A stretch of DNA of 64,000 nucleotides, from the NCBI RefSeq assembly GCF_056712565.1, contig NZ_CM160072.1; one strand, 5' to 3'. A program made the translations under genes and the position numbers. The notes beneath the pieces are model-generated. The model did no database searches, was not told the origin of the DNA, and worked only from the letters and a program-made list of their open reading frames with translations. Of this stretch, positions 1 through 64,000 are shown piece after piece. Numbering within the stretch: position 1 is the first letter of the stretch; each line of letters opens with the position of its first letter.

Positions 1-564
1 ATGACTTTCCCGCAGCTCCGCATCCGGATAGAGTTGGAGCATTAACGAATCTTTGCTCACCACTTTGCCATTATTGCGTATCAACGTTTCCATAATGGTG
101 TATTCGAACGCGGTCAGTTTGATCACTTCGTCATTAATAGATAATTCACGGCGGGAGAGATCAACCTGAAACGGTGGTAGCGAAATGACCTGTGAAGCCA
201 GACCACTATTACGCCGCATTAATGCCTGCATTCGCGCCATCACCTCTTCAATATGAAACGGTTTAGTCACGTAATCATCAGCACCGGCACTTAATACTTC
301 GACTTTGTCCTGCCAGCTCTCACGGGCGGTTAATACCAGAATCGGCAGTGAAACATCATTGCTACGCCAGCGGCGAATCAGTGACAGACCATCCTCGTCA
401 GGCAATCCGAGATCGACAATCGCAATATCAGGTAAATGTTCATTGAGATAATAATCGGCTTCTTTGGCATCTTCTGCGTCATCGACCTGATGACCAGCAT
501 CCTGTATCTGAACTTTAAGATGGTGACGTAACAACGCATTGTCTTCAACAACCAGTACGCGCAT
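1..564 (-). CDS. phoP: Response regulator PhoP, N-terminal ~188 codons (3' end lies outside the window)
   Basis: Reverse translation from ATG at 562-564 gives [36 protein letters not shown]..., which I recognise as PhoP; gene runs off the left edge. Confidence 0.9.
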
Positions 565-624
565 TTTTATTTCTCCCTGTCTTAATTATTAAAATAGTGT
601 AACGCGATTATGTGGTTATGGGGG

Positions 625-641
625 TAAACATTAAATAAACC
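625..641 (-). promoter_or_regulatory. PhoP box direct repeat (GGTTTA-n5-TGTTTA) upstream of phoP
   Basis: Minus-strand sequence GGTTTATTTAATGTTTA lies about 60 bp upstream of the phoP start; matches the PhoP box consensus. Confidence 0.7.
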
Positions 642-732
642 AGCGGGGAGGGGAGGTAAAGTGAAAAAACAAAAAGTGGATAATCTTAATAAGCAGGCCG
701 GACAGCATCGCCATCCGGCACTGTTTTGAGGC

Positions 733-2106
<1,374 letters not shown>

Positions 2107-2748
2107 TCACAACTCCGGGGTTAAATGAGCAAGAATTTGTTTTGCCTGAGTGGTCAGGCGATTACGAGAAAACATCAGTTGCAGACGACCGCCGCCGACC
2201 TGGTGCCAGAGCACGGCGGCGCGAATGCCTGCCAGCAGGGTTGCGCGAACTTTCGCCTGCACCTGTGGGCTTTGCAGTACAGCAGGGGAACCAGTGACCT
2301 GAATGCGCGGGCCAAGCGGGCTGATAACATCAACATAGATGGCAGCCATCGCGCTCATCAGCGTTTCGGACTGTAAATCGAAGTGTTCGAGCTGGCGTTG
2401 CAGGCCGTTGATCCGGTTGCCCAGAGTGTCGAGCGCACCTTTCGCTGAGGAGAGTTTGCGCTCAAGCACCATCAGACTGAGTGTGTAGCGGGTTAATTCG
2501 GCGTTTAAGCCCTGGCGACTGCTGGCATTGAGTACGCCGAGCAAGGTTTCCAGCCCGACGCGCAGGTTGGCTTCGCTACCGCCAAAAACCGCCAGCGTTG
2601 AGCTGGGGTTCATATCGATAATACTGTTGAGTGAGACGTGTAGCGCATCGCCATCACAATGCCCCTGGTGAGCGAGTTGTTGCACCAGGCGTGCCGACTG
2701 ACAAATACCGGCAAGGGCGAGGGTGATGTCATAGTAATTCTTTGCCAC
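2107..2748 (-). CDS. hflD: High-frequency lysogenization protein HflD
   Basis: ORF (MNV)[31 protein letters not shown]...; start probably the GTG two codons inside the tracked ORF. Confidence 0.85.
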
Positions 2749-2783
2749 GTTCACTGCTTCCTTGTTTTAAGTAAAGATAATAA

Positions 2784-4405
<1,622 letters not shown>

Positions 4406-4414
4406 TTTGCATCC

Positions 4415-5068
4415 TTAATCTGTCGCGTCTCGCCATTCGCCATTGGCAAGATTATCCAAAGAGTAATCCCCCATCGCATAGCGAATCAGTCGCAGCGTGG
4501 GGAAACCAACATGGGCGGTCATGCGGCGCACCTGGCGATTACGTCCCTCATATAAGGTGATCTTCAGCCAGCTGGTGGGAATACTTTTGCGCTCACGAAT
4601 TGGTGGATTCCGCGGCCATAACCACGCGGGTTCTTCAACCAGCTCCGCGCCTGCGGGCAGGGTAGGGCCATCATTTAAGGTTACGCCATTGCGCAAGGCT
4701 TCAAGTGCGTCTTGTGTGGGAATACCTTCCACCTGCACATAATAGATTTTTCCGGTGCGTTTACCCGGCTGGGTTAAACGCGCCTGCAACGCGCCGTTAT
4801 TGGTCAGCACCAGTAACCCTTCGCTGTCGCGGTCGAGACGACCTGCCGCATACACCCCCTGAACCGGGATGAATTCTTTTAATGTTTTGCGTCCGGCTTC
4901 ATCGGTGAACTGCGGAAGAACATCGTAGGGTTTATTGAACAGGATCACACGCGTGGGCTGGTTTTCAGGTTTACGCCTGGTAGAACGTTGCGAGCTGAAT
5001 CGCTTAACCTGGTGATTTCTAAAAGAAGTTTTTTGCATGGTATTTTCAGAGATTATGAATTGCCGCAT
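4415..5068 (-). CDS. rluE: 23S rRNA pseudouridine synthase RluE
   Basis: 217 aa ORF; RsuA/RluE family motifs ([17 protein letters not shown]); conserved position upstream of icd. Confidence 0.88.
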
Positions 5069-5239
5069 TATAGCCTAATAACGCGCATCTTTCATGACGG
5101 CAAACAATAGGGTAGTATTGACAAGCCAATTACAAATCATTAACAAAAAATTGCTCTAAAGCATCCGTATCGCAGGACGCAAACGCATATGCAACGTGGT
5201 GGTAGACGAGCAAACCAGTAGCGCTCGAAGGAGAGGTGA

Positions 5240-6490
5240 ATGGAAAGTAAAGTAGTTGTTCCGGCACAAGGCAAGAAGATCACCCTGCAAAACGGCAAAC
5301 TCAACGTTCCTGAAAATCCGATTATCCCTTACATTGAAGGTGATGGAATCGGTGTAGATGTAACCCCAGCCATGCTGAAAGTGGTCGACGCTGCAGTTGA
5401 GAAAGCCTATAAAGGCGAGCGTAAAATCTCCTGGATGGAAATTTACACCGGTGAAAAATCCACACAGGTTTATGGTCAGGACGTCTGGTTGCCTGCTGAA
5501 ACCCTTGATCTGATTCGTGAATATCGCGTTGCCATTAAAGGCCCGCTGACCACTCCGGTTGGTGGCGGTATTCGCTCTCTGAACGTTGCCCTGCGCCAGG
5601 AACTGGATCTCTACATCTGCCTGCGTCCGGTACGTTACTATCAGGGCACTCCAAGCCCGGTTAAACACCCTGAACTGACCGATATGGTTATCTTCCGTGA
5701 AAACTCGGAAGACATTTATGCGGGTATCGAATGGAAAGCAGACTCTGCCGACGCTGAGAAAGTGATTAAATTCCTGCGTGAAGAGATGGGCGTGAAGAAA
5801 ATTCGCTTCCCGGAACATTGCGGTATCGGTATTAAGCCGTGTTCGGAAGAAGGCACCAAACGTCTGGTTCGTGCAGCGATCGAATACGCAATTGCTAACG
5901 ATCGTGACTCTGTGACCCTGGTGCACAAAGGCAACATCATGAAGTTCACCGAAGGCGCGTTTAAAGACTGGGGCTACCAACTGGCGCGTGAAGAATTTGG
6001 CGGTGAACTGATCGACGGCGGCCCGTGGCTGAAAGTTAAAAACCCGAATACCGGCAAAGAGATCGTCATTAAAGACGTGATTGCTGATGCATTCCTGCAA
6101 CAGATCCTGCTGCGTCCGGCTGAATATGATGTTATCGCCTGTATGAACCTGAACGGTGACTACATTTCTGACGCCCTGGCAGCGCAGGTTGGTGGTATCG
6201 GTATCGCCCCTGGCGCAAACATCGGTGACGAATGCGCCCTGTTTGAAGCCACCCACGGTACTGCGCCGAAATATGCCGGACAGGACAAAGTAAACCCAGG
6301 CTCTATTATTCTCTCCGCTGAGATGATGCTGCGCCATATGGGTTGGACTGAAGCGGCTGACCTGATTGTTAAAGGTATGGAAGGCGCAATCAATGCCAAG
6401 ACCGTAACCTATGACTTCGAACGTCTGATGGAAGGCGCTAAACTGCTGAAATGTTCAGAGTTTGGTGACGCGATCATCAAGAATATGTAA
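5240..6490 (+). CDS. icd: Isocitrate dehydrogenase (NADP); 3' ~165 bp is the prophage-adjacent copy of the att duplication
   Basis: 416 aa [41 protein letters not shown]...; classic Icd. Confidence 0.95.
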
Positions 6491-6541
6491 TCACTACATG
6501 TGTTAAATATTGAAACGGGCGTATAACACGCCCGTTGTTTT
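6327..6541. repeat. Left copy of the icd 3'-end direct repeat (attL side of prophage)
   Basis: About 215 bp here are repeated with a few mismatches at 53750..53966, including the icd stop codon and terminator hairpin. Confidence 0.85.
6513..6541 (+). terminator. icd rho-independent terminator
   Basis: Hairpin AAACGGGCGTATAACACGCCCGTT followed by GTTTT, 22 bp after the icd stop. Confidence 0.75.
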
Positions 6542-6557
6542 ATGATGATGTAAAATC

Positions 6558-6593
6558 TTCCCCAAAACTTTCCCCAAAACCCTTCCCCAAAAC
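6558..6593. repeat. Three tandem TTCCCCAAAAC repeats, candidate integrase arm-type binding sites
   Basis: TTCCCCAAAAC occurs three times with ~12 bp period between icd terminator and int; one further copy at 53621..53631. Confidence 0.5.
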
Positions 6594-6603
6594 TGGCTAT
6601 TTT

Positions 6604-7746
6604 CTATGCTGTTTTGATATCTACGATAATCCAGTCTTTACCACGATCATCATTGTATCGGTCGGTCATTTTTCTGGATTTATGGCCTAACAACTTTTGC
6701 GTATCCAGACCCTGTTCCCGATATAACCGTTCTGACAGAGATCGCTGCTCATGAAATGTGGGCGCAGTTCCTTGCTCCCATTTTATGCCACATTTTTCCC
6801 GGGCCTTTTTAAAAGCCGTTGTCAGAGTATTCGCAGAAACCTGGTCTCCTCTGTTTGCTTGAGAGGTAGTGTGACGGTAATGGACCAGATATTTACTAAC
6901 AACAGCATCCCTGCACTGAGATATAACTTCACGAAGGGTAATATTCAGAGCATCGCATTTCAGGTTAAGCGGAATAGCAAGTTTTGAACCGGTTTTTTCC
7001 TGAGTAATGTGCAACATGTCGTCCCATATATCAGAGAATTTCAAATTGCAGATATCGCCTAAACGTTGTCCAGTAACAAGAGCAAGTAGCATGCCGCATT
7101 TTAAATAGGGCTGCCGTCTGCTTACGCTGTCAAATATTGCCTGCCATTCGGGCAGTGACAATCTTTGGCGGTTTACTCGATTTCGTGGTTGTTTTGTTGC
7201 CTGCGCTGGGTTAAATCCTGGCGGAACATGTCCTGCGTGTTGTGCTTCTTTGAAGACGTCGATCAACACCATTCTCACGACTTGCGCCATCCTGTTATGA
7301 CCTTCAGCCTTTACAGCATCAATTATTTCGGCAATATCAAGTGCGGTAATATCCTTGAGGTGTTGCATTCCACAATGCTCACGGAAAAGACGAATGGGTT
7401 TGCCTTTTTGCCGATAGGAGTTGGGTCTTAGTTCATTATGTTGCAGCCTGTCCTCTTGGATAGAAATATATTTATCAAGCCATTCTGTCACCGTAATGTC
7501 TGAGCGCCTGCCTTTCATTCTTTCCAGACGCTCATTGACGCTTAATATTTGTCTGGTACGTTGTTCAGCAATAATGGTATTTGCTTCAGTAGCAACTTGT
7601 TTTGCTTCATTCTCATCAGTTCCTAAGCTATGAAAACGACCGGATAGTGGATGTTTGTATTGCCAATATACCTTTCCGGTTCGCTTATCTAATTTGCAAT
7701 ATAAATTGGGTATAGAGATTTTGTGAGATCGGGGTCTAGCAGCCAT
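6604..7746 (-). CDS. int: Phage integrase (tyrosine recombinase)
   Basis: 380 aa ORF directly beside the att repeat; C-terminal R..HxxR..Y-type catalytic region (LGHKSRKMTDRY); lambda-like int-xis arrangement. Confidence 0.88.
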   Translation of the reverse strand: MAARPRSHKISIPNLYCKLDKRTGKVYWQYKHPLSGRFHSLGTDENEAKQVATEANTIIAEQRTRQILSVNERLERMKGRRSDITVTEWLDKYISIQEDRLQHNELRPNSYRQKGKPIRLFREHCGMQHLKDITALDIAEIIDAVKAEGHNRMAQVVRMVLIDVFKEAQHAGHVPPGFNPAQATKQPRNRVNRQRLSLPEWQAIFDSVSRRQPYLKCGMLLALVTGQRLGDICNLKFSDIWDDMLHITQEKTGSKLAIPLNLKCDALNITLREVISQCRDAVVSKYLVHYRHTTSQANRGDQVSANTLTTAFKKAREKCGIKWEQGTAPTFHEQRSLSERLYREQGLDTQKLLGHKSRKMTDRYNDDRGKDWIIVDIKTA

Positions 7747-7972
7747 CAGCGATTATCCTTTGGAGTTTTGGGTTTGCGTTTATTGGGAGTTGCGGTTCTG
7801 CAAGCGTTCCTACAAAACGGGAATTTCGGTCAATCATCCAGTAGCGACCAACTTTTATAGCGGGTGGGGCCATCATTTTCCCTTGCGCGTATTTTTTCAG
7901 AACTCGCTCACTTGGTGCTAAGTCCCCAAATTCTTCTTTAGCCCAGTCCTGTAAAGTGATTAGTCGAGACAT
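7736..7972 (-). CDS. xis: Excisionase
   Basis: 78 aa ORF overlapping int start; MSRLITLQDWAKEEFG... resembles lambda-family Xis. Confidence 0.75.
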   Translation of the reverse strand: MSRLITLQDWAKEEFGDLAPSERVLKKYAQGKMMAPPAIKVGRYWMIDRNSRFVGTLAEPQLPINANPKLQRIIADGC

Positions 7973-8111
7973 TTGTCCTCCTCTTAGCTGCTGAGGGAGT
8001 TTGTGACCGATATATCTGACATGATATTAAGCTCATGGCAGGTACATCTCTTGACTGGTCATAGAGATAAATTTAATGCTGAGAAATGCAGTATTGAATT
8101 TATCAATTTTT

Positions 8112-8351
8112 CTATTTCCTGCGCATGTCACGTAACTTCTTAATGTGTTCTGCCGTTTCGATCTCTTCTGCTATCCGATCTGCATCAGCTTTATTCACAG
8201 GTTCAAAGTCATGATTAAAGCGGAACATGCTGGCGATACATGTTCTGCCTTTTCGGATGTAGTGAACTTTGTTGTGGGTAGAACGCAGGATTTTGCAGGG
8301 AGTGCCGTGGTGGTCGACGTACCAGGTGTTAGGGTCAATCACTCTGAACAT
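8112..8351 (-). CDS. Hypothetical phage early protein
   Basis: 79 aa ORF in the leftward early operon; no recognised domain. Confidence 0.4.
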   Translation of the reverse strand: MFRVIDPNTWYVDHHGTPCKILRSTHNKVHYIRKGRTCIASMFRFNHDFEPVNKADADRIAEEIETAEHIKKLRDMRRK

Positions 8352-8664
8352 TCTTGACCTTGTGTTGTGCGGATTGATATTCAGTGCTGATATTCACCTT
8401 TATAGCGAACACCTTTACCGGTTTATCGCCAAAGTGCGGATGTGTGATTGTCTTCACTTCATATCCGTCATACGGAACATCAATTCTGCGACTGGAATCG
8501 TCGCGCTTCGGATATCCCTTTGTGATAATCAGGCGGTCATATTCCCGGAACATAATTCGCTTATTCCAGTAGTCATTACACAAGCGATACTCTTCCGTTT
8601 TCTCTCCGCGAATCATGGCATCGAAGTATTCACTTTTAACAGCAAGTTGCAGGTTAGCCATCAC
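8335..8664 (-). CDS. Hypothetical protein, possibly ASCH/PUA-like
   Basis: 109 aa ORF MMANLQLAVKSEYFDAMIRGEKTEEYR...; pattern resembles ASCH domain proteins; assignment tentative. Confidence 0.45.
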   Translation of the reverse strand: MMANLQLAVKSEYFDAMIRGEKTEEYRLCNDYWNKRIMFREYDRLIITKGYPKRDDSSRRIDVPYDGYEVKTITHPHFGDKPVKVFAIKVNISTEYQSAQHKVKNVQSD

Positions 8665-8882
8665 TTAATCCCCCTTTGTTTGCGGATAAGCTCCAGATCT
8701 TGCTGGCAACTGGCGCAAGTCCGACAACCCTGAACGGCCAGGCGTCTTCGTTCATCTATCGGATCGCCACACTCACAACAATGAGTGGCAGATACAGCCA
8801 GGTAGTTCAGGCGGCGCATTTTTATTGCTGTGTTGCGCTGTAATTCTTCTATTTCTGATGCTGAATCAATGATGTCTGCCAT
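8661..8882 (-). CDS. TraR/DksA-family C4 zinc-finger protein
   Basis: 73 aa ORF with CxxC-n17-CxxC (CCECGDPIDERRRLAVQGCRTCASC), typical of phage TraR-like proteins. Confidence 0.7.
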   Translation of the reverse strand: MADIIDSASEIEELQRNTAIKMRRLNYLAVSATHCCECGDPIDERRRLAVQGCRTCASCQQDLELIRKQRGIK

Positions 8883-9268
8883 CTTTCATTAATCCCTGAA
8901 CTGTTGGTTAATACGCTTGAGGGTGAATGCGAACAATAAAAAAGGAGCCTGTAGCTCCCTGATAATTTTGCTTTTCATGTTCATCGTTCCTTAAAGACGC
9001 CGTTTAACATGCCGATTGCCAGGCTTAAATGAGTCGGTGTGAATCCCTTCAGCGTTACCGTTTCGCGGTGCTTCTTCAGTACGCTACGGCAAATGTCATT
9101 GACGTTTTTGGAAACTGCTGTCTGACTTTTTTGATTTCAGAATTAGCCTGACGGGCAATGCTGCGAAGGGCGTTTTCTTGCTGAGGTGTCACTGAACAAG
9201 CCCCATGTCGGCAAGCATAAGCACACAGAATATGAAGCCCGCTGCCAGAAAAATGCATTCAGTGGTTG

Positions 9269-9460
9269 TCATACCTGGTCTCTCTCATCTGCTTCTGCTT
9301 TCGCCACCATCATTTCCAGCTTTTGTGAAAGGGATGTGGCTAACGTATGAAATTCTTCGTCTGTTTCTGCTGGTATTGGCACAAACCTGACTCCAATTTG
9401 AGCAAGGCTATGTGCCAAATCAATACTCGTTCTTAACTCAACAGGAGATGCTTTGTGCAT
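9269..9460 (-). CDS. Hypothetical small phage protein
   Basis: 63 aa ORF in early-left operon; no recognised domain. Confidence 0.3.
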   Translation of the reverse strand: MHKASPVELRTSIDLAHSLAQIGVRFVPIPAETDEEFHTLATSLSQKLEMMVAKAEADERDQV

Positions 9461-9621
9461 ACCGCCCCCCGTTTATTATTTATCTCCTCAGCCAGCCGCT
9501 GGGCTTTCAGCGGATTTCGGATAACAGAAAGACCGTGAAATACCCAGCCTCGCTTTGTAACGGAGTAGACGAAAGTGATCGCGCCTACCCGGATATTATC
9601 GTGAGGATGGGTCATCGCCAT
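9433..9621 (-). CDS. Hypothetical small phage protein
   Basis: 62 aa ORF immediately upstream of exo, overlapping its neighbour. Confidence 0.3.
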
Positions 9622-10292
9622 TGCTCTCCAAATACAAAACCAATTTCAGCCAGTGCTTCGTCCATTTTTTCGATGAACTCCGGCACCATCTCGTCAAAAC
9701 TCGCCATGTACTTTTCATCCCGCTCAACCACGACATAATGCAGGCCTTCACGCTTCATTCGTGGGTCATAGTTGGCAAAGTACCAGGCATCTTTTCGTGT
9801 CACCCACATGCTGTACTGCACCTGGGCCATGTAAGCCGACTTTATGGCCTCGAAACCACCGAGCCGGAACTTCATGAAATCCCGGGAGGTAAACGGGCAT
9901 TTCAGCTCAAGGCCATTGCCGTCACTGCATAAACCATCGGGAGAGCAGGCGGTGCGCATACTTTCGTCGCGATAGATGATCGGGGATTCAGTAACATTCA
10001 CGCCGGAAGTGAATTCAAACAGGGTTCTGGCGTCGTTCTCGTACTGTTTTCCCCACGCCAGCGCCTTAGCATTAACTTCCGGAGCCACACCGGTGCAAAC
10101 CTCAGCCAGCAGGGTGTGGAAGTAGGACATTTTCATGTCAGGCCACTTCTTTCCTGAGCGGGGCTTTGCTATCACGTTGTGAACTTCTGAAGCGGTGATG
10201 ACGCCGAGCCGTAATTTGTGCCATGCATCATCCCCCTGTTCGACAGCTCTCACGTCGATCCCGGTACGCTGCAGGATAATGTCCGGTGTCAT
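9612..10292 (-). CDS. exo: Lambda exonuclease (Red alpha)
   Basis: 226 aa; [54 protein letters not shown]... which I recognise as essentially identical to lambda Exo. Confidence 0.95.
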
Positions 10293-11074
10293 GCTGCCAC
10301 CTTCTGCTCAGTGGCTTTCTGTTTCAGGAATCCAAGAGCTTTCACTGCTTCGGCCTGTGTCAGTTCTGACGATGCGCGAATGTCGCGGCGAAATATCTGG
10401 GAACAGAGCGGCAATAAGTCGTCATCCCATGTTTTGTCCAGGGCAATCAGCAGAGTGTTAATCTCCTGCATGGTTTCATCGTTAACCGGAGTGATGTCGC
10501 GTTCCGGCTGACGTTCTGCAGTGTATGCGGTATTTTCGACAATGCGCTCGGCTTCATCCTTGTCATAGATACCAGCAAATCCGAAGGCCAGACGGGCACA
10601 CTGAATCATGGCTTTATGCCGTAACATCCGTTTGGGATGCGACTGCCACGGCCCCGTGATTTCTCTGCCTTCGCGGGTTTTGAATGGTTCGCGGCGGCAT
10701 TCATCCATCCACTCGGTAACGCAGATCGGATGATTGCGGTCTTTGCGGTAAATCCGGCATGTACATGATTCATTGTCCTGCTCAAAGTCCATACCATCAA
10801 ACTGCTGGTTTTCATTGATGATGCGGGACCAGCCATCAACGCCCACCACCGGAACAATGCCGTTCTGCTTATCAGGGAAGGCGTAAATTTCTTTCGTCCA
10901 CGGATTAAGGCCGTACTGGTTGGCGACGATCAACAATGCGATGAACTGCGCATCGCTGGCATCACCTTTAAATGCCGTCTGGCGAAGAGTGGTGATCAGT
11001 TCCTGTGGGTCGACAGAATCCATGCCGACACGTTCAGCCAGCTTCCCTGCCAGCGTTGCGAGTGCTGTACTCAT
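10289..11074 (-). CDS. bet: Recombinase Bet (Red beta)
   Basis: 261 aa; [89 protein letters not shown]... Confidence 0.95.
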
Positions 11075-11079
11075 CCGTT

Positions 11080-11376
11080 TTATACCTCTGAATCAATATC
11101 AGCCTGATGGTGAGCAATGGTTTCAACTATGTACCGGATGTGTTCTGCCATGCGCTCCTGAAACTCAACATCGTCATCAAACGCACGGGTAATGGCTTTT
11201 TTGCTGGCCCCGTGGCGTTGTAAATGATCGATGCATAGCGATTCAAACAGGTGCTGGGGCAGGCCTTTTTCCATGTCGTCTGCCAGTTCTGCCTCTTTCT
11301 CTTCACGGGCGATCTGCTGGTAGTGACGCGCCCAGCTCTGAGCCTCAAGACGATCCTGAATGTAATAAGCGTTCAT
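11080..11376 (-). CDS. gam: RecBCD inhibitor Gam (short form)
   Basis: 98 aa; [56 protein letters not shown]... Confidence 0.93.
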
Positions 11377-11451
11377 GGCTGAACTCCTGAAAATGGCTGT
11401 GAAAATATCGCCCGCGAAATGCCAGGCTGATTAGGAAAACAGGAAAGGGGG

Positions 11452-11595
11452 TTAGTGAATGCTTTTGCTTGATCTCAGTTTCAGTATTAATATCCATTTT
11501 TTATAAGCGTCGACGGCCTCACGAAACATCTTTTCATCGCCAATAAAAGTGGCGATAGTGAATTTAGTCTGGATAGCCATAATTGTTTGATCCAT
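11452..11595 (-). CDS. kil: Host-killing protein Kil
   Basis: 47 aa [47 protein letters not shown] within the 89 aa tracked ORF; overlaps cIII as in lambda. Confidence 0.85.
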
Positions 11596-11728
11596 TTTTT
11601 GGGACTCCTGGCTGATTAAGTATGTCGATAAGGCGTTTCCATCCGTCACGTAATTTACGGGTGATTCGTTCAAGTAAAGATTCGGAAGGGCAGCCAGCAA
11701 CAGGCCACCCTGCAATGGCATATTGCAT
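11564..11728 (-). CDS. cIII: Anti-FtsH regulator CIII
   Basis: Hand translation gives [54 protein letters not shown] (54 aa); below the 60 aa ORF-track cutoff. Confidence 0.85.
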   Translation of the reverse strand: MQYAIAGWPVAGCPSESLLERITRKLRDGWKRLIDILNQPGVPKNGSNNYGYPD

Positions 11729-11800
11729 GGTGTGCTCCTTATTTATACATAACGAAAAACGCCTCGAGTGAAGCGTAATTGGTATGCGGTAACGCCGCGC

Positions 11801-12169
11801 TCAGGCGGCCTTGATAGTCATATCATCTGAATCAAATATTCCTGATGTATCGATATCGGTAATTCTTATTCCTTCACTACCATCCATTGGAGGCCATCCT
11901 TCCTGACCATTTCCATCATTCCAGTCGAACTCACACACAACACCATATGCATTTAAGTCGCTTGAAATTGCTATAAGCAGAGCATGTTGCGCCAGCATGA
12001 TTAATACAGCATTTAATACAGAGCCGTGTTTATTGAGTCGGTATTCAGAGTCTGACCAGAAATTATTAATCTGGTGAAGTTTTTCCTCTGTCATTACGTC
12101 ATGGTCAATTTCAATTTCTATTGATGCTTTCCAGTCGTAATCAATGATGTATTTTTTGATGTTTGACAT
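11801..12169 (-). CDS. ea10: Lambda Ea10-like protein
   Basis: 122 aa ORF in the lambda ea10 position; I recall this sequence as lambda Ea10. Confidence 0.8.
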   Translation of the reverse strand: MSNIKKYIIDYDWKASIEIEIDHDVMTEEKLHQINNFWSDSEYRLNKHGSVLNAVLIMLAQHALLIAISSDLNAYGVVCEFDWNDGNGQEGWPPMDGSEGIRITDIDTSGIFDSDDMTIKAA

Positions 12170-12351
12170 CTATTCATATCCTCATAGATAAAAAATCGCC
12201 CTCACACTGGAGGGCAAAGAAGATTTCCAATAATCAGAACAAGTCGGCTCCTGTTTAGTTACGAGCGACATTGCTCCGTGTATTCACTCGTTGGAATGAA
12301 TACACAGTGCAGTGTTTATTCTGTTATTTATGCCAAAAATAAAGGCCACTA

Positions 12352-12552
12352 TCAGGCAGCTTTGTTGTTCTGTTTACCAAGTTCTCTGGCAATCATTGCC
12401 GTCGTTCGTATTGCCCATTTATCGACATATTTCCCATCTTCCATTACAGGAAACATTTCTTCAGGCTTAACCATGCATTCCGATTGCAGCTTGCATCCAT
12501 TGCATCGTTTGAATTGTCCACACCATTGATTTGTATCAATAGTCGTAGTCAT
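12352..12552 (-). CDS. ral: Restriction alleviation protein Ral
   Basis: 66 aa; MTTTIDTNQWCGQFKRCNGCKLQSECMVKPEEMFPVMEDGKYVDKWAIRTTAMIARELGKQNNKAA. Confidence 0.92.
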   Translation of the reverse strand: MTTTIDTNQWCGQFKRCNGCKLQSECMVKPEEMFPVMEDGKYVDKWAIRTTAMIARELGKQNNKAA

Positions 12553-12765
12553 ACGGATAGTCCTGGTATTGTTCCATCACATCTTGAGGATGCTCTTCGA
12601 ACTCTTCAAATTCTTCTTCCATATATCACCTTAAATAGTGGATTGCGGTAGTAAAGATTGTGCCTGTCTTTTAACCACATCAGGCTCGGTGGTTCTCGTG
12701 TACCCCTACAACGAGAAATCGGATAAACTCTATTCACCCCTACAGAGAGCAAAAGAGAAACGCCG

Positions 12766-13347
12766 ATGAACAACTCATGGTGGCAGGAACTAATGCATTT
12801 TTTCCTGCAAGGAATGACACTTAAACAGTTGATTCATATGCTAATCATCCTGATCATATTGATTATTGTTATGCCGGTAAGCGTAAAAGAATGGATAAAC
12901 CTGCATAATCCAGAAATCCTTCCTCATTACTGGATGTATTACATCCTGTTGTTTTGCGTTAGCTATGTGCTTAACGGCGTTGTTAATTCCGCTTATCACG
13001 CTGTGACTGAAAGAATTGAGGTATTCGCTGCTCAGAAGCGCAAATCTAAAGAAGAAAAATATGTGCAAGATTTGTTTGATTCGTTAACTCTTGGAGAAAG
13101 AGCGTATTTGGCATTCGCTGTAGCCGCTAATAACCAGCTACAAACGGAAAAGGGCGCTCATGAATCAATTTCATTGCTCAAAAAAGGACTCCTCGTTCGA
13201 AGGCCTCCTGCTGTTGGATATCCTGATACCGACCGTTTCGTTATCCCTGAAAGCTATAGACATGAGTGCTACATTAGGTTTGCCGGGAAGGCAGACAGCC
13301 TTATGGATGAACTTATCGCTCAGGATAAGCATGGCAAAAACAAGTAA
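12766..13347 (+). CDS. sieB: Superinfection exclusion protein B
   Basis: 193 aa membrane protein (LIHMLIILIILIIVMPV) in the lambda sieB position and orientation. Confidence 0.85.
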   Translation: MNNSWWQELMHFFLQGMTLKQLIHMLIILIILIIVMPVSVKEWINLHNPEILPHYWMYYILLFCVSYVLNGVVNSAYHAVTERIEVFAAQKRKSKEEKYVQDLFDSLTLGERAYLAFAVAANNQLQTEKGAHESISLLKKGLLVRRPPAVGYPDTDRFVIPESYRHECYIRFAGKADSLMDELIAQDKHGKNK

Positions 13348-13363
13348 TTAGCAAATGAATTTA

Positions 13364-13636
13364 TCATCTCGCCGTCAGTTGTTTTGATTTCCGGTAGCCT
13401 GCCGCGTAAAGAGCTACGTTCGGAAGACAAGTTGAACCTTCATATTTTCTGGTCAACGTTGTCAGAGTTATCACTTCTGCTCTCATTGCTGGTTTGAGCT
13501 TGCATTGCAAGACCACTCGTGAAGGGGTTGGCCTGTGTAGCTTGTCGGAGCTGATCGCCTCCTGACTTTGCAGATTTGCGCGACGAGCTCTACGGCGAGA
13601 AGCTGCGGTGCCTTTAAATTCTGTTTTTCTGGACAT
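13364..13636 (-). CDS. N: N-like transcription antiterminator
   Basis: Start chosen at MSRKTEFKGTAASRRRARRANLQSQEA (arginine-rich motif near N-terminus); lies just downstream of nutL on the leftward transcript. Confidence 0.7.
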   Translation of the reverse strand: MSRKTEFKGTAASRRRARRANLQSQEAISSDKLHRPTPSRVVLQCKLKPAMRAEVITLTTLTRKYEGSTCLPNVALYAAGYRKSKQLTAR

Positions 13637-13733
13637 GGATTCCTCCCGAATAAACTTTGGCGATGCAATCTCGAAGCTCCTCCTGAGACGGTTGCTTCGG
13701 CATTGCATCCCACAGCTTATGTGGTTGGGTGAT

Positions 13734-13779
13734 CTGGCTTTTCAGCCACGTAGTCGAGAGTCGACGTTGTTTAAAGAGC
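13734..13779 (-). promoter_or_regulatory. nutL (boxA GCUCUUUAAACAACG and boxB hairpin GGCUGAAAAGCC)
   Basis: Reverse complement of 13765..13779 matches boxA consensus; 13734..13745 forms a GAAA-loop hairpin resembling the nutR boxB of this phage. Confidence 0.6.
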
Positions 13780-14040
13780 CTGCCAGTCTGTTCCATTTGG
13801 CTTCCAGCGTCCTGCTGACGGTTAAATAGTACGATATGTACTTTACAAGATCAATACAATTTGTTGTAAGTTGGCGTGGTTTTTTATAACGCTTTGTATT
13901 TAATAGTGTTGTTTTTTAGCGTGGATGTATTGCCTCGGCGATGTAAGGAGAGATCAGAATTGCGTGGTTTAGTGGGTTGCATCTATTTATTTTTCAATAA
14001 ATATAATTGGTTATGTGTTTTTAGGTGGGCGAACGTGAGG

Positions 14041-14067
14041 CAAAGAAAACCCGGCGCTGAGGCCGGG
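14041..14067 (-). terminator. Rho-independent terminator after the two-gene operon
   Basis: Minus-strand hairpin CCCGGCCTCAGCGCCGGG followed by TTTTCTTT, 5 bp after the stop of the 250 aa gene. Confidence 0.7.
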
Positions 14068-14072
14068 TTGTA

Positions 14073-14825
14073 TTATGCTGCAAGTCTCTTAACCCAAGTC
14101 TCTCTTTTGGAGAATGGTAGAACTTGGCTTGATTCATGGAAGAGTAAGGAGAGTTGTTGCATTTGATCACCAATTGCTTCGCTGTCTATAACAACAAATC
14201 TGTTGTTATACTCCTCACTTGAAGCTTTAAGATCAATTAGTTTCCCAAGCAATGAGTAAGCACTATTCCAGCTTCCTCCGTGTTTCACGCTTGATGTAAA
14301 AACGTATTTAGGTATGTCGGTTTTTATTGTTACAGGGACGGTAATTTGATGTCCACTCAAGCCATATACGTTTTCACGAAGAGAAAGTGCGTCTCTAAGC
14401 TCTGTGTGATATAGATAATCAATAACCATACTTTCAAACTTTTCAGCTTGAACTGGCTGATACCAGTCTAACGACAAAGTTGATGCGAGTATACCAGCTC
14501 TAATTATGTTCGATGTAATCGCACCGACATCCTTTTCTGTTGCCCAAGCAATGATTTCTCCTCGAGCATTGAGTTCTGCGCCTTCTTTAAGCAGTAATTG
14601 TCGTATCTCATCAAGTCGTTTTTTGGTAAGCGAGATCCCTCTTGCCTCCATATTCATTAAGGCATCGCATCTGTCACTAACTAAATACCTACCATTGACT
14701 TCACGGATAAAGGCACCGACATGCTCTCCATCATCACAGTAAGTGAATGGACTGATAATTCTCAAGGTCTTGCCTATTGGATGGCATTCGAAACCTAGTT
14801 GTGAGATCACTGTTGAGCACATCAT
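14073..14825 (-). CDS. Unknown protein (250 aa), distal gene of immunity-region operon
   Basis: ORF MMCSTVISQLGFECHPIGKTLRIISPFTYCDDGEH...; AT-rich (~35% GC); start overlaps upstream gene stop by 4 bp; no motif I recognise. Confidence 0.65.
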   Translation of the reverse strand: MMCSTVISQLGFECHPIGKTLRIISPFTYCDDGEHVGAFIREVNGRYLVSDRCDALMNMEARGISLTKKRLDEIRQLLLKEGAELNARGEIIAWATEKDVGAITSNIIRAGILASTLSLDWYQPVQAEKFESMVIDYLYHTELRDALSLRENVYGLSGHQITVPVTIKTDIPKYVFTSSVKHGGSWNSAYSLLGKLIDLKASSEEYNNRFVVIDSEAIGDQMQQLSLLFHESSQVLPFSKRETWVKRLAA

Positions 14826-15379
14826 ATTCCAAACCCCATTTGCCCCGACTCATCTTCAAGCGGTAAAGGTATTCTCCCAGAGTAAGTTATGTTCAGATGT
14901 TTACAGAAGTAATTCCAATACCCTACCAGGTCATCTGGGTTTATGTCATCTTCGATTGGAAACGCTATTCTATCACTATAGTATCCAGCTTCTTCATAGT
15001 ATACATGGTAGTGAGCACCGTAAATGATATCTTGGTACTTCGGATGATCGACCTTGTAACTATTCGTGTGTTTGTCAAAGTGATAGGTATCTACCGCGAA
15101 AACCCTCTTGTTATGATAGAAAGCAATAATATTTATTTTAGGGTAAGAAATCGGGTCATCAGGTTCTGAATCCTGATCTGGTTTCCATTTCAGTTCAAAC
15201 TTTAGCCCTTGTATAGGTATACAATCCTCATCCAAGGGGATGATATGGGCTTGTAGCCACATATCAGAGCGACTTGGTTTCTGTTTCCATTTAACGCCAG
15301 AAAAGTTAACTATTTTTTTACAATAAAGTACTTTATCAACTTCTACTTGGCTTGGCTGATAATCATCTATTTTTGCCAA
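14822..15379 (-). CDS. Unknown protein (185 aa), proximal gene of immunity-region operon
   Basis: ORF MAKIDDYQPSQVEVDKVLYCKKIVNF...; begins 39 bp after the cI stop; AT-rich; no motif I recognise. Confidence 0.65.
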   Translation of the reverse strand: MAKIDDYQPSQVEVDKVLYCKKIVNFSGVKWKQKPSRSDMWLQAHIIPLDEDCIPIQGLKFELKWKPDQDSEPDDPISYPKINIIAFYHNKRVFAVDTYHFDKHTNSYKVDHPKYQDIIYGAHYHVYYEEAGYYSDRIAFPIEDDINPDDLVGYWNYFCKHLNITYSGRIPLPLEDESGQMGFGI

Positions 15380-15418
15380 TGTTTACCGCCCTGTAAATTG
15401 TAGATAAAAGTGGTTTCA

Positions 15419-16078
15419 TCACCCAAACGTCTCTTCAGGCCATTGGCTGGCGATAACTTTCCCCACAACGGAACAACTCTCATTGCATGGGATCATTGGG
15501 TATTGTGGGTTTAGTGGCTGTAGAAACACCTGACCGCTATCCCTGATCAGTTTCTTGAAGGTAAATTCATCACCACCAAGTCTGGCTATGCAGAAATCGC
15601 CGGGCTCAACAGCTTGCTCAGGGTCAACCAGAATTAACATCCCGTCAGGAAAGCTGGGTTTGGAACCTGTTGGTGCGGTCATTGAGTTACCTTCAACCTC
15701 AAGCCAGAATGCAGAGTCACTGGCTTTTTTGGTTGTGCTTACCAATCTCTCCGCATCGCCTTTGGTAAAGGTTCTGAGTTCTGGAGAGAACATCCCAGCC
15801 TGAACATGAGAAAAAACAGGGTACTCATATTGTTTTTTAACTGGGGCCGATGAGTATTCGCCAACAGGTGAAAATGTCCCGTCGTGGTTGAATGATATGT
15901 TATCAATACCAAGGTATTTAAACACCACACCAATATCACTAAGAGATGGATGACGAGATCCGCGCAACCAGTGTCCAATCCCACCCTGCGTCATACCTAG
16001 CTCTTCGGCTAACTTCTCTTGAGTTATGCCGAGCTCTTTCATTCTGGATCTAGCCAGTTCATACCATTTCATTTTCAT
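15419..16078 (-). CDS. cI: CI-like prophage repressor (HTH plus S24 LexA-like peptidase domain)
   Basis: [40 protein letters not shown]... and C-terminal autocleavage-type domain; start chosen at ATG with AAGGA RBS (tracked ORF extends to 16120). Confidence 0.85.
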
Positions 16079-16189
16079 GTCCTTATTATTACGCTCTGTA
16101 CTGGAACCATCCATGCACAATGTGTATTTTTACTTGTATTCGCAAAGTACATATTGTATTTTTTTATTCGTGTTTACTATGGAGGGCAT
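16079..16189. promoter_or_regulatory. Divergent pRM/pR region with OR operators
   Basis: 111 bp AT-rich intergenic region between divergent cI and cro, containing short inverted repeats (e.g. GTACTT...AAGTAC). Confidence 0.55.
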
Positions 16190-16405
16190 ATGAGCAACCT
16201 ACGAAAATATCGAGAGTCACTGAATATCTCTCAAACAACACTTGCTAAGGCAGTTGGATGCACACAGGGAGCTATCGGACATTGGGAATCTGGTCGTCGC
16301 TTCCCAGACCTTAAAACATGCCGTGCTCTTGTTGCGTGCCTAAACAAGTTAGGCGCAAAAGTCAGTCTTGATGACGTGTTCCCGCCGGAACACAAAGCCG
16401 CTTAA
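16190..16405 (+). CDS. cro: Cro-like HTH repressor
   Basis: 71 aa MSNLRKYRESLNISQTTLAKAVGCTQGAIGHWESGRR...; GGAGG RBS; divergent from cI. Confidence 0.8.
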   Translation: MSNLRKYRESLNISQTTLAKAVGCTQGAIGHWESGRRFPDLKTCRALVACLNKLGAKVSLDDVFPPEHKAA

Positions 16406-16415
16406 TAAGCGGATC

Positions 16416-16461
16416 CGCTCTTTGTAACAACGGACATTCGTCCTACGTCGCTGAAAAGCGA
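16416..16461 (+). promoter_or_regulatory. nutR (boxA CGCTCTTTGTAACAA and boxB hairpin TCGCTGAAAAGCGA)
   Basis: boxA-like sequence then GAAA-loop hairpin just downstream of cro, same geometry as nutL. Confidence 0.6.
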
Positions 16462-16546
16462 GTTCCAAGATATCTGACCAACTAAGGCCATATGCGTTTC
16501 CACGCATACCTTTCAACTAACTATTCACTATTGGAAATCTTAAGAA

Positions 16547-16843
16547 ATGGAAAGAACAAGTTACAGCAAACTATCACAGCGTGACGTTGATCGCGCAGAA
16601 ACAGATTTACTTATCAATCTGTCAGCTATTACCCAGCGCGGTCTGGCAAAGATGATTGGCTGTCATGAATCGAAGATAAGCAGAACGGACTGGAGATTTA
16701 TTGCTTCGGTCTTGTGTGCTTTCGGAATGGCATCAGACATCAGTCCGATTAGCAGGGCTTTTAAGTATGCGCTTGATGGACTCACCAATAAAAAACGCCC
16801 GGCGGCAACCGAGCGTTCTGAACAAATCCAGATGGAATTCTGA
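16547..16843 (+). CDS. cII: Transcriptional activator CII
   Basis: 98 aa; C-terminus ...ILTNKKRPAATERSEQIQMEF matches what I recall of lambda CII. Confidence 0.85.
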   Translation: MERTSYSKLSQRDVDRAETDLLINLSAITQRGLAKMIGCHESKISRTDWRFIASVLCAFGMASDISPISRAFKYALDGLTNKKRPAATERSEQIQMEF

Positions 16844-16862
16844 GGTCATTACTGGATCAATC
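16787..16862 (-). ncRNA. oop: oop antisense RNA
   Basis: Reverse complement GATTGATCCAGTAATGACCTCAGAATTCCATCTGGATTTGTTCAGAACGCTCGGTTGCCGCCGGGCGTTTTTTATT closely matches lambda oop including its terminator. Confidence 0.8.
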
Positions 16863-16875
16863 CACAGGAGTCATT

Positions 16876-17775
16876 ATGACAAATACAGCAAAAATACTCA
16901 ACTTCTGCAGAGGTAACTTTGCCAAACAGGAGCGTAATGTGGCAGATCTCGATGATGGTTACGCCAGACTATCAAATATGCTGCTTGAGGCTTATTCAGG
17001 CGCAGATCTGACCAAGCGACAGTTTAAAGTGCTGCTTGCCATTCTGCGTAAAACCTATGGATGGAATAAACCAATGGACAGAATCACCGATTCTCAACTT
17101 AGCGAGATTACAAAGTTACCCGTCAAACGGTGCAATGAAGCCAAGTTAGAACTCGTCAGAATGAATATTATCAAGCAGCAAGGCGGCATGTTTGGACCAA
17201 ATAAAAACATCTCAGAATGGTGTATCCCTCAAAACGAGGGAAAATCCCCTAAAACGAGGGATAAAACATCCCTCAAATTGGGGGATTGCTATCCCTCAAA
17301 ACAGGGGGACACAAAAGACACTATTACAAAAGAAAAAAGAAAAGATTATTCGTCAGAGAATTCTGGCGAATCCTCTGACCAGCCAGAAAACGACCTTTCT
17401 GTGGTGAAACCGGATGCTGCAATTCAGAGCGGCAGCAAGTGGGGGACAGCAGAAGACCTGACCGCCGCAGAATGGATGTTTGACATGGTGAAGACCATCG
17501 CGCCATCAGCCAGAAAACCGAATTTTGCAGGGTGGGCTAACGATATCCGCCTGATGCGTGAACGTGACGGACGTAACCATCGCGACATGTGTGTACTGTT
17601 CCGCTGGGCATGCCAGGACAACTTCTGGTCCGGTAACGTGCTGAGCCCGGCCAAACTCCGCGACAAGTGGACCCAGCTCGAAATCAACCGTAACAAGCAA
17701 CAGGCAGGTGTGACAGCCTGCAAACCAAAACTCGACCTGACAAACACTGACTGGATTTACGGGGTGGATTTATGA
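16876..17775 (+). CDS. O: Replication initiator O
   Basis: 299 aa; MTNTAKILNFCRGNFAKQERNVADLDDGYARLSNMLLEAYSGADL...; contains ori iterons. Confidence 0.95.
   Translation: MTNTAKILNFCRGNFAKQERNVADLDDGYARLSNMLLEAYSGADLTKRQFKVLLAILRKTYGWNKPMDRITDSQLSEITKLPVKRCNEAKLELVRMNIIKQQGGMFGPNKNISEWCIPQNEGKSPKTRDKTSLKLGDCYPSKQGDTKDTITKEKRKDYSSENSGESSDQPENDLSVVKPDAAIQSGSKWGTAEDLTAAEWMFDMVKTIAPSARKPNFAGWANDIRLMRERDGRNHRDMCVLFRWACQDNFWSGNVLSPAKLRDKWTQLEINRNKQQAGVTACKPKLDLTNTDWIYGVDL
17224..17350. repeat. ori-lambda: four iterons plus AT-rich region inside O
   Basis: Four ~19 bp ATCCCTCAAAACGAGGGA-type repeats then AAAGAAAAAAGAAAAGATTATT. Confidence 0.9.
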
Positions 17776-18473
17776 AAAACATCGCCGCACAGATGGTTAA
17801 TTTTGACCGTGAGCAGATGCGTCGGATCGCCAACAACATGCCGGAACAGTACGACGAAAAGCCGCAGGTACAGCAGGTAGCGCAGATCATCAACGGTGTG
17901 TTCAGCCAGTTACTGGCAACTTTCCCGGCGAGTCTGGCTAACCGTGACCAGAACGAACTGAACGAAATCCGCCGCCAGTGGGTTCTGGCTTTCCGGGAAA
18001 ACGGGATCACCACAATGGAACAGGTTAACGCAGGAATGCGCGTAGCCCGTCGGCAGAATCGACCATTTCTGCCATCACCCGGGCAGTTTGTTGCATGGTG
18101 CCGGGAAGAAGCATCCGTTATCGCCGGACTGCCAAACGTCAGCGAGCTGGTTGATATGGTTTACGAGTATTGCCGGAAGCGAGGCCTGTATCCGGATGCA
18201 GAGTCTTATCCGTGGAAATCGAACGCGCACTACTGGCTGGTTACCAACCTGTACCAGAACATGCGGGCCAATGCGCTGACTGACGCGGAATTACGACGCA
18301 AGGCTGCCGATGAACTGACCTGTATGACAGCGCGAATTAACCGTGGTGAGACGATACCTGAACCAGTAAAACAACTTCCTGTCATGGGCGGCAGACCTCT
18401 AAATCGTGTTCAGGCGCTGGCGAAGATCGTAGAAATTAAAGCTAAGTTAGGACTGAAAGGAGCAAGTGTATGA
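17772..18473 (+). CDS. P: Replication protein P (helicase loader)
   Basis: 233 aa; MKNIAAQMVNFDREQMRRIANNMPEQYDEKPQVQQVAQIINGV... Confidence 0.95.
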   Translation: MKNIAAQMVNFDREQMRRIANNMPEQYDEKPQVQQVAQIINGVFSQLLATFPASLANRDQNELNEIRRQWVLAFRENGITTMEQVNAGMRVARRQNRPFLPSPGQFVAWCREEASVIAGLPNVSELVDMVYEYCRKRGLYPDAESYPWKSNAHYWLVTNLYQNMRANALTDAELRRKAADELTCMTARINRGETIPEPVKQLPVMGGRPLNRVQALAKIVEIKAKLGLKGASV

Positions 18474-18760
18474 CGGGCAAAGAGGCAATTATTCATTACC
18501 TGGGGACGCATAATAGCTTCTGTGCGCCGGACGTTGCCGCGCTAACAGGCGCAACAGTAACCAGCATAAATCAGGCCGCGGCTAAAATGGCACGGGCAGG
18601 TCTTCTGGTTATCGAAGGTAAGGTCTGGCGAACGGTGTATTACCGGTTTGCTACCAAGGAAGAACGGGAAGGAAAGATGAGCACGAACCTGATTTTTAAG
18701 GAGTGTCGCCAGAGTGCCACGATGAAACGGATATTGGCGGTATATGGAGTTAAAAGATGA
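18470..18760 (+). CDS. ren: Ren (Rex exclusion relief protein)
   Basis: 96 aa; MTGKEAIIHYLGTHNSFCAPDVAALTGATVTSINQAAAKMARAGLLVIEGKVWRTVYYRF... Confidence 0.9.
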   Translation: MTGKEAIIHYLGTHNSFCAPDVAALTGATVTSINQAAAKMARAGLLVIEGKVWRTVYYRFATKEEREGKMSTNLIFKECRQSATMKRILAVYGVKR

Positions 18761-18833
18761 CCATCTACATCACTGAGCTAATAACAGGCCTGCAGGTAAT
18801 CGCAGGCCTTTTTATTTGGGGGAGAGGGAAGTC

Positions 18834-19274
18834 ATGAAAAAACTAACCTTTGAAATTCGATCTCCGGCACATCAGCAAAACGCTATTCACGCAGTACAGC
18901 AAATCCTTCCAGACCCAACCAAACCAATCGTAGTAACCATTCAGGAACGCAACCGCAGCTTAGACCAAAACAGGAAGCTATGGGCCTGCTTAGGTGACGT
19001 CTCTCGTCAGGTTGAATGGCATGGTCGCTGGCTGGATGCAGAAAGCTGGAAGTGTGTGTTTACCGCAGCATTAAAGCAGCAGGATGTTGTTCCTAACCTT
19101 GCCGGGAATGGCTTTGTGGTAATAGGCCAGTCAACCAGCAGGATGCGTGTAAGCGAATTTGCGGAGCTATTAGAGCTTATACAGGCATTCGGTACAGAGC
19201 GTGGCGTTAAGTGGTCAGACGAAGCGCGACTGGCTCTCGAATGGAAAGCGCGATGGGGAGATCGGGCTGCATGA
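18834..19274 (+). CDS. ninB: NinB recombination protein
   Basis: 146 aa from MKKLTFEIRSPAHQQNAIHAVQQILPDPTKPIVVTIQERNRSLDQNRKLWA... Confidence 0.88.
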   Translation: MKKLTFEIRSPAHQQNAIHAVQQILPDPTKPIVVTIQERNRSLDQNRKLWACLGDVSRQVEWHGRWLDAESWKCVFTAALKQQDVVPNLAGNGFVVIGQSTSRMRVSEFAELLELIQAFGTERGVKWSDEARLALEWKARWGDRAA

Positions 19275-19798
19275 CTATCAAATCAAATACGCCAGCACAC
19301 GACAAGGACTGCTGGCAAACGCCGCTTTGGCTTTTTGATGCACTGGATATTGAGTTTGGATTCTGGCTGGATTCGGCAGCGAGCGACAAAAATGCTCTGT
19401 GCGCTCACTGGCTAACTGAGGACGACGACGCGCTCAATTCTGAGTGGGTAAGCCACGGTGCAATCTGGAATAACCCACCGTACAGCAATATCAGGCCGTG
19501 GGTGGAAAAAGCCGCTGAGCAGTGTATACAACAGCGACAGACGGTAGTGATGCTTGTGCCAGAGGATATGTCTGTCGGATGGTTCAGCAAGGCTCTGGAG
19601 AGTGTTGACGAAGTTCGTATTATCACTGATGGACGGATTAATTTTATCGAACCATCGACAGGGCTGGAGAAGAAGGGAAACAGCAAAGGCTCCATGCTGC
19701 TGATTTGGCGACCGTTCATCAGTCCTCGACGGATGTTTACTACCGTATCCAAAGCGGCATTGATGGCGATCGGGCAGGGCGTCAGGAGGGCTGCATGA
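19271..19798 (+). CDS. Phage orphan DNA N6-adenine methyltransferase
   Basis: 175 aa from [25 protein letters not shown]...; contains the NPPY catalytic motif (IWNNPPYSN); start overlaps ninB stop (ATGA); occupies the lambda ninC slot. Confidence 0.8.
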
Positions 19799-19971
19799 GA
19801 CGACAGCGACGAAGCATCACCGACATAATCTGCGAAAACTGCAAATACCTTCCAACGAAACGCTCCAGAAATAAACGCAAGCTAATCCCAAAAGAATCTG
19901 ACGTAAAAACCTTCAATTACACAGCCCACCTGTGGGATATCCGGTGGCTAAGATATCGTGCGAGGAAATGA
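19795..19971 (+). CDS. ninE: NinE
   Basis: 58 aa [58 protein letters not shown]. Confidence 0.85.
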
Positions 19972-20315
19972 CAATGGATTATTCACAGTTAAGTGATTTT
20001 GAAATTAACAGAATGGTAGGAGACATAATTTTTAAAGGCCTTTGGGCAAGTAAACCGGAAACATCAGGGAATAACACCAACAAATGGTATTACGGAAATG
20101 CTGATACAACTTTTGAGCCATTAAATCATTTGCCTGACTACTGCAATGATCCGAGCGCTTCATGGCCGATTATTGAGAAATACAGGATTTCTATCTTAGA
20201 CCAGTTAACTGAATGGTGTGTGGATGCAAAAGGCGTAAGCCCAATATTTGATACCAGACCTCTCCGCGCCGCCATGATTGTCTTTCTCCTGATGCAGGAG
20301 GCCAATAATGCTTAG
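19968..20315 (+). CDS. Hypothetical nin-region protein
   Basis: 115 aa from [24 protein letters not shown]...; start overlaps ninE stop (ATGA); no recognised domain. Confidence 0.5.
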
Positions 20316-20525
20316 CCCATCTCAATCCCTTCAATACCTGAAAGAAAGCATAGAGCGGGCTTCAATGTGCACAGAGTGGATTCTATCTAGGTTTAGCGCA
20401 TACAGAAGATTGCCGGTAAAGGGCATGCCAAGCAAGTCGATGCTGCATATGCAAAAGAATGCGCGCTGGAAGGTATGGCGAGAACACAGGTTATGTGGCT
20501 GAAAGAGGGGGTTATTAAGGCGTGA
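20308..20525 (+). pseudogene. Mosaic remnant: NinF-like N-terminus joined to YbcO-like C-terminus in another frame
   Basis: Frame 1 starts [18 protein letters not shown] (NinF-like) then diverges; a second frame ends ...[29 protein letters not shown] which matches the C-terminus I recall for DLP12 YbcO. Confidence 0.5.
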
Positions 20526-20884
20526 ATACCTACAGCATCACATTACCCTGGCCTCCGAGCAATAATCGCTATTACCGCCATAATCGCGGGCGCACGCACG
20601 TCAGCGCAGAGGGGCAGGCATACCGCGATAACGTCGCCCGAATCATTAAAAACGCAATGCTGGATATCGGCCTGGCTATGCCTGTGAAAATCCGCATTGA
20701 GTGCCACATGCCGGATCGCCGTCGCCGTGACCTGGATAATCTGCAAAAAGCCGCTTTTGACGCACTCACTAAAGCAGGTTTCTGGCTGGATGATGCTCAG
20801 GTCGTTGATTACCGCGTTGTGAAGATGCCTGTTACCAAAGGTGGGAGGCTGGAACTGACCATCACCGAAATGGGGAATGAATGA
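20522..20884 (+). CDS. rusA: Holliday junction resolvase RusA
   Basis: 120 aa; [48 protein letters not shown]... Confidence 0.92.
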
Positions 20885-21021
20885 TGTTTGAGTTTAATAT
20901 GGCAGAACTTCTTCGCCACCGCTGGGGGCGTCTGCGCTTATATCGTTTCCTCGGTTCTGTTTTGACCGATTACCGAATACTGAAGAATTACGCCAAAACC
21001 CTGACAGGAACAGGAGTATGA
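20881..21021 (+). CDS. ylcG: YlcG-like small protein
   Basis: 46 aa [46 protein letters not shown]; below ORF-track cutoff; same position as ylcG after rusA in DLP12. Confidence 0.7.
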
Positions 21022-21106
21022 AGTCAGAGATAACAATCAACTAATACTGTTTTGTTGATTTTTGCTTGTAATTGGCGTTCTGGTCTGATTTTTGTGGAGT
21101 AAGTTG

Positions 21107-21490
21107 ATGCGTGATATTCAGATGGTTCTTGAGCGTTGGGGTGCGTGGGCGGCTAATAATCATGAAGATGTGACCTGGTCGTCCATTGCCGCCGGTTTTA
21201 AGGGATTAATTCCTTCAAAAGTAAAATCTCGCCCGCAATGTTGTGACGATGACGCGATGATCATTTGCGGGTGCATGGCCCGTCTGAAAAAGAACAACAG
21301 CGATTTACACGATTTATTAGTAGATTATTATGTATGTGGTATGACATTCATGTCACTGGCAAGTAAGCATTGCTGCTCGGATGGTTATATCGGGAAAAGG
21401 TTACAGAAGGCTGAGGGCATAATTGAAGGGATGTTAATGGCATTAGATATCCGGTTAGATATGGATATCGTTGCTAATAATTCTAATTGA
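21107..21490 (+). CDS. quuD: Late gene antiterminator Q (QuuD/phage 82-type)
   Basis: 127 aa from [60 protein letters not shown]...; GGAG RBS. Confidence 0.88.
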
Positions 21491-21626
21491 TATGCAATTG
21501 TTTACTAAAAGTTATTAAAAATGGGGCGTGGAAACGCCCCCAAAATAAAGGGTAATATATAACAGAAGGTTTATATAGTAAGAAGCAAGGTAGTGCTTCT
21601 AAAGGAAGTGGCTTGAGGGCTCCACT

Positions 21627-21669
21627 TATATGTTGCGGAGGCAAAGCCTCCCGCAACATATCTTTTTCG
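21627..21669. terminator. tR'-like terminator downstream of Q; also 10 bp past the porin stop
   Basis: Imperfect hairpin ATATGTTGCGGAGGCAAAGCCTCCCGCAACATAT followed by CTTTTTCG on the plus strand. Confidence 0.65.
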
Positions 21670-21678
21670 TAAGTCAGA

Positions 21679-22761
21679 TTAGAACTGATAAACCAGACCT
21701 ACAGCGACGATGTCGTCGGTATCAATACCAGCTGTTTTGGTAAACTTACTATCGTCAATTAAGTTGATTTTGTAATCAACAAAAGTGGACATGTTTTTAT
21801 TAAAGTAGTAAGTAGCACCGACATCGACATACTTGACTAAGTCTCGGTCACCATGAACACCAAGGTCTTTACCTTTTGACTGAAGGTAAGCAACAGATGG
21901 ACGCAGACCGAAGTCAAACTGATATTGTGCTACTGCTTCAAAGTTTTGTGCTTTGTTTGCAATATGGTTATTACCAAAAACGGTCATATTCTGAGTTTCA
22001 GAATATGTGGTAGCCAGATAGATATTGTTCGCATCATATTTCAGGCCTGCAGCCCATACTTCCGCATTTTTGCCGGAGGCATTGAATTTGCTCTTACCAT
22101 AGGCGACCTGACCGTCAGTGCGATCTGATTTAGCATAGGTTGCACCCACGCCGAATCCTTCATACTCATAAGTAGTGGAGAAACCGAAACCATCACCATT
22201 GGCTTCAGTTACGTCAGTGCGGTCATTTTTACCCTGATACTGAGCAGCAAAGTTCAGGCCATCGACCAGACCAAAGAAGTCGTTGTTACGATAAGTTGCA
22301 ACACCAGTAGTGCGACCAGTCATGAACACATCTGTTTGGGTCCAGGTATCACCACCGAATTCTGGCAGAACGTCAGTCCACGCACCGATGTCGTATGCTA
22401 CACCGTAGTTACGGCCGTAATCGATTGAGCCGTAATCACCAAATTTCAGGCCTGCAAATGCAAGACGGGTTTTGTCTTTGGAAGAACCTTGAGATTCAGC
22501 ACGGTTGCCTTTGAATTCATATTCCCACTGACCGAAACCAGTCAGTTGATCGTTGATTTGGGTTTCACCTTTGAAGCCAAGACGGGCATAAGTAGTATCA
22601 CCATCATCTGCATCATTAGAGGAGAAGTAGTGCTTGGCATTAACTTTCCCGTATAGATCCAGCTTGTTACTGTCTTTATTATAAATTTCAGCTGCCTGAG
22701 CAGACATCGCCATCAGTACTGATGCAGCTACAGCAGAAATTGCCACTGTTAATTTTTTCAT
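21679..22761 (-). CDS. nmpC: OmpC/NmpC-family outer membrane porin (prophage moron)
   Basis: Signal peptide [24 protein letters not shown]-terminal ...VGLVYQF beta-barrel terminus, porin-like body; inserted between Q and lysis genes on the opposite strand. Confidence 0.88.
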
Positions 22762-23187
22762 TGTACGCCCTTTTTTTGAACTATTATTAAAAAATGATGT
22801 CACTGCGCGATAAATATTCATCTAATCAATGTGATTATTTCAAGATGTAAGTTTTAGTTTCTCATTTAATTTGTGAAGTAGATCTCTATTTTTATCTGAA
22901 CCTTTTCTATCTAATCCTATTCATGGCTCTTGTCTGAACAAAAATAAATCTATTAGCTAATTTATATTAATGGCACTTATTTATAAGTGCTCTATAATTC
23001 TTTAGCTTAATTTAAACAAACTAAAAATAACATTGGAAATTATTAACTGGTTATTTGTTGAAGTTTTCTTATGCATTTGTGGTGGTGTTTTGAACACTCG
23101 GTGGCATTCTCACAAATATCATTTAGTAGTTTACGTACGTAAAAAATTGGTTATGCTGTTAAGAGTGGTTACTTCGTCACACAGCTT

Positions 23188-23220
23188 AAACCCGCCGTCG
23201 AGCGGGTTTTTCCATTTTTT
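23188..23220 (+). terminator. Orphan rho-independent terminator in porin-holin intergenic region
   Basis: AAACCCGCCGTCGAGCGGGTTTTTCCATTTTTT. Confidence 0.5.
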
Positions 23221-23349
23221 GAGTCTCGATATTAGCTGATAACCCAATACCTGAGTTATTCACTGACTCCGAATCTGTTACGTTTCTGCCTTTATTGCGA
23301 TACGTAGTATCCCCTTAATTTACACCCGCTTTGTCTGCGAGGTGGGGTT

Positions 23350-23565
23350 ATGAAATCCATGGATAAGTTAACAACGGGTGTCGCCTATGGTACCTCAGCA
23401 GGTAGTGCCGGGTACTGGTTTTTACAGTTGCTCGATAAAGTCACGCCCTCACAGTGGGCGGCAATAGGTGTGCTGGGTAGCCTGGTATTTGGCCTGCTGA
23501 CGTACCTGACAAACCTTTATTTCAAGATTAAAGAAGATAAGCGCAAGGCTGCGAGAGGTGAATAA
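23350..23565 (+). CDS. S: Class II pinholin (phage 21 S-type), dual-start
   Basis: 71 aa [71 protein letters not shown] with two TM segments. Confidence 0.9.
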
Positions 23566-24062
23566 TGCCTCCATCATTACGAAAAGCCGTTGCTGCTGCT
23601 ATTGGTGGCGGAGCAATTGCTATAGCATCAGTGTTAATCACTGGCCCAAGTGGTAACGATGGTCTGGAAGGTGTCAGCTACATACCATACAAAGATATTG
23701 TTGGTGTATGGACTGTATGTCACGGGCATACAGGAAAAGACATCATGCTCGGTAAAACGTATACCAAAGCAGAATGCAAAGCCCTCCTGAATAAAGACCT
23801 TGCCACGGTCGCCAGACAAATTAACCCGTACATCAAAGTCGATATACCGGAAACAATGCGCGGCGCTCTTTACTCATTCGTTTACAACGTGGGTGCTGGC
23901 AATTTCAGAACATCGACGCTTCTTCGCAAAATAAACCAGGGCGATATCAAAGGCGCATGTGATCAGCTACGTCGCTGGACATATGCTGGCGGTAAGCAAT
24001 GGAAAGGTCTCATGACTCGTCGTGAGATTGAGCGTGAAATCTGTTTGTGGGGTCAGCAATGA
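23565..24062 (+). CDS. R: SAR endolysin (T4 lysozyme-like, phage 21 R-type)
   Basis: 165 aa; N-terminal signal-anchor-release segment [20 protein letters not shown] followed by lysozyme fold. Confidence 0.88.
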
Positions 24063-24520
24063 ACAGAGTAACCGCGATTATCTCCGCTCTGGTTATCTGC
24101 ATCATCGTCTGCCTGTCATGGGCTGTTAATCATTACCGTGATAACGCCATTACCTACAAAGCCCAGCGCGACAAAAATGCCAGAGAACTGACGCTGGCGA
24201 ACGCGGTAATTACTGACATACAGATGCGTCAGCGTGATGTTGCTGCGCTCGATGCAAAATACACGAAGGAGTTAGCTGATGCGAAAGCTGAAAATGATGC
24301 TCTGCGTGATGATGTTGCCGCTGGTCGTCGTCGGTTGCACATCAAAGCAGTCTGTCAGTCAGTGCGTGAAGCCACCACCGCCTCCGGCGTGGATAATGCA
24401 GCCTCCCCCCGACTGGCAGACACCGCTGAACGGGATTATTTCACCCTCAGAGAGAGGCTGATCACTATGCAAAAACAACTGGAAGGAACCCAGAAGTATA
24501 TTAATGAGCAGTGCAGATAG
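24059..24520 (+). CDS. Rz: i-spanin Rz
   Basis: 153 aa from [19 protein letters not shown]... with N-terminal TM and coiled-coil region; overlaps endolysin stop. Confidence 0.85.
24279..24461 (+). CDS. Rz1: o-spanin Rz1 lipoprotein, embedded in Rz in the +1 frame
   Basis: 60 aa; lipobox LPLVVVGC and proline-rich stretch [15 protein letters not shown]. Confidence 0.85.
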
Positions 24521-24551
24521 AGCTGCCCATATCGATGGGCAACTCATGCAA

Positions 24552-24845
24552 TTATTGTGAGCAATACACACGCGCTTCCAGCGGAGTATAAATGCCTAAA
24601 GTAATAAAACCGAGCAATCCATTTACGAATGTTTGCTGGGTTTCTGTTTTAACAACATTTTCTGCACCACCACAAATTTTTGCTGCATCGACAGTTTTCT
24701 TCTGCCCAATTCCCGAAACGAAGAAATGATGGGTGATGGTTTCCTTTGGTGTTACTGCTGTAGGTTTGTTTCCAACAGTAAACGTCTGTTGAGCACATCC
24801 TGTAATAAGCATTGCCAGAGCGGCAGAAAACAACATTTTTTTCAT
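24552..24845 (-). CDS. bor: Bor lipoprotein (serum resistance, lysogenic conversion)
   Basis: 97 aa from MKKMLFSAALAMLITGCAQQTFTVGNKPTAVTPKETITHHFFVSGIGQKKTVDAAKICGG... Confidence 0.9.
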   Translation of the reverse strand: MKKMLFSAALAMLITGCAQQTFTVGNKPTAVTPKETITHHFFVSGIGQKKTVDAAKICGGAENVVKTETQQTFVNGLLGFITLGIYTPLEARVYCSQ

Positions 24846-25325
24846 CTTATTATCCTGCATTGTTAAAAACGGCAGAATCCTATGTGACAACAATTAAACG
24901 ATAGTTAAATGGATTGATGAAAATTAAAACTACACAGGTGGGCTCAGACTATTGGAGGAAGTTGGGGACACTCAGAATCCTGTGGAATGAAATAAACCGG
25001 TCTATCCGTCCATTACCCTTTTAGCTGCGCTGTATCGTCGCCGTATTCCCGCATTAACCATGACCGTAGCCCGACGGGGAATTCCTTCTGCGTGAGTGTG
25101 CGGGAATAATTAAAAACGATGCACACCGGGTTTTTACCGCGTTAATGATTCGCGGGTTTATCCCGGTGCGATGGTGGAAGAAACAGGAAGCTGTATTACA
25201 GAAAGTGCTACTACTGTATCCCGATGCGATGTATGTAATGTGAGTCAGATAATGGCACAGGATGTGGTGATGTGGCAGTCTGGAACACAGGATATATTGT
25301 CAGAATAAGACCCGTAGGAATAAAA

Positions 25326-25652
25326 ATGAAAAGACGCCTTTTACTACTTTTTCTGTTATCTGTCCTGGCAGTGGGATGCTCGCAGCAAAAAGCTGATGAG
25401 CCCCGGCAATTAGTGACGGTGTATCCACGATATCCGGAATATGCTGCAGCAAATTATATCAAGGGGCTGGTTGAGGTTAAGTTCGATATTGGTGCTGATG
25501 GGACTGTGACACGGATCGTTTTTCTCCGCTCAGAGCCTCATAATTTGTTTCGTGATGAAGTGGTGAAGGCCATGGCGAAATGGCGATTTGAAAAGAATCG
25601 CCCCTGTCAGGGAGTGAAGAGACAATTTATCTTTACGCCGTCACGTCCTTGA
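25326..25652 (+). CDS. Putative lipoprotein with TonB C-terminal-like domain
   Basis: 108 aa from MKRRLLLLFLLSVLAVGCSQ (lipobox); YPRYPEYAAANYIKGLVEVKFDIGADGTVTRIV resembles TonB C-terminal domain. Confidence 0.55.
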   Translation: MKRRLLLLFLLSVLAVGCSQQKADEPRQLVTVYPRYPEYAAANYIKGLVEVKFDIGADGTVTRIVFLRSEPHNLFRDEVVKAMAKWRFEKNRPCQGVKRQFIFTPSRP

Positions 25653-26015
25653 TGCTTCCAGGTAGAGAGGGGCTGGAAGCAGGAGAAAAATGAAAGAGCC
25701 AGCGGTTATATTTTTGTCATGGCTGACGAGGAATGATGGAAGAAGGCGTTGTATGCCACACAACGCCTCACTGTTCATTTCTTCTTTTTCTCTGGTGGAA
25801 CCCGATGAATAAGAGTTGCACTGGTTTCCGATGAGATGGCGATATACTCGGGCAAAGTATGCTGGCAGTTTTCCAACTGGTCAAAAATACCTGCTCTCGT
25901 CTGTTGCAATGCCTGCAGCATGCGGCGGCAATGCGCCTTGCTTTTACTAACCATCTTTCCTTCCTCTATCAGTCGCTGCGTGAACTCATCATGGAATACC
26001 AGGTAAATGCGGATG

Positions 26016-26267
26016 TTATCGGTTTTGGCTACGCAGCATAGTACAAAACGGACAGGTGCATCCCGGGACGGGGGAGGCGTCACATGTCCCTGTGATGGTT
26101 GTTCCGGGTAATGTACTGTGTGGGGCATAAAAATGTCCGATAATTTTACTTTCTACCGCAGTTAGTTGATTCGTTGGTCCTGGTAGCACATTGGGCGAGG
26201 ATTTAAATGCCAGGCAACTGAAGGATGATGTCGCAAGGGAGATAGCGAGAATATTTCTGATTTTCAT
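26016..26267 (-). CDS. Hypothetical small secreted cysteine-rich protein
   Basis: 83 aa from MKIRNILAISLATSSFSCLA (signal peptide); overlaps an alternative 117 aa ORF 25775..26128 in another frame. Confidence 0.3.
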   Translation of the reverse strand: MKIRNILAISLATSSFSCLAFKSSPNVLPGPTNQLTAVESKIIGHFYAPHSTLPGTTITGTCDASPVPGCTCPFCTMLRSQNR

Positions 26268-26415
26268 TTGATGATGCCTCTGTGTGAAATGACGGTAAAC
26301 GACGCACTTGTGCCGGCACATAATAGCAAGCACCATAATAGATCAGATTCGATTCTTGCTGTAAGTGATAATTATTCTCGTTTTCGGGTCCTTTCCGTCG
26401 ATCCAACAGGTTACG

Positions 26416-26427
26416 GGGCGGCGACCT
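26416..26427. other. cosN 12-nt cohesive end site GGGCGGCGACCT
   Basis: ACGGGGCGGCGACCTCGCGGTTTTTCACTATTTATGAAAATTTT matches the lambda cos left end; 188 bp upstream of nu1, as in lambda. Confidence 0.85.
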
Positions 26428-26603
26428 CGCGGTTTTTCACTATTTATGAAAATTTTTCAGGGAAAATCGTGTCGGTACTTCTCGAATATAACTTTTTGTT
26501 TTTTTTAATATTGCATCCGTAAAGGTCCGACATGAAAGTGTCCGAAAATGCCTTTTTCTGGCGTTTTCATGTCGGGCCTTGTATTTGATAATGGGTTGTT
26601 TTC

Positions 26604-27152
26604 ATGAAGGTTAATAAAAAGAGGCTTGCCGAAATTTTCAACGTGGACCCGCGGACGATTGAACGCTGGCAGTCTCAGGGACTCCCTTGCGTCTCCAAAG
26701 GCAGTAAGGGCATTGAATCTGTATTTGATACTGCCATGGCAATTCAGTGGTATGCGCAGAGGGAAACTGATATCGAAAACGAAAAGCTCCGCAAAGAACT
26801 GGCCGATTTGCGTGCGGCAGCGGAGTCAGATTTACAACCCGGCACCATTGACTATGAACGCTACCGGCTCACAAAAGCGCAGGCAGATGCGCAGGAACTG
26901 AAAAATGCCCGTGAAGACGGAGTAGTGCTGGAAACTGAACTGTTTACCTTCATTCTGCAACGTGTGGCACAGGAGATTTCGGGGATACTTGTGCGTGTGC
27001 CGTTGACATTACAGCGTAAATATCCGGACATTTCACCATCACACCTTGATGTGGTGAAAACTGAAATCGCGAAAGCCTCCAATGTTGCAGCTAAGGCCGG
27101 TGAAAACGTGGGCGGGTGGATCGATGATTTCAGACGCGCAGAAGGCAGCTAA
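26604..27152 (+). CDS. nu1: Terminase small subunit Nu1
   Basis: 182 aa; [28 protein letters not shown]... and AEIENEKLR...[26 protein letters not shown] match lambda Nu1. Confidence 0.92.
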
Positions 27153-29052
27153 TGCAGCCGGTGCGATAGCTACAGGGCTTTTATCTCTCATTATTCCTGT
27201 TCCACTGACGACAGTTCAGTGGGCCAATAAACATTATTACCTTCCTAAAGAGTCGTCTTATACCCCGGGGCGATGGGAAACACTGCCGTTTCAGGTTGGC
27301 ATCATGAACTGTATGGGCAACGATCTGATTCGCACGGTTAACCTGATTAAATCTGCCCGTGTTGGTTATACAAAGATGTTGCTGGGAGTGGAGGCTTATT
27401 TTATTGAGCATAAATCACGCAACAGCCTTCTTTTTCAGCCCACGGACTCAGCTGCTGAAGATTTTATGAAATCTCATGTTGAGCCAACGATAAGGGATGT
27501 TCCTGCATTGCTGGAGCTGGCTCCATGGTTCGGAAGAAAACACCGCGATAATACGCTCACCCTGAAGCGTTTTTCCTCCGGTGTGGGGTTCTGGTGTCTG
27601 GGTGGTGCGGCAGCAAAAAACTACCGTGAAAAATCCGTGGATGTGGTCTGTTATGACGAGCTTTCCTCGTTCGAACCGGATGTTGAAAAAGAGGGTTCGC
27701 CAACCCTGCTGGGGGATAAACGTATTGAGGGCTCTGTATGGCCAAAATCCATTCGCGGCTCGACGCCTAAAATCAAAGGCTCCTGCCAGATCGAAAAAGC
27801 CGCTAACGAGTCGGCACACTTCATGCGTTTTTATGTGCCCTGTCCGCACTGTGGGGAGGAGCAGTATCTGAAATTTGGCGATGATGCCTCGCCTTTCGGT
27901 CTTAAGTGGGAGAAGAATAAGCCAGAAAGTGTTTTCTACCTTTGTGAGCATCATGGCTGTGTGATCCATCAGTCTGAGCTTGACCAGAGTAACGGGCGGT
28001 GGATCTGTGAAAACACGGGCATGTGGACTCGTGACGGTCTGACATTTTTCAGCGCCGCGGATAATGAAATTCCGCCGCCGCGCTCCATCACTTTCCATAT
28101 CTGGACGGCGTACAGTCCGTTCACCACCTGGGTACAGATTGTCTATGACTGGCTGGATGCACTGAAAGATCCCAACGGCCTGAAAACCTTTGTGAACACC
28201 ACGCTGGGCGAGACCTGGGAAGAGGCTGTGGGCGAAAAACTCGATCACCAGGTGCTGATGGATAAGGTTGTGCGTTACACGGCGGCGGTGCCTGCCCGGG
28301 TGGTTTATCTGACGGCGGGCATTGACTCGCAGCGAAACCGTTTTGAGATGTATGTCTGGGGATGGGCTCCGGGAGAGGAAGCCTTTCTGGTGGATAAAAT
28401 CATCATTATGGGGCGTCCCGATGAGGAAGAGACGCTGTTACGTGTGGATGCGGCGATCAACAAAAAATACCGCCATGCAGACGGAACCGAAATGACCATT
28501 TCCCGTGTCTGCTGGGACATCGGGGGGATCGATGGCGAAATCGTTTATCAGAGGTCAAAAAAACACGGTGTTTTCCGGGTGCTGCCGGTAAAAGGCGCAT
28601 CTGTCTATGGCAAGCCGGTGATCACCATGCCAAAAACCCGCAATCAGCGGGGCGTGTATCTGTGTGAAGTGGGGACGGACACCGCAAAAGAAATTCTCTA
28701 TGCCCGTATGAAAGCCGATCCCACGCCTGTGGATGAAGCCACGTCGTATGCTATCCGTTTTCCTGATGATCCGGAGATTTTTTCGCAGACAGAGGCGCAG
28801 CAACTGGTCGCGGAAGAGCTTGTGGAGAAGTGGGAAAAAGGAAAGATGCGTCTGCTGTGGGATAACAAAAAGCGGCGTAACGAAGCGCTGGACTGCCTGG
28901 TGTATGCCTACGCGGCATTACGTGTGTCCGTGCAACGCTGGCAGCTTGATCTGGCTGTACTGGCAAAATCCCGGGAAGAAGAGACGACCCGGCCAACCCT
29001 TAAAGAACTGGCAGCGAAGCTGTCCGGAGGAGTGAATGGTTACAGTCGCTGA
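27124..29052 (+). CDS. A: Terminase large subunit A
   Basis: 642 aa from [10 protein letters not shown]...; long lambda gpA-like stretches ([41 protein letters not shown]). Confidence 0.93.
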
Positions 29053-29242
29053 ACTGCAGGCGCTGCGTCAGGCGCGCCTTGATTTATTAACCGGTAAACG
29101 GGTGGTGTCTGTCCAGAAAGATGGTCGCAGAATTGAATATACGGCGGCTTCTCTGGATGAGCTTAACCGGGCGATCAATGATGCGGAGTCGGTACTGGGG
29201 ACAACCCGGTGTCGCCGTCGTCCGCTGGGAGTGAGGTTATGA
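29036..29242 (+). CDS. W: Head-tail joining protein W
   Basis: 68 aa; ...LLTGKRVVSVQKDGRRIEYTAASLDEL... matches lambda gpW. Confidence 0.88.
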   Translation: MVTVAELQALRQARLDLLTGKRVVSVQKDGRRIEYTAASLDELNRAINDAESVLGTTRCRRRPLGVRL

Positions 29243-30831
29243 AACGAACGCCTGTCCTGATTGATGTGAACGGCGTTCCGCTTCGTGAGAGTCTCAGCTA
29301 CAACGGGGGCGGTGCAGGATTTGGCGGGCAAATGGCTGAGTGGTTGCCACCGGCGCAGAGTGCCGATGCGGCCCTGCTGCCCGCGTTGCGTCTGGGGAAT
29401 GCCCGGGCAGATGATCTGGTGCGCAATAACGGAATAGCGGCTAATGCGGTGGCTCTGCATAAGGATCACATTGTCGGGCATATGTTTCTGATTAGCTACC
29501 GTCCGAACTGGCGCTGGCTGGGGATGCGGGAGACCGCAGCAAAAAGCTTTGTCGATGAGGTGGAGGCGGCCTGGTCGGAATACGCCGAAGGGATGTTTGG
29601 CGAGATCGACGTGGAAGGAAAACGCACGTTCACGGAATTTATCCGTGAAGGTGTGGGCGTTCATGCGTTTAACGGCGAAATCTTTGTGCAGCCGGTCTGG
29701 GATACGGAGAGTACGCAACTGTTTCGTACGCGTTTTAAAGCCGTGAGTCCGAAACGGGTGGACACGCCAGGACACGGTATCGGGAACCGTTTTCTGCGGG
29801 CCGGTGTGGAGGTTGATCGATATGGCCGTGCCGTCGCGTACCATATCTGTGAGGATGATTTTCCGTTCTCTGGTAGTGGACGATGGGAACGGATCCCGCG
29901 TGAACTTCCCACCGGGCGTCCGGCCATGCTGCATATTTTCGAGCCGGTGGAGGACGGGCAGACCCGTGGGGCTAATCAGTTTTACAGCGTTATGGAACGG
30001 CTGAAGATGCTCGATTCCCTGCAGGCAACACAGCTTCAGTCGGCCATAGTGAAGGCGATGTATGCAGCGACGATTGAAAGTGAACTTGATACCGAAAAGG
30101 CCTTTGAATATATCGCCGGCGCGCCACAGGAGCAGAAGGATAATCCGCTTATTAATATTCTGGAGAAGTTTTCCAGCTGGTATGACACGAATAGCGTGAC
30201 GCTGGGCGGTGTCAAAATTCCGCACCTTTTCCCTGGTGATGATCTGAAACTACAGACTGCGCAGGATTCAGACAATGGATTTTCTGCGCTTGAACAGGCG
30301 CTGCTGCGGTATATCGCCGCCGGTCTTGGCGTTTCCTACGAACAGTTGTCCCGTGATTACTCGAAGGTCAGTTACTCAAGTGCCCGCGCCTCCGCCAATG
30401 AGTCGTGGCGCTATTTTATGGGGCGGCGAAAATTTATTGCGGCCCGGCTGGCCACGCAGATGTTTTCCTGCTGGCTGGAAGAGGCACTTCTTCGGGGGAT
30501 TATTCGTCCGCCACGGGCACGTTTTGATTTTTATCAGGCGCGATCAGCCTGGTCACGGGCAGAGTGGATTGGTGCCGGAAGAATGGCCATTGACGGGCTC
30601 AAGGAAGTCCAGGAATCAGTGATGCGCATTGAGGCCGGACTGAGCACGTATGAGAAAGAGCTGGCGCTGATGGGCGAGGATTATCAGGACATTTTCCGCC
30701 AGCAGGTCAGGGAATCTGCTGAGCGGCAAAAAGCCGGACTCTCACGTCCGGTGTGGATAGAGCAGGCGTATCAGCAGCAGATAGCGGAGAGTCGCAGGCC
30801 GGAAGAGGAGACAACACCACGTGAGACGTAA
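29239..30831 (+). CDS. B: Portal protein B
   Basis: 530 aa from MKRTPVLIDVNGVPLRESLSYNGGGAGFGGQMAEW (lambda gpB-like). Confidence 0.92.
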   Translation: MKRTPVLIDVNGVPLRESLSYNGGGAGFGGQMAEWLPPAQSADAALLPALRLGNARADDLVRNNGIAANAVALHKDHIVGHMFLISYRPNWRWLGMRETAAKSFVDEVEAAWSEYAEGMFGEIDVEGKRTFTEFIREGVGVHAFNGEIFVQPVWDTESTQLFRTRFKAVSPKRVDTPGHGIGNRFLRAGVEVDRYGRAVAYHICEDDFPFSGSGRWERIPRELPTGRPAMLHIFEPVEDGQTRGANQFYSVMERLKMLDSLQATQLQSAIVKAMYAATIESELDTEKAFEYIAGAPQEQKDNPLINILEKFSSWYDTNSVTLGGVKIPHLFPGDDLKLQTAQDSDNGFSALEQALLRYIAAGLGVSYEQLSRDYSKVSYSSARASANESWRYFMGRRKFIAARLATQMFSCWLEEALLRGIIRPPRARFDFYQARSAWSRAEWIGAGRMAIDGLKEVQESVMRIEAGLSTYEKELALMGEDYQDIFRQQVRESAERQKAGLSRPVWIEQAYQQQIAESRRPEEETTPRET

Positions 30832-32326
30832 TCTTTCACACATTATTGCCGCAGCATTCAATGAACCGCTGCTTCTGGAGCCCGCCTATGCGCGGGTTTT
30901 CTTTTGCGCGCTCGGGCGCGAGATGGGGGCAGCAAGTCTTTCGGTACCACAACAGCAGGTACAGTTTGATGCTCCCGGAATGCTGGCTGAAACGGACGAG
31001 TACATGGCCGGAGGTAAACGACCGGCCCGTGTTTACCGGGTGGTGAACGGTATTGCTGTACTGCCGGTGACCGGCACGCTGGTGCACCGGCTGGGTGGTA
31101 TGCGGCCATTTTCCGGAATGACAGGCTATGACGGCATTGTCGCCTGTCTTCAGCAGGCAATGGCGGATAGCCAGGTGCGGGGCGTACTGCTGGACATTGA
31201 CAGTCCGGGCGGGCAGGCCGCCGGCGCGTTTGACTGCGCTGACATGATTTACCGCCTCCGTCAGCAGAAGCCGGTCTGGGCACTGTGCAATGACACGGCC
31301 TGTTCTGCAGCCATGCTGCTGGCGTCGGCCTGCTCCCGACGGCTGGTTACCCAGACATCCCGTATCGGCTCCATTGGCGTGATGATGAGCCATGTCAGCT
31401 ATGCCGGTCATCTGGCGCAGGCCGGTGTGGATATCACGCTGATTTACTCAGGGGCGCACAAGGTGGATGGCAATCAGTTTGAAGCGTTGCCGGCAGAGGT
31501 TCGCCAGGACATGCAGCAGCGGATTGATGCGGCGCGCCGGATGTTTGCCGAAAAAGTGGCGATGTATACCGGTCTGTCTGTTGATGCCGTCACGGGAACA
31601 GAGGCTGCCGTTTTTGAAGGTCAGTCCGGCATTGAGGCCGGGCTGGCGGATGAATTAATCAATGCGTCGGATGCCATCAGTGTGATGGCCACGGCGCTGA
31701 ACAGTAATGTCAGAGGAGGCACTATGCCGCAATTAACTGCAACGGAAGCCGCCGCGCAGGAGAACCAGCGAGTGATGGGGATCCTGACATGCCAGGAAGC
31801 GAAAGGACGTGAACAGCTTGCCACGATGCTGGCAGGACAACAGGGCATGAGCGTTGAACAGGCCCGGGCGATTCTGGCCGCGGCGGCACCGCAGCAGCCG
31901 GTGGCATCCACGCAGAGTGAAGCCGATCGCATTATGGTGTGTGAAGAAGCGAACGGTCGTGAACAACTGGCGGCAACGCTGGCGGCGATGCCGGAGATGA
32001 CGGTGGAAAAAGCCCGCCCGATCCTGGCGGCTGCACCACTGGCGGATGCCGGACCATCACTCCGTGATCAGATCATGGCCCTGGATGAGGCAAAAGGGGC
32101 TGAGGCGCAGGCTGAACAGCTGGCTGCCTGCCCGGGAATGACAGTGGAGAGCGCCCGGGCTGTGCTGGCTGCGGGATCAGGTAAGGCAGAACCGGTCTCT
32201 GCATCCACAACCGCCATGTTTGAACATTTCATGGCGAACCATTCACCGGCAGCGGTACAGGGTGGCGTGGCACAGACGTCAGCAGACGGTGATGCGGACG
32301 TGAAAATGCTCATGGCCATGCCATGA
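30821..32326 (+). CDS. C: Capsid assembly protease C (S49 family) with in-frame scaffold (Nu3) region
   Basis: 501 aa; N-terminus AAFNEPLLLEPAYARVFFCAL and S49 core match lambda gpC; C-terminal part carries three tandem ~45 aa repeats. Confidence 0.88.
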   Translation: MRRNLSHIIAAAFNEPLLLEPAYARVFFCALGREMGAASLSVPQQQVQFDAPGMLAETDEYMAGGKRPARVYRVVNGIAVLPVTGTLVHRLGGMRPFSGMTGYDGIVACLQQAMADSQVRGVLLDIDSPGGQAAGAFDCADMIYRLRQQKPVWALCNDTACSAAMLLASACSRRLVTQTSRIGSIGVMMSHVSYAGHLAQAGVDITLIYSGAHKVDGNQFEALPAEVRQDMQQRIDAARRMFAEKVAMYTGLSVDAVTGTEAAVFEGQSGIEAGLADELINASDAISVMATALNSNVRGGTMPQLTATEAAAQENQRVMGILTCQEAKGREQLATMLAGQQGMSVEQARAILAAAAPQQPVASTQSEADRIMVCEEANGREQLAATLAAMPEMTVEKARPILAAAPLADAGPSLRDQIMALDEAKGAEAQAEQLAACPGMTVESARAVLAAGSGKAEPVSASTTAMFEHFMANHSPAAVQGGVAQTSADGDADVKMLMAMP

Positions 32327-32362
32327 AGTCAGTGCTGACCATCAATAGGAGGTTTTTACAAT

Positions 32363-32710
32363 ATGGTGACGAAAACCATCACTGAACAGCGTGCGGAAGT
32401 ACGTATTTTTGCCGGTAATGATCCGGCTCATACCGCCACAGGCAGCAGCGGGATTTCCTCGCCAACACCGGCACTGACGCCCCTGATGCTGGATGAAGCC
32501 ACCGGGAAACTGGTGGTCTGGGACGGACAGAAAGCCGGTAGTGCGGTTGGCATACTGGTACTGCCGCTTGAAGGCACAGAGACGGCGCTGACGTATTACA
32601 AGTCGGGAACCTTTGCGACGGAGGCAATCCACTGGCCTGAAAGTGTGGATGAACACAAAAAGGCCAACGCCTTTGCTGGCAGTGCCCTGAGTCACGCGGC
32701 GCTGCCGTAA
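32363..32710 (+). CDS. D: Head decoration protein D
   Basis: 115 aa; GNDPAHTATGSSG...TPLMLDEATGKLVVWDG...AVGILV...YYKSGTF matches lambda gpD. Confidence 0.92.
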   Translation: MVTKTITEQRAEVRIFAGNDPAHTATGSSGISSPTPALTPLMLDEATGKLVVWDGQKAGSAVGILVLPLEGTETALTYYKSGTFATEAIHWPESVDEHKKANAFAGSALSHAALP

Positions 32711-32767
32711 CACGTTATCAGGCCACCGCGGTGGCCTGACTGATTTCTGAATGAAAGGAACTGATTT

Positions 32768-33796
32768 ATGGGATTGTTTACGACCCGCCAGTTACTCGGT
32801 TATACCGAACAAAAAGTTAAATTTCGTGCGCTGTTTCTGGAGCTGTTTTTCCGCCGTACGGTGAATTTCCATACCGAAGAGGTGATGCTGGACAAAATTA
32901 CCGGAAAAACGCCGGTGGCGGCCTATGTCTCCCCGGTTGTTGAAGGAAAAGTGCTGCGTCATCGTGGTGGTGAAACCCGCGTGTTGCGTCCGGGCTACGT
33001 CAAGCCGAAACACGAATTTAATTACCAGCAGGCGGTTGAGCGCCTTCCTGGTGAAGATCCATCTCAACTGAATGATCCGGCTTACCGCCGTCTGCGTATC
33101 ATTACCGATAACCTCAAACAGGAAGAGCACGCGATTGTCCAGGTGGAAGAAATGCAGGCGGTAAATGCTGTGTTGTATGGCAAATACACCATGGAAGGAG
33201 ACCAGTTCGAGAAAATTGAGGTCGATTTTGGCAGGTCGACGAAGAATAACATCACTCAGGGTAGTGGTAAGGAGTGGTCAAAACAGGATCGTGACACGTT
33301 CGATCCTACACATGATATTGACCTCTACTGCGACCTGGCCAGCGGTCTTGTGAATATTGCCATTATGGACGGTACCGTCTGGCGTCTTCTGAATGGCTTT
33401 AAGCTGTTCCGCGAAAAACTGGATACCCGTCGCGGTTCAAATTCTCAACTCGAAACGGCAGTGAAAGATCTGGGCGCAGTGGTGTCCTTCAAGGGGTATT
33501 ACGGCGATCTGGCCATTGTGGTGGCGAAAACGTCTTATATAGCAGAAGACGGTACCGAAAAACGTTATCTTCCAGATGGCATGCTGGTTCTGGGGAATAC
33601 TGCTGCAGATGGGATCCGTTGTTACGGTGCCATTCAGGATGCTCAGGCGTTGTCCGAAGGTGTGGTGGCCTCTTCCCGTTATCCGAAACACTGGCTGACG
33701 GTAGGGGATCCCGCCCGTGAATTTACCATGACGCAGTCCGCGCCGCTGATGGTGTTGCCGGACCCGGATGAGTTTGTGGTGGTACAGGTGAAATAA
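32768..33796 (+). CDS. E: Major capsid protein E
   Basis: 342 aa; closely matches lambda gpE (PGYVKPKHE, QVEEMQAVNAVLYGKYTMEGD, TGDPAREFTMTQSAPLM). Confidence 0.95.
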   Translation: MGLFTTRQLLGYTEQKVKFRALFLELFFRRTVNFHTEEVMLDKITGKTPVAAYVSPVVEGKVLRHRGGETRVLRPGYVKPKHEFNYQQAVERLPGEDPSQLNDPAYRRLRIITDNLKQEEHAIVQVEEMQAVNAVLYGKYTMEGDQFEKIEVDFGRSTKNNITQGSGKEWSKQDRDTFDPTHDIDLYCDLASGLVNIAIMDGTVWRLLNGFKLFREKLDTRRGSNSQLETAVKDLGAVVSFKGYYGDLAIVVAKTSYIAEDGTEKRYLPDGMLVLGNTAADGIRCYGAIQDAQALSEGVVASSRYPKHWLTVGDPAREFTMTQSAPLMVLPDPDEFVVVQVK

Positions 33797-33847
33797 TCCG
33801 TGAGCGGGGGCGAAATGCCCCCGTGTCTTTTTTCACAGGGGGCTGAT

Positions 33848-34222
33848 ATGGCAACGAAAGAGCAAAATCTGAAACGGCTTGATGAACTGGCCCTGATTCT
33901 GGGGCGTGAGCCGGATATATCCGGGAGTGCCGCAGAGATAGCGCAGCGGGTGGCAGAATGGGAAGAGGAAATGCAGTCATCCGGCGATGATGTACAGGTT
34001 ATGAATATGGATATCCGGGAGCGGGAAACCGCGGCTCATGATGTTCGTGAGGAAACATCCGGCGCGTTAACGCGCATCAGAGTTCTGACCTGCCTCCATC
34101 TCTGTGGCGTTGATGGTGAAACGGGGGAATCCGTTGAGCTTGCGGATGTTGGTCGGGTGATTCTGATTATGTCCTCAGATGCAAAAACACACGTTGATGG
34201 TGGAATGGCTGTTTATGCGTGA
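33848..34222 (+). CDS. FI: DNA packaging protein FI
   Basis: 124 aa from MATKEQNLKRLDELALILGREPD...; lambda FI position. Confidence 0.75.
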   Translation: MATKEQNLKRLDELALILGREPDISGSAAEIAQRVAEWEEEMQSSGDDVQVMNMDIRERETAAHDVREETSGALTRIRVLTCLHLCGVDGETGESVELADVGRVILIMSSDAKTHVDGGMAVYA

Positions 34223-34568
34223 TTTTCAGAATGCCTTTGATGCCGCCCTTGCCGGGGTGGACAGTACGATTGTTGAAGTGATGGGCATCAGTGCGCAGTT
34301 CACCTCCGGTGCACAGCGTGGCGGCGAGGTTCATGGCGTTTTTGACGATCCGGAGTCGCTGGGTTTTGCCAGTAGTGGGATCCGTATTGAAGGAAGTAAC
34401 CCGTCATTATTTGTGCTTACGGATACGGTTTGTGCTGTACGGCGTGGTGACACGCTGACCATTAACGGCGAGATGTTCTGGGTGGACCGTGTTTCTCCGG
34501 ATGACGGAGGGAGTTGTTATCTCTGGCTCAACCGGGGGCAACCACCTGCCGCCAGCCGTCGCCGCTGA
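34215..34568 (+). CDS. FII: Head-tail connector FII
   Basis: 117 aa from MRDFQNAFDAALAG...; C-terminus WVDRVSPDDGGSCYLWL matches lambda FII. Confidence 0.88.
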   Translation: MRDFQNAFDAALAGVDSTIVEVMGISAQFTSGAQRGGEVHGVFDDPESLGFASSGIRIEGSNPSLFVLTDTVCAVRRGDTLTINGEMFWVDRVSPDDGGSCYLWLNRGQPPAASRRR

Positions 34569-34579
34569 AAGGGGGATGT

Positions 34580-35158
34580 ATGGCCATAAAAGGTCTTGAG
34601 CAGGCCGTTGAAAACCTCAGCCGTATCAGCAAAACGGCAGTGCCTGGTGCCGCCGCAATGGCCATTAACCGCGTTGCTTCATCCGCGATATCGCAGTCGG
34701 CGTCACTGGTTGCCCGTGAGACAAAGGTACGCCGGAAACTGGTAAAGGAAAGGGCCAGGCTGAAAAGGGCCACGGTCAAAAATCCGCAGGCCAGAATCAA
34801 AGTTAACCGGGGGGATTTGCCCGTAATCAGGCTGGGTAACGCGCGGGTTGTCCTGTCCCGACGCAGGCGTCGTAAAAAGGGGCAGCGTTCATCCCTGAAA
34901 GGTGGCGGCAGCGTGCTTGTGGTGGGAAACCGTCGTATTCCCGGCGCGTTTATTCAGCAACTGAAAAATGGCCGGTGGCATGTCATGCAGCGTGTGGCCG
35001 GGAAAAACCGTTACCCCATTGATGTGGTGAAAATCCCGATGGCGGTGCCGCTGACCACGGCGTTTAAACAGAATATTGAGCGGATACGGCGTGAGCGTCT
35101 TCCGAAAGAGCTGGGCTATGCGCTGCAGCATCAACTGAGAATGGTAATAAAGCGATGA
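34580..35158 (+). CDS. Z: Tail completion protein Z
   Basis: 192 aa from MAIKGLEQAVENLSRISKTAVPGAAAMAINRVASSAIS...; near-identical to lambda Z. Confidence 0.92.
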   Translation: MAIKGLEQAVENLSRISKTAVPGAAAMAINRVASSAISQSASLVARETKVRRKLVKERARLKRATVKNPQARIKVNRGDLPVIRLGNARVVLSRRRRRKKGQRSSLKGGGSVLVVGNRRIPGAFIQQLKNGRWHVMQRVAGKNRYPIDVVKIPMAVPLTTAFKQNIERIRRERLPKELGYALQHQLRMVIKR

Positions 35159-35550
35159 AACATACTGAACTCCGTGCAGCCGTACTGGATGCACTGGAGA
35201 AGCATGACACCGGGGCGACGCTTTTTGATGGTCGCCCTGCTGTTTTTGATGAGGAAGATTTTCCGGCAATTGCCGTTTATCTCACCGGCGCTGAATACAC
35301 GGGCGAAGAGCTGGACAGCGATACCTGGCAGGCGGAGCTGCATATTGAAGTTTTCCTGCCTGCTCAGGTGCCGGATTCAGAGCTGGATTCGTGGATGGAG
35401 TCCCGGATTTATCCGGTGATGAGCGATATCCCGGCACTGTCAGATTTGATCACCAGTATGGTGGCCAGTGGCTATGACTACCGGCGCGACGATGATGCGG
35501 GCCTGTGGAGTTCAGCCGATCTGACTTATGTCATTACCTATGAAATGTGA
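35155..35550 (+). CDS. U: Tail terminator U
   Basis: 131 aa [48 protein letters not shown]... Confidence 0.9.
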
Positions 35551-35557
35551 GGACGAT

Positions 35558-36298
35558 ATGCCAACACCAAATCCTCGGGCACCGGTGAAAGGGGCCGGGA
35601 CCACACTGTGGGTTTATAACGGGAGCGGCGACCCTTATGCAAACCCGCTTTCAGACAATGACTGGTCGCGTCTGGCAAAAATTAAAGACCTGACGCCCGG
35701 CGAACTGACCGCTGAGTCCTATGACGACAGTTATCTCGATGATGAAGATGCGGACTGGACCGCGACCGGGCAGGGGCAGAAATCCGCCGGAGATACCAGC
35801 TTCACGCTGGCGTGGATGCCCGGAGAGCAGGGGCAGCAGGCGCTGCTGGCGTGGTTTAATGAAGGTGATACCCGTGCCTATAAAATCCGCTTCCCGAACG
35901 GCACGGTCGATGTGTTCCGTGGCTGGGTCAGCAGTATCGGTAAGGCGGTGACGGCGAAGGAAGTGATCACCCGTACGGTGAAGGTCACCAATGTGGGCCG
36001 TCCGTCAATGGCAGAAGATCGCAGTACGGTGACGGCGGCAACCGGTATGACCGTGACGCCTGCCAGCTCCTCGGTGGTGAAAGGGCAGAGCACCACGCTG
36101 ACCGTGGCCTTCCAGCCGGAGGGCGCAACTGACAAGAGCTTCCGTGCGGTGTCAGCGGATAAAACAAAAGCCACCGTGTCGGTCAGTGGTATGACCATCA
36201 CCGTGAACGGCGTTGCTGCAGGCAAGGTCAACATTCCGGTTGTATCCGGTAATGGTGAACTTGCTGCGGTTGCAGAAATCACTGTCACCGACAGTTAA
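35558..36298 (+). CDS. V: Major tail tube protein V (with C-terminal Ig-like domain)
   Basis: 246 aa from [45 protein letters not shown]... Confidence 0.93.
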
Positions 36299-36313
36299 TC
36301 CGGAGAGTCAGCG

Positions 36314-36736
36314 ATGTTCCTGAAAACCGAATCATTTGAACATAACGGCGTGACCGTCACGCTTTCTGAACTGTCAGCCCTGCAGCGTATTGAGCATCTC
36401 GCCCTGATGAAACAGCAGGCAGAACAGGCGGAGTCAGACAGCAACCGGCAGGTTACTGTGGAAGACGCCATCAGAACCGGTGCTTTTGTGGTGGCGATGT
36501 CCCTGTGGCATAACCATCCGCAGAAGACAAAGCAGCCTTCCATGAATGAAGCCGTTAAACAGATTGAGCAGGAAGTGCTTACCACCTGGCCCGCGGAGGC
36601 AATTTCTCATGCTGAAAACGTGGTGTACCGGCTGTCCGGTATGTATGGGTTTGTGGTGAATGATGCCCCTGACCAGGCAGAGGACTCCGGGCCTGCAGAG
36701 CCTGTTTCTGCGGGAAAGTGTTCGACGGTGAGCTGA
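36314..36736 (+). CDS. G: Tail assembly chaperone G
   Basis: 140 aa MFLKTESFEHNGVTVTLSELSALQRIEHLALMK... ending ...VSAGKCSTVS. Confidence 0.92.
   Translation: MFLKTESFEHNGVTVTLSELSALQRIEHLALMKQQAEQAESDSNRQVTVEDAIRTGAFVVAMSLWHNHPQKTKQPSMNEAVKQIEQEVLTTWPAEAISHAENVVYRLSGMYGFVVNDAPDQAEDSGPAEPVSAGKCSTVS
36712..36718 (+). promoter_or_regulatory. Slippery heptamer G GGA AAG for -1 programmed frameshift producing G-T fusion
   Basis: GGGAAAG in the G zero frame (codons GCG GGA AAG), 6 codons before the G stop; T ORF opens in the -1 frame here. Confidence 0.85.
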
Positions 36737-37152
36737 GTTTTGCCCTGAAACTGGCGCGAGAGATGGGGCGACCTGACTGGCGCGCCATGCTTGCCGGGAT
36801 GTCATCCACGGAGTATGCCGACTGGCACCGCTTTTACAGTACCCATTATTTTCATGATGTTCTGCTGAATATGCACTTTTCCGGGCTGACGTACACTGTG
36901 CTCAGCCTGTTTTTCAGCGATCCGGATATGCATCCGCTGGATTTCAGTTTGCTGAACCGGCGTGAGGATGACGAAGAGCCTGAAGATGATGTGCTGATGC
37001 AGAAAGCGGCAGGGCTTACCGGAGGCGTCCGCTTTGACCCGGACGGAAATGAAGTTATCCCCGCTTCCCCGGATATGGCGGGCATGACGGAGGATGACGT
37101 AATGCTGATGACAGTATCAGAAGGGATCGCAGGAGGAGTCCGGTATGGCTGA
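36718..37152 (+). CDS. T: T-frame segment of tail assembly chaperone GT (expressed only by -1 frameshift from G)
   Basis: 144 aa ORF in -1 frame overlapping the G 3' end and running to the H start. Confidence 0.85.
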   Translation: MFDGELSFALKLAREMGRPDWRAMLAGMSSTEYADWHRFYSTHYFHDVLLNMHFSGLTYTVLSLFFSDPDMHPLDFSLLNRREDDEEPEDDVLMQKAAGLTGGVRFDPDGNEVIPASPDMAGMTEDDVMLMTVSEGIAGGVRYG

Positions 37153-39706
37153 ACCGGTAGGCGATCTGGTCGTTGATTTAAGTCTGGATGCGGCCAGATT
37201 TGACGAGCAGATGGCCAGAGTCAGGCGTCATTTTTCCGGTACGGAAAGTGATGCGAAAAAAACAGCGGCAGTCGTTGAACAGTCGCTGAGCCGACAGGCG
37301 CTGGCTGCACAGAAAGCGGGGATTTCCGTCGGGCAGTATAAAGCCGCCATGCGTATGCTGCCTGCACAGTTCACCGACGTGGCCACGCAGCTTGCAGGCG
37401 GGCAAAGCCCGTGGCTGATCCTGCTGCAACAGGGTGGTCAGGTTAAGGACTCCTTCGGCGGGATGATCCCCATGTTCCGGGGGCTTGCCGGTGCGATCAC
37501 CCTGCCGATGGTCGGGGCCACCTCGCTGGCGGTGGCGACCGGTGCGCTGGCGTATGCCTGGTATCAGGGTAACTCAACCCTGTCCGATTTCAACAAAACG
37601 CTGGTCCTTTCCGGCAATCAGTCGGGTCTGACGGCAGATCGTATGCTGGTCCTGTCCAGAGCCGGGCAGGCGGCAGGGCTGACGTTTAACCAGACCAGCG
37701 AGTCACTCAGCGCACTGGTTAAGGCGGGAGTAAGCGGTGAGGCTCAGATTGCATCCATCAGCCAGAGTGTGGCGCGTTTCTCCTCTGCATCCGGCGTGGA
37801 GGTGGACAAGGTCGCTGAAGCCTTCGGGAAGCTGACCACTGACCCGACGTCGGGGCTGACGGCGATGGCGCGCCAGTTCCATAACGTAACGGCGGAGCAG
37901 ATTGCGTATGTTGCTCAGTTGCAGCGTTCCGGCGATGAATCCGGGGCATTGCAGGCGGCGAACGAGGCCGCAACGAAAGGGTTTGATGACCAGACCCGAC
38001 GCCTGAAAGAGAACATGGGCACGCTGGAAACCTGGGCAGACAGGACAGCACGGGCATTCAAATCCATGTGGGATGCGGTGCTGGATATTGGTCGTCCTGA
38101 TACCGCTCAGGAGATGCTGATTAAGGCAGAGGCTGCGTTTAAGAAAGCGGACGACATCTGGAATCTGCGCAAGGATGATTATTTTGTTAACGATGAAGCG
38201 CGGGCGCGTTACTGGGATGATCGTGAAAAGGCCCGTCTTGCGCTTGAAGCCGCCCGAAAGAAGGCTGAACAGCAGAGTCAACAGGACAAAAATGCGCAGC
38301 AGCAGAGCGATACCGAAGCATCACGGCTGAAATATACCGAAGAGGCGCAGAAGGCTTACGAACGGCTGCAGACACCGCTGGAGAAATATACCGCCCGTCA
38401 GGAAGAACTGAACAAGGCACTGAAAGACGGGAAAATCCTGCAGGCAGATTACAACACGCTGATGGCGGCGGCGAAAAAGGATTATGAAGCGACGCTGAAA
38501 AAGCCGAAACAGTCCGGCGTGAAGGTGTCTGCGGGCGATCGTCAGGAAGACAGTGCTCATGCTGCCCTGCTGACGCTTCAGGCTGAACTCCGGACGCTGG
38601 AGAAGCATGCCGGAGCAAATGAGAAAATCAGCCAGCAGCGCCGGGATTTGTGGAAGGCGGAGAGTCAGTTCGCGGTACTGGAGGAGGCGGCGCAACGTCG
38701 CCAGCTGTCTGCACAGGAGAAATCCCTGCTGGCGCATAAAGATGAGACGCTGGAGTACAAACGCCAGCTGGCTGCACTTGGCGACAAGGTTACGTATCAG
38801 GAGCGCCTGAACGCGCTGGCGCAGCAGGCGGATAAATTCGCACAGCAGCAACGGGCAAAACGGGCCGCTATTGATGCGAAAAGCCGGGGGCTGACTGACC
38901 GGCAGGCAGAACGGGAAGCCACGGAACAGCGCCTGAAGGAACAGTATGGCGATAATCCTCTGGCGCTGAATAACGTCATGTCAGAGCAGAAAAAGACCTG
39001 GGCGGCTGAAGACCTGCTTCGCGGGAACTGGATGGCAGGCCTGAAGTCCGGCTGGAGTGAGTGGGAAGAGAGTGCCACGGACAGTATGTCGCAGGTTAAA
39101 AGTGCTGCCACGCAGACCTTTGATGGTATTGCGCAGAATATGGCGGCGATGCTGACCGGCAGTGAACAGAACTGGCGCAGCTTCACCCGTTCCGTGCTGT
39201 CCATGATGACAGAAATTCTGCTTAAGCAGGCAATGGTGGGGATTGTCGGGAGTATCGGCAGCGCTATTGGCGGGGCTGTTGGTGGCGGCGCATCCGCGTC
39301 AGGCGGTACAGCCATTCAGGCCGCTGCGGCGAAACTCCATTTTGCAACCGGAGGATTTACGGGAACCGGCGGCAAATATGAGCCAGCGGGGATTGTTCAC
39401 CGTGGTGAATTTGTCTTCACGAAGGAGGCAACCAGCCGGATTGGCGTGGGAAATCTCTACCGGCTGATGCGCGGCTATGCCACCGGCGGTTATGTCGGTG
39501 GCACCGGAAGTCCGGCGCAAATGCGGCGTTCAGAGGGTATCAGGTTTGAGCAGAACAACAACGTGGTGATTCAGAACGACGGTACGAATGGTCTGCCAGG
39601 TCCACAGATGATGAAGGCGGTGTATGACATGGCCCGCAAGGGTGCCCGTGATGAAATCCAGGCACAGATGCGCGATGGTGGTCTGTTCTCCGGAGGTGGA
39701 CGATGA
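37145..39706 (+). CDS. H: Tail tape measure protein H
   Basis: 853 aa (same length as lambda gpH); MAEPVGDLVVDLSLDAARFDEQMARVRRHF... Confidence 0.93.
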   Translation: MAEPVGDLVVDLSLDAARFDEQMARVRRHFSGTESDAKKTAAVVEQSLSRQALAAQKAGISVGQYKAAMRMLPAQFTDVATQLAGGQSPWLILLQQGGQVKDSFGGMIPMFRGLAGAITLPMVGATSLAVATGALAYAWYQGNSTLSDFNKTLVLSGNQSGLTADRMLVLSRAGQAAGLTFNQTSESLSALVKAGVSGEAQIASISQSVARFSSASGVEVDKVAEAFGKLTTDPTSGLTAMARQFHNVTAEQIAYVAQLQRSGDESGALQAANEAATKGFDDQTRRLKENMGTLETWADRTARAFKSMWDAVLDIGRPDTAQEMLIKAEAAFKKADDIWNLRKDDYFVNDEARARYWDDREKARLALEAARKKAEQQSQQDKNAQQQSDTEASRLKYTEEAQKAYERLQTPLEKYTARQEELNKALKDGKILQADYNTLMAAAKKDYEATLKKPKQSGVKVSAGDRQEDSAHAALLTLQAELRTLEKHAGANEKISQQRRDLWKAESQFAVLEEAAQRRQLSAQEKSLLAHKDETLEYKRQLAALGDKVTYQERLNALAQQADKFAQQQRAKRAAIDAKSRGLTDRQAEREATEQRLKEQYGDNPLALNNVMSEQKKTWAAEDLLRGNWMAGLKSGWSEWEESATDSMSQVKSAATQTFDGIAQNMAAMLTGSEQNWRSFTRSVLSMMTEILLKQAMVGIVGSIGSAIGGAVGGGASASGGTAIQAAAAKLHFATGGFTGTGGKYEPAGIVHRGEFVFTKEATSRIGVGNLYRLMRGYATGGYVGGTGSPAQMRRSEGIRFEQNNNVVIQNDGTNGLPGPQMMKAVYDMARKGARDEIQAQMRDGGLFSGGGR

Positions 39707-40032
39707 AAACCTTCCGCTGGAAAGTGAAACCCGGGATGGATGTGACATCGGCTCCTTCCGTCAGGGAGGTGCGCTTTGGTGATGGCTATTCCCAGCGTGC
39801 GCCTGCCGGGCTGAACGCTGACCTGAAAACGTACAGCGTGACGCTGTCTGTCTCCCGTGAGGAGGCCACGGCGCTGGAGTCGTTTCTGGCTGAGCACGGG
39901 GGCTGGAAGGCCTTTCTGTGGACGCCGCCTTATGGTTACAGGCAGATAAAGGTGACCTGCGCAAAATGGTCGTCGCGGGTCAGTATGCTGCGTGTTGAGT
40001 TCAGCGCAGAGTTTGAACAGGTGGTGAACTGA
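39703..40032 (+). CDS. M: Tail tip protein M
   Basis: 109 aa; MKTFRWKVKPGMDVTSAPSVREVRFGDGYSQRAPAGLNADLKTYSVTLSV... Confidence 0.9.
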   Translation: MKTFRWKVKPGMDVTSAPSVREVRFGDGYSQRAPAGLNADLKTYSVTLSVSREEATALESFLAEHGGWKAFLWTPPYGYRQIKVTCAKWSSRVSMLRVEFSAEFEQVVN

Positions 40033-40730
40033 TGCAGGATATCCGGCAGGAAACATTGAATGAATGCACCCGTGCGGAGCAGTCGGCCAGCGTGGTGCTC
40101 TGGGAAATCGATCTGACAGAGGTCGGTGGAGAACGTTATTTTTTCTGTAATGAGCAGAACGAAAAAGGTGAGCCGGTCACCTGGCAGGGGCGACAGTATC
40201 AGCCGTATCCCATTCAGGGGAGTAGTTTTGAACTGAATGGCAAAGGCACCAGTACGCGCCCCACGCTGACGGTTTCTAACCTGTACGGTATGGTCACCGG
40301 GATGGTGGAAGATCTGCAGAGTCTGGTCGGCGGAACGGTGGTCAGGCGTAAGGTTTACGCCCGTTTTCTGGATGCGGTGAACTTCGTCAACGGAAACAGC
40401 GACGCCGATCCGGAGCAGGAGGTGATCAGCCGCTGGCGCATCGAGCAGTGCAGCGAACTGAGTGCGGTCAGTGCCTCCTTTGTACTGTCCACACCGACGG
40501 AAACGGATGGTGCCGTTTTTCCGGGGCGCATCATGCTGGCTAATACCTGCACCTGGACCTATCGCGGTGATGAGTGCGGTTATCACGGTCCGGCGGTCGC
40601 GGATGAATATGATCAGCCGACTTCCGATATCACGAAGGATAAATGCAGCAAATGCCTGAGCGGCTGTAAGTTTCGCAATAACGTCGGCAACTTTGGCGGC
40701 TTCCTTTCCATTAACAAACTTTCGCAGTAA
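40032..40730 (+). CDS. L: Tail tip protein L
   Basis: 232 aa; MQDIRQETLNECTRAEQSASVVLWEIDLTEVGGERYFFCNEQNEKGEPVTWQG... Confidence 0.9.
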   Translation: MQDIRQETLNECTRAEQSASVVLWEIDLTEVGGERYFFCNEQNEKGEPVTWQGRQYQPYPIQGSSFELNGKGTSTRPTLTVSNLYGMVTGMVEDLQSLVGGTVVRRKVYARFLDAVNFVNGNSDADPEQEVISRWRIEQCSELSAVSASFVLSTPTETDGAVFPGRIMLANTCTWTYRGDECGYHGPAVADEYDQPTSDITKDKCSKCLSGCKFRNNVGNFGGFLSINKLSQ

Positions 40731-40735
40731 ATCCC

Positions 40736-41479
40736 ATGACAGAGACAGAATCAGCGATTCTGGCGCATGCCCGGCGATGTGCGCCAGCGGAGTCGTGCGG
40801 CTTCGTGGTGAGAGCGCCGGAGGGGGAAAGATATTTTCCCTGCGTGAATATCTCCGGTGAGCCGGAGGCGTATTTCCGGATGGCTCCGGAGGACTGGCTG
40901 CAGGCAGAGATGCAGGGTGAGATTGTGGCGCTGGTCCACAGTCATCCCGGTGGTCTGCCCTGGCTGAGTGAGGCCGACCGGCGGCTGCAGGTGCAGAGTG
41001 ATTTGCCGTGGTGGCTGGTCTGCCGGGGGGCGATTCATAAGTTCCGCTGTGTGCCGCATCTCACCGGGCGGCGCTTTGAGCACGGGGTGACGGACTGTTA
41101 CACGCTGTTCCGGGACGCTTACCATCTGGCGGGGATTGAGATGCCGGACTTTCATCGTGAGGATGACTGGTGGCGTAACGGCCAGAATCTCTATCTTGAT
41201 AATCTGGAGGCCACAGGGCTGTATCAGGTGCCGTTGTCAGCGGCGCAGCCGGGCGATGTGCTGCTGTGCTGCTTTGGTTCATCGGTGCCGAATCATGCCG
41301 CTATTTACTGTGGTGACGGCGAGCTGCTGCACCATATTCCTGAACAACTGAGTAAACGAGAGAGGTATACCGACAAATGGCAGCGACGCACACACTCCCT
41401 CTGGCGTCACCGGGCATGGCGCGCATCTGCCTTTACGGGGATTTACAACGATTTGGCCGCCGCATCGACCTTCGTGTGA
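40736..41479 (+). CDS. K: Tail tip assembly protein K (JAB/MPN plus NlpC/P60-like); start uncertain
   Basis: 247 aa ORF with HSHPGG motif and C...H peptidase-like region; an internal start MAPEDW at 40880 would give 199 aa. Confidence 0.85.
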   Translation: MTETESAILAHARRCAPAESCGFVVRAPEGERYFPCVNISGEPEAYFRMAPEDWLQAEMQGEIVALVHSHPGGLPWLSEADRRLQVQSDLPWWLVCRGAIHKFRCVPHLTGRRFEHGVTDCYTLFRDAYHLAGIEMPDFHREDDWWRNGQNLYLDNLEATGLYQVPLSAAQPGDVLLCCFGSSVPNHAAIYCGDGELLHHIPEQLSKRERYTDKWQRRTHSLWRHRAWRASAFTGIYNDLAAASTFV

Positions 41480-42048
41480 AAACGGGGGCTGAAGCCATCC
41501 GCGCACTGGCCACACAGCTCCCGGTGTTTCGTCAGAAACTGAGCGACGGCTGGTATCAGGTACGGATTGCCGGGCGGGACGTCAGCACGTCCGGGTTAAC
41601 GGCGCAGTTACATGAGACTCTGCCTGATGGCGCTGTGATTCATATTGTTCCCAGAGTCGCCGGGGCCAAGTCAGGTGGCGTATTCCAGATTGTCCTGGGG
41701 GCTGCCGCCATTGCCGGATCATTCTTTACCGCCGGAGCCACCCTTGCAGCATGGGGGGCAGCCATTGGGGCCGGTGGTATGACCGGCATCCTGTTTTCTC
41801 TCGGTGCCAGTATGGTGCTCGGTGGTGTGGCGCAGATGCTGGCACCGAAAGCCAGAACTCCCCGTACACAGACAACGGATAACGGCAAACAGAACACCTA
41901 TTTCTCCTCACTGGATAACATGGTTGCCCAGGGCAATGTTCTGCCGGTTCTGTACGGTGAAATGCGCGTGGGGTCACGCGTGGTTTCTCAGGAGATCAGC
42001 ACGGCAGACGAAGGGGATGGTGGTCAGGTTGTGGTGATTGGTCGCTGA
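41377..42048 (+). CDS. I: Tail tip assembly protein I
   Basis: 223 aa; MAATHTLPLASPGMARICLYGDLQRFGRRIDLRVKTGAEAIRALATQLPVF... Confidence 0.9.
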   Translation: MAATHTLPLASPGMARICLYGDLQRFGRRIDLRVKTGAEAIRALATQLPVFRQKLSDGWYQVRIAGRDVSTSGLTAQLHETLPDGAVIHIVPRVAGAKSGGVFQIVLGAAAIAGSFFTAGATLAAWGAAIGAGGMTGILFSLGASMVLGGVAQMLAPKARTPRTQTTDNGKQNTYFSSLDNMVAQGNVLPVLYGEMRVGSRVVSQEISTADEGDGGQVVVIGR

Positions 42049-42108
42049 TGCAAAATGTTTTATGTGAAACCGCCTCCGGGCGGTTTTATCGTTTATGGAG
42101 CATGAGGA

Positions 42109-45100
42109 ATGGGTAAAGGCAGCAGTAAGGGGCATACCCCGCGCGAAGCGAAGGACAACCTGAAATCATCCCAGATGCTGAGCGTGATAGACGCCATCAG
42201 CGAAGGGCCGGTTGAAGGTCCGGTGGATGGATTAAAAAGCGTGCTGCTGAACAGTACGCCGGTGCTGGACAGTGAGGGGAATACCAATATATTCGGCGTC
42301 ACGGTGGTGTTCCGGGCCGGTGAGCAGGAGCAGACTCCGCCGGAGGGATTTGAATCCTCCGGCTCCGAGACGGTGCTCGGTACGGAAGTGAAATATGACA
42401 CGCCGATCACCCGGACCATCACGTCGGCAAACATTGACCGTCTGCGTTTTACTTTCGGCGTGCAGGCACTGGTGGAAACCACCTCAAAGGGGGACAGGAA
42501 TCCATCGGAAGTCCGCCTGCTGGTTCAGATTCAACGTAACGGTGGCTGGGTGACGGAAAAAGACATCACCATTAAGGGCAAAACCACCTCGCAGTATCTG
42601 GCCTCGGTGGTGGTGGATAACCTGCCGCCGCGCCCGTTTAATATCCGGATGCGCAGGATGACGCCGGACAGCACCACAGACCAGTTGCAGAACAAAACGC
42701 TCTGGTCGTCATACACCGAAATCATCGATGTGAAACAGTGCTACCCGAACACGGCACTGGTCGGCGTACAGGTGGACTCGGAGCAGTTCGGCAGCCAGCA
42801 GGTGAGCCGTAATTATCATCTTCGCGGGCGCATTCTGCAGGTGCCGTCGAACTATAACCCGCAGACGCGGCAATACAGCGGTATCTGGGACGGAACGTTT
42901 AAGCCAGCATACAGCAACAACATGGCCTGGTGTCTGTGGGATATGCTGACCCATCCGCGCTACGGCATGGGGAAACGTCTTGGTGCGGCAGATGTGGATA
43001 AATGGGCGCTGTATGTCATCGGCCAGAATTGCGACCAGTCAGTGCCGGACGGCTTTGGCGGCACGGAGCCGCGCATCACCTGTAATGCGTACCTGACCAC
43101 ACAGCGCAAGGCGTGGGATGTGCTCAGTGATTTCTGCTCGGCGATGCGCTGTATGCCGGTATGGAACGGGCAGACGCTGACGTTCGTGCAGGACCGACCG
43201 TCGGATAAGGTGTGGACCTATAACCGCAGTAATGTGGTGATGCCGGATGATGGTGCGCCGTTCCGCTACAGCTTCAGCGCCCTGAAAGACCGCCATAATG
43301 CTGTTGAGGTGAACTGGATTGACCCGGATAACGGCTGGGAGACGGCGACAGAGCTTGTGGAGGACACGCAGGCCATTGCCCGTTACGGTCGTAACGTCAC
43401 GAAGATGGATGCCTTTGGCTGTACCAGCCGGGGGCAGGCACACCGCGCCGGGCTGTGGCTGATTAAAACGGAACTGCTGGAGACGCAGACCGTGGATTTC
43501 AGCGTCGGCGCAGAAGGGCTTCGCCATGTACCGGGTGATGTTATTGAAATCTGCGATGATGACTATGCGGGGATCAGCATTGGCGGGCGCGTGCTGGCGG
43601 TGAACAGCCAGACCCGGACGCTGACGCTCGACCGTGAAATCACGCTGCCATCCTCCGGTACCACGCTGATAAGCCTGGTTGACGGTCAGGGTAATCCGGT
43701 CAGCGTGGAGGTCCAGTCCGTCACCGACGGCGTGAAGGTGAAAGTGAGCCGTGTTCCTGACGGCGTTGCAGAATACAGCGTGTGGGGGCTGAAGCTGCCG
43801 ACGCTGCGCCAGCGCCTGTTCCGCTGCGTGAGTATCCGTGAGAACGATGACGGCACGTATGCCATCACCGCCGTGCAGCATGTACCGGAGAAAGAAGCCA
43901 TCGTGGATAACGGGGCGCACTTTGACGGTGACCAGAGCGGCACGGTGAATGGTGTCACGCCGCCAGCAGTGCAGCACCTGACCGCCGAAGTCACTGCAGA
44001 CAGCGGGGAATATCAGGTGCTGGCGCGATGGGACACACCGAAGGTGGTGAAGGGCGTGAGCTTCCTGCTCCGTCTGACCGTAACAGCGGACGACGGCAGT
44101 GAGCGACTGGTCAGCACGGCCCGGACGACGGAAACCACATACCGCTTCACGCAACTGGCGCTGGGGAACTACAGGCTGACAGTCCGGGCGGTAAATGCCC
44201 GGGGGCAGCAGGGCGATCCGGCGTCGGTATCGTTCCGGATTGCCGCACCGGCAGCACCGTCGAGGATTGAGCTGACGCCGGGCTATTTTCAGATAACCGC
44301 CACGCCGCATCTTGCGGTTTATGATCCGACGGTACAGTTTGAGTTCTGGTTCTCGGAAAAGCGGATTACCGATATCAGGCAGGTTGAAACCACAGCCCGC
44401 TATCTTGGTACGGCGCTGTACTGGATAGCCGCCAGTATCAATATCAAACCGGGCCATGATTATTATTTTTACGTTCGCAGTGTGAACACCGTTGGCAAAT
44501 CGGCATTCGTGGAGGCTGTCGGTCGGGCGAGCGATGATGCGGAAGGTTACCTGGATTTTTTCAAAGGAGAAATCGGGAAAACACATCTGGCCCAGGAGTT
44601 GTGGACGCAGATTGATAACGGTCAGCTTGCGCCGGACCTGGCTGAAATCAGGACGTCCATTACGAATGTCAGCAATGAAATCACGCAGACCGTCAATAAA
44701 AAACTGGAAGACCAGAGTGCGGCAATCCAGCAGATACAGAAAGTTCAGGTTGATACAAATAATAACCTGAACAGCATGTGGGCCGTGAAACTGCAGCAGA
44801 TGAAGGACGGACGCCTTTATATTGCGGGTATTGGTGCCGGTGTTGAGAATACTCCTGACGGTATGCAGAGTCAGGTGCTGCTGGCGGCGGACAGGATTGC
44901 GATGATTAATCCTGCGAATGGCAACACAAAGCCGATGTTTGTTGGGCAGGGCGATCAGATATTCATGAACGAAGTGTTCCTGAAATATCTGACGGCTCCC
45001 ACCATTACCAGCGGTGGCAATCCCCCAACGTTTTCACTGACACCTGATGGTCGACTTTCTGCGAAAAATGCGGATATCAGCGGTAACGTGAACGCGAACT

Positions 45101-45591
45101 CCGGGACGCTCAACAACGTCACGATTAATCAGAACTGTCGGATTCTGGGAAAACTGTCAGCTAACCAGATTGAAGGTGATATTGTCAAAACGGTGGGAAA
45201 AGCCTTTCCGAGAAATGGCAGTTATGCCAGCGGTACAATAACGGTCACTGTGTACGATGACCAGGCTTTTGACCGTCAGATAGTAGTCCCCCCCGTTCTG
45301 TTTCGTGGGGGTAAGCATGAAAACTTCAACAGCAACAACCAACAGTCATACTGGTATTCAACCTGTAAGCTGCAGGTACTGAAGAACGGACAGGAAATCT
45401 TTCAGCAACCCGCGACGGATGTCAGCAGGGTATTTTCATCAGTCATTGATATGCCTGCCGGACACGGCCATGTCACCCTGACTTTCAATGTTTCTTCATA
45501 TGGTGCTAATAACTGGACGCCAACGACCAGTATCAGCGACCTTCTTGTTGTTGTGATGAAGAAATCTACAGCCGGTATCAGTATCAGTTGA
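42109..45591 (+). CDS. J: Central tail fibre / host specificity protein J
   Basis: 1160 aa; lambda J-like throughout, with fibronectin-III-like repeats and a C-terminal receptor-binding region that looks diverged from lambda. Confidence 0.93.
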
Positions 45592-45643
45592 ATTTTATAA
45601 CCCAGATACGGGCGCCAGAAATGGCGCCTTTTTTATTTGTGGA

Positions 45644-47710
45644 GTGAATATGGCAGTACAGATTTCAGGCGTGCTGAAAGACGGTGCAGGAAAACCGATA
45701 CAGAACTGCACCATTCAGCTCAAAGCAAAACGTAACAGCACCACGGTTGTGGTGAACACGGTGGCCTCAGAAAATCCGGATGAAGCCGGACGTTACAGCA
45801 TGGATGTCGAGTATGGCCAGTACAGCGTTATCCTGCTGGTTGAAGGTTTTCCGCCTTCACATGCCGGGGCCATCACCGTGTATGAGGATTCTAAGCCGGG
45901 GACATTGAATGATTTTCTGGGCGCTGCAACAGAAGATGATGTTCGTCCGGAGGCACTGTATCGTTTTGAAAAGATGGTGGAAGAGGTGGCACGCAACGCT
46001 GAAGCCGCCTCTCAGAGCGCAGCGGCAGCAAAGAAATCAGAAACAGCAGCGGCATCGTCCAGGAATGCGGCGAAAACATCAGAGACGAATGCAGGTAACA
46101 GCGCGAAAGCGGCAGCTTCTTCAAAAACAGCCGCACAAAACGCAGCAACAGCGGCAGAACGTTCAGAGACAAATGCCCGTGCGTCAGAAGAAGCCTCCGC
46201 AGACAGTGAAGAGGCTTCCCGCCGTAATGCAGAGTCAGCCGCTGAAAATGCCGGAGTCGCCACCACAAAAGCGCGGGAGGCCGCAGCAGACGCAACAAAG
46301 GCCGGGCAGAAAAAGGATGAGGCTCTGTCGGCAGCGACACGGGCTGAAAAGGCGGCAGACCGCGCAGAAGTCGCAGCGGAAGTGACTGCAGAGCCCTATG
46401 CGAATATAGTGCCGCCGCTGCCTGATGTGTGGATACCGTTTAACGATTCACTGGATATGATTGCGGGTTTTTCTCCGGGCTATAAAAAAATAGCTATTGG
46501 TGACGATGTGGTTCAGGTCGCCAGTGATAAACAGGTTAATTTCAGTCGCGCATCAACGGCAACATATATCAACAAATCTGGCGAACTGAAAACGGCGGAA
46601 ATTAATGAGCCGCGATTTGAGTGTGATGGCCTGCTTATTGAGGGACAAAGAACGAACTACATGCTCAATTCGGAAAGTCCAGCCAGCTGGGGGAAGTCAT
46701 CAAACATGGATGTGCCCGAAACCGGGACAGATAGTTTTGGTTTTACTTATGGAAAGTTTGTCTGCAACGATTCTCTGGTTGGGCAAACTTCGGCTATTAA
46801 TATGGCATCAATTGCTGCAACAAAGTCAGTTGATGTCTCAGGCGATAACAAGTACGTGACAACCTCATGCCGTTTTAAAACAGAACGACAGGTAAGGTTA
46901 CGTATACGGTTTGATAAGTATGATGGTAGTGCAACAACTTTTCTTGGCGATGCGTACATTGATACGCAAACGCTTGAAATTAATATGACAGGTGGGGCTG
47001 CCGGCAGAATTACGGCACGAGTCAGGAAGGATAAGACCACAGGCTGGATTTTTGCAGAGGCAACGATTCAGGCAATTGATGGTGAGTTAAAAATAGGCTC
47101 TCAGATACAGTATTCTCCTGAGCGGGGTGGGGCAACAGTATCTGGTGACTATATTTATCTTGCCACCCCACAAGTAGAGAATGGGCCGTGTGTATCATCA
47201 TTTATTATTTCAGGAGGCAGCGCAACGACAAGAGCCAGTGATTTGGTTAGTATCCCCACCAGAAATAATCTTTATAAGTTACCATTTACTTTTTTACTTG
47301 AGATTCATAAAAACTGGGATATTGCACCAAACGCCGCACCCCGCGTGTGGGATATAGCAGCAGCCAATACCGGGCAATCAGCAATTGCAGCAATCAACAG
47401 AGGTAGTGGTAAGTTATATATGAGTCTGTCAAACCCTTCAGGCTTGTATGTTAATAGCGCAGCGACAGATGTATTTGCAGAGAAAACCACATTTGGATGT
47501 ATTGCAAAAGCTGATGGTCACTTTCATGTGGTGACAAATGGTAAAGCGGTTAATGAAGTTTATTGTGAATATAATGGTGTGACCGCTGATAAAAATATCC
47601 GATTTGGAGGGCAGACGAATACTGGAGAACGACATCTGTTTGGCCATATTCGCAATTTCCGCATATGGCATAAAGAATTAAATGACAGGCAATTAAAAGA
47701 GGTCGTATGA
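45644..47710 (+). CDS. stf: Side tail fibre protein, chimeric: lambda Stf-like N-terminus, Ala-rich linker, novel AT-rich C-terminal domain
   Basis: N-terminal ~110 aa (M)AVQISGVLKDGAGKPIQNCTIQLKAKRNSTTVVVNTVASENPDEAGRYSMDVEYGQYSVIL match lambda Stf; C-terminal ~400 aa unrelated to lambda. Confidence 0.85.
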   Translation: MNMAVQISGVLKDGAGKPIQNCTIQLKAKRNSTTVVVNTVASENPDEAGRYSMDVEYGQYSVILLVEGFPPSHAGAITVYEDSKPGTLNDFLGAATEDDVRPEALYRFEKMVEEVARNAEAASQSAAAAKKSETAAASSRNAAKTSETNAGNSAKAAASSKTAAQNAATAAERSETNARASEEASADSEEASRRNAESAAENAGVATTKAREAAADATKAGQKKDEALSAATRAEKAADRAEVAAEVTAEPYANIVPPLPDVWIPFNDSLDMIAGFSPGYKKIAIGDDVVQVASDKQVNFSRASTATYINKSGELKTAEINEPRFECDGLLIEGQRTNYMLNSESPASWGKSSNMDVPETGTDSFGFTYGKFVCNDSLVGQTSAINMASIAATKSVDVSGDNKYVTTSCRFKTERQVRLRIRFDKYDGSATTFLGDAYIDTQTLEINMTGGAAGRITARVRKDKTTGWIFAEATIQAIDGELKIGSQIQYSPERGGATVSGDYIYLATPQVENGPCVSSFIISGGSATTRASDLVSIPTRNNLYKLPFTFLLEIHKNWDIAPNAAPRVWDIAAANTGQSAIAAINRGSGKLYMSLSNPSGLYVNSAATDVFAEKTTFGCIAKADGHFHVVTNGKAVNEVYCEYNGVTADKNIRFGGQTNTGERHLFGHIRNFRIWHKELNDRQLKEVV

Positions 47711-47985
47711 AAGATTTAACTTTGAAGTTTCATGACAAACTGCAGTTTAAGGCCTTCCTGTCATCTCTTGACTGGGAGGAGGATGAAGACTTCCAGAATA
47801 AACTGTTAGTCGATGAAATTGGTTTCACCTACACAGAAACAGGGGTAACAGAAGAGGGAGAACCTGTCTGTGTCCGGAATGACGGTTATTTTGTCAACAT
47901 TCGCATTCTTGATGACTTGTTTGATGTTTCTGTATTCTCTGATTATGTCGTGGAGCTGGAAACACCGCTTCGGGAATGGAGCTGA
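47707..47985 (+). CDS. Hypothetical acidic protein following the tail fibre
   Basis: 92 aa; start overlaps stf stop; not recognisable as a Tfa-type fibre chaperone. Confidence 0.45.
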   Translation: MKDLTLKFHDKLQFKAFLSSLDWEEDEDFQNKLLVDEIGFTYTETGVTEEGEPVCVRNDGYFVNIRILDDLFDVSVFSDYVVELETPLREWS

Positions 47986-47997
47986 AAGGAGGAAATA

Positions 47998-48291
47998 ATG
48001 GATATAAGCCCCTTACTTCATGCGCTTTGTGCTGTGGCTGCGCAGATACTGGTTGGTCTTTTTACCGGAAACTGGGCTTACGGAGCGATAGCCGGTTGTA
48101 CGTTCTTCATTGCGCGTGAACATACCCAGGCAGAATATCGCTGGATTGAAATGTTCGGGCATGGCAAGCGAATGAATATGCCGTGGTGGGGCGGTTTTGA
48201 TCCGCGAGCTTGGGATGTGGCAAGCCTGATGGATTTTGCTGTGCCGGTGGTGGCGTGTCTGCTGGTCTGGCTGTTGGTTAATCGTGGGTGA
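47998..48291 (+). CDS. Hypothetical small membrane protein
   Basis: 97 aa with hydrophobic segments at both ends (LLHALCAVAAQILVGLF...AVPVVACLLVWLLV). Confidence 0.45.
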   Translation: MDISPLLHALCAVAAQILVGLFTGNWAYGAIAGCTFFIAREHTQAEYRWIEMFGHGKRMNMPWWGGFDPRAWDVASLMDFAVPVVACLLVWLLVNRG

Positions 48292-48382
48292 AAAAAGGTG
48301 AGCTGTATATGCAACGGAGGAAGAAACCCCGTTGCTGGAAGCCAGGAAAAAGTATCGGGTGTTGCTGTCCTCGGATGTTGTG

Positions 48383-49240
48383 CTAATTGGGTGATAACAG
48401 ATCCTGTGTATGGGAGTTTCCCTTTTTGCGTGCGTTGATGCTGGTAACGGCAAACGTCATGATGAACAAAACCGCGAATAAGACGACAATCGTCGGAGCT
48501 GGTGCGCTGTCGATAAAAAAGGACAACCAGACACCAGTCATTGACACTATTACCGATATGCCAGTCGCCAGTAGGAGCGCAATATGAAAGCGTTGTGTCA
48601 GGAGTACCGCAATGGCGCCAGGCGCAATGAGCAGAGAAATGGAGAGAATGATACCTACCGCTTTCAGCGTCGCCACAATGGTCAGAGAGACCATGCACAG
48701 CAGCCCATAATGCAGCCATCTCGTATGCAAACCGCTTACCTGCGCCTGTTGATAATCAAAGCTGAACAGCAAAAAATCCCGCCATTTTACGCTAATAACA
48801 AGTGTAACCAGCCCGGCAATAATCATCGTCTGGATTATATCGCCGATGGTTATCCCGAGCATGTCGCCGAAAAGAATATGGTCAAGATGTACGTCTGGTT
48901 TGACTGCAATATACAAGATCAGACCTGCGGCAAACATGCCAGAAAAAACAATCCCCATCACTGTATCTTGCTTGATTCGGCTGTTGTCTTTCAGGTATCC
49001 CGTCGCCACCGCGCAGAATACTCCGGCGACGAATGCCCCTGTAGCCAAAGGTAACCCCAGAATCCAGGCAAGCACGATTCCAGGAAAAACCGCATGACTC
49101 ATCGCGTCACCCATCAGTGCCCAACCTTTCAGGACCAGAAAGACCGACAGCAGCGCACAGGGTATGGAAACTACCAGTGAAATCAGCAGTGCGTGACTCA
49201 TAAAGGTGAACTGCAGTGGCTCCAGTAATAATGCCATCAT
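48383..49240 (-). CDS. sitD: Mn/Fe ABC transporter permease SitD
   Basis: 285 aa polytopic membrane protein of the ABC-3 permease family, last gene of a four-gene operon. Confidence 0.85.
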   Translation of the reverse strand: MMALLLEPLQFTFMSHALLISLVVSIPCALLSVFLVLKGWALMGDAMSHAVFPGIVLAWILGLPLATGAFVAGVFCAVATGYLKDNSRIKQDTVMGIVFSGMFAAGLILYIAVKPDVHLDHILFGDMLGITIGDIIQTMIIAGLVTLVISVKWRDFLLFSFDYQQAQVSGLHTRWLHYGLLCMVSLTIVATLKAVGIILSISLLIAPGAIAVLLTQRFHIALLLATGISVIVSMTGVWLSFFIDSAPAPTIVVLFAVLFIMTFAVTSINARKKGNSHTQDLLSPN

Positions 49241-50094
49241 GAGCGATCCTCCAGCGCCTTATGCGCACGCCGACGATTTGCCAAAAGCCCATGGGTGGGC
49301 GCAAAGACAAATGCTAAAAGAAACAGCAGTGTCTGCGCCACCACGATGATTCCACCTGTCGCGCCGTCCAGAAAGTAACTGACCCACGCGCCGAGGAAAC
49401 TAGTTACACTGCCAATAGTTACAGCAATCATGAGCAGGCGGGGAAAACGATCGGTTAACAACCATGCTGTTGCACCGGGAGTCACCACCAGACAGATCAC
49501 CAGAAAGGCACCAACCGTTTGCAGCGCCGCAACGGTCGAAACCGACAGCAGGGTGAAGAAGATGAGTTTTAATCTGCCCGGATGCAATCCAATAGCACGG
49601 GCGTGATTCTCGTCGAAAAAGGTCACCATAAGATCTTTCCATTTGAAAAAAAGCACGATGATCGAGAGAATGCCAATGATAGTGAGTTGCAGGATATCCG
49701 CCGGATCGATTGCCAGAATATTGCCCAGGACGATGGTCTGAATGTTCACAGATGTCGGGTTCAATGACACCATAAACAGCCCCAGGCCAAAAAAGGACGA
49801 GAAGATCAGACCGATGATGGCATCTTCTTTTAAGCGGGTGCGTTGGTTAAGAAACAGCATGCTGCCCGCAGCCAGTCCGCCGGAAAAGAAGGCTCCCAGA
49901 GAAAACGGAAGCCCCAGCATATATGCCCCCGCAACACCCGGGACAATAGAGTGCGACAACGCATCGCCAATCAGCGACCAGCCTTTTAGCATCAGATAGC
50001 ATGACAGGAAAGCGCAGAGACCGCCGACCATCGCCGAGACCCACATCGCATTGAGCATATATTCATAGCTGAAGGGTTCCAGTAGCACGTTCAT
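49237..50094 (-). CDS. sitC: Mn/Fe ABC transporter permease SitC
   Basis: 285 aa ABC-3 family permease, paralogous to SitD. Confidence 0.85.
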
Positions 50095-50918
50095 CTTTCT
50101 TCCCTCTGCACCGCTGACGGTCGATGAGCCACAAAAGGGCGTTCATCGTCAGTAATAATGCTTTCTTCCGAGCCGTTAAGTGTGACATGGCGCAGTACGC
50201 CGCTAAAAGCCAGCTCCAGGTTCTCGGCTGTAAAAGTGGTGTCTGTCGGCCCGCTTGCCAGGACGGTGCCTTTGACCATGACCGTATAATCGCAAAATGT
50301 CGTGACGGATCCGAGATTGTGTGTTGAGACAAGCATCGTTTTGCCTTCCGCGCGTAACTCCCTCAACAGGCTGATGATTTTGGCTTCGGTTTTCACATCA
50401 ACGCCGGTAAAAGGTTCATCCAGCAGGATCACATCACCCTGCTGTGCAATCGCTCTCGCCAGAAAGACGCGTTTCTTTTGTCCACCGGAAAGCTCGCCGA
50501 TTTGTCGATGGCGAAAATTCACCATATCGACACGTTCCAGCGCATCGGTGACAATCTGACGATCCCTCTTTTTGGCGATACGCAACATACCCATATGCCC
50601 ATAGCGGCCCATCATCACCACATCTTCCACCAGTACAGGAAATGACCAGTCAACATCTTCTGACTGAGGGACGTAGGCAACCAGGTTTTTCTGTAACGCC
50701 TGTCGCGTGGGAATACCCAGAACAGATATCTTTCCGCTGGTCAGACGCACAAATCCCATAATCGCTTTAAACAACGTCGATTTTCCGGAACCGTTTACCC
50801 CAACCAGAGCGGCAATAGATCCGCCTGGTACTGTGAAGGATGCATCGCGCAGTGCTGTGTGCCCGTTACGCCAGGTGACAGTAACATCATTAACGACAAT
50901 GCCTGCAGATTGCATCAT
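50091..50918 (-). CDS. sitB: Mn/Fe ABC transporter ATP-binding protein SitB
   Basis: 275 aa; Walker [13 protein letters not shown] signature LSGGQKKR, Walker B ILLDEP. Confidence 0.9.
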
Positions 50919-51832
50919 TATTTCTCCCTTTTCCCAGCTTTAATTCCCTGTACCAGCGTACTGGTAGTAACCTTAAGAAGGTCGATATACGTCGGTACCG
51001 GGCCGTTTTCTGTGCTCAGGGAATCGACATAGAGCACACCGCCGTAGTGTGCGCCGGTTTCACGCGCAACCTGACGCGCTGGTTTATCGGAAATCGTACT
51101 CTCGCTAAAGACTGCCGGGATATGATTTTTCTTAACTATATCAACAACCTTACGTACCTGCTGCGGTGTTCCTTGTTGATCGGCATTAATCGGCCACAGA
51201 TAAAGCTCTTTTAGCCCCAAATCGCGTGCGAGATAAGAAAAAGCCCCTTCACTGGTGACCATCCATCGCTGATTCTCAGGGAGTTCCGTAATCTGCTTAC
51301 GCAGGGGGGCAAGGGTTTGGGTAATCTTGGCTTTATAAGTATCGGCATTGCGTTGGTAGGTTTGTGCATTTGCCGGATCGTATTTTATCAACGCATCACG
51401 AATATTATCGACGTAAATCAGAGCATTATCTGGCGACATCCATGCATGGGGGTTAGGTTTGCCCTCATAGGGTCCTTCGGTGATCCCTACAGGCGTCACA
51501 CCCGAAGAGACAATTACTTCTGGAACCCCATTGAGATGCTGGTAAAAGCGTTGGAACCACAATTCCAGATTCATACCATTGGCGAGAATCAGTTGTGCCC
51601 CCTGCGCACGTTTAATATCGCCAGGGGTAGGCTGATACTCATGAATTTCTGCACCAGGCTTGGTTATGGATGAGACTTCTGCAGCATCTCCCGCCACGTT
51701 TTTGGCCATATCCGCGATGATGGTAAATGTTGTAATGACCTTGAATTTTTCAGTTGCACTTGCCTGAAATGCGATCGAGCAGGTGAGTGCGAGGCCCCCC
51801 AAGAGCATGGTTACTTTTTTTATCGAGTGCAT
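50918..51832 (-). CDS. sitA: Periplasmic Mn/Fe-binding protein SitA
   Basis: 304 aa with signal peptide; cluster 9 (TroA/ZnuA-like) solute-binding protein. Confidence 0.88.
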
Positions 51833-51864
51833 AATTTAGTACCTATAGTGAGCAAAATTAGAAC

Positions 51865-51886
51865 AAACATAGCAACGGCTATGTTT
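51865..51886. promoter_or_regulatory. MntR operator: perfect inverted repeat AAACATAGC-n4-GCTATGTTT
   Basis: Palindrome about 35 bp upstream of the sitA start. Confidence 0.75.
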
Positions 51887-51908
51887 TATAGCACAACCTA
51901 TACAAAAT

Positions 51909-51927
51909 GAAAATGATTATCATTAGC
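51909..51927. promoter_or_regulatory. Fur box
   Basis: GAAAATGATTATCATTAGC matches 16 of 19 positions of GATAATGATAATCATTATC, in the sitA promoter region. Confidence 0.7.
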
Positions 51928-52239
51928 GGTTTTGAGGCCCAAAACAGGGATTAGGTTGTTTCCGGCTGGCGACGCGTTATTGAGGAAAAAAGTAAGGCAG
52001 CTAGTAGGCTTTGAAATAACGTTTTGCGGTTGGCTGATGCAATTTCGAGAGTGCATGTATTGAATGATTTCTAGCCGTTACTGATTTTCGTATTTTTTGT
52101 ATGGGAGGATTTGCACCTCTCCCCACCGAGCCTCCATGACTTTACTCCACTGTCTCTAGGGCTGCTGTGTGCCAGGAGCGGAAGCAGGGGGGCCAGAGAC
52201 TCCTTAAAAGTTGATAGCTCGTTTTGCAGGGAGACTTAC

Positions 52240-52330
52240 ACGGTAAGCGTTATTCCGAAGAGCTTAAAATTGAAGCAGTCAAACGGGTTGTTGAGCGTGT
52301 TTATGCGCTGCCATCTGATTAATCGACGGA
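52240..52330 (+). mobile_element. Short remnant of an IS3-family transposase orfA N-terminus
   Basis: Frame translating HGKRYSEELKIEAVKRVVER resembles the SGKRYPEEFKIEAVKQVVDRG motif of IS150/IS3-group OrfA; only ~25 codons then a stop. Confidence 0.4.
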
Positions 52331-52518
52331 AGCAGTTCCGTTTGGTCTATGATGCAGTTGTCCGGCAGGCGCTCTGTGACGCAAAAGAACGATAGGAGTA
52401 GCATTGAAGTGAACGAGGTTATGCTTGTCTTATATTATCCTCTATTTTAAAAACATCAGCTGGTTGTGTAAGAGTTTTTATTGTTTTATCTTGTTGACTT
52501 TGCTTTTATGAAAACAGA

Positions 52519-53289
52519 GTGATTGATACAATGAAAACCTTAAGTGGGAAAGAGTTTAGGAAATTATTTAATCGTTATGAGACAGGATTCTATCTAAGTG
52601 AGTTTGAATACTTAAAGGACTTTGATCCTTTGTTTCCTGAATGCGTAGGGAAAGAATTAAAGTTGGGTTATAAACGAAAAGTTGATGTATGGTGCGAAGA
52701 GGATGCTGCGCTATATGCAGAATTTATAGCTACAAAAGAAAGGCTGAAAAGAGGCCGGTTAATCCTAAAAATAAACCAAGTGTGGTCGCGTGTATATCCT
52801 GCTTATATTTATGCAATTGAAGAAAGAATAAATGTCAGGGCAAAGGGGAGAGAGTCATTTAAGTATGAAACTGTGCAAGAAAAACAATGTAAACTTTCCA
52901 TAATGTTAGATGGTCTGAAAGACCTTGAATGTGAAATAGCTATGATTTCAAGTGAGTTTGAAATTGAAAAACACTCTATGCACTATTTTTATATGATTTT
53001 TGATATTGAACGCTATATAAATGACTGCAGTTACTTTGTTTTTTCTGCTGCTAAAGTTGTTAAAGGCGTGATTCAATGCATTGGTTACATTGACAAAAAT
53101 AACAAAGCAAGTTGCGATGAATTTTATTCAGGCAGCTATGAATGCTTGGATGATGATCAGGAAACACTGAACTATTTAAATGAATCATGCGCAGAGGGTA
53201 TAGACGCTGATAAAGATCTCATCAGGAAGAATGAGTTATTAGCCTTATCCCTGAAGGAATTGTATCAACTTCTCGTTTCAAAAAAATAA
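52519..53289 (+). CDS. Hypothetical protein (256 aa), AT-rich orphan cargo gene
   Basis: Long ORF in ~33% GC DNA between sit operon and attR; no recognisable domain; start could be Met1 or Met5. Confidence 0.6.
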   Translation: MIDTMKTLSGKEFRKLFNRYETGFYLSEFEYLKDFDPLFPECVGKELKLGYKRKVDVWCEEDAALYAEFIATKERLKRGRLILKINQVWSRVYPAYIYAIEERINVRAKGRESFKYETVQEKQCKLSIMLDGLKDLECEIAMISSEFEIEKHSMHYFYMIFDIERYINDCSYFVFSAAKVVKGVIQCIGYIDKNNKASCDEFYSGSYECLDDDQETLNYLNESCAEGIDADKDLIRKNELLALSLKELYQLLVSKK

Positions 53290-53749
53290 CAAGTAATACG
53301 GCGAGCGATATGACGTGCCATGGGATATCCGCACCCAGCAGCATGTTGTCTCCACGATGTCCGCAGTTCGCTCATAATAGACATTCACTACAGTTATAGT
53401 AGAAGGTATGCATGCTGCTGAGTGGGGAAAGTGTGAAAGAAAAGAAGACAGCTGCTTTGTTTGTCGTCACGTTTATCTTCATTGGCTATGCAAGTCGTAA
53501 TACAAGGCGGGACAAAACTGAGACACATAAGGCCTCGCAATGGCTTGCAAGGCCACACATGTATTGAGATGTTAATAAAATGTAGACTTGTAATTTTGAT
53601 ATAAATGGTAGAGAAAATCTTTCCCCAAAATAAAAACGAACGTCAATGAAATCAAACGGTTGAATAAAGTTGATTTTGGCTAATACAAAGACAAGAAAAT
53701 AATATTTATGATTAAATATCAGCGAGTTGAATACATAATTTTTATATAC

Positions 53750-53913
53750 TGCTGCGCCATATGGGCTGGACTGAAGCCGCAGACCTGATTGTTAAAGGTA
53801 TGGAAGGTGCAATCAACGCGAAGACCGTAACCTATGACTTCGAACGTCTGATGGAAGGCGCTAAACTGCTGAAATGTTCAGAGTTTGGTGACGCGATCAT
53901 CAAGAACATGTAA
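53750..53913 (+). pseudogene. icdC: Displaced icd 3' fragment (icdC-like) = right copy of att duplication
   Basis: Encodes ...[53 protein letters not shown] with no upstream icd body; repeat of 6327..6490. Confidence 0.88.
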
Positions 53914-53966
53914 TCTCTACATGTGTTAAATATTGAAACGGGCGTATAACACGCCCGTTGTTTTTA
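53750..53966. repeat. Right copy of icd 3'-end direct repeat (attR side)
   Basis: See 6327..6541; includes a copy of the icd terminator hairpin. Confidence 0.85.
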
Positions 53967-54174
53967 TAAATATGTTAACCGTTATAAAATAACGTATCAA
54001 AAGTCAAGTGAACACATTTCAAATATCAATTTGATCGTATTGGTCTGGTGATTATTTATGGGGAGCAATAAAAAGACAGTATTAATCATCCATAGGGATA
54101 GTCTCTGCACTTTTATTTCCATTATGCTAATGCCTTACTGAATTATGAAGCATTTTTTAAGCTCCCAACTTTAG

Positions 54175-54579
54175 CTAGATTAATGGTTTATTATTTTCTA
54201 CATCTTCAATATATAAAAGCGTATTATCAATGGCGTAGTAACTGCGTTTGTTATGATTAACATCAGTAACCCACCGGAAAACGCCAGCGCCTGCCAGTGT
54301 TGAACAGTATTCCCGAAATGTAGATTTTCCGCGAATATGAAGCAATGCGGCCTCTTTTATTTTAGCTGGGTTCTTGGTCGTACTAACTTTTAACAGGTTC
54401 CTGGTTCCTCTTAATAACAAAACCGTGTCATCGTGAGTAATAATTCTGATGTTATCCGTAGCCAGATAATAAATGTAATGTGCAATACGGTGATGTTTTA
54501 ATTCTGAATAAAACCAGGAGAAGTTTTGCTCTTTTCTCACTTGCTCAAACATCTTTTGAAAAACAACGACCTGATCCAT
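54175..54579 (-). CDS. ycgX: YcgX (DUF1398 family)
   Basis: 134 aa MDQVVVFQKMFEQVRKEQNFSWFYSELKHHRIAHYIYYL... Confidence 0.8.
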   Translation of the reverse strand: MDQVVVFQKMFEQVRKEQNFSWFYSELKHHRIAHYIYYLATDNIRIITHDDTVLLLRGTRNLLKVSTTKNPAKIKEAALLHIRGKSTFREYCSTLAGAGVFRWVTDVNHNKRSYYAIDNTLLYIEDVENNKPLI

Positions 54580-54799
54580 CAGGATAATAACCTCTTGTTA
54601 GGTGTGAGACTGCGTAGTGTGCACGATCGGTTTTACCACTTCAATCTGGTCTGTCCTTTGGCTGTGATATGTACAAAGTGTGAAAGGGGGATTACCTGAA
54701 TTCTCCCGGTGGGCATTTTGCAACGGACCAGCTCCGCTACAAACGCTGGTGTGGGTTCAGATTATAACATTCTGTCTAAGGGGCGGGATAAAGGTGAAT

Positions 54800-55531
54800 T
54801 TAGGGGGCATGAAAGATGACTTTATAACCTTGCTCACCCCAGTGTTGTAAAAGTTCGTTTTGCCTTCTCGTTGGTGCCATGCCTGTCCAGACAATCAATG
54901 TTTGCGTTGGGAACAGTTCCGGGCGCGGCGATTCAATGGGATCAGCAAGAACAGAAATGTGCCATCCTGACAATGATAAACGCCATGCTTCCAGCCACAA
55001 TCGTGCTCTCTCTTCAACATTCCACGCCATCAGAATGGCCTCTTTACCGGGCTTACGGCGCATTTCGAAAAGTGAGGCCGCTGCGTATTCAATTAATGCG
55101 CCGTCAAACATACTGCTCATAATGCGGGAGGTGTTGTGATCAAGCACGAGACGCTGGCGAACAGGAAGGTAAACATGATTAATCAATTGATCTACTGGGT
55201 ACTCTCGACCCAGTGAAATAATTCGCGCGCGTAGTTTGGCTGGATTAGCCATACGAAGAATTGACATCATCTCTTCTTGCAGGCGGTTCCAGTCATCTTG
55301 CGTATCCTGGCTGGTAGTTTCCAGTAATGCTTTAACTTTGCCTACAGGAACGCCATTACTTATCCAACGCTTAATCTCTTCGATGCGTTGTATGTCTTCT
55401 TCATCAAAGAGTCGGTGTCCGCCTTCACTGCGTTGTGGTTTTAACAAACCGTAGCGGCGTTGCCAGGCCCGGAGAGTGACAGGATTAATCCCGCAACGTT
55501 CAGCAACATCACCAATGCTGTAATAAGCCAC
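54800..55531 (-). CDS. bluR: MerR-family repressor BluR (YcgE)
   Basis: 243 aa; N-terminal Mer[60 protein letters not shown]. Confidence 0.88.
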
Positions 55532-55735
55532 AATTCCTCCTTGCGATCATAAATCTCCGTCGCCTCTACACGACCCAATAATACTTTGTACAATATATGC
55601 TAAAATTGTACAAAGTATAAATAAGATTTCAGCTAAATTGGATGAAACATTATTTTTAATGTGGATTAAATTAAAACATAACGTATTCATTTTCACGATG
55701 ATTTCCAGAAATCATGCGAAATAATGTGCTGAAAA

Positions 55736-56947
55736 TTATTTTTTCTCCGGCCACGCAACTGAAGGGATACCATTCAATTTAGCTTTGGAAAACAGATCTC
55801 CCTGAAACATCTCAATTCCTGCAGATTCAAGCCACATCCACTCTTCTGGTGTTGCCACGCCCATAGCAGAGACTTGAATTTCAAGTGATGTACAGCATTT
55901 CATGATCGCCTGAATAATTGCCTGCCGTGGTCCGCTTTTATGAACATTGGTAATCAATTCCTGACTGATTTTAATTCTGTCAGGCTGGAAGCGTGACAGG
56001 AGTAACAAACCAGCAAAACCTGCGCCAAAATGATCAATTGCTACACTGATACCGGCCGCCTTTAGCGATTTAACCGCTTCGGCAAACTCATCAAACCGAG
56101 ATATGACTTCACTTTCAGTAAATTCAACGATGATTTGTTCAGGTACCAGAGCATTGGCCTTTATTTCATCAAGTAAAAAAGAGACTGCGTCAGGTTTGTT
56201 AACCAGGGTCATAGGTAATAGATTGATTGAAATCATTTTATCACCGAGCTTAAGTGCGTGTGCCATCGCAAATGCAAGCGCCTTACTTTTGAGATCCGCT
56301 GTGTAGATTTCCTCGTCTTTACGCTGCCCAACCGCTATAGCTGACGGGCTGTCTTCATTTTTTTGCACAATGGCTTCAAAAGCGATTATCCGCCGCGATA
56401 AAGGGTCGACAATAGGATGAAAGGCAAAGTGGTCGTTTATATTTGATGAAAGGGTACAAGAATCAAGTTCTTTATCAGATCCGTCAGCGATAAAAAGCCA
56501 GGAGTCTTCAGCAGGAATCTCGAAATAGGTTGATTGTTCAGTTGCAAGGACAAAAGTACGAAAAAATTGTAGCGCTCTGTCATCATAAGTTAGCTGAAAT
56601 TTTGATGTGCCTTTGTCGAATACGGCCTGTAAAACGTCATCTCGCTCGTGCAGGCGTAAATCAAATAATTCCATTCCTGCTTTGCCAAAACGGCGAGCAG
56701 GCGCGTAATCGCACAACAGTTCAACAATATTATAGTGCCGTGGATCCTGGCATATGGCCCGATATATCATTTGAACCTGTTCTTCCGGACCTTCCAGAAG
56801 CTGGAAAAAATGAGAACCATTAAACAGTAAGATCCCTGTTACGTCAGACCGCATGTTCCTGCGATTTGCTATCGAAACCATTTCTTCAATTTTTTTGACA
56901 GGTTCGTCGCCACGTATATGGCTACGATAAATAAGGGTGGTAAGCAT
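55736..56947 (-). CDS. bluF: Blue-light sensor BluF (BLUF-EAL, YcgF)
   Basis: 403 aa from MLTTLIYRSHIRGDEPVKKIEEMVSIANRRNMRSDVTGILLFNGSHFFQLLEG (BLUF domain) plus degenerate EAL domain. Confidence 0.88.
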   Translation of the reverse strand: MLTTLIYRSHIRGDEPVKKIEEMVSIANRRNMRSDVTGILLFNGSHFFQLLEGPEEQVQMIYRAICQDPRHYNIVELLCDYAPARRFGKAGMELFDLRLHERDDVLQAVFDKGTSKFQLTYDDRALQFFRTFVLATEQSTYFEIPAEDSWLFIADGSDKELDSCTLSSNINDHFAFHPIVDPLSRRIIAFEAIVQKNEDSPSAIAVGQRKDEEIYTADLKSKALAFAMAHALKLGDKMISINLLPMTLVNKPDAVSFLLDEIKANALVPEQIIVEFTESEVISRFDEFAEAVKSLKAAGISVAIDHFGAGFAGLLLLSRFQPDRIKISQELITNVHKSGPRQAIIQAIMKCCTSLEIQVSAMGVATPEEWMWLESAGIEMFQGDLFSKAKLNGIPSVAWPEKK

Positions 56948-57260
56948 TAACAATCCAGGGTAATGGGCGAGGCGAGAGTAAGACGGTAACAGACATATCT
57001 TCTTGTGTCTTTCTTTTAATACCAAAACATAACCGTTTCTTTACATTGATAAAAAGTGGAAAAGGTTGAAGACGGTTTGGCGAAAAAACCTGTATAGGTT
57101 GTCATTTAAATGATGCAATATGTTTTATCGTAATGCATTGTTTTATATGAATTAGCACTAATTGCGAAAAATTAATTTATCATTCTGTACACATATTTCG
57201 TACAAGTTTGCTATTGTTACCTCACTTAACATTGATTAACATTTTTAACAGAGGCGTAGC

Positions 57261-57497
57261 ATGCATCAAAATTCAGTGACTTCAGATTCTGCAGGAGCAA
57301 TCACTCGTTACTTTGCAAAAGCTAACTTGCCTACTCAGCAGGAAACTCTCGGAGAAATTGTGACTGAGATTTTGAAAGATGGACGTAATCTGAGTCGAAA
57401 GTCGCTTTGTGCCAAACTTCTTTGCCGGCTGGAACAAGCGACAGGGGAAGAGGAACAGAAACATTATAATGCACTAATTGGGTTGCTTTTTGAATAA
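57261..57497 (+). CDS. ycgZ: YcgZ connector protein
   Basis: 78 aa MHQNSVTSDSAGAITRYFAKANLPTQQETLGEIVTEILKDGRNLSRKSL... Confidence 0.85.
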   Translation: MHQNSVTSDSAGAITRYFAKANLPTQQETLGEIVTEILKDGRNLSRKSLCAKLLCRLEQATGEEEQKHYNALIGLLFE

Positions 57498-57539
57498 TGC
57501 AACAGCCTGATTATTTAACAGGTTAGCTATGAAGTCGTT

Positions 57540-57812
57540 ATGAAGACATCTGATAATGAAAGTATAAAATATGAAATTACTGGCCAGGCGGTGCTCCAGA
57601 TACTGCGCATGAAGATAAATTTTTCGTTGCAGACTCTTATTAAGCAATTACTCGTAATGAAATCGGCTGAGGAAAATACTTTCCGACGAGATTTAATTGA
57701 CAGCATAATTCGTGATTTTAGCAACAGTGATACAGGAGGGCCAAACCGAAGAACAGCGATAGCTGACAATAAAAGTATGTTCACTGGTAAGAAAATAAAC
57801 AGAATACATTAA
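57540..57812 (+). CDS. ymgA: YmgA connector protein
   Basis: 90 aa MKTSDNESIKYEITGQAVLQILRMKINFSLQTLIKQLLVMKSAEEN... Confidence 0.85.
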   Translation: MKTSDNESIKYEITGQAVLQILRMKINFSLQTLIKQLLVMKSAEENTFRRDLIDSIIRDFSNSDTGGPNRRTAIADNKSMFTGKKINRIH

Positions 57813-57840
57813 AATTTCATAAGTAAGATGAGAGGTTACC

Positions 57841-58107
57841 ATGCTTGAAGATACTACTATTCATAATGCAATATCTGATAAAGCGTTATCAAGTTACTTT
57901 CGTAGTTCAGGTAATTTGTTAGAAGAAGAGTCTGCTGTGTTAGGGCAGGCTGTGACCAATTTAATGCTTTCAGGCGATAATGTTAATAATAAAAATATTA
58001 TCTTAAGTCTGATACACTCCCTGGAAACAACAAGTGATATTCTCAAAGCTGATGTGATTAGAAAAACACTGGAAATCGTGTTGCGATACACAGCTGATGA
58101 TATGTAA
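57841..58107 (+). CDS. ariR: AriR (YmgB) acid-resistance/biofilm regulator
   Basis: 88 aa [49 protein letters not shown]... Confidence 0.85.
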
Positions 58108-58219
58108 CTTTTAATTATAAAGTATAAGTTTATAGAAAACTCATTCATCTTATTTTTGTCTGTCGCTTTAGACTATACACAGCATAATTTTATTGGATCA
58201 CTATTCCTGCGAGGCTGAC

Positions 58220-58468
58220 ATGAATAATTCAATCCCAGAGAGATTTATTTTTCAATGTGCTTTGTTTAAAAATCTCGAGAGGGAGGTGTTCATGACACAT
58301 GGATATGTTGATAGTCATATTATTGCTCAGGCTTTACGCTTGCGTTTAAAAGATGAGACCAGTGTTATTCTTTCTGATCTCTATCTGCAAATCTTGCAGT
58401 ACATTGAAATGCATAAGACTACACTAACGGATATCATTATTAATGACAGGGAATCTGTGCTCTCTTAA
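58220..58468 (+). CDS. ymgC: YmgC
   Basis: 82 aa from MNNSIPERFIFQCALFKNLEREVFMTHGYVDSHIIAQALRLRLKDE... Confidence 0.75.
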   Translation: MNNSIPERFIFQCALFKNLEREVFMTHGYVDSHIIAQALRLRLKDETSVILSDLYLQILQYIEMHKTTLTDIIINDRESVLS

Positions 58469-58807
58469 AACTTGAGTAAGGTTTTTGAATAAACATCAGC
58501 TGTATCACTATGCTGATGCAAAGTGAGCATTTCAGGCGTTATGCTTTCTTAATATATCCGCAATATCAGAGGGCAAACAGGAATGGAGAGCGCTCGTTTT
58601 CCATTCTTGACGCCTGATATCCCGCCTAATTTGTTTAATTCTGCCTACATTGTGCTAAAAAATTAATAGGCTAGATGAAGTTGGAGAAAATTTTATCTTC
58701 GGCGTGGATATTTGTGATGCTCTCTACCATGCTCTCTGTAGACCCCAGCGCGAGCGAATGAACGTCTCTTTAGCTTCTACAGACTTATCGATAAAGGCTT
58801 TGGGATT

Positions 58808-59659
58808 TTGATATTTATTCTGTTAATCGCCTGCGCCGCTGCCTTCCTGCTTGATAGGTATTTCAATAAAAGCGCAACGCCTGAAGAGATCCTGCGACGG
58901 GCTATAAATAATGGGGAGATCGTCCCTTTTTACCAACCTGTGGTAAATGGTCGGGAAGGGACATTGCGGGGAGTTGAGGTGTTAGCCCGCTGGAAACAAC
59001 CTCACGGTGGATATATATCACCCGCGGCATTTATTCCACTTGCTGAAAAATGCGGATTAATCGTTCCGCTTACGCAAAGCCTGATGAATCAGGTTGCCAG
59101 ACAGATGAACGCTATCGCGAGTAAACTGCCGGAAGGTTTTCATATTGGGATTAATTTTAGCGCCTCGCATATTATTTCGCCGACGTTTGTCGACGAGTGC
59201 TTAAATTACCGTGACAGTTTTACCCGCCGCGATTTAAACCTTGTTCTGGAAGTCACCGAGCGTGAGCCATTAAATGTTGATGAAAGTCTGGTTCAGCGGT
59301 TGAACATTCTGCATGAAAATGGTTTTGTCATCGCGCTGGATGATTTCGGTACTGGTTACTCAGGGCTTTCTTATCTGCATGACTTGCATATTGATTATAT
59401 CAAAATTGATCATAGTTTCGTTGGCCGCGTCAACGCAGACCCAGCATCAACCCGAATTCTGGATTGTGTATTGGATCTGGCGCGTAAACTTTCGATCAGT
59501 ATCGTCGCTGAAGATGTCGAAACGAAAGAACAATTTGACTATCTGAACCAAAATAATATCACATTTCAGCAGGGTTATTATTTCTATAAACCTGTTACAT
59601 ACATCGACCTGGTCAAGATTATCCTTTCTAAACCGAAGGTGAAGATTGTGGTTGAGTGA
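58808..59659 (+). CDS. pdeG: EAL-domain c-di-GMP phosphodiesterase (PdeG/YcgG-like), apparently lacking the N-terminal sensor region
   Basis: 283 aa ORF with one N-terminal TM helix and EAL domain (EVLARW...LEVTEREPL...DDFGTGYSGLSYL...KIDHSFV); only ~340 bp of non-coding DNA upstream. Confidence 0.7.
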   Translation: MIFILLIACAAAFLLDRYFNKSATPEEILRRAINNGEIVPFYQPVVNGREGTLRGVEVLARWKQPHGGYISPAAFIPLAEKCGLIVPLTQSLMNQVARQMNAIASKLPEGFHIGINFSASHIISPTFVDECLNYRDSFTRRDLNLVLEVTEREPLNVDESLVQRLNILHENGFVIALDDFGTGYSGLSYLHDLHIDYIKIDHSFVGRVNADPASTRILDCVLDLARKLSISIVAEDVETKEQFDYLNQNNITFQQGYYFYKPVTYIDLVKIILSKPKVKIVVE

Positions 59660-59790
59660 AAATTGATCAGCAAGGCCATGGTGCGGTGTAATTATAGACA
59701 GCTAATTAGCTCGTTGCCTCTTGTTACTATTGTTCATTCTTTTGTTTGCTATAATTGTGTGAAAGTTTTGACTGGATTGCCATTAGTAGC

Positions 59791-60009
59791 ATGAACAATA
59801 GTAATAATCTGGATTATTTCACTCTCTATATCATCTTTTCCATTGCATTTATGCTGATCACTCTCCTGGTCATCCTTATTGCAAAACCCAGCACCGGGCT
59901 GGGAGAAGTGCTTGTGACGATAAATTTGCTTAATGCCCTGGTTTGGCTGGCGATCAATCTGGTTAATCGATTAAGGGAAAGACTCGTCAGCCACAGGGAT
60001 CAGCACTAA
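59791..60009 (+). CDS. ymgF: YmgF inner-membrane protein
   Basis: 72 aa from MNNSNNLDYFTLYIIFSIAFMLITLLVILIAKPSTGLGEVLVTINLLNALVWLAINLVNRL... Confidence 0.8.
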   Translation: MNNSNNLDYFTLYIIFSIAFMLITLLVILIAKPSTGLGEVLVTINLLNALVWLAINLVNRLRERLVSHRDQH

Positions 60010-60406
60010 TCTTTCAGTTTCTCACTGCCAGTATGCGGCTGAATGGGTTGCTGGCAGTGAACCCCTGGATCATTGAAGGAAAGGAATTATTGCACAAATA
60101 GTTGTCAACCCTGGTGTTATCACAGTTGTTTTATATATCAGTGAAATAATTTCCATGGCAACTGTTGATAATTTTGATGTCGAAGAGTTATTTGTTAAAC
60201 AAAATAGTTACCCCAAAGTGATCAATGTCATGAAAATAAGCTAAAAATGATAATGCTGGCTTATTTATCATTTAAATATTGTCGCTGTTTATCTATTTAA
60301 ATTTCTTGTGCTTTTGTTTTTATCTTTGCCTTCCGTTTTGGTAATCTGAACTCATAGGTTATTTGACCAGGAATGTTTGTTAATCCAATGAATGGATGGT
60401 TAATCT

Positions 60407-61926
60407 ATGAAACTGAAAAAACTCCCCGGATTTAGTTTAGGACTTATTGCTCTGGCGGTGGGTAATGCATATGTAACGCAATTGTTGGATATTTATAGTA
60501 TAATTTCCTATATAACCGATGAAGAATCACCGATTGAAATCAAAAATAATACTTCTACAAGTAATGGGGAGTATCTAATCACTTAAGACGAAAGCCATGC
60601 TGTGAAAGTGGATGACGGTGTAACTGGATATATACATAATGCCAGTGTGATGACTAGTGGTGATGGATCTTATGGTATTTCTGTTGATAGCCAAAACAAA
60701 GTATTATATATAAGCGATAGCAATATTAAGACGCTCTGAAAGCGTATCTGACAAAGAAAATGGAGGGATAACAGCCAGCGCAGTAGTCAGTGAATTTGGT
60801 GGCACCATCGTTATGAATGGTGATAATTCAGTCGAGACGAGGGGGCATATTCAGCGGGACTTTTAAGTCAGATTAATGATTCTGGGACTGTGGAAAATAA
60901 CACCCGTCTTGAAACCACAGATAAAACGAACATTGTTACCTATGGGGAAAAATGCAGTAGGAGTTCTTGCATGTTCAAGTCCTGGAGAGTCTCGAACATG
61001 TGTCGATGCTGTAGATGATGAAGTTTGTGATTCTAACAGTTACGAAGTTATTAGCCGTGCTGATTTAAAAATGAATGGTGGTTCCATAACAACTAATGGT
61101 ATTAATAGCTATGGTGCTTATGCTAATGGGAAAAAAGCATATATTAATTTAGATTATGTGGTACTTGAAACTGTGGCTGATGGAAGTTATGCAGTTGCTA
61201 TTCGACAAGGTAACATTGATATAAAAAAGTTCTATTACAACAAATGGCACTAAAGCCCCCATTGCAAAAATATACAATGGTAGAGAGTTATTTTTTTCCA
61301 ATGTCACTTCAGAATCAACAGAAACGCCTACCCCCGTCCTGCGACCCGAAGCTGGCAGTTACGTCGCCAACCTGGCAGCCGCTAACACTCTTTTTGTTAT
61401 GCGTCTGAACGATCGTGCAGATGAAACGCGCTATATCGATCCTGTAACTGAACAGGAGCGTTCAAGCCGATTTTGGCTACGTCAAATTGGCGGGCATAAT
61501 GCCTGGCGTGACAGCAACGGACAGTTGAGAACGACCTCGGCACAGGCCATCTGGATGGGCGTCGATCATAATGTGCACACGGAAGCCAATGGCTCACGTA
61601 TTGAGAATGACGCAAATAACAATATCCAGACCCGACTTGGTTTCCACACCTTTATTCGTACTCAGGAGAAAAACAGCGGTCCGCACGGTGACGACTTTGA
61701 ACCTTTTGTTGAAATGAACGGGATCCATAACAGTAAAGATTTTGCTGTCTCAATAAACGGTGTGAAAGTTGAACAAGCCGGGGCGCGTAATCTGGGGGAA
61801 ATTAAACATGGCGTAAATGGCAATCTGAATCCTGCGGCCAGCGTCTGGGGTAATGTGGGCGTGCAGCTGGGTGATAATGGCTACAATGACAACGCAATGA
61901 TGGTGGGCCTGAAATATAAGTTCTGA
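60407..61926 (+). pseudogene. ycgH: Disrupted autotransporter gene (ycgH-like), multiple frameshifts and stops
   Basis: Signal-peptide-like start MKLKKLPGFSLGLIALAVGNA then several in-frame stops; later fragments 60876..61253 and 61399..61926 end in an autotransporter beta-barrel terminus (...MMVGLKYKF). Confidence 0.65.
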
Positions 61927-61983
61927 TCCCGCCATTAGCTAAAAAACCGCGTCGAATTCATCGACGCGGTAACATATGAAATA

Positions 61984-62310
61984 TTATTTTTTGCCGATAG
62001 CACGCATGGTGTCATCAATTGCCGTGATCAACAGCATTTGCGGATCTTTAGCGCAAACCTGATTCAGTTTTTCTACCACTTTGGCGCTCAGTTCCGGAGA
62101 TTGCTCAATTTTTAAATCACGGCTGGCAACGCTGGCATTACCCATTACCGCAACAATTTCTGCAACCTGTGCGCTGTCAGTTTTTGCCATTTCGTTGGCT
62201 TCTGCGCAAGTAATATAGGTTTCTGATGGCAAACCGTTCTTAATATTGTAGTCCTGCGCCCAGGTCATTGGTGCGAAAACAAACAGACCCGCCAGTAAAG
62301 CAAATTTTTT
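61984..62310 (-). CDS. ymgD: YmgD periplasmic protein
   Basis: Signal peptide MKKFALLAGLFVFAPMTWAQ then conserved YmgD body. Confidence 0.8.
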   Translation of the reverse strand, partial: KKFALLAGLFVFAPMTWAQDYNIKNGLPSETYITCAEANEMAKTDSAQVAEIVAVMGNASVASRDLKIEQSPELSAKVVEKLNQVCAKDPQMLLITAIDDTMRAIGKK

Positions 62311-62322
62311 CATCATCATTCC

Positions 62323-62667
62323 TTATTTCATTTTACCCAGAATTGCACCACCCGTACCGCCAATCACGGCACCTTTAATCGCCCCTTCGAGGCCATTGCC
62401 GGTCAGAACGCCAGTGACAGCACCAACGGCGGCACCCACTTTTGCACCTTTACGCGCATTTTTACCGTCGCGGCCTTTTTCTGTTACTGCACCAACACCA
62501 GCGCCAACAGCTGCACCTTTCAGTACGCCATTAACACCATTGCCAGTAAGTAAACCAACGCCTGCGCCTAGCAATGCACCTTTCGTGGTGCGATTCATAT
62601 CCGCCATCGCTGGCGTGGAGCAGAACAATGCTGAGATAAGCCCGAAGGCAAGTATTTTTTTCTTCAA
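62323..62667 (-). CDS. ymgG: YmgG glycine-rich protein
   Basis: 114 aa; signal peptide plus GxxxG-rich repeats ([32 protein letters not shown]). Confidence 0.8.
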
Positions 62668-63259
62668 CTTAGTTGTCCGGTATTAAGTAAGTTGCACACA
62701 CAATAATTTCGTCTTCAATTAAGATCTGCTTAACTAAAGAACGCTCGCTATTATTCAGATAATTCAAAATGAGCGTGACTGTGATGATAGGAATTATGTT
62801 TTTTACGGGAATGAGAATAATCTCAAATGAGAAATAACTCATTGATTGACAATATTTTTATTCAAGAAGTGTCATTGACTGTTAACGCAATGTTGTAAAG
62901 GTAAGATAATCTGATTTATCAATATTATTGTGTGATTGTTATGTGAGCAGAAGATATTCATTAGCAACGATTACATTAGTCATTTTATTTTGTGGACGGC
63001 CTCATTGTCGAAAAATAAGCGTACGACAGTATTATCAGAAAAGAGTGATTTTTTATCCAACAACACTTCAGCGCACTGCGTTTAAAAAATACCTCTTTCT
63101 TATACGGGATATCATCATTTCATCATGATGTCTTTGATGAGCGGTGAACACAATACATTTGCGCTGTCTCTTCAGGATGAATCCCCTGGTCTGGTTCCTG
63201 CGGGCTGATGTTGCAGCAGAGCTAAGGTCACTTAGACGCTACTATCATTTATCCAATGC

Positions 63260-63586
63260 ATGGAATCGAAATCAGTCGATACCCGCAGTATATATCGTGA
63301 ACTGGGCGCAACGCTGAGTTACAACATGCGTCTGGGGAACGGTATGGAAATTGAACCCTGGCTGAAGGCGGCTGTGCGCAAAGAATTTGTCGATGATAAT
63401 CGAGTGAAAGTGAATAGTGACGGTAATTTTATCAATGATTTGTCGGGTAGACGTGGAATATACCAGGCAGGTATTAAAGCCTCATTCAGCAGTACGTTAA
63501 GCGGGCATCTCGGGGTGGGGTATAGCCGTGGTGCCGGTGTGGAGTCCCCGTGGAATGCGGTGGTCGGTGTGAACTGGTCGTTCTGA
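63260..63586 (+). pseudogene. ycgI: Autotransporter C-terminal fragment (ycgI-like)
   Basis: 108 aa ORF ending ...VGVNWSF, a beta-barrel terminus without passenger domain or signal peptide. Confidence 0.55.
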
Positions 63587-63960
63587 CCATCAACGATTAA
63601 ACTGCGTTTCGGCGCTGTTTTTGTTTACCGGGTGCTAAAAGGGAAAATTCTGGGGCAAAAAAAAGCCCGTCAGTTACGGCGGGAAACCTCATCCTATGGG
63701 AGAACAATGAATAATGAAATTGCGGGGTTATCATCTCCCAGGATATCCACGCTAACAATAAGGTTATTTACTCAACCAGGCGTAAACATTTTGTTCTGTG
63801 CGTGGGAACAGCCTTAAGGTGTAAAGGGGGAGGGGGAAATAGCAATGAATAGTATCAGCAAGAATACTCGCCGCTTTACCACAACGTGGATGAGAGGGAT
63901 GAAAAACTCAAGGCAGAGATGACTCTGCCTTGAAGATAAATGCGCTTTTACAGGGGGCTT

Positions 63961-64000
63961 ATTTCAGCTCTTCTGCTTCCGGTAAGGTCACGTTCAGCTC
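63961..64000 (-). CDS. minE: Cell division topological specificity factor MinE, 3' end only
   Basis: Reverse translation gives ...ELNVTLPEAEELK*; gene continues beyond the right edge. Confidence 0.75.

Follow-up and report, generated by a model that had tools for sequence, protein, structure and literature searches.

The stretch of DNA analyzed here (64,000 nucleotides; referred to as the window) is from Escherichia coli, and the gene order at the locus under study is that of strain K-12, namely, ymgF-ycgH-ymgD-ymgG-ymgI-ymgJ-ycgI-minE. Two autotransporter remnants, ycgH (60407..61926, plus strand) and ycgI (63243..63586, plus strand), flank the intact genes ymgD (61984-62319, minus strand) and ymgG (62323-62667, minus strand), and the K-12-like synteny agrees with the arrangement given in a preliminary description of this DNA. 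At both loci, the gene is disrupted in comparison with intact homologues that occupy the same position. In near-identical genomes, RefSeq labels both stretches as frameshifted, incomplete autotransporter pseudogenes, and some of the remnant fragments carry the label "hypothetical protein". The pseudogene status of ycgH and ycgI is already known from annotation and the literature, and the present data are nothing new in kind: K-12 ycgH has been entered as "pseudogene- autotransporter" (PMC4447067), ycgH has been employed as an integration "pseudogene site" (PMC11566304), and UTI89_C1357 has been described as a pseudogene homologous to K-12 ycgI (PMC6206680).

The protein accessions of ymgD and ymgG were identical in all genomes examined. 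A consensus scan placed a G+C-rich hairpin with a T-run, a candidate terminator of ymgD, at 61946..61970 (minus strand), between the convergent ends of ycgH and ymgD. The counts of the promoter/terminator scan did not exceed those of shuffled sequences, the only notable sites being the terminator-like hairpins of ymgD and minE, and an Rfam scan of 57500-64000 (E ≤ 0.1) returned no RNA family. In the 5' region of pdeG, blastn revealed a single 671-bp deletion; the scattered blocks that a global alignment produced for this region were discarded as meaningless.

The ycgH pseudogene lies between ymgF and ymgD, is homologous at the nucleotide level to named ycgH alleles, and retains 1,520 of the 2,649 bp of an autotransporter gene of the AIDA-I type. 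The blastn comparison with the intact ycgH of strain C10 (882 aa) gave three collinear blocks of 94.8-96.1% identity, corresponding to 95.5% nucleotide identity over the retained blocks; an 11-nt overlap between these blocks was considered as a repeat and rejected as not real. In addition to one nonsense codon and four indels (+1, -1, +1, and -2), the comparison with the intact allele showed two internal deletions, one of 735 bp and one of 393 bp. The ATG-initiated open reading frame (ORF) at 60407 encodes MKLKKLPGFSLGLIALAVGNAYV..., a Sec-type signal peptide, followed by the first passenger residues, and forms a residual ORF of 59 codons (60407..60586, plus strand) that ends at codon 60 (60584-60586), where the GAA of the intact allele is replaced by TAA. 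At the predicted signal-peptidase site, the residue at position -1 is V in the window and A in the intact alleles (A23V).

Downstream of this stop codon, and on the same strand, are a +1 insertion at 60733..60733 that causes a frameshift and is shared by two other short alleles (L001 and L006) and absent from a third (L007), a 1-bp deletion at 60841..60842 (reference nucleotide 435) that is present in all short alleles examined, a +1 insertion in an A-run (AAAA>AAAAA) at 60948..60948 that was seen only in the window and in strain SF-173 and is missing from L001, L006, and L007, and a 2-bp deletion at 61227..61228 (reference nucleotides 821-822) that is again present in all short alleles. The 735-bp deletion (junction at 61307..61308, plus strand; reference nucleotides 903-1637) removes codons ~302-546 and with them the C-terminal part of the passenger and the autochaperone domain PF18883, whereas the 393-bp deletion (junction at 61538..61539, plus strand; reference nucleotides 1869-2261) removes codons 624-754 from the middle of the beta-barrel. 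In the intact protein, Pfam assigns the AC_1 domain to residues 405-521 and the beta-domain to residues 601-860. The preliminary description had stated that stops and frameshifts separate the ycgH signal peptide from the barrel end, which is correct but incomplete, as it missed the large deletions that are the main lesions.

The 3' part of ycgH contains a residual ORF of 175 aa (61399..61926, plus strand) that covers the linker, the start of the barrel, and, beyond the deletion junction, its C-terminal 128 residues, ending in ...MVGLKYKF. This ORF matched TIGR01414 (E = 2.6e-24) but aligned with only positions 139-254 of the 255 positions of PF03797 (E = 1.2e-07), as compared to positions 1-254 for intact YcgH. 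Measured against the features of a type Va autotransporter, the ycgH remnant thus has a signal peptide that is out of frame with the rest, an incomplete barrel, and no autochaperone. Translation from the retained start codon would halt after 59 codons, and the frame would be broken four further times downstream; any product would, in addition, be devoid of the autochaperone domain and of 131 residues of the 12-stranded barrel, which are physically gone.

The second remnant, ycgI, is located between ymgJ and minE, has the K-12 truncation breakpoint, and consists of the 344 bp (114 codons) at the 3' end of what was a YpjA/EhaD-like autotransporter gene. Its deletion comprises 3,066 bp with the junction at 63243, so that the start codon and approximately the first 1,010 codons are lost. 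A further 1-bp deletion at 63257/63258 places the first 15 nt of the remnant in another frame. The remaining ORF of 108 aa (63260-63586) aligned with positions 164-254 of the 255 positions of PF03797 (E = 1.4e-10) and matched TIGR01414 with an E value of 8.3e-21. The earlier proposal of a remnant at 63260..63586 that encodes only a barrel C-terminus was therefore right as to the barrel end, whereas the true start of the remnant is at 63243. In terms of type Va features, ycgI contains no start codon, signal peptide, passenger, or autochaperone domain (PF18883).

The nucleotide identity of the ycgI remnant with the 3' end of an intact 3,375-bp gene at this locus (L005), which encodes a protein of 1,124 aa (paralogue accessions WP_158178722.1 and WP_024186571.1), was 94.8%, and the same value was obtained for the last 345 nt of K-12 ypjA. 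Upstream of the junction, the leader of the ancestral ycgI gene has been retained (62889..63243, plus strand). It contains two annotated small ORFs, ymgJ (62943-63128) and an ORF of 39 codons (63089-63208), and has a paralogous counterpart ahead of ypjA/ehaD (86-88% identity), with 87.8% identity between window positions 62901-63243 and the K-12 ypjA upstream sequence (L010 127-470). Homology to YpjA/EhaD is limited to the last 345 nt and this leader, and only ~114 codons remain of the 1,124 codons of the ycgI-locus gene or the 1,526 codons of ypjA. This similarity indicates that the ycgI remnant is derived from a YpjA/EhaD family member without itself being a member. We also considered whether ypjA had recently converted the gene at the ycgI locus and rejected this, since the two genes share no more than 85-93% identity and are of unequal length (3,375 versus 4,581 bp). 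The repeats at the deletion junctions of ycgH and ycgI did not exceed a microhomology of 0-1 nt.

Taken together, we assign a probability of about 0.96 to the reading that the two stretches represent ycgH and ycgI, the E. coli pseudogenes already known, and that what remains of these classical autotransporter adhesin genes (type Va, of the AIDA-I type) is devoid of function. The partial matches to the barrel profiles, which by far exceed chance level, and the lesion maps with respect to intact alleles bear out the initial view that both loci harbor pseudogenized autotransporters. The window alleles of ycgH and ycgI probably give rise to no product and exert no function. The adhesin role of the intact forms is likewise a probable one, with family membership as its sole basis.

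The frameshifts in ycgH could also be slippage switches of a phase-variable gene that can be turned on again, and one of them, AAAA>AAAAA at 60948, does lie in a short homopolymer. However, ycgH has lost 1,128 bp of indispensable coding sequence and ycgI 3,066 bp, a nonsense codon and non-repeat indels are present as well, and no tandem-repeat tract is involved. Since the autochaperone domain and the barrel residues have been deleted from ycgH, reversion or ribosomal slippage is unable to restore its function; repair would require that an intact allele be brought in by recombination. The probability of a phase-variable gene is thus minute.

The expectation that other strains might possess intact alleles was confirmed at both loci. 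Continuous ycgH ORFs of 882-887 aa were found in strains C10, S1bESBLb, and elppa4, and the ycgH locus of IAI39 is intact with another passenger type. At the ycgI locus, S1bESBLb and elppa4 have a continuous YpjA/EhaD-like gene that encodes 1,124-1,128 aa. The comparison with these intact E. coli alleles, which had been proposed as a check, established the disruption and permitted all lesions to be mapped. Among 5,426 complete E. coli genomes, the 735-bp ycgH junction was present in 1,043, the 393-bp ycgH junction in 1,044, and the ycgI junction in 4,598 (~85%). The latter include K-12 MG1655, in which the junction-spanning ycgI query was covered to 100%, whereas the undeleted 5' end of the ycgI-locus gene was detected in 407 genomes.

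These frequencies also bear on the question of whether the stops and frameshifts are sequencing or assembly errors in genes that are in reality continuous, as might be suspected for the +1 insertion at 60948, which sits in an A-run and is missing from L001, L006, and L007. Against this stand the recurrence of the deletion junctions in independently assembled complete genomes from many laboratories and platforms, and the core lesions, five in ycgH, that are identical in L001, L006, and L007, each of which has extra private lesions. Furthermore, the sequence of SF-173 matches that of the window at 100% identity throughout the region, position 60948 included. A continuous reading frame, the observation that was to overturn the pseudogene reading, is excluded by these junctions, and an artefact has next to no probability.

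A comparison with K-12 suggests how inactivation proceeded at the two loci. K-12 ycgH occupies the same ymgF-ymgD locus as the window allele, shares its signal peptide, passenger type, and barrel, and is also a pseudogene. It is near-identical to the intact C10 allele, to which the retained parts of the window allele are ~95.5% identical, and, unlike the window allele, it has kept its full length (2,648 bp) and is interrupted by a stop at codon 507 together with a 1-bp deletion at nucleotide 2570. The inactivation routes of the K-12 and window alleles differ and are therefore independent events. Overall, the ycgH locus was inactivated independently at least three times, by a frameshift and a stop in K-12, by two deletions and small lesions in the window lineage, and by a 5' frameshift in many IAI39-type alleles. 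In contrast, K-12 ycgI has the same ymgJ-minE location and the same breakpoint of the 3,066-bp deletion as the window, and the ycgI deletion is a single old event. The secondary ycgI frameshifts arose independently, at nucleotide 16 of the remnant in the window lineage and at nucleotide 109 in the K-12-like C10 allele, and there is none in IAI39.

The closest solved structure is PDB entry 4MEE, a construct of the AIDA-I autochaperone and beta-domain, with which residues 429-882 of intact YcgH align (E = 2.3e-76), and the Pfam architecture of intact YcgH is Pertactin/AC_1 plus Autotransporter. As compared to this type, the window ycgH is without the AC_1 domain and half of the barrel. YcgH is not an orthologue of AIDA-I, YfaL/EhaC, MisL, or ShdA, as its NCBIfam scores were far below the respective cut-offs. 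The adhesin of the ECIAI39_1904 family, which is encoded at the ycgH locus, has 882 aa and a near-identical signal peptide, linker, and barrel, but its passenger is of another sequence type than that of the window ycgH; nucleotide matches to the window were confined to the first 174 nt and the linker/barrel blocks (215 + 462 nt, ~680 nt). On the basis of these sequence matches, the window allele descends from the YcgH type and not from the ECIAI39_1904 type.

The remnants were also examined for signs of selection. Pairwise dN/dS values were not raised, with 0.33-0.47 for remnant versus intact alleles and 0.32-0.40 among intact alleles, and lineage-specific counts from three taxa were too small to reveal a relaxation. 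Both tests are uninformative, as the counts are low and a large share of the divergence is older than the inactivation, and the selection comparison was confined to alleles carrying the deletions, in place of pairwise dN/dS. Among four short ycgH sequences, there were 12 synonymous and 29 nonsynonymous post-deletion substitutions, which is consistent with the neutral expectation of ~78% nonsynonymous changes (binomial p = 0.35). The variable codons of 61399..61926 among the short alleles comprised 7 synonymous and 14 nonsynonymous cases. For ymgD and ymgG, we counted 0 nonsynonymous and 5 synonymous differences from strain C10.

The substitution pattern among the short alleles, which fits neutrality, argues against a co-option of the residual ORFs (59 and 175 aa in ycgH, 108 aa in ycgI), whose products might, for instance, be small proteins that are secreted or membrane-bound, or modulators of cell division near minCDE. 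Such a role is suggested by the fact that all three ORFs are open in the window, by the annotation of some of them as hypothetical proteins, and by the enrichment of clones spanning the ycgI homologue to minCDE in a filamentation screen of UTI89 (PMC6206680), for which the authors of the screen propose linkage to minCDE as an alternative (PMC6206680). However, an 11-bp deletion in strain Eco-15 destroys the 59-codon signal-peptide ORF, the +1 insertion at 60948 shifts the frame of the middle ORF in the window, and the 108-aa ORF of ycgI is disrupted at another site in the K-12-like lineage. Furthermore, as judged from the AIDA-I-type architecture, a barrel that lacks 131 central residues, or of which only the last ~110 are left, should be unable to close 12 strands. 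We consider co-option to be very improbable.

Under the preferred reading of non-functional relics, a single 3,066-bp deletion, which begins 36 bp ahead of the start codon and reaches approximately codon 1,010, joined the old ycgI leader to the last 114 codons, and the frameshift was acquired afterwards. The lesions of ycgH and ycgI go back to deletions in an ancestor and have been inherited within E. coli, where they probably also spread by recombination, and at present the remnants appear to drift neutrally and are collecting lineage-private lesions. The ycgI leader (62889-63243) and the terminal part of the gene (63243-63596) are homology arms that lie directly on either side of the deleted segment and have matches at the ypjA locus as well. 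There is a slim chance that these arms serve as a standing recombination scaffold by which a complete adhesin gene is regained or exchanged or, alternatively, that a residual ORF or ymgJ has acquired a function of its own. If the scaffold reading were true, some of the 407 genomes with the full gene would be re-acquisitions and not retained ancestral alleles.

As relics, the two loci are of little import beyond annotation hygiene. The window genome, which is most closely matched by human isolates of extraintestinal origin, is without two chromosomal autotransporter adhesins that are still encoded by a minority of E. coli. The exact junction sequences may serve as lineage markers, and the intact alleles point to strains suited for the study of YcgH or of the YpjA-like adhesin of the ycgI locus.

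The segment 59500-64000 of the window is E. coli chromosome and was matched by 5,424 of the 5,426 complete E. coli genomes. Its gene order is pdeG'-ymgF-ycgH'-ymgD-ymgG-ymgI-ymgJ-ycgI'-minE, and the preliminary description, which spoke of decayed autotransporter genes ycgH and ycgI flanking ymgD-ymgG, therefore named the genes correctly. Strain SF-173 is 100% identical over this segment except for an IS1A copy (441-1138 of its locus, L014) between the pdeG remnant and ymgF, at about window 59660-59790, which the window lacks, so that it does not derive from SF-173 itself; an O18:H1 isolate shows 99.6% identity. No Rfam match was found in window 57500-64000, promoter-like and terminator-like sites in a sequence scan were not more frequent than in shuffled sequences, and clear hairpins were seen only at the terminator-like sites of ymgD and minE. 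A clean 671-bp deletion (7596-8266 of the S1bESBLb locus, L005) has also truncated the gene pdeG (ycgG; a CSS-EAL cyclic-di-GMP phosphodiesterase; 58762-59659), taking away codons 1-210 together with 41 bp in front of the gene. Only the EAL-domain part remains (58766-59659; 'missing N-terminus' in RefSeq), and pdeG is therefore the third gene of this 6-kb stretch killed by deletion.

Three open reading frames (ORFs), all on the plus strand, represent the autotransporters. An ATG-initiated ORF at 60407-60586 starts with a typical Sec signal peptide, a 175-amino-acid ORF at 61399-61926 ends with the autotransporter signature GLKYKF, and a 108-amino-acid ORF at 63260-63586 ends with VNWSF. The latter two matched only the C-terminal part of the Pfam Autotransporter beta-domain (positions 139-254 of 255, E=1.2e-07, and 164-254 of 255, E=1.4e-10, respectively) as well as TIGR01414 (E=2.6e-24 and E=8.3e-21). 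These data confirm a signal peptide and a beta-barrel terminus within 60407-61926, and a barrel C-terminus alone at 63260-63586. We consider both remnants dead genes without a product, with a probability of about 0.96. Their pseudogene status is already known: RefSeq flags both, K-12 ycgH has been listed as 'pseudogene- autotransporter' (PMC4447067) and is routinely used for integration into the chromosome as a neutral 'pseudogene site' (PMC11566304), and the ycgI-homologous gene was termed a pseudogene in a UTI89 filamentation screen (PMC6206680). A sigma-S RNA polymerase ChIP-seq peak has been reported within the K-12 ycgH pseudogene (K-12 coordinates 1219400-1219949; PMC4447067).

The ycgH lesions were mapped against the continuous allele of strain C10 (2,649 bp, 882 amino acids), which contains a Pertactin/AC_1 autochaperone domain (405-521) and a beta-domain (601-860), and of which residues 429-882 align with the autochaperone and barrel construct of AIDA-I (4MEE; E=2.3e-76). 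The 1,520 bp of the window allele align as collinear blocks (91.5-98.6% identity), between which lie a GAA>TAA nonsense mutation at codon 60 (60584-60586), +1 insertions at 60733 and 60948, a -1 deletion at 60841/60842, a -2 deletion at 61227/61228, and two large deletions. One of 735 bp at 61307/61308 (codons ~302-546) removed the passenger end and the whole autochaperone domain; the other, of 393 bp at 61538/61539 (codons 624-754), removed the barrel centre. Neither junction has flanking repeats, and microhomology is 0-1 nt. The stops and frameshifts noted in the preliminary description are thus present relative to C10, but the large deletions, which make the loss of ycgH irreversible and rule out phase variation of the autotransporter genes, had escaped it. 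When each junction was queried with a 100-nt sequence, full coverage was obtained in 1,043 and 1,044 of 5,426 genomes (~19%), near-equal counts from which we conclude that the two deletions travel together.

At the ycgI locus, strain S1bESBLb carries a continuous 3,375-bp gene between ymgJ and minE (1,124 amino acids, annotated YpjA/EhaD-like), elppa4 a 1,128-amino-acid version, and LHM10-1 a frameshifted one. Alignment of the window with S1bESBLb stops at L005 position 13888 and resumes at 16955, so that the window is missing 3,066 bp, a segment that begins 36 bp before the ATG and reaches approximately codon 1,010; the junction lies at 63243 (1 nt microhomology). Over the 344 bp that are left, identity to the 3' end of the intact gene is 94.8%, and the open frame starts only at 63260 because of a 1-bp deletion at 63257/63258. 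This junction occurs in 4,598 of 5,426 genomes (85%), among them those of K-12 MG1655 and of DSM 30083, the type strain, and an undeleted 5' end in 407 (7.5%). Such junction counts across genomes exclude a sequencing or assembly artefact as the source of the lesions. Secondary frameshifts differ by lineage (nt 16 in the window, nt 109 in C10, none in IAI39), which is what neutral decay following one old deletion predicts. The cattle strain 109 has a different and longer ycgI remnant of 753 bp, cut by or abutting IS1203; everything upstream of it, the ymg genes and ycgH included, has given way to IS1203, a segment with ompT, and ISEc8 (L004 1-9345). The large deletions of both autotransporter genes (61307/61308, 61538/61539 and 63243) are all multiples of 3 (735, 393 and 3,066 bp). 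This could be coincidental (a probability of about 1 in 27 for three events), or it could be a hint that the ycgH deletions, at least, date from a time when the reading frame was still important.

The ycgI-locus gene has a paralogue, ypjA/ehaD (85-93% nucleotide identity), and the homology also takes in roughly 390 bp in front of the start codon. Identity to the region preceding K-12 ypjA is 87.8% over window 62901-63243, where ymgJ and a 39-codon ORF are annotated, and the ycgI remnant thus consists of a leader plus the last 114 codons. Both ymgJ (62943-63128) and the 39-codon (120-bp) ORF (63089-63208) lie within the leader region of the dead gene (62889-63243). The paralogous sequence ahead of ypjA (86-88%) likewise has a similar annotated ORF of 120 bp. 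The two small ORFs of the window may be either real genes or leader relics. Co-option of the residual autotransporter ORFs might be suggested by enrichment of the ycgI-to-minCDE region in the UTI89 filamentation screen, but its authors propose linkage with minCDE as a possible cause (PMC6206680). Co-option is unlikely because the residual ORFs are not conserved among carriers and a barrel without half its strands would, judging from AIDA-I-type architecture, be unable to fold.

The short ycgH alleles of O18:H1, AREA_492 and Eco-15 share with the window the codon-60 stop, the -1 and -2 lesions, and both large deletions, and private lesions set the four alleles apart. Eco-15 lacks the insertion at 60733 and carries lesions of its own, namely an 11-bp deletion within the signal peptide and a new stop codon at position 295; among the short alleles compared, the insertion at 60948 occurs only in the window and SF-173. 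Among these four alleles, whose divergence must postdate the deletions, variation affects 41 codons (12 synonymous, 29 nonsynonymous), in line with the ~78% nonsynonymous expected without selection (binomial p=0.35); ymgD and ymgG together differ from C10 by 5 synonymous and 0 nonsynonymous changes. In comparisons with intact alleles, the pairwise dN/dS of the window remnant (0.33-0.47) did not exceed that between intact alleles (0.32-0.40).

Intact alleles in other strains, which had been anticipated, do exist: continuous ycgH ORFs are annotated in C10, S1bESBLb (887 amino acids) and elppa4, and the latter two also have a continuous ycgI-locus gene. A full-length YcgH-type gene is found in 2,136 genomes, many of them K-12-like; K-12 ycgH, annotated 'frameshifted; internal stop', has lost 1 bp at nt 2570 and is interrupted by a stop at codon 507. 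In a spread sample of 25 full-length matches, 14 spanned 2,648 bp, the K-12 length, and only 4 had an in-frame length; intact ycgH alleles are a minority. A second allele type, whose passenger is unrelated (ECIAI39_1904 family), is present in about one-third of the genomes; IAI39 has it intact, and most copies in the sample are split, CPww7 being an example, by the loss of 1 bp at nt 178. The two types occupy one locus (2410-5058 of both L002 from C10 and L003 from IAI39), have the signal peptide, linker and barrel in common, and are identical in total length (882 amino acids); this is cassette-like passenger replacement. The differing lesions of the K-12, short and ECIAI39_1904-type alleles therefore indicate that the ycgH locus was inactivated independently at least three times.
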